Origin: Clostridia bacterium
GTDB taxonomy: Bacteria > Bacillota > Clostridia > Christensenellales > Aristaeellaceae
Direction of reading: 5' to 3'
Length of the DNA stretch: 16,641 bases
Assembly (NCBI GenBank): GCA_024404275.1
Contig: JAKSQG010000022.1
Coordinates: 1 to 16,641 of the forward strand
Shown here: in pieces, positions 1-16,641 of the stretch
Numbering within the stretch: the first letter of the stretch is position 1
Layout: each line of letters begins with the position of its first letter
The notes under the pieces: model-generated
The model's database searches: none
What the model saw: only the letters and a program-made list of their open reading frames with translations
Told to the model about the DNA's origin: nothing
Program-made: the position numbers and the translations under genes

Positions 1-1162
1 GCACACCCATCAAGCCCACCGCGCCGCAGATAAAGGCCAGCTGCAGCACGATCTTGCCGCGTCCAAAGCCGCGTACATCGTTGAGGTCCAGCTTGTGCAG
101 GTGCAGATACACCACGCCCGCCGCCATGAACAGGATCAGCTTGAACAGCGAATGGTTGATCATGTAAAGCAGCGCGCCGCGGGCTGCCAGGGCATTTTCC
201 TCGCCCAGCAGGCAGCTCATGGCGATGCCGGTCAGGATGAAGCCGATCTGGCTCATCGAGGAGCATGCCAGCGTGCGCTTGAGGTTGACCGAGAAGACCG
301 CCAGCACAGCGCCGCCCAGCATGGTCACCATGGCCAGCATCAGCAGCAGGTTGCCCCAATCCGCGCTCTCACGGAAGATGTTGGCGGATACGGCAATAAC
401 GCCGAACACGCCCGTCTTGGTCAGAATACCGGAAAGCAGCGCCGAAGCCGGGGCGGGAGCCACCGGGTGCGCCTTGGGCAGCCAGATGTGCAGCGGGAAC
501 ATGCCCGCCTTGGCGCCAAAGCCCAGCAGAATGCAGATGCACGCCGCAAAGATGGTGCCCTTATCGGCGCATTCCTCGGCCGCCTCGTACAGCTCGGCAA
601 TGACCAGCGTGCCCAGGGTGAATTTGAGGATCATCAGACCCACCAGCATCACCATGCCGCCGATGACAGCCACCGCCAGATAGGTCTCCGCGGCACGCAT
701 GGCCCCCGCGTTCTCATCATGTGCCACCCACGTGTAGGAGGTGAAGGACATGATCTCAAAGAAAATGAAGGTGGTGTACAGGTCCGCCGAGAGGAACACG
801 CCCAGCGTGGCGCCCAGCGTCATCAGGTAGAAGAAGTAATAACGGTTGCGGTTGTGATAGTGATGGGCAAAGTATTGCTTCGACAGCATCGCCGTGCCCA
901 GCCACATCACGCCCGCCACGGTGGTGTACACCGCACGGAAGCCATCCAGCACAAAGTTCAGACCAAAGCCGCAGAAGCCGCCGATGGTCAGCGAAATGGC
1001 CGCGCCGTTGATGGTGGATACCAGCAGCACCAACACCAGTGCCAGCACAGCGGCGCAGGTGCCGATCACAAACAGGTCACGGACAGGCTTGTTTTTGCGG
1101 CCGATGAGGTAGGAAACAAGGGCCGCCAGCATGGGGCCGAAAACCAGAATCGCAAGACTCAT
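1..1162 (-). CDS. Antiporter-like membrane subunit, paralogue 4 (NuoL/MrpA/MrpD/HyfB proton-conducting transporter family); 3' end cut off by the window edge
   Basis: Absent from the ORF track because it has no stop codon inside the window. ATG at 1162..1160 follows AGGAGGG (reverse complement of 1169..1175) with a 6-nt spacer. The frame stays open for 387 codons to the window edge. My translation starts MSLAILVFGPMLAALVSYLIGRKNKP. It contains FFEIMSFTSY, GFGAKAGMFPLHIWLPKAHPVAPAPASALLSGILTKTG and NHSLFKLILFMAAG, which are hallmarks of this family. It begins 13 nt after the stop of the upstream paralogue. Confidence 0.85.
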   Translation of the reverse strand, partial: MSLAILVFGPMLAALVSYLIGRKNKPVRDLFVIGTCAAVLALVLVLLVSTINGAAISLTIGGFCGFGLNFVLDGFRAVYTTVAGVMWLGTAMLSKQYFAHHYHNRNRYYFFYLMTLGATLGVFLSADLYTTFIFFEIMSFTSYTWVAHDENAGAMRAAETYLAVAVIGGMVMLVGLMILKFTLGTLVIAELYEAAEECADKGTIFAACICILLGFGAKAGMFPLHIWLPKAHPVAPAPASALLSGILTKTGVFGVIAVSANIFRESADWGNLLLMLAMVTMLGGAVLAVFSVNLKRTLACSSMSQIGFILTGIAMSCLLGEENALAARGALLYMINHSLFKLILFMAAGVVYLHLHKLDLNDVRGFGRGKIVLQLAFICGAVGLMGV

Positions 1163-1175
1163 GGACGTCCCTCCT

Positions 1176-2639
1176 TTACACCACGCCGGCAGTCAGCGTT
1201 TCAAGCACGCCGACCACCTGACTGGAAAACAGGCCGAAAAGCACAATGACCGCCGCCAGCACCGCCAGCGTCACCTTCATCTGCCAGCCGGGATCGCAGT
1301 TTTTGCCCGCCTCGACAACGCCCGAGGGCTCCAGCGGACGGAAGCACATGTAGAAGGCCGGTCCCATCAGGTAGACCGCCGTCAGAATGGCGGAAATGAG
1401 CAGCGCCGCCAGACCGATAAGACCCACCGCGCCGCAGGAGGCTGCCGCGGTACCGATCATCACCTTGCTGACAAAGCCGGGCAGCAGGGGCGTACCCATC
1501 AGGCCAAGCGCCGCCAGCACATACGCCGCGCAGGTGAAGGGCATCACCTTGCCCAGACCGCGCAGCTGCTCGATCTGCGTGCGGCCGGTATCCACCAGCA
1601 CCGCACCCGCGCAGTAGAACAGCGAAATCTTGATCACCGCGTGGAAGACCATGTGGGTCAATCCCGCGGTCAGACCCTGCACCGTCATCAGGCTGGCCGC
1701 CATGATGATATAGGACAGGTTGGACACCGTTGAATACGCCAGACGGCGCTTGAAGTGATGCTCCTTGACGGCCATCGAAGAGCCGTACACAATGGTCAGC
1801 GACGCCAGCACCACAGCGATCACCTGCGCAGGCGTGCCCAGCAAAAGCGAAGCGCCGATGCTGAAATACGTCATGCGGATGATGGCGAACACGCCCGACT
1901 TGACCACCGCCACCGCGTGCAGCAGGGCGGTCACGGGCGTCGGAGCCACGGAAGCGCTCGGCAGCCACGCGTGCAGCGGGAACACCGCCGCCTTGACGCC
2001 AAAGCCCAGGAACATGCACAGATAGCCCGCCTGCAGCAGCAGCGGATGCTCCGCGGCAAAAGCCGCGCCCATCACGCCGCCGGGGACAAAATCGGTGGTA
2101 CCGGCAAAGCCCAGCACGATCATGATGCCGGCAAAGGCCAGCGCCGCACCGAAGAAGGAATACAGCATGTACTGCCGTCCGGCGTGCAGCGACTCCTCCT
2201 CGGAGCCGTGCATGACCAGCGGCATGGTGCACAGCGTCAGGCACTCATAGAACACATACATCGTGATCAGGTTCGCCGCCGTGCTGATGCCCAGCGTCAC
2301 ACCGTAGGTGATGGTGTACAGGGCCAGAAAATGGTTCTCGCCGCCCTCATGCTTCATGTATTCAAAGGCATACAGCGAAGCCAAAGGCCAGAGGAAGATC
2401 ACAATGGCGGTAAACACCGTGCCCACGCCGTCGATGGCAAAGCGAAGGGCGATCTTATCCGTCAGCTGCAGCAGCACCGCGCCCGCCGTTTCGGGATGAA
2501 ACAGGCACCAGGCGCCCAGCAGCGAGGTCGCGATCACCGCCGCCTCCACAAACAGGGAGCGCGCGCGGGACGACTTCGGCTGCCAGCCCAGCAGGATCAG
2601 CCCCGCCGCGATGGGCAGTAGAATGGTGATTAAAAGCAT
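1176..2639 (-). CDS. Antiporter-like membrane subunit, paralogue 3 (MrpD/NuoM/NuoL family, 487 aa)
   Basis: Intact 487-aa ORF that is hydrophobic throughout. Motifs: YVFYECLTLCTMPLV (TM5 Glu), GFGVKAAVFPLHAWLPSASVAPTPVTALLHAVAVVKSG and HAVIKISLFYCAG. GGAG lies 6 nt upstream of the ATG at 2639. Stop codon is TAA. Confidence 0.9.
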   Translation of the reverse strand: MLLITILLPIAAGLILLGWQPKSSRARSLFVEAAVIATSLLGAWCLFHPETAGAVLLQLTDKIALRFAIDGVGTVFTAIVIFLWPLASLYAFEYMKHEGGENHFLALYTITYGVTLGISTAANLITMYVFYECLTLCTMPLVMHGSEEESLHAGRQYMLYSFFGAALAFAGIMIVLGFAGTTDFVPGGVMGAAFAAEHPLLLQAGYLCMFLGFGVKAAVFPLHAWLPSASVAPTPVTALLHAVAVVKSGVFAIIRMTYFSIGASLLLGTPAQVIAVVLASLTIVYGSSMAVKEHHFKRRLAYSTVSNLSYIIMAASLMTVQGLTAGLTHMVFHAVIKISLFYCAGAVLVDTGRTQIEQLRGLGKVMPFTCAAYVLAALGLMGTPLLPGFVSKVMIGTAAASCGAVGLIGLAALLISAILTAVYLMGPAFYMCFRPLEPSGVVEAGKNCDPGWQMKVTLAVLAAVIVLFGLFSSQVVGVLETLTAGVV

Positions 2640-2649
2640 CTTTTACTCC

Positions 2650-4119
2650 TTACAGCAGCGCCGCGGCAGCCTGAGTGGCAGCGTTCATCAGCGGCTGGGC
2701 AAAAATACCCGTCAGCACCACACCCGCGGCCAGCAGGCACAGCGGCACCAGCATTTTGAGGCCGGGTTCCTTCTTTTCCAGGGTGCTGTAATCAAAGTCG
2801 CTGCCCGGGAAGAAGCCGTGAATGGTGACCGGCAGCAGATAGGCCGCCGTCAGCAGGGCGGAGATGATCAGCACGACAGGGCCGACAATGGACAGGGCGC
2901 CCATGCCGTCCGCGAGGGAGCCGGTGGCCAGCAGCCACTTGCTGACAAAGCCCATGGTGGGCGGAATGCCGATCAGACCCAGAGAAGCAATGGTCCAGCA
3001 CCAGATGACGATGGGCATCTGCTTGCCGATGGCGCGCAGGTCACGCACATAGGTCTTGCCGGTCTGATGGATGATGGCGCCGGCGCACAGGAACAGCGTG
3101 TTCTTGATGACCGAGTGACCCACCACATGCAGCAGCGCGCCGCAGAAGGCGTCCGCCGTCAGGCAGGAAAGGCCAAACAGCACGTAGCTCACCTGGGACA
3201 CGGTCGAATACGCCAGACGCTTTTTCATCAGCGGCTCGCAGTAAGCCAGCATGGAGCCCATGAACACCGTGAACAGCGTCAGGCACATGAAGGTCGTCTG
3301 CACCCACGTGCCGCGCAGGGCGGCCGCGCCGATGAGGAAGTAAATGATGCGGATGATGGCCAGCACGCCGGCTTTGGTGATGACACCGGAAAGCACAGCG
3401 GAAGCGGGCGCCGGGGCGACCGGGTGAGCCGTCGGCAGCCAGCCGTGCATGGGGAACATACCGGCCTTGGTGCCAAAGCCCAGAATGACCAGGAAAGTGA
3501 TGATCAGCACCAGCGAGGAGGGCGTGCCGTTTACCACGCCGCCCGCCACAAAGTTGACGGTGCCCAGCTCATTCTGGAACACAAAGATGCCCAGCAGACC
3601 CAGCATGGCGCCGAAGATGGAGTAGATCAGGTACTTGCTGCCCGCAGCGACCGCCTGAGGCGTACGCTCGTGCACCACCATGGGCACGGAGAGCAATGTC
3701 ATCAGCTCATAGAACACATACAGCGTGATCATGGAGCCGGCGCAGCACTGACCGATGAGGGCGGACAGCACCGTCATATAGAACATCTGATACAGCCTTT
3801 CGCGGGCGGGATCGTCATGCTCCATATACTCAAGGGCAAACACGCTGCCCACCAGCCACATGGCGCTCATCAGCACCGCAAACAGGCAGCCCACGGTATC
3901 CACCTTGAAGAAAACCGCCAGAGTGGGCGTCAGGTTGAGCAGCACCAGTTCGGTGCCGCAGCCAAAGCACATGCCAATGGTCAGGGCCAGCTCAACGCCC
4001 AGCGCGGCGCAGTTGCACAGACCGCGCAGACGGCGGTCTTCCCTCAGGGCCGGCAGCAGATAGATGGCCAGTCCGGAAAGCGCAGGCCAGAATACCGCAA
4101 GGATCACCAACAGATTCAT
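2650..4119 (-). CDS. Antiporter-like membrane subunit, paralogue 2 (MrpD/HyfB/MbhH-like, 489 aa)
   Basis: Intact 489-aa polytopic ORF. Motifs: YVFYELMTLLSVPMV, GFGTKAGMFPMHGWLPTAHPVAPAPASAVLSGVITKAG and HSVIKNTLFLCAG. AAAGGAG RBS lies upstream of the ATG at 4119. Stop codon is TAA. Confidence 0.9.
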   Translation of the reverse strand: MNLLVILAVFWPALSGLAIYLLPALREDRRLRGLCNCAALGVELALTIGMCFGCGTELVLLNLTPTLAVFFKVDTVGCLFAVLMSAMWLVGSVFALEYMEHDDPARERLYQMFYMTVLSALIGQCCAGSMITLYVFYELMTLLSVPMVVHERTPQAVAAGSKYLIYSIFGAMLGLLGIFVFQNELGTVNFVAGGVVNGTPSSLVLIITFLVILGFGTKAGMFPMHGWLPTAHPVAPAPASAVLSGVITKAGVLAIIRIIYFLIGAAALRGTWVQTTFMCLTLFTVFMGSMLAYCEPLMKKRLAYSTVSQVSYVLFGLSCLTADAFCGALLHVVGHSVIKNTLFLCAGAIIHQTGKTYVRDLRAIGKQMPIVIWCWTIASLGLIGIPPTMGFVSKWLLATGSLADGMGALSIVGPVVLIISALLTAAYLLPVTIHGFFPGSDFDYSTLEKKEPGLKMLVPLCLLAAGVVLTGIFAQPLMNAATQAAAALL

Positions 4120-4153
4120 ACTCGTTTCTCCTTTATGTCTAACTCATTGAAGG

Positions 4154-5644
4154 TTACACGATCGCCTGAAGCGCCGTCTGCAGAATGGGCAGCAGCGTTT
4201 GAGACATCAGGCCGAAGACCACATTGACCGCAAGCAGCACCGCCAGCGCCGCGGTAGTCAGCCGGCTGCCCTTGACACGCTGTTCCTTCATGCCCTCGCG
4301 GGGGCTGAAGAAGGAAGAAGCCGTGCCGAGGAAGTAAGCGGCATTGAGCAGTGTCGACACCACCATGGCCGCCAGCGTCAGCGCAAGCCGCCAGCCGCCG
4401 CAGGCAATGGCCGCCTCCGCCATGGTCACCTTGGTGATAAAGACCGACAGCAGCGGCACACCCACCAGGTTGGCACCGCCTACCGCGAAACAGACCGCCG
4501 CCAGCGGCGAGCGGTAGAACACGCCGCGCAGGTCCCTTCGCTGATGCGTGCCGCCCGAAGCCTCGTCCAGCACGCTGCCGGACAGGAACAGCAGGGATTT
4601 GGTCATGGAGTGCGCCAGCAGGTGCCACAGCGCCGCCAGCATGCCCAGCTCGTTGCCCAGACCCAGCGCCATGTAGATGTAGCCGATCTGAGCGATGGAA
4701 GAGTAGGCCGTCATCATACGCGTCGTGCGGGAACGTACCGCCTTGACCGAGCCCATGATCATGCCCGCGCAGCCCATCACCAGAATGACGTTCAGAATGC
4801 CCGTTTGTCTGACCAGCTCAAAGCCGATGACACGGGTATAGATCTTGATAAGAAGGAAAATATAGCTCTTGCTGATCACGCTGGACAAAAGTGCCGAAGC
4901 CGTGGGCAGCGCATTGGGATAGGCACCGGGCAGCCACTTTTCAAAGGGATACAGGCCGCTCTTCATGCCAAGACCCAGGGTGATGAGCAGCAGCGCCATC
5001 AGCAGCGGCACACGGTACTGACCATTCAGGTCCAGCGTCGCCAGCGTTTCACGCAGCGGCACCATGAGCAATTGCCCCGTGATGATGTACAGCAGCACCA
5101 CGCCCAGCAAGAACATCGAAGAACCGATCAGGTTCATGATCAGGTAGCGCGCGCCGCCCGCCAGGCTGCGGCCGTTCTGACGGGACATCGTCAATCCCGC
5201 CGCCGCCAGCGTGTTGATCTCAATAAAAACATAGGCGGTAAACAGGTCGTTGGTATACACCAGCGCCAGCATGGCCAACGTTGCCAGATCGCACAGGATG
5301 CAGAAAAGGGCGGATTTGCTCTTTTCCACGCCCACCGTGCTGCGCTTCATGCCGGCCAGCACCGCCAGCAGGATGACGGTCAGCAGCACCTGCGCCGCCA
5401 GCGCCTCGGCCACGCCCACGCGGATCTCATTGCCCCACGGAGCGGCAAAATGACCCATGCGGAAGGCAAAGCTTTCACCCGTGCGCAGCACATCGGCCAG
5501 CGTAAAGGCGTTCAGCACCCAGTCCGCGCCCAGAATGAACACCGTCATCATGCGCGCTTTTTTGCCGCTCAGCACAGAGGATATGACCGTGCAGATGAGC
5601 GTCAGCAAAATGCAGAAGAAGGGAAAATTCTGTACAAACCGCAT
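4154..5644 (-). CDS. mrpD: Mrp antiporter subunit D-like protein, paralogue 1 (divergent, 496 aa), in the MrpD/MbhH position directly after subunit C
   Basis: Intact 496-aa polytopic ORF. The N-terminal HFAAPWGNEIRVGVAEAL resembles the MrpD/MbhH 'GgW..PfGI..v.D' region. Motifs: YVFIEINTLAAAGL, GLGMKSGLYPFEKWLPGAYPNALPTASALLSSVISKSY (degenerate core motif) and HSMTKSLLFLSGS. The ATG at 5644 overlaps the upstream TGA by 1 nt (TGATG) and is preceded by GGAGAGGAGG. Confidence 0.85.
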   Translation of the reverse strand: MRFVQNFPFFCILLTLICTVISSVLSGKKARMMTVFILGADWVLNAFTLADVLRTGESFAFRMGHFAAPWGNEIRVGVAEALAAQVLLTVILLAVLAGMKRSTVGVEKSKSALFCILCDLATLAMLALVYTNDLFTAYVFIEINTLAAAGLTMSRQNGRSLAGGARYLIMNLIGSSMFLLGVVLLYIITGQLLMVPLRETLATLDLNGQYRVPLLMALLLITLGLGMKSGLYPFEKWLPGAYPNALPTASALLSSVISKSYIFLLIKIYTRVIGFELVRQTGILNVILVMGCAGMIMGSVKAVRSRTTRMMTAYSSIAQIGYIYMALGLGNELGMLAALWHLLAHSMTKSLLFLSGSVLDEASGGTHQRRDLRGVFYRSPLAAVCFAVGGANLVGVPLLSVFITKVTMAEAAIACGGWRLALTLAAMVVSTLLNAAYFLGTASSFFSPREGMKEQRVKGSRLTTAALAVLLAVNVVFGLMSQTLLPILQTALQAIV

Positions 5645-6024
5645 CAGACTTCCTCCTCTCCGGCCAGACGGATGATCTCATCGATATCCATCGTGTGATA
5701 ACGGGCGTACAGGCGCACCGCCAGTGCCAGCGACAGCGCGCTGACCGATACCGATACCACAATGCCCGTCAGCACCAGTCCCGCGGGAATGGGGTTGATA
5801 TAGGCTTCCATCGCCTGCACACCGTCCGCCACGATGGGGGCGGCACGGCCGGTGATGTAGCCCTGACAGGCCAGAAACAGGTAGGCTGCCGAATCCATGA
5901 TGTCCATGCCGATGATCTTTTTGAACAGATTGCGGGAGAACAGCAGCATGGCAAAGCCAATGCAGATCAGCGCCACCGAGGCGACCTCGGGGAAATTGCC
6001 CGTCAGACGTTCCCAGATGCCCAT
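5644..6024 (-). CDS. mrpC: Mrp/Mnh antiporter subunit C (NuoK-like)
   Basis: Small protein with three TM helices. RNLFKKIIGMDIMDSAAYLFL and INPIPAGLVLTGIVVSVSVSALSLALAV match the MnhC/NuoK pattern. I prefer the ATG at 6024..6022, which has GGGGAG 5 nt upstream and overlaps the upstream TGA by 1 nt. The track starts one codon earlier, at the GTG at 6027. Stop codon is TGA. Confidence 0.85.
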   Translation of the reverse strand: MGIWERLTGNFPEVASVALICIGFAMLLFSRNLFKKIIGMDIMDSAAYLFLACQGYITGRAAPIVADGVQAMEAYINPIPAGLVLTGIVVSVSVSALSLALAVRLYARYHTMDIDEIIRLAGEEEV

Positions 6025-7010
6025 CACAGCTCCCCCTTTCTGAACATGGCATAGAAGCAGTACATCGTGCAGGTCACGATAAAGCCGACGCAGATGTTCA
6101 GCACCAGGATGAGGCCGCTGGACAGGATCGCGCCCGGGGTTCCCAGCGGAATGATGCTTTCAATGTGATTGGCTCCCGTGTAGAAGGAATAGCACTTGCT
6201 CAGCGCGTAGGTGAGCAGGCTCAGCAGCACCACCCGCTGATAGGTCTTGTAGGTAAAAAAGCGGCGGATATCATCAAAGCCGAAGGCAATGGCCCACAGC
6301 GTCAGGCCCGCGCCCATGATGGCGCCGCCCGAGAAGCCGCCGCCGGGCGACAGGTGACCGTTCAGAACAATGTACACGCCAAAGAGCAGGATGACCGGCA
6401 CCAGAATGCGCGCCGAGCCCTGCAGGATGCTGTCGTGCTGCGGCTCATAGAAGTTGTCGCTGTGCGGGGCACGCACGGCCTCCGCCGCCAGCGGGCTCCA
6501 TTTTTCGGATTCTTCATCCCGGCGCAGCAGCAGCAGTACCACGATCGCCGCCGTAAACAGCACCGTGCTTTCGCCCAAAGTATCAAAGGCACGGTAATCC
6601 AGGATCATACCGGTCACAATGTTGACGGCGCCGGTCTCCTGCAATCCCTGCTCGATGTACCGTCTGGAAACATCGTTGTTGATGGGGTGCTCGGCACTGC
6701 CAAAGCCGGGCAGGAAGCTGACGGTGTACAGCATCACCGCCAAAAACACTAGCATGATCAGCGTGCAAAGCAGCTTGTACAGCCCTCTTGCCTGCTTTTC
6801 GCCGCCCGAGCGGTTCCATCTGCGCAGAAGACCCTCCACGCGCTGTTCCTCGCTGTGCTCCGCCTCATAACGCCGCTGTTCCTCGGCATTGTAGGTGTAA
6901 AAGTCCTGTCCAGCCTCCGCGGTCTCCTGCTCGGACATGTGCCTGTCCAGCGGTTCCTGCGTCAGCCGGTCCAGAAGCTGCTTCAAAACCGAACGGGAAT
7001 CGTCACTCAT
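6024..7010 (-). CDS. mrpB: Fused MbhE-like (MrpA C-terminal part) and MrpB/MnhB subunit with a hydrophilic N-terminal extension
   Basis: The first half carries NIVTGMILDYRAFDTLGESTVLF, the DYRGFDTLGE-type MnhB-domain motif of the MrpA C-terminus/MbhE. The second half carries LNGHLSPGGGFSGGAIMGAG, the GH.APGGGF.GG motif of MrpB. About 85 N-terminal residues are charged and non-membrane. I prefer the ATG at 7010 (GGGGAGG 9 nt upstream). The track uses the ATG at 7019, where the SD abuts the start codon. Stop codon is TGA. Confidence 0.8.
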   Translation of the reverse strand: MSDDSRSVLKQLLDRLTQEPLDRHMSEQETAEAGQDFYTYNAEEQRRYEAEHSEEQRVEGLLRRWNRSGGEKQARGLYKLLCTLIMLVFLAVMLYTVSFLPGFGSAEHPINNDVSRRYIEQGLQETGAVNIVTGMILDYRAFDTLGESTVLFTAAIVVLLLLRRDEESEKWSPLAAEAVRAPHSDNFYEPQHDSILQGSARILVPVILLFGVYIVLNGHLSPGGGFSGGAIMGAGLTLWAIAFGFDDIRRFFTYKTYQRVVLLSLLTYALSKCYSFYTGANHIESIIPLGTPGAILSSGLILVLNICVGFIVTCTMYCFYAMFRKGEL

Positions 7011-7293
7011 GCGTTTCATCCTCCCCGTTCTTGTCTTTTTTCTTTTTCAGTTCGTTGCGCGCATCGATGGCGTGGATCTTTTTCAGCGCCAGGATCATCA
7101 GAAGGCCCGTAATGCCCGCGCCCACCGCGGCCTCGGTAATGGCCAGATCGGGCGACTCCATGAAGATCCACACAATGCTCATCAGAAGGGAAAAGCTCAT
7201 ATAAATGATGACCGATACCAGCAGGTTATCGCTCAGCGCGGTCGCCGCGGCGCAGATCACCAGCAGGATCAGCAGCAGCTGCATAAAACCCAT
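7003..7293 (-). CDS. MbhD-like / DUF4040 small membrane subunit (corresponds to part of the MrpA C-terminal domain)
   Basis: 96-aa ORF with three hydrophobic helices. It carries the motif ESPDLAITEAAVGAGITG, which is typical of DUF4040/MbhD and the MrpA C-terminal domain. The ATG at 7293 overlaps the upstream TAA by 1 nt (TAATG). Stop codon is TGA. Confidence 0.75.
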   Translation of the reverse strand: MGFMQLLLILLVICAAATALSDNLLVSVIIYMSFSLLMSIVWIFMESPDLAITEAAVGAGITGLLMILALKKIHAIDARNELKKKKDKNGEDETHE

Positions 7294-7646
7294 TATGCTT
7301 CCTCCCCCTTTTCTTCTTCATTCAGCGTTTTTGTATGCACGGTCATTTCCTTATCACGCTGCTCATTGGTCTCAATTTCCAGCCGGCACAGCAGATGGCT
7401 GCACACGGGACCGGAGACCCACATCAGCGCCACGATCAAAATCAGCTTGACCGCCGTAAAAACATCCGGCGCGCTGACGGCCAGTCCCAGCAGGCACAGG
7501 CCCACACCCAGCGTATCCCCAATGGCCGCCGCGTGCATGCGAGTAGCCGCATAGCGGAAGCGGAACACGCCCAGTACGCTCACGCCCAGGCAAAACAACC
7601 CCATCACCAGCAGCACCGCTGTCAGGGCAAAACGCACAGCTTCCAT
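7293..7646 (-). CDS. mrpG: Mrp/Mnh antiporter subunit G
   Basis: 117 aa with three TM helices. FRFRYAATRMHAAAIGDTLGVGL and the later ALMWVSGPVCSHLL fit the MnhG/PhaG pattern. Its position after subunit F also fits. The ATG overlaps the upstream TGA by 1 nt. Stop codon is TAA. Confidence 0.8.
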   Translation of the reverse strand: MEAVRFALTAVLLVMGLFCLGVSVLGVFRFRYAATRMHAAAIGDTLGVGLCLLGLAVSAPDVFTAVKLILIVALMWVSGPVCSHLLCRLEIETNEQRDKEMTVHTKTLNEEEKGEEA

Positions 7647-7963
7647 CAGCGATCTTCCTCCCCGTCTTTCTGCTGCTCCTGATGGCGGCGTTCACGGTAC
7701 AAGCCGGTATACACCTTGCACAGCAGCACCACCGCCAGAAAACTGATCATGGCGTACACCAGGCCCACATCAGCCAGATAGCCCTCGCCCAGCATCACGC
7801 ACAGCACACCCACCATGATGATGGTCAGCGTCGACAGCATGTTGATGGCAATGATGCGGTCGGATACCCGCGGTCCCAGCACACAGCGAACCAGGCAGCA
7901 CAGTGCCAGCACGCCCAGCACCACCAGAGCGCCCGTCAAAAGCAATTGAAGCGCGTCACTCAT
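7646..7963 (-). CDS. mrpF: Mrp/Mnh antiporter subunit F
   Basis: LGPRVSDRIIAINMLSTLTIIMV and YLADVGLVYAMISFLAVVLL fit the MnhF/MrpF pattern. I prefer the ATG at 7963, which forms an ATGA overlap with the subunit E stop and has AAGGAGGA 6 nt upstream. The track ORF extends to 8002. Stop codon is TGA. Confidence 0.8.
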   Translation of the reverse strand: MSDALQLLLTGALVVLGVLALCCLVRCVLGPRVSDRIIAINMLSTLTIIMVGVLCVMLGEGYLADVGLVYAMISFLAVVLLCKVYTGLYRERRHQEQQKDGEEDR

Positions 7964-8442
7964 GCCCGGTCCTCCTTCTTTTCTTCCTGTTCCATGGCGC
8001 ACAGTGCCTGCACAAAGGCGCCGTCCGTCAGACCGCTCATCATCTCTTTATCCAGGCAGTGCACCACATACTCGCCGTTTTCCAGGCTGCAGGTGATGGT
8101 GCCGGGCGTCAGCGTGATGGAATCGGCCAGTGCCACCCGCGCCGCCTCGCTCTTGAGCGGTGTGGTAAAGCGCACCAGCTGCGGCTCCACTTCGGCCCCG
8201 GGCGACAGGATGCGGCGCATCACCGCCACATTGGCGCTTACGATCTCTTTGATAAGCAGCGCCCCATAGCGGCACAGCTGCCCCAGACGGCGCAGCAGCG
8301 CCAGGTCCTTCTTCGGCCGCCAGCCAAAGAAGGCGCACACAAATGCGTAAAGCACCGCCGCCAGCACCACACCGAAAACGCCGATCTCCGTCGTCCAGCG
8401 GCCGTTCAGCAGCACCCACAGGGCAAAAAATACAATAAACAT
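7960..8442 (-). CDS. mrpE: Mrp/Mnh antiporter subunit E; first gene of the operon
   Basis: 160 aa. The N-terminal FFALWVLLNGRWT and the later ALADSITLTPGTI are MnhE-family hallmarks. GGAGGG lies just upstream of the ATG at 8442. A consensus promoter lies about 65 to 95 nt upstream. Stop codon is TGA. Confidence 0.85.
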   Translation of the reverse strand: MFIVFFALWVLLNGRWTTEIGVFGVVLAAVLYAFVCAFFGWRPKKDLALLRRLGQLCRYGALLIKEIVSANVAVMRRILSPGAEVEPQLVRFTTPLKSEAARVALADSITLTPGTITCSLENGEYVVHCLDKEMMSGLTDGAFVQALCAMEQEEKKEDRA

Positions 8443-8507
8443 AATCCCTCCGTTTTCCGTCCGCGGTTTTTTTGTTCCCCCGGACCGGGATACTTACCCG
8501 ATTGTCC

Positions 8508-8536
8508 ATTTTATTCCCATCGGGAACGAATGTCAA
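8508..8536 (-). promoter_or_regulatory. Sigma-70/SigA-type promoter of the mrp-like operon
   Basis: On the minus strand: TTGACA (8536..8531), an exact 17-nt spacer, then TAAAAT (8513..8508). It sits in the only AT-rich island of the window, upstream of the mrpE start at 8442. Confidence 0.65.
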
Positions 8537-8610
8537 TTCCATTCATAAAATAAACTACCTATATTATACTCATTTATACTCCGCTGTTTCCGTCCCTCTT
8601 TCCAAATGCA

Positions 8611-8649
8611 AACCGGCCCCGAAGCTGTTGCTGCTTCAGGGCCGGTTTT
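8611..8649 (-). terminator. Rho-independent terminator after the TIM-barrel gene
   Basis: Minus strand reads AAAACCGGCCCTGAAGC-AGCAACA-GCTTCGGGGCCGGTTTGCATTT. This is a GC-rich stem of about 13 bp with one mismatch or bulge, followed by a T-rich run, about 30 nt after the stop at 8677. Confidence 0.65.
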
Positions 8650-8676
8650 ATGTGCCGCTGTTTTCAGTAAACGCGT

Positions 8677-9525
8677 TCAAAAGCTGCCCAAGGACCGTTT
8701 CAATGCGGCCACCCGGCAGGCACGGGCATACGCCAGGGTCAGGTAATCGACCGGCGTCATCTGCGCATACCGGTCATTGTCATGCCGCCCGGGCTTGCTG
8801 ACGCGCTTGAGCTCAAAGGTCAGGGGACCCTCATAGCCGCATCGGTTCAGGCGGGACGCGATGTCCTGCCAGCTGCCAATGCCGTCAAAGGGCAAAAGGT
8901 GCAGGTCATCCAGCCAGGTGATCTTTCCGTCAAAATCACGGATGCCCAGATTGTCATTGAGGTGCGTGGCAATCAGGCGGTCGCCGTACAAAGCCAGCAT
9001 GTCCTTGCTGTGGTTATAACACATTTCGTGACCGGAATCCCAGCAGAAGCCCACAGCCGCGTTTCCTTTGAAGTGCGCCATCAGCGCCGCCAGATACTCC
9101 TCGCCCTCGGTGTTTTCAAAGGCGATCTTCACCCCGAGCTTTTCGGCTTCCCGCACGATCTGCTCAAAATGGTCCAGTCCCTGCGGGGTCGGGGTATGCT
9201 TTTCAAAGCCGATGAAGGTGTGCGCCACCATGATGGGCACACCGCACTCGGCGCACGCCCGCAGGCAGTCGATCTGCTCACGGATGACCTGCGGTGTTCT
9301 CTCCGTTTCCTCCCATAGGTCACAGATGTACTTGAAGGGCGCGTGGATGGATTGAAAAAGCAGGCCTTCTTCCTTTCCCACACGGCAAAGCGTCTGCGCT
9401 TCCTCCCGGCTGCCCCAGCCATAGAAGAACCCCTCGAAGCCGATGGACGCAAGGGTTCGCACCTGCTCGACATAATCCAATGAAAAATCCCTGGTAAGGC
9501 CAAGGCACAACCGTATCTTTTCCAT
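8677..9525 (-). CDS. Sugar phosphate isomerase/epimerase family protein (xylose isomerase-like TIM barrel)
   Basis: 282-aa ORF. The pattern SIHAPF...VPIMVAHTF...KIAFENTEGE...FCWDSGHE...ATHLNDN...TFELK is typical of the AP-endonuclease-2/xylose-isomerase-like TIM-barrel family, with its metal-ligand E/D/H/E spacing. GGGAGGGG lies 5 nt upstream of the ATG at 9525. Stop codon is TGA. Confidence 0.8.
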   Translation of the reverse strand: MEKIRLCLGLTRDFSLDYVEQVRTLASIGFEGFFYGWGSREEAQTLCRVGKEEGLLFQSIHAPFKYICDLWEETERTPQVIREQIDCLRACAECGVPIMVAHTFIGFEKHTPTPQGLDHFEQIVREAEKLGVKIAFENTEGEEYLAALMAHFKGNAAVGFCWDSGHEMCYNHSKDMLALYGDRLIATHLNDNLGIRDFDGKITWLDDLHLLPFDGIGSWQDIASRLNRCGYEGPLTFELKRVSKPGRHDNDRYAQMTPVDYLTLAYARACRVAALKRSLGSF

Positions 9526-9569
9526 ATGTTCCCCTCCCGGCGGACGCCTGTTTTTCCTTCCTGCATTCT

Positions 9570-9598
9570 ATTGTATCGGGCCGGCAAAACCGTGTCAA
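9570..9598 (-). promoter_or_regulatory. Sigma-70/SigA-type promoter of the TIM-barrel gene
   Basis: On the minus strand: TTGACA (9598..9593), an exact 17-nt spacer, then TACAAT (9575..9570). It lies about 45 nt upstream of the ATG at 9525 and just downstream of the nagA terminator. Confidence 0.65.
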
Positions 9599-9619
9599 TC
9601 ATTCCGCCGCCGCAAGCCG

Positions 9620-9652
9620 AAAAAAGAGGCGGACACCCCCGGCATCCGCCCC
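9620..9652 (-). terminator. Rho-independent terminator after nagA
   Basis: Minus strand reads GGCGGA-TGCCGGGGGTG-TCCGCC followed by TCTTTTTTC. It begins within 10 nt of the nagA TAA at 9659..9661. Confidence 0.6.
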
Positions 9653-9658
9653 CTGAAT

Positions 9659-10813
9659 TTACTTCTTTTGCCACACGGTCTTGCCGCCCACGATGGTCGC
9701 CGTGACCTCCATGGCCTCATCCAGCAGCACCAGGTCGGCATCAAAGCCTTGTTTGATCTTTCCGCGGCAGTCTCCCATCCGCATGGCTTCGGCGGGGTTG
9801 GCCGTCAGGATCGGCAGCACCTTTTCCAGCGGCTCGCCGGTAAAGCGCAGCAGGTTGCGCAGCCCCTGCGCCGCCGTCAGGGTCGAACCGGCCCGCACAT
9901 CCGTTTCGGTCAGGCGTGCGTCGCCGTCCTTCACGGTCACATCATTGACGCCCAGCTTGTACTTGCCGTCCGGCAGACCGGCAGCCATGATGCTGTCCGT
10001 CACCGCCATCACGCGGTCATAGCCCTTGCACTTGAGCAGCATGCGTACCGTGCCGGGATGCAGATGCCGTCCGTCACAGATGGCCTCGCACCAGCAATCG
10101 CTTTCCAGCGCCGCGCCCATGATGGCCGGTTCATGCTGATGAAAGAGGCGCATCGCGTTGAAGGTATGCGTCACGCAGCGGGCACCCGCCTCAATCGCCG
10201 CCCGGGCGGTATCATAGTCGGCGCCGCTGTGACCGATGGATATAACGATCTCCTGCGACAATTCGCGGATCATGTCGATCACGCCGGGCACCTCGGGCGA
10301 CACCGTCATATAGCGGATCACACCCGGATACTTTTGCAGCCAGGAGCGCACCAGCGCCGCGTCGCCCTCACGAAGCAGATATTCGGGCATGGCGCCCTTG
10401 TACTGTGACGAAAGGAAAGGGCCTTCCAGATGCACGCCCATCAGGCGCGCGCCAAGGCCGTTATCACCCATGACCGTCTGCGCGTCCCGCAGACACTGCT
10501 CGGTCACCTCGGGCGTATCCGTCAGCACGCTGACATGAAAGGAGGTGACGCCCTGCGCGGCAAAGAACGCCGCCAGACGGCGCAGTCCCTCCACGCCGGC
10601 GGCATTAACGTCCACGTGGACGGCGCCGTGCGTATGGACATCGATCAGACCGGGAATGACCCGGCTTCCGGCGGCTTCAAGGACGGCGGTATTCTCCGGC
10701 ACGGCCTCAAAATGCCCGATCGCTTCAATGCGTCCATCCCGGCACAGCACGTCTGTCTGTTCCACCGCGCCGTCTGTGTACACAAGACCGCCGCGAATCA
10801 ACAGCTGCTCCAT
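9659..10813 (-). CDS. nagA: N-acetylglucosamine-6-phosphate deacetylase
   Basis: Amidohydrolase-fold NagA hallmarks: GLIDVHTHG, GVHLEGPFLS, SIGHS, THTFNAM and AVTDS. I prefer the ATG at 10813 (MEQLLIRGG...), with GAGGAGG 8 nt upstream. That SD overlaps the TGA of the upstream gene. The track ORF runs 20 codons further, to 10873. Stop codon is TAA. Confidence 0.9.
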   Translation of the reverse strand: MEQLLIRGGLVYTDGAVEQTDVLCRDGRIEAIGHFEAVPENTAVLEAAGSRVIPGLIDVHTHGAVHVDVNAAGVEGLRRLAAFFAAQGVTSFHVSVLTDTPEVTEQCLRDAQTVMGDNGLGARLMGVHLEGPFLSSQYKGAMPEYLLREGDAALVRSWLQKYPGVIRYMTVSPEVPGVIDMIRELSQEIVISIGHSGADYDTARAAIEAGARCVTHTFNAMRLFHQHEPAIMGAALESDCWCEAICDGRHLHPGTVRMLLKCKGYDRVMAVTDSIMAAGLPDGKYKLGVNDVTVKDGDARLTETDVRAGSTLTAAQGLRNLLRFTGEPLEKVLPILTANPAEAMRMGDCRGKIKQGFDADLVLLDEAMEVTATIVGGKTVWQKK

Positions 10814-10826
10814 GTTATTTTCCTCC

Positions 10827-11648
10827 TCAGAAGGGCTGTTTGGCCGCGTTGGCGTTGACATAGATGCGGGCATCGGGGTGACGCTGCAGCAGCGTGGCGG
10901 GGAAATGAGCGCTCACCTCGCCGTAAGCCGCCTGACGCACCACGGAGCGGTGCCAGTCACGGAAAACACCCAGACGCACCTTGCGCGCGCCGAGAATTTC
11001 CGCCATGCCGATGGTGATGCACAGGCGGGGCATGGCGTCGATGGCGCCGTTCATGTCGCCGATGGCATTGGCGGTGCGGGTCTCGCGGCTGATTTCCAGC
11101 ACGCGGGTGGGCAGGGCGGCAAACTGCTCGGGCGTCAGTTCATCCTGCGCCTCGTTGAACGCCAGATGACCGTTGATGCCGATGCCGCCAAAGGCGATGT
11201 CAACGCCGCCCAGCTGTTCAATGACCCTGGCGATACGTCCGGGATCCTTGGGATCGGGGAAGATGCGCTGCTCGGGCGGCATCACCAATTCGGGATCGAT
11301 GCGGTCGTACACGTTTCTGTCCATGAAGCCATGGAAGGAGATGGGCAGCGAATGATCGATGTACTCCCGGTCATCGGTCAGATATTCATCCATGTTGATG
11401 AACCAGCAGTTTTTGAGGGAAATGCGCTGCTCATTGACAAGGCGCACAAAGATGGGATACTGCCCCACCGGACCCACCGGGCAGATGAACACCGTTCTTC
11501 TGCCGGCTTCGTTGTTCTTTTTGATCTCGGCGATCATTTCCAGCGCCATCTCGTAAAAGACCTCGCCGGAATCCCCCAGCACCATCAGCGGCACACGGGC
11601 GTTTTTGCCAAGCTCCTCCGCGGGAATCTGGTAATAGCTCATATTCAT
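10827..11648 (-). CDS. nagB: Glucosamine-6-phosphate deaminase/isomerase family protein (NagB-like)
   Basis: WFINMDEYL and GGIGINGHLAFNE match the NagB / 6-phosphogluconolactonase superfamily motifs. Three in-frame ATGs lie at 11657, 11648 and 11642. AAAGGTG sits 9 nt before the one at 11648. The track ORF start at 11798 overlaps the response-regulator gene and is rejected. Stop codon is TGA. Confidence 0.8.
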   Translation of the reverse strand: MNMSYYQIPAEELGKNARVPLMVLGDSGEVFYEMALEMIAEIKKNNEAGRRTVFICPVGPVGQYPIFVRLVNEQRISLKNCWFINMDEYLTDDREYIDHSLPISFHGFMDRNVYDRIDPELVMPPEQRIFPDPKDPGRIARVIEQLGGVDIAFGGIGINGHLAFNEAQDELTPEQFAALPTRVLEISRETRTANAIGDMNGAIDAMPRLCITIGMAEILGARKVRLGVFRDWHRSVVRQAAYGEVSAHFPATLLQRHPDARIYVNANAAKQPF

Positions 11649-11677
11649 TCTGTTCATCACCTTTCTGTGATATTGTT

Positions 11678-12346
11678 TCAAAACAGTCTTTCCACGCCAA
11701 GCTCCCGGATCATGTCCACGATCTCCCTGGTGCGGCCGCACCCGAACTTTTTGAGCAGACCGCTGATCTGGGTCTTGACGGTCACCACTTCCACACACCG
11801 CGCCTCGGCGATCTCACGGATCTTGTAGCCGTCCAACAGAAAGCGCACCAGCGCCCTTTCCGCCGGCGTCAGCTGCGCGACGTTGTTGATAAAAAACAGC
11901 AGGCTTTGCTCAGAGCGGCGAAGGCGGCTGTATTCCCGCATCACCGTGTTCTGGATGCGGGCATCCATCATGGGCTTGCCGTTATAAGCCGCTCGGATGT
12001 GCTGCAGCAGCTCCTGCTCGGGACAGCCCTTGACGATGTAATCCACCGCCCCGGCGCCCATGGCTTCAATGATCAGCTCATCCGTCTCATGCGCCGTCAG
12101 AAAAATGATCTTCGCCTGCGGGCAATCATCCAGAATATGCTCGGCGGCTTCCACGCCGGCGTTCAGATGCTCCATCTCGATATCCATCAAAAGGATATCA
12201 AAATCGACCGATGCCGCCAGACGCTCCGCCTCGGCGCCGCAGGAAGCCAGACCGACGACCTGCATATCGGCTTCCGCCGAAAGCGTTTCCGCCAGGTCCT
12301 CCCGGAGAAGATCGAAATCCTCCGCGATGATCACTCGAATCGGCAT
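11678..12346 (-). CDS. Two-component response regulator, NarL/LuxR family (REC domain plus LuxR-type HTH)
   Basis: REC domain: IRVIIAEDFDLLRE ... DILLMDIEM ... IIFLTAHE ... GAVDYIVKG. C-terminal LuxR HTH: LTPAERALVRFLLDGYKIREIAEARCVEVVTVKTQISGLLKKFG. The ATG at 12346 has GAGGAGGG 5 nt upstream. The track ORF starts 5 codons earlier. Stop codon is TGA. Confidence 0.9.
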   Translation of the reverse strand: MPIRVIIAEDFDLLREDLAETLSAEADMQVVGLASCGAEAERLAASVDFDILLMDIEMEHLNAGVEAAEHILDDCPQAKIIFLTAHETDELIIEAMGAGAVDYIVKGCPEQELLQHIRAAYNGKPMMDARIQNTVMREYSRLRRSEQSLLFFINNVAQLTPAERALVRFLLDGYKIREIAEARCVEVVTVKTQISGLLKKFGCGRTREIVDMIRELGVERLF

Positions 12347-12385
12347 ACGTTCCCTCCTCACCGTCTTATTTCAAGGCGAAGCATA

Positions 12386-13891
12386 TCATTTGGATGTCGG
12401 ATTGTATTTGGGCAGCTGAATGGTAAAGCACGTGCCGTGCCCCAGCTCTGTCTCCACCCGCAAAAGGCCAAGGTGACTTTTTACGATCTGACGCACGTAG
12501 TACAACCCCATGCCCCAGTTGAAGTTGGCGTTCTTGCTGGACCAGAAGGGCTCAAAAATATGCCTCCGCTGCGCCTTGGACATGCCGTAGCCGTGATCGC
12601 GGATCTCGATGACCGTCCACTGCCTCTCCTGCCGGGCGGTCACCAGCACGGGGGCCTCCGTCCGTTTGGCCATCACCTGCGCCTCCCAGCCGTTGAGCAT
12701 CAGGTTGTAGATTGCCTCGGTAAAATGGCTGTGATCGCACAGCACGGTAATGTCCTGCGGGATATCGATCTGCACCGCGGCATCGGGGTATTTTTTCCGT
12801 ATTCTTTCCGCCGCCAGGGCGCAGGGTTCCGCCAAAGCCTACGGCACCAGCGAGATGGAATTGGTGCGGATGCCGCGGTACAATTCCTCCATACGGCCAA
12901 TCATGTAATCATTGTTCTGGGCCAGCTGACGGTGGTAGAGCCGCAGCGTTTCCTTATCCGGCTCGTCTGCCTCCAATTCGGCACCGATTCTTTTGAGCAG
13001 CACACGGTTGGCCAGCAGCTGGTTTTTGACCGAGTGCACAAACACGCTGGCACCCTTGCTTGTAGCGTCAAACTTGCGGCGGATGGCTTTTTCTTCCTGA
13101 CCCTCCAGAATGCTGTCGCGGGCATATCGCAGCGTGCAGACGATGCCGGAGATGGCCGACACCATAAACAGCACAAAAATGAACGCGTACATGACCGGGT
13201 TGAGGGCGGGGTTGAGGTACCACAAGCCCTGCTGCGCGCCCATGTATTCGTTTCGGTAAAACAGATAGACCTGTGCCGGGTCCTGCGGACAATAGACCGC
13301 ATAGAGCGCGATCAGACCAATGACCATCAGCAGGCGGCCGCCAAACTGCCGCTTGTAGAACCGCATGGTGGTATCGTGAAGCTCCAAAGCCATCAGCAGC
13401 ACCGCCAGCAGCAGATACAGCACGATCCAGGCGAGCGAAGCATTGACCAGCAGCATGATCATGCCGCTGCTCAAGCCCACCAGCCCTTCAAACACCGTGG
13501 GATAATACACCACCATGGACAGGACGGGCAGCACTGCCGCCAGGGCATACAGCCATGGGCGGCGTTTTACATTGGCGCGCTGGCTGTAATAGAGCGCCAG
13601 CCACAGGGCCAGCATGGGAAACAGATACCGTCCCAATGCCATGATATAACCCATGCGCCCCAAAGTAAACAGCAAATACTGAAACCAGGTGCGAACCTGC
13701 CGCACGCCAAACAGCATACGCAGGATCTATTGGCCGAAACCGCCCTTTTTGGAGATATAGACCAGCATCATGAACCAGAATTCCGCCAGGCTCAGATCCA
13801 TGCTGACGATCAGCGCGGTCTCCCGGTCCCGGCGGGCAAAGAGCAATATCGCCGCCGAAATTACCAGCAAAACAATAATTCCAACCGCCAT
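12386..13891 (-). pseudogene. Membrane sensor histidine kinase: one 501-codon reading frame interrupted by two in-frame TAG codons (a nonsense-mutated pseudogene, or a CDS whose TAGs are read through or recoded)
   Basis: Segment 1 (13891..13730) has 54 codons: MAVGIIVLLVISAAILLFARRDRETALIVSMDLSLAEFWFMMLVYISKKGGFGQ. It is too short to appear in the track. TAG at 13729..13727. Segment 2 (13726..12842) has 295 codons: multiple TM helices, then the H-box-like FVHSVKNQLLANR. TAG at 12841..12839. Segment 3 (12838..12389) has 150 codons: an HATPase_c domain with N-box IYNLMLNGWEA, G1 IRDHGYGM and G2 NWGMGL. All three segments are in the same frame. The ATG at 13891 is the first start after an in-frame TGA (13915..13913), with GGAG 9 nt upstream. 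Final stop is TGA at 12386. Confidence 0.8.
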
Positions 13892-13969
13892 TCGGTCCGT
13901 CTCCGCATTCTTTCATAAATTGCGTAAGCGCGCCCGCGGGGCAGCCGACTCCCTCCTGCGGGAATCAAC

Positions 13970-14000
13970 CGCAAAAGCAGCCCGGAGGACCGGGCTGCGA
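13970..14000 (-). terminator. Rho-independent terminator after the ABC operon
   Basis: Minus strand reads GCAGCCCGG-TCCT-CCGGGCTGC followed by TTTTGCGG. The 9-bp stem is perfect. It lies about 30 nt downstream of the binding-protein stop at 14030. Confidence 0.7.
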
Positions 14001-14029
14001 AAAAGCGAGGTTTTTCGGTCAGCGAAGGA

Positions 14030-15001
14030 TTACTGAGCGGCTTCGACCATCACGTCGAACAGCACGTAATCAGACACGGGCACTTCCTTCTCCACGGCGC
14101 CGGAGGCGATGAAAGCATCCTGCTGAACCTTGTAGTAACCTTCGATGGTGCCGTCCTGAGCGCCGGCCACGATCTCAGCGCTGGCGGGCCAGGCAGCATC
14201 GCCGGTCTGGGACAGGGCGACATCCAGATCGGTACCGCACTGCTGGGCAACCCAAGTGGCAACGTCGTTGAAGTTGTCGGGGTTGGAGCCGTAATCCATG
14301 GCCTTGTACAGGGCGCGGCAGAAGCGGACCACGGTGTCACGGTTGTTCTCGTAGTAGCCGTTCAGCACGATCCAGGAAGCGGGAGAAACGCTGCGGTGAG
14401 CGAAGGAGACGTTGGTGCACAGCACGTCGATATCAGAATCCTGAGCACGCATGATGCCGGTGTTGGGGGACCAGGCGGCGCAGGCGTCGATGGACTTGGA
14501 CAGCATGGCGGTCACCAGGGCGGAAGCTTCCATCTCATAAGCCTGAATGTCATCCATGGTCAGGCCGACTTCTTCCAGAGCGTACTGCAGGATCATTTCG
14601 GAAGAAGTACCGGAAGCGTAACCAACCTTCTTGCCCTTCAGATCGGCATAGGTGTTGATGCCGGCAGACTTGCGGGCCAGAACGGCGTCAGCATTGCCCA
14701 GCTGGCTGAGCATGAAGATCTTGGCGCGGCCGTTGATGCACAGCTTGTGGGCGCCGGGTCCGATGTAACCCATATCGATGGAGCCGGATTCCATGGCGGC
14801 GATGATGGTGGGGCCGTCGGCGAATTCAACCAGGTTGACGGTCAGGCCTTCTTCTTCAAAGAAGCCCTTGTTGATGCCGGTCACAACGGACCAGAGGCTG
14901 GCGTAGTTGGGCATGTAGGCGATCTGCAGGGTTTCGGCGGAAGCGAGACCGACGCCGAGGAGCATCAGCAGGGCCAGAGCCAGAGCTACCATTTTTTTCA
15001 T
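14030..15001 (-). CDS. ABC transporter substrate-binding protein, NMT1/THI5-like (SsuA/TauA nitrate/sulfonate/bicarbonate family)
   Basis: 323 aa. N-terminal signal peptide MKKMVALALALLMLLGVGLASA. Periplasmic-binding-protein-like sequence (IAYMPNYASLW ... GYIGPG ... KGKKVGYASGTSSE). AGGAGGA RBS upstream of the ATG at 15001. It sits beside a TauB/SsuB-type ATPase and a TauC-type permease. The substrate cannot be read from the sequence. Stop codon is TAA. Confidence 0.75.
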   Translation of the reverse strand: MKKMVALALALLMLLGVGLASAETLQIAYMPNYASLWSVVTGINKGFFEEEGLTVNLVEFADGPTIIAAMESGSIDMGYIGPGAHKLCINGRAKIFMLSQLGNADAVLARKSAGINTYADLKGKKVGYASGTSSEMILQYALEEVGLTMDDIQAYEMEASALVTAMLSKSIDACAAWSPNTGIMRAQDSDIDVLCTNVSFAHRSVSPASWIVLNGYYENNRDTVVRFCRALYKAMDYGSNPDNFNDVATWVAQQCGTDLDVALSQTGDAAWPASAEIVAGAQDGTIEGYYKVQQDAFIASGAVEKEVPVSDYVLFDVMVEAAQ

Positions 15002-15052
15002 TGGGGTATCCTCCTTATTTATTTAAGCGGTCGGGCCGCTTAATATCAACAA

Positions 15053-15865
15053 TTACTTGCGGACCTCCAGGTACTCCTGATAGACCTGGCTCCAGATATG
15101 GTTCTTGAGGGCGATGAATTCGGGGGTCATCTTGGTTTCCTGCGTGCGGGGATAGGGAATGTCAACGTCCACGATCTCCTTGATGCGGCCGGGGCGGGCA
15201 CTCATGATGATGACACGCTGTGCCAGAATGATGGCCTCATCCACGTCATGGGTGATGAAGAAGCAGGTCTTGTTGTGCTTTTCCCAGGTCTCCAGCAGTT
15301 CGGTCTGCAGCTGGGTACGGGTCTGGGCGTCGAGGGCGCCGAAGGGTTCGTCCATCAGCAGCACTTCGGGCTCCGCCGCGTAGGCACGGGCGATGGCCAC
15401 GCGCTGCTTCATGCCGCCGGACAGCTCCTTGGGGTAGCTGTCGGCAAACTTGGCCAGGTCAACCATCTCCAGGTATTCCATGGCCTTGTCCTTGGCTTCC
15501 TTGCCCTTGATGCCGCGCATTTCCAGCGCGAACATGACGTTTTTGCGCACGGTCAGCCAGGGGAAGAGGGCGTACTGCTGGAAGACCACACCGCGCTCGG
15601 TGCCGGTGCCGGTCACTTCCTTGCCATCGCAGTAGACCTTGCCGGAGGTGGGCTCCAGAAGGCCGGCGATGATGTTGAGCAGGGTGGACTTGCCGCAGCC
15701 GGAAGGACCGACCACGCAGATGAACTCGTTTTCGTGGATATCCAGGTTCACACCGTTGAGGGCGATCATTTCGCCGTTGCGGCCGTTGAACTTTTTGACA
15801 ACGTTATCGATCTTGACGCGCACGGGACGCGGGTCCTGCGTCAGATTTCGCGCTTCTCCTGCCAT
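15053..15865 (-). CDS. ABC transporter ATP-binding protein (TauB/SsuB/NrtD-like)
   Basis: Walker A GPSGCGKST, Q-loop FQQYALFPW, signature LSGGMKQRVAIARA, Walker B LLMDEPFGALD and H-loop ITHD. The ATG at 15865 has GGAGAGGAGG 8 nt upstream and overlaps the permease 3' end by 25 nt. Stop codon is TAA. Confidence 0.9.
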   Translation of the reverse strand: MAGEARNLTQDPRPVRVKIDNVVKKFNGRNGEMIALNGVNLDIHENEFICVVGPSGCGKSTLLNIIAGLLEPTSGKVYCDGKEVTGTGTERGVVFQQYALFPWLTVRKNVMFALEMRGIKGKEAKDKAMEYLEMVDLAKFADSYPKELSGGMKQRVAIARAYAAEPEVLLMDEPFGALDAQTRTQLQTELLETWEKHNKTCFFITHDVDEAIILAQRVIIMSARPGRIKEIVDVDIPYPRTQETKMTPEFIALKNHIWSQVYQEYLEVRK

Positions 15866-16641
15866 GATGTCAGCCTCCTCTCCAGGAATTTGATCAGATT
15901 TTCAACACAGATACCGATGACGCCGATCAGAATGACGTACAGCAGCATCGGGGCGGATTCAAACGTGTTGTTCAGCGAGCGGATGCGCATGCCCAGACCG
16001 GCAATGGCGCCGGTGGACTCGGCGGCGATCAGGGTGGTCAGGGCCACGGAAGCGCCCAGACGCACAGCCGTCAGGATGAAGGGGGTGGTGGCGGGGAAGA
16101 TGACGCGGACAAAAATGTCACGATCCTTGGCGCCCAGCACGCGGGCAGCCTTGATCAGCGTCTCATCCACATTGATAACGCCCTGGAACACGGTGATGCA
16201 CATGGTCAGGAAGCAGGCGATCCAGATCACGATGACCTGGGGCTTGAAGCCAACGCCCGCGGCGATAACGATCAGCGGCACGTAAGCCAGCGGGGGGATG
16301 TTACGCACAAACTGGATCCAGGGCTCGATGACATAGCGTACGGGTTTGTACCACGCCATCAGGAAAGCCACGGGCACAGCGGTGACAAAGCCCAGCAGGT
16401 AACCGACAGATACGGAACGCAGCGAGGACAGGATATCGCCGATCAGCTTGCCGCGGTTCAGCATGGTCTGAATGCTGCCAAACACCTTGATGGCGTTGGG
16501 GAACGCGCGGGAAGTGGCGGGCAGGATGGACAAAATCGTCCACAGTACCAGGGCCGTCGCCAGTGAGATGAGCATCCATACCGCCTTGGGGACGCGGTCC
16601 GCGAAGCTGCCCTTCTTTTTCTTGTTAGGATTATCCGACAT
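15841..16641 (-). CDS. ABC transporter permease (TauC/SsuC-like, BPD_transp_1 family)
   Basis: 266-aa polytopic protein with the EAA-type loop region LIKAARVLGAKDRDIFVRVIFPATTPF. The ATG sits exactly at the right window edge, so neither the RBS nor any longer N-terminus can be checked. Stop codon is TGA. Confidence 0.8.
   Translation of the reverse strand: MSDNPNKKKKGSFADRVPKAVWMLISLATALVLWTILSILPATSRAFPNAIKVFGSIQTMLNRGKLIGDILSSLRSVSVGYLLGFVTAVPVAFLMAWYKPVRYVIEPWIQFVRNIPPLAYVPLIVIAAGVGFKPQVIVIWIACFLTMCITVFQGVINVDETLIKAARVLGAKDRDIFVRVIFPATTPFILTAVRLGASVALTTLIAAESTGAIAGLGMRIRSLNNTFESAPMLLYVILIGVIGICVENLIKFLERRLTSWQEKREI

Follow-up and report, generated by a model that had tools for sequence, protein, structure and literature searches.

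Known departures from UAG termination

All accepted changes of the bacterial genetic code reassign UGA (PMC8629427; PMC13462651). UAG is known as a general sense codon only in phages, in eukaryotes and, since 2024-25, in pyrrolysine (Pyl)-decoding archaea, and is described as absent in this role from bacteria (bioRxiv 10.1101/2024.09.30.615893). In our literature search, no report was found of bacterial UAG reassignment besides Pyl in a few enzymes.

The case described here resembles several known systems in part. Archaeal code 34 (Kivenson et al., bioRxiv 10.1101/2024.09.30.615893) likewise has in-frame TAGs at low density in ordinary intact genes, rare or absent TAG terminators, genes fragmented under code-11 calling, and a sporadic, phylogenetically young distribution. 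Unlike the present case, it is archaeal and needs pylTSBCD and methylamine metabolism; here we are dealing with a bacterium, with no pyl genes in ~110 kb and with sister codons for Gln or Glu, not Lys. The gut phages that read TAG as Gln (code 15; crAss-like and Lak phages) share with our case the use of UAG for a standard polar residue, the interchange of CAG and TAG, and a gut or rumen habitat. Their usual mechanism is a suppressor tRNA(CUA) (PMC9523058, PMC10607447). These are phage genomes, however, with mostly late genes recoded and with standard-code hosts, whereas the genes that carry TAGs here are chromosomal and serve housekeeping or metabolism (Mnh antiporter, NagA, ABC transporters and a two-component system).

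The bacterial UGA codes (code 4, UGA as Trp; code 25, UGA as Gly) are lineage-wide stop-to-sense changes in bacteria, as proposed here. They are marked by in-frame stops in conserved genes, terminator loss, a cognate tRNA, and release-factor loss (PMC8629427, PMC13462651). They involve UGA and its release factor RF2, and most of them are found in low-GC or reduced genomes, whereas the present case concerns UAG (RF1) in a genome of 59-60% GC. In-frame ambers are also tolerated in amber-suppressor Escherichia coli (supE/glnV44) and in RF1-deleted recoded E. coli. Such strains decode part of their UAG codons as Gln or through near-cognate tRNAs, with an efficiency that depends on codon context. 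Unlike the lineage studied here, these are laboratory mutants or engineered strains, in which natural genes still end in TAG and there has been no long-term build-up of in-frame TAGs. Finally, context-dependent read-through (CAA-UAG-CAA in TMV; adenines at -1/-2 in yeast) resembles our case in the A 5' of UAG but is eukaryotic or viral, gene specific, and confined to low-level C-terminal extensions, in contrast to the reading of codons within many bacterial genes proposed here.

A sensor kinase gene with two in-frame TAG codons

The window (the whole 16,641-nt stretch of DNA analyzed) carries a two-component system with the following features.

12386..13891, minus strand: sensor histidine kinase gene, 501 codons given read-through of both TAGs, ending in TGA
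13727..13729, minus strand: in-frame TAG, kinase codon 55, context KKGGFGQ-TAG-ILRML, preceding codon the rare CAA
12839..12841, minus strand: in-frame TAG, kinase codon 351, context SISLVP-TAG-ALAEP, in the linker between the dimerization and ATPase domains
11678..12346, minus strand: NarL/LuxR-type response regulator, 222 aa, 40 nt downstream of the kinase

The original prediction described the kinase as a single frame with two in-frame TAGs and no frameshift. Translation of 13891..12386 on the minus strand reproduced this, giving 54 codons, TAG, 295 codons, TAG, 150 codons and TGA in one frame, with no frameshift. The N-terminal piece, which had been considered coding on account of its ATG and GGAG, has a GGAG ~9 nt upstream of the ATG at 13891, and coding scores are strongly positive for all three pieces. 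The kinase domains, said to be intact, comprise an N-terminal multihelix membrane domain, the H-box and a C-terminal HATPase_c domain, in that order. The phospho-acceptor His box (FVHSVKNQLLAN; H-box FVHSVKNQL, residues 283-291) has H286, S287, K289, N290 and Q291 invariant in 24 sequences. No Pfam HisKA model matched the kinase above threshold; the AlphaFold model has long helices at 281-306 and 313-343, in the dimerization region. The GHKL ATPase domain was detected as Pfam HATPase_c at residues 386-495 (E=6e-17), and its N, G1 and G2 boxes (N396/N400, D432-G434-G436 and G460-G462) are invariant in the 24-sequence alignment. NCBIfam kinase models gave a single aligned stretch, 265-494, that runs across the second TAG.

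Alignment with homologous kinases and the structure model also bear out the earlier suggestion that both TAGs occupy tolerant linker positions. Twenty-three full-length homologues (~500 aa, 40-61% identity) can be aligned over their whole length without a gap at either TAG; both columns are variable, and Glu is the commonest residue in each (14 of the 23 homologues at position 351). In the AlphaFold model (pLDDT 77.6), residue 55 lies in a loop, 49-56, that follows an invariant KKGG motif, and residue 351 lies in a nonhelical linker, 344-353, that leads from the second dimerization helix to the ATPase domain. The adjacent gene encodes a cognate response regulator (11678..12346; Response_reg, E=2e-22). 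An Rfam scan of the window returned no RNA family, and the window therefore holds no known recoding element.

Recurrence of the TAGs and selection on the kinase

The lineage comprises two uncultured Clostridia, the window species (NCBI MAG GCA_024500545.1) and a sister species ~93% identical to it (GCA_045599485.1 / SGB_3710). False TAGs might arise as an artefact of assembly, sequencing or base modification, and the window is a metagenome-assembled contig, of a kind that can carry consensus errors. Assembly or sequencing error had been one of the causes first put forward, but it is contradicted by the recurrence of the TAGs: at least 15 contigs, obtained in different runs and through three assembly pipelines (NCBI MAGs, ENA and Logan), have them at identical positions. 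Ten Logan contigs, drawn from separate SRA and ENA runs, carry both kinase TAGs, as do an ENA assembly and two NCBI MAGs. Furthermore, TAG positions differ between strains but are consistent within a strain, and the sites share no sequence motif beyond an A at -1. The chance that the TAGs are artefactual is negligible.

At codon 55, the window clade and the sister species (L011) have TAG, and strains L012, L022, L024 and L025 have GAA (Glu). At codon 351, TAG is shared by the window clade, L012, L022, L024, L025, L027 and L028, and L011 has TCC (Ser). GAA and TCC are each two steps from TAG. No intact kinase allele was found among ~15 billion proteins. The best full-length match among 5.8 billion clusters is 61% identical, and every protein more than 90% identical to the kinase is a TAG-bounded fragment, the cluster members being pieces of 149, 292, 350 and 54 aa. 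A scan of GTDB genomes returned the sister species and then relatives at 60% identity or less, with nothing between 60% and 93%; a scan of JGI metagenomes with the kinase returned only relatives at 43-49% and no new strains.

Comparison of the window kinase with that of L011 (7% DNA divergence) revealed 86 synonymous and 14 nonsynonymous differences and no indels, a dN/dS of 0.043 that is similar to those of neighboring genes. Across nine full-length alleles, dN/dS was 0.04-0.10, with no indels in 1506 nt. Among alleles with both TAGs, there were 32 synonymous versus 8 nonsynonymous segregating codons, of which 12 and 2, respectively, lie in the domain after the second TAG. Neutrality was rejected for the kinase alleles (binomial p of 1e-7 to 1e-39), and the TAGs are common to alleles with dS up to 0.29. 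Judged by these substitution patterns, strong purifying selection acts on the kinase upstream as well as downstream of each TAG. The kinase TAGs are real, old and polymorphic.

In-frame TAGs and terminators across the lineage

In ~110 kb of sequence from the same and sister species, taken around two chromosomal regions rather than from the genome, ten further in-frame TAGs were found in nine other genes, bringing the total to 12 sites in 10 genes. The in-frame codon occurs in many unrelated, otherwise intact, conserved genes, and a coding score or Pfam domain continues past each of the ten further TAGs. The sites are as follows, the first four with their sense codons in the window.

9866..9868, minus strand: NagA Gln316, CAG preceded by GCG; GCA TAG in the sister species, in a gene otherwise intact
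9181..9183, minus strand: TIM-barrel sugar-phosphate isomerase/epimerase Gln115, CAG; TAG in the 99.5% identical strain L036
8761..8763, minus strand: TIM-barrel isomerase/epimerase Gln255, CAG preceded by GCG; GCA TAG in L022
368..370, minus strand: MnhA Glu265, GAG; TAG in the sister species (L039), followed by 470 coding codons
Aldo-keto reductase: TAG at codon 105, in at least five contigs
DUF6273 protein: TAG at codon 474; one Pfam match spans 420-589 (E=7e-24)
GH65 phosphorylases: TAG at codon 426 of GH65-2 and at codon 317 of GH65-1
ABC exporter: TAG at codon 404
Low-GC secreted protein: TAG at codon 161

The MnhA gene, which has its start at 1162, continues beyond the edge of the window. 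Where both aldo-keto reductase alleles carry the TAG, 26 synonymous and 5 nonsynonymous differences were counted downstream of it. On two contigs of one genome, 7 of 43 genes have an in-frame TAG. Several of the ten additional TAGs were seen in one contig only.

The density of in-frame TAGs is ~1 per 2000-3000 codons, so that only about two are expected in a window of 16.6 kb. As first reported, the window holds no in-frame TAG other than the two in the kinase (5343 codons in 18 genes). This had been taken as an argument against a genome-wide effect, but that argument does not hold, given the expectation of about two per window, the ten more TAGs in sister strains and species, and the fact that no gene there ends in TAG.

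TAG terminates none of the ~46 genes in the lineage sequence (~110 kb, two chromosomal regions). Taken alone, this absence is only weakly significant (p ~0.01-0.05), as TAG is already an uncommon terminator in relatives (9%). For the same reason, the window by itself (0 of 17 terminators) is uninformative. In related genera, 5 of 55 genes end in TAG and there are no in-frame TAGs. The ratio of in-frame to terminator TAGs is therefore 12:0 in the lineage versus 0:5 in related genera (Fisher p=1.6e-4). Other disruptions in the lineage sequence amount to one in-frame TAA, with no in-frame TGA and no frameshift. TAG accounts for 12 of the 13 in-frame stops versus a fraction of 0.57-0.63 expected from the mutation spectrum (p ~0.01-0.02); the excess over TAA and TGA is only modest, since ~60% of nonsense mutations are expected as TAG given the GC-rich codon usage. 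The lone TAA interrupts a LacI-type HTH domain in L022, indicating that ordinary null alleles do occur.

That true in-frame TAA is one of the points in favor of a plain pseudogene, in which a dispensable kinase has taken two nonsense mutations and the other TAGs are null alleles of accessory sugar-utilization genes. Loss-of-function alleles are common in the carbohydrate-use genes and regulators of gut bacteria. In addition, TAG is the likeliest nonsense product in the local codon usage (0.57-0.63), and several of the extra TAGs are singletons. However, the features of a decaying pseudogene (dN/dS near 1, indels or frameshifts, an intact allele in relatives, a mixture of stops) were not what we observed: dN/dS is 0.04 with no indels over a dS of 0.29, the region past both TAGs is equally constrained, no intact allele was found among ~15 billion proteins, and there are 12 TAGs to 1 TAA. 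The two recent nonsense mutations initially considered are also at odds with the sister codons GAA and TCC, both two steps away. TAG alone would have to knock out 7 of 43 genes in one genome, with no frameshifts, and one of these is MnhA, part of a multisubunit antiporter. Nor would one expect a dead gene to show compensatory synonymous changes that place an A before TAG, as seen at four sites. This reading is already largely refuted, and we consider it very improbable.

Purifying selection on all of the pieces would be equally compatible with a split kinase, in which TAG terminates and the pieces are made separately, by reinitiation at a nearby ATG or TTG, and assemble into a working enzyme. 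Possible restart codons are an ATG 4 codons past the first TAG and a TTG 2 codons past the second, which would give pieces of 54 + 292 + 149 aa (54 + 443 or 350 + 149 in other strains). The isolated dimerization and ATPase domains of the kinase EnvZ can complement in trans in vitro. Neither restart codon has a Shine-Dalgarno sequence before it, however, and three different split architectures would all need to function. Nor does a split kinase account for the TAGs that fall within one domain, as in NagA, the TIM barrel, GH65, MnhA, the ABC ATPase and DUF6273, and it leaves the lack of TAG terminators and the A bias before TAG unexplained. We regard it as highly improbable.

UAG as a proposed sense codon

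Suppression, read-through or reassignment of TAG is the sole survivor of the three options originally listed, and the data support it. Since the kinase TAGs are real, old and under selection, ten more are found elsewhere and none ends a gene, TAG is probably a sense codon in this lineage, translated in a context-dependent manner; we put the probability of this reading at about 0.75. UAG would then not be an efficient stop, and ribosomes would insert an amino acid and go on, so that the kinase gene would yield one functional 501-residue sensor that works with the adjacent response regulator. Both kinase TAGs would be ordinary, if rare, sense codons at tolerant linker positions. The decoder may be a UAG-reading tRNA (anticodon CUA), or near-cognate reading may follow the weakening or loss of RF1; a scan for tRNA and tmRNA in the window and 10 loci found none.

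The residue inserted at UAG is probably polar and Gln or Glu like, because the sister codons at nine TAG sites are CAG (four), GAG (three), GAA (one) and TCC (one), that is, four Gln, four Glu and one Ser. Gln or Glu is the sister residue at 8 of 9 sites versus an expected fraction of 0.455 (p ~0.01), and Lys, Tyr and Trp are found at none of the nine. Family alignments and PDB homologues place all of the TAG sites in variable columns, with Phe and Glu the commonest residues at codon 115 and Arg the commonest at codon 255 of the TIM barrel and with Gln, Glu and Val at the NagA site.

A different inserted residue defines a subcase of the sense-codon reading, namely, that the lineage has pylTSBCD and inserts Pyl at all UAGs, as a bacterial counterpart of archaeal code 34. 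Some Clostridia carry pyl genes. The lack of Lys codons counts against this subcase, however, as AAG is absent from the nine sites although it is as common as GAG and CAG, and neither a pyl gene nor a methylamine methyltransferase gene was seen within ~110 kb. Archaea have been shown to decode UAG as Pyl genome-wide, with in-frame TAGs in numerous ordinary genes and little use of TAG as a terminator, but code 34 is stated to be absent from bacteria and tied to methylamine methanogenesis (bioRxiv 10.1101/2024.09.30.615893). Pyl insertion therefore seems unlikely.

The sense-codon reading is further informed by the local context of the TAGs. TAG is immediately preceded by an A at 8 of 12 sites versus a background of 6% (p=7e-8) and by a C at none; the CAA-TAG context occurs twice. 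At four sites the A-ending preceding codon was gained synonymously along with the TAG (GCG CAG to GCA TAG, twice; CAG GAG to CAA TAG; GCC GAG to GCA TAG). No bias is seen at the position that follows TAG, +4 (A at 4 sites, G at 5, C at 1 and T at 2). An adenine directly 5' of UAG favors read-through (PMC12233894). The A before TAG, often acquired by synonymous change, suggests that decoding is still context dependent and hence that this may be an "ambiguous intermediate", or a reassignment not yet completely fixed, as opposed to a new code free of context effects.

We lean toward the view that this lineage is the first bacterial example of a chromosome-wide capture of UAG as a sense codon for a standard residue (Gln or Glu), at an early, context-dependent stage marked by the loss of TAG from gene ends in the sequence sampled, ~1 in-frame TAG per 2000-3000 codons, and apparent selection for an A directly upstream. 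If true, this would be a new bacterial genetic code, and a metabolically ordinary, GC-rich bacterium of the gut or rumen would prove able to dispense with RF1-dependent termination. The sites polymorphic for TAG and sense codons, together with the A found before TAG, would offer a rare view of ongoing reassignment and a natural, datable example of the ambiguous intermediate in a GC-rich, nonreduced bacterial genome. The annotation of these MAGs would be wrong, with about one gene in six split into "hypothetical" fragments, and code prediction by coding density would miss such genomes. The lineage may also supply a natural UAG-decoding tRNA/synthetase pair for genetic code expansion.

The kinase itself would be a working two-component sensor, not a relic. 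Its response regulator shows 0 nonsynonymous versus 9-13 synonymous differences between close strains, and the order of the kinase and regulator genes is the same in all strains and in the 40-60% relatives.

The sensor kinase gene and its two in-frame TAG codons

The sensor histidine kinase of the window is encoded by one frame that contains two TAG codons:

13891..12386, minus strand: sensor kinase gene, one 501-codon frame with terminator TGA
13729..13727, minus strand: in-frame TAG at kinase codon 55 (...KKGGFGQ-TAG-ILRML...)
12841..12839, minus strand: in-frame TAG at kinase codon 351 (...SISLVP-TAG-ALAEP...)

With their preceding codons, the two sites read CAA TAG (13727..13732) and CCG TAG (12839..12844) on the minus strand. 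Translation of 13891..12386 revealed no frameshift. Pfam analysis placed HATPase_c at residues 386-495, and NCBIfam kinase models cover residues 265-494 unbroken, second TAG included. The conceptual 501-residue protein was aligned end to end with 23 full-length homologues (about 500 aa, 40 to 61% identity), which carry ordinary residues at both TAG positions. In an AlphaFold model (pLDDT 77.6), codon 55 is predicted to lie in a loop that follows the invariant KKGG motif and codon 351 in the linker joining the dimerisation helices to the ATPase domain. The original prediction, which described a single frame with two TAGs in linker positions, no frameshift and intact domains, was right in all details checked; it was also correct that no other window gene contains an in-frame TAG (18 genes checked, including the kinase).

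The window, identified as a contig of the NCBI MAG GCA_024500545.1 ('Clostridia bacterium'), has a GC content of 59.8%, and its 18 genes are all encoded by the minus strand. A 670-codon open frame antisense to the kinase and regulator genes (11906..13918, plus strand) had negative coding potential and was rejected as a gene; it is a GC-rich shadow ORF. The kinase gene is preceded in its operon by an NMT1-type ABC transporter and followed by NagB, NagA and a TIM-barrel enzyme, a context suggesting that the kinase signal may be amino-sugar related. Positions 1..8442 (minus strand) are occupied by a large operon for an Mrp/Mnh-type cation:proton antiporter, with a 735-aa MnhA and three tandem MnhD-like subunits; the operon is also present on the sister-species contig L039.

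Replication of the TAG codons and selection on kinase alleles

Nonsense mutation, assembly or sequencing error, and read-through or reassignment of TAG had been offered as explanations. An identical 54-aa N-terminal fragment was found on contigs of ten separate sequencing runs, followed in all ten by a 292-aa fragment and then, wherever the contig was long enough, by a 149-aa fragment; the 90% cluster comprised 24 such kinase fragments from Logan, ENA and NCBI. Because the same TAGs are replicated across runs and pipelines, artefact is ruled out as their source.

Kinase alleles (codon 55/codon 351) among contigs from other strains and the sister species
TAG/TAG: window, L001-L010
GAA/TAG: L012, L022, L024, L025
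TAG/TCC: L011, from the GTDB representative GCA_045599485.1 (93% identical in DNA)

No kinase allele with sense codons at both sites was found among approximately 15 billion proteins, the next best match being 61% identical. GAA and TCC are each two positions away from TAG, so the TAGs are not fresh single-step mutations. At codon 55, the rare CAA before the site is retained even in GAA alleles, which suggests TAG as the ancestral codon at this site. Compared with the window, the L012, L022 and L011 alleles are mosaics (codons 7-21 and 352-424): towards both gene ends, L012 and L022 have variants in common with the distant L011, but their middle is window-like. This mosaicism indicates that homologous recombination moves TAG and sense states between lineages.

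Substitutions in the kinase gene
Window versus L011, whole gene: 86 synonymous, 14 non-synonymous, 0 indels, dN/dS 0.043
Segregating codons, four full-length TAG/TAG alleles: 32 synonymous, 8 non-synonymous
ATPase domain 3' of both TAGs, same four alleles: 12 synonymous, 2 non-synonymous

Flanking genes gave dN/dS values of 0.00 to 0.13 against L011. Under neutrality, approximately 76% of changes are expected to be non-synonymous; binomial tests of the pairs compared gave p of 1e-7 to 1e-39, and the synonymous excess argues that all three kinase segments are translated and needed. The notion of a plain pseudogene, a kinase killed by nonsense mutation, is contradicted by this strong purifying selection with the TAGs in place and by the lack of any allele with two sense codons. 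A kinase split by re-initiation may be tenable for this gene taken alone.

In-frame and terminal TAG codons in the lineage

The locus was followed into sister strains and two GCA_045599485.1 contigs (47.7 kb). Standard-code gene calls gave many "split" genes there, and every split but one was due to an in-frame TAG. Coding potential remains strong past each of these TAGs, or one Pfam domain spans it.

Further in-frame TAG sites (gene and codon; contig with TAG; sister codon or other evidence)
NagA 316; L011; CAG
TIM-barrel enzyme 255; L022; CAG
TIM-barrel enzyme 115; L036 (99.5% identical to the window); CAG
Aldo-keto reductase 105; L035, L038 and at least three more contigs; GAG
TPR/DUF6273 protein 474; L034; one Pfam match, 420-589, across the TAG (E=7e-24)
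GH65 phosphorylase 2, 426; L037; CAG
GH65 phosphorylase 1, 317; L038; GAG
MnhA 265; L039 (sister species); GAG, window 368..370
ABC exporter 404; L039
Secreted protein in a 36%-GC insertion; L037; 160 aa, TAG, 100 aa

TAG-bearing genes made up 7 of 43 on the two GCA_045599485.1 contigs, and neither a frameshift nor an in-frame TGA was seen on these or across the sister-strain loci. The sole other in-frame stop was a TAA after residue 29 of a LacI-type regulator (L022:13795-14805, plus strand). The Pfam LacI match (7-52) spans this codon, so it lies inside the HTH domain; it is probably a true, ordinary null allele, although it may be read by an ochre-reading tRNA.

The terminators of approximately 46 distinct genes in the lineage were all TGA or TAA, and each TAG called as a stop by the standard code was one of the in-frame sites. 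At the orthologous locus of related genera (Pseudoflavonifractor L014, Oscillospiraceae MAG L018 and sheep-rumen MAG L019), TAG terminated 5 of 55 genes, with non-coding sequence after each, and no in-frame TAG was found in these genes. The ratio of in-frame to terminal TAG was thus 12:0 in the lineage versus 0:5 in related genera (Fisher p=1.6e-4). A 60%-identical kinase orthologue (L019:9917-11647) terminates in TAG-NNN-TAG, so the nearest genus sampled does use TAG as a terminator. The earlier argument against a genome-wide effect does not survive the ten additional sites and the lack of TAG terminators in the genes sampled. The same observations count against a pseudogene; re-initiation fails for TAGs within single enzyme domains and leaves the missing terminators unexplained.

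Two gene-content differences were also noted. L037:15600-16950 is a 1.3-kb insertion of 35 to 39% GC in a 59% GC chromosome, containing an HTH gene as well as the secreted protein gene with its own TAG, and bordered by a 98-aa fragment duplicated from the adjoining 2-hydroxyacid dehydrogenase; its absence from L038 indicates a probably recent horizontal insertion. In the window clade, OppF and the aldo-keto reductase are separated by two ChrA (chromate-transporter) half-genes (L035:8250-9415, L038:579-1744), which are missing from the sister species (L034:10978-11115); there, the TPR/DUF6273 gene follows the reductase instead.

Sequence context and probable decoding of UAG

Codon usage predicts that 57 to 63% of random nonsense mutations would be TAG; the observed 12 of 13 in-frame stops is a moderately unusual excess (p about 0.01-0.02). 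Of the nine sister codons, eight encode Gln or Glu (45.5% expected, p about 0.01). Much the stronger signal is the base at position -1 of the 12 sites (window, L011, L022, L034-L039), which is A at eight (background A-ending codons, 6.0%; p=7e-8) and C at none (40% expected). In four cases a synonymous change in the codon before the TAG, relative to the sister strain, has created this A: GCG CAG to GCA TAG (NagA and TIM-barrel codon 255), CAG GAG to CAA TAG (aldo-keto reductase) and GCC GAG to GCA TAG (GH65 phosphorylase 1). Convergence from differing dinucleotides is better explained by selection than by a mutational signature, and the bias itself points to context-dependent decoding and/or CTAG avoidance. 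In yeast, adenine at -1 is known to enhance read-through of UAG, and in bacteria, too, read-through is reported to be modulated by 5' context (PMC12233894). Neither a pseudogene nor re-initiation accounts for this context bias.

Translation of UAG in this lineage is the simplest account of all observations, and we put its probability at roughly 75 to 80%; of the three original explanations, read-through or reassignment is the one supported. The kinase would then be a normal 501-residue sensor partnered with the NarL-type regulator at 11678..12346. Decoding would rely on a UAG-reading tRNA or, once RF1 had weakened, on near-cognate reading; tRNA scans of the window and 10 loci detected no tRNA gene. 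Given the Gln/Glu pattern, a tRNA of the Gln or Glu type is more likely than pyrrolysine, a variant made less probable by the absence of Lys, as of Tyr and Trp, from the nine sister codons. The context bias suggests that UAG decoding and termination remain in competition, or were so in the recent past.

According to reviews and screens, UGA is the codon involved in all bacterial stop-codon reassignments (PMC8629427; PMC13462651), and we found no bacterial precedent in the literature for UAG as a general sense codon. UAG has this role in phages (code 15; PMC9523058), and in archaea all UAG is read as pyrrolysine (code 34), a code that, as its authors note, is not observed in bacteria (bioRxiv 10.1101/2024.09.30.615893). 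The genomic signature of this lineage matches both codes. Unlike either, the host here is a bacterium with a GC-rich chromosome, and the probable residue and context dependence differ.
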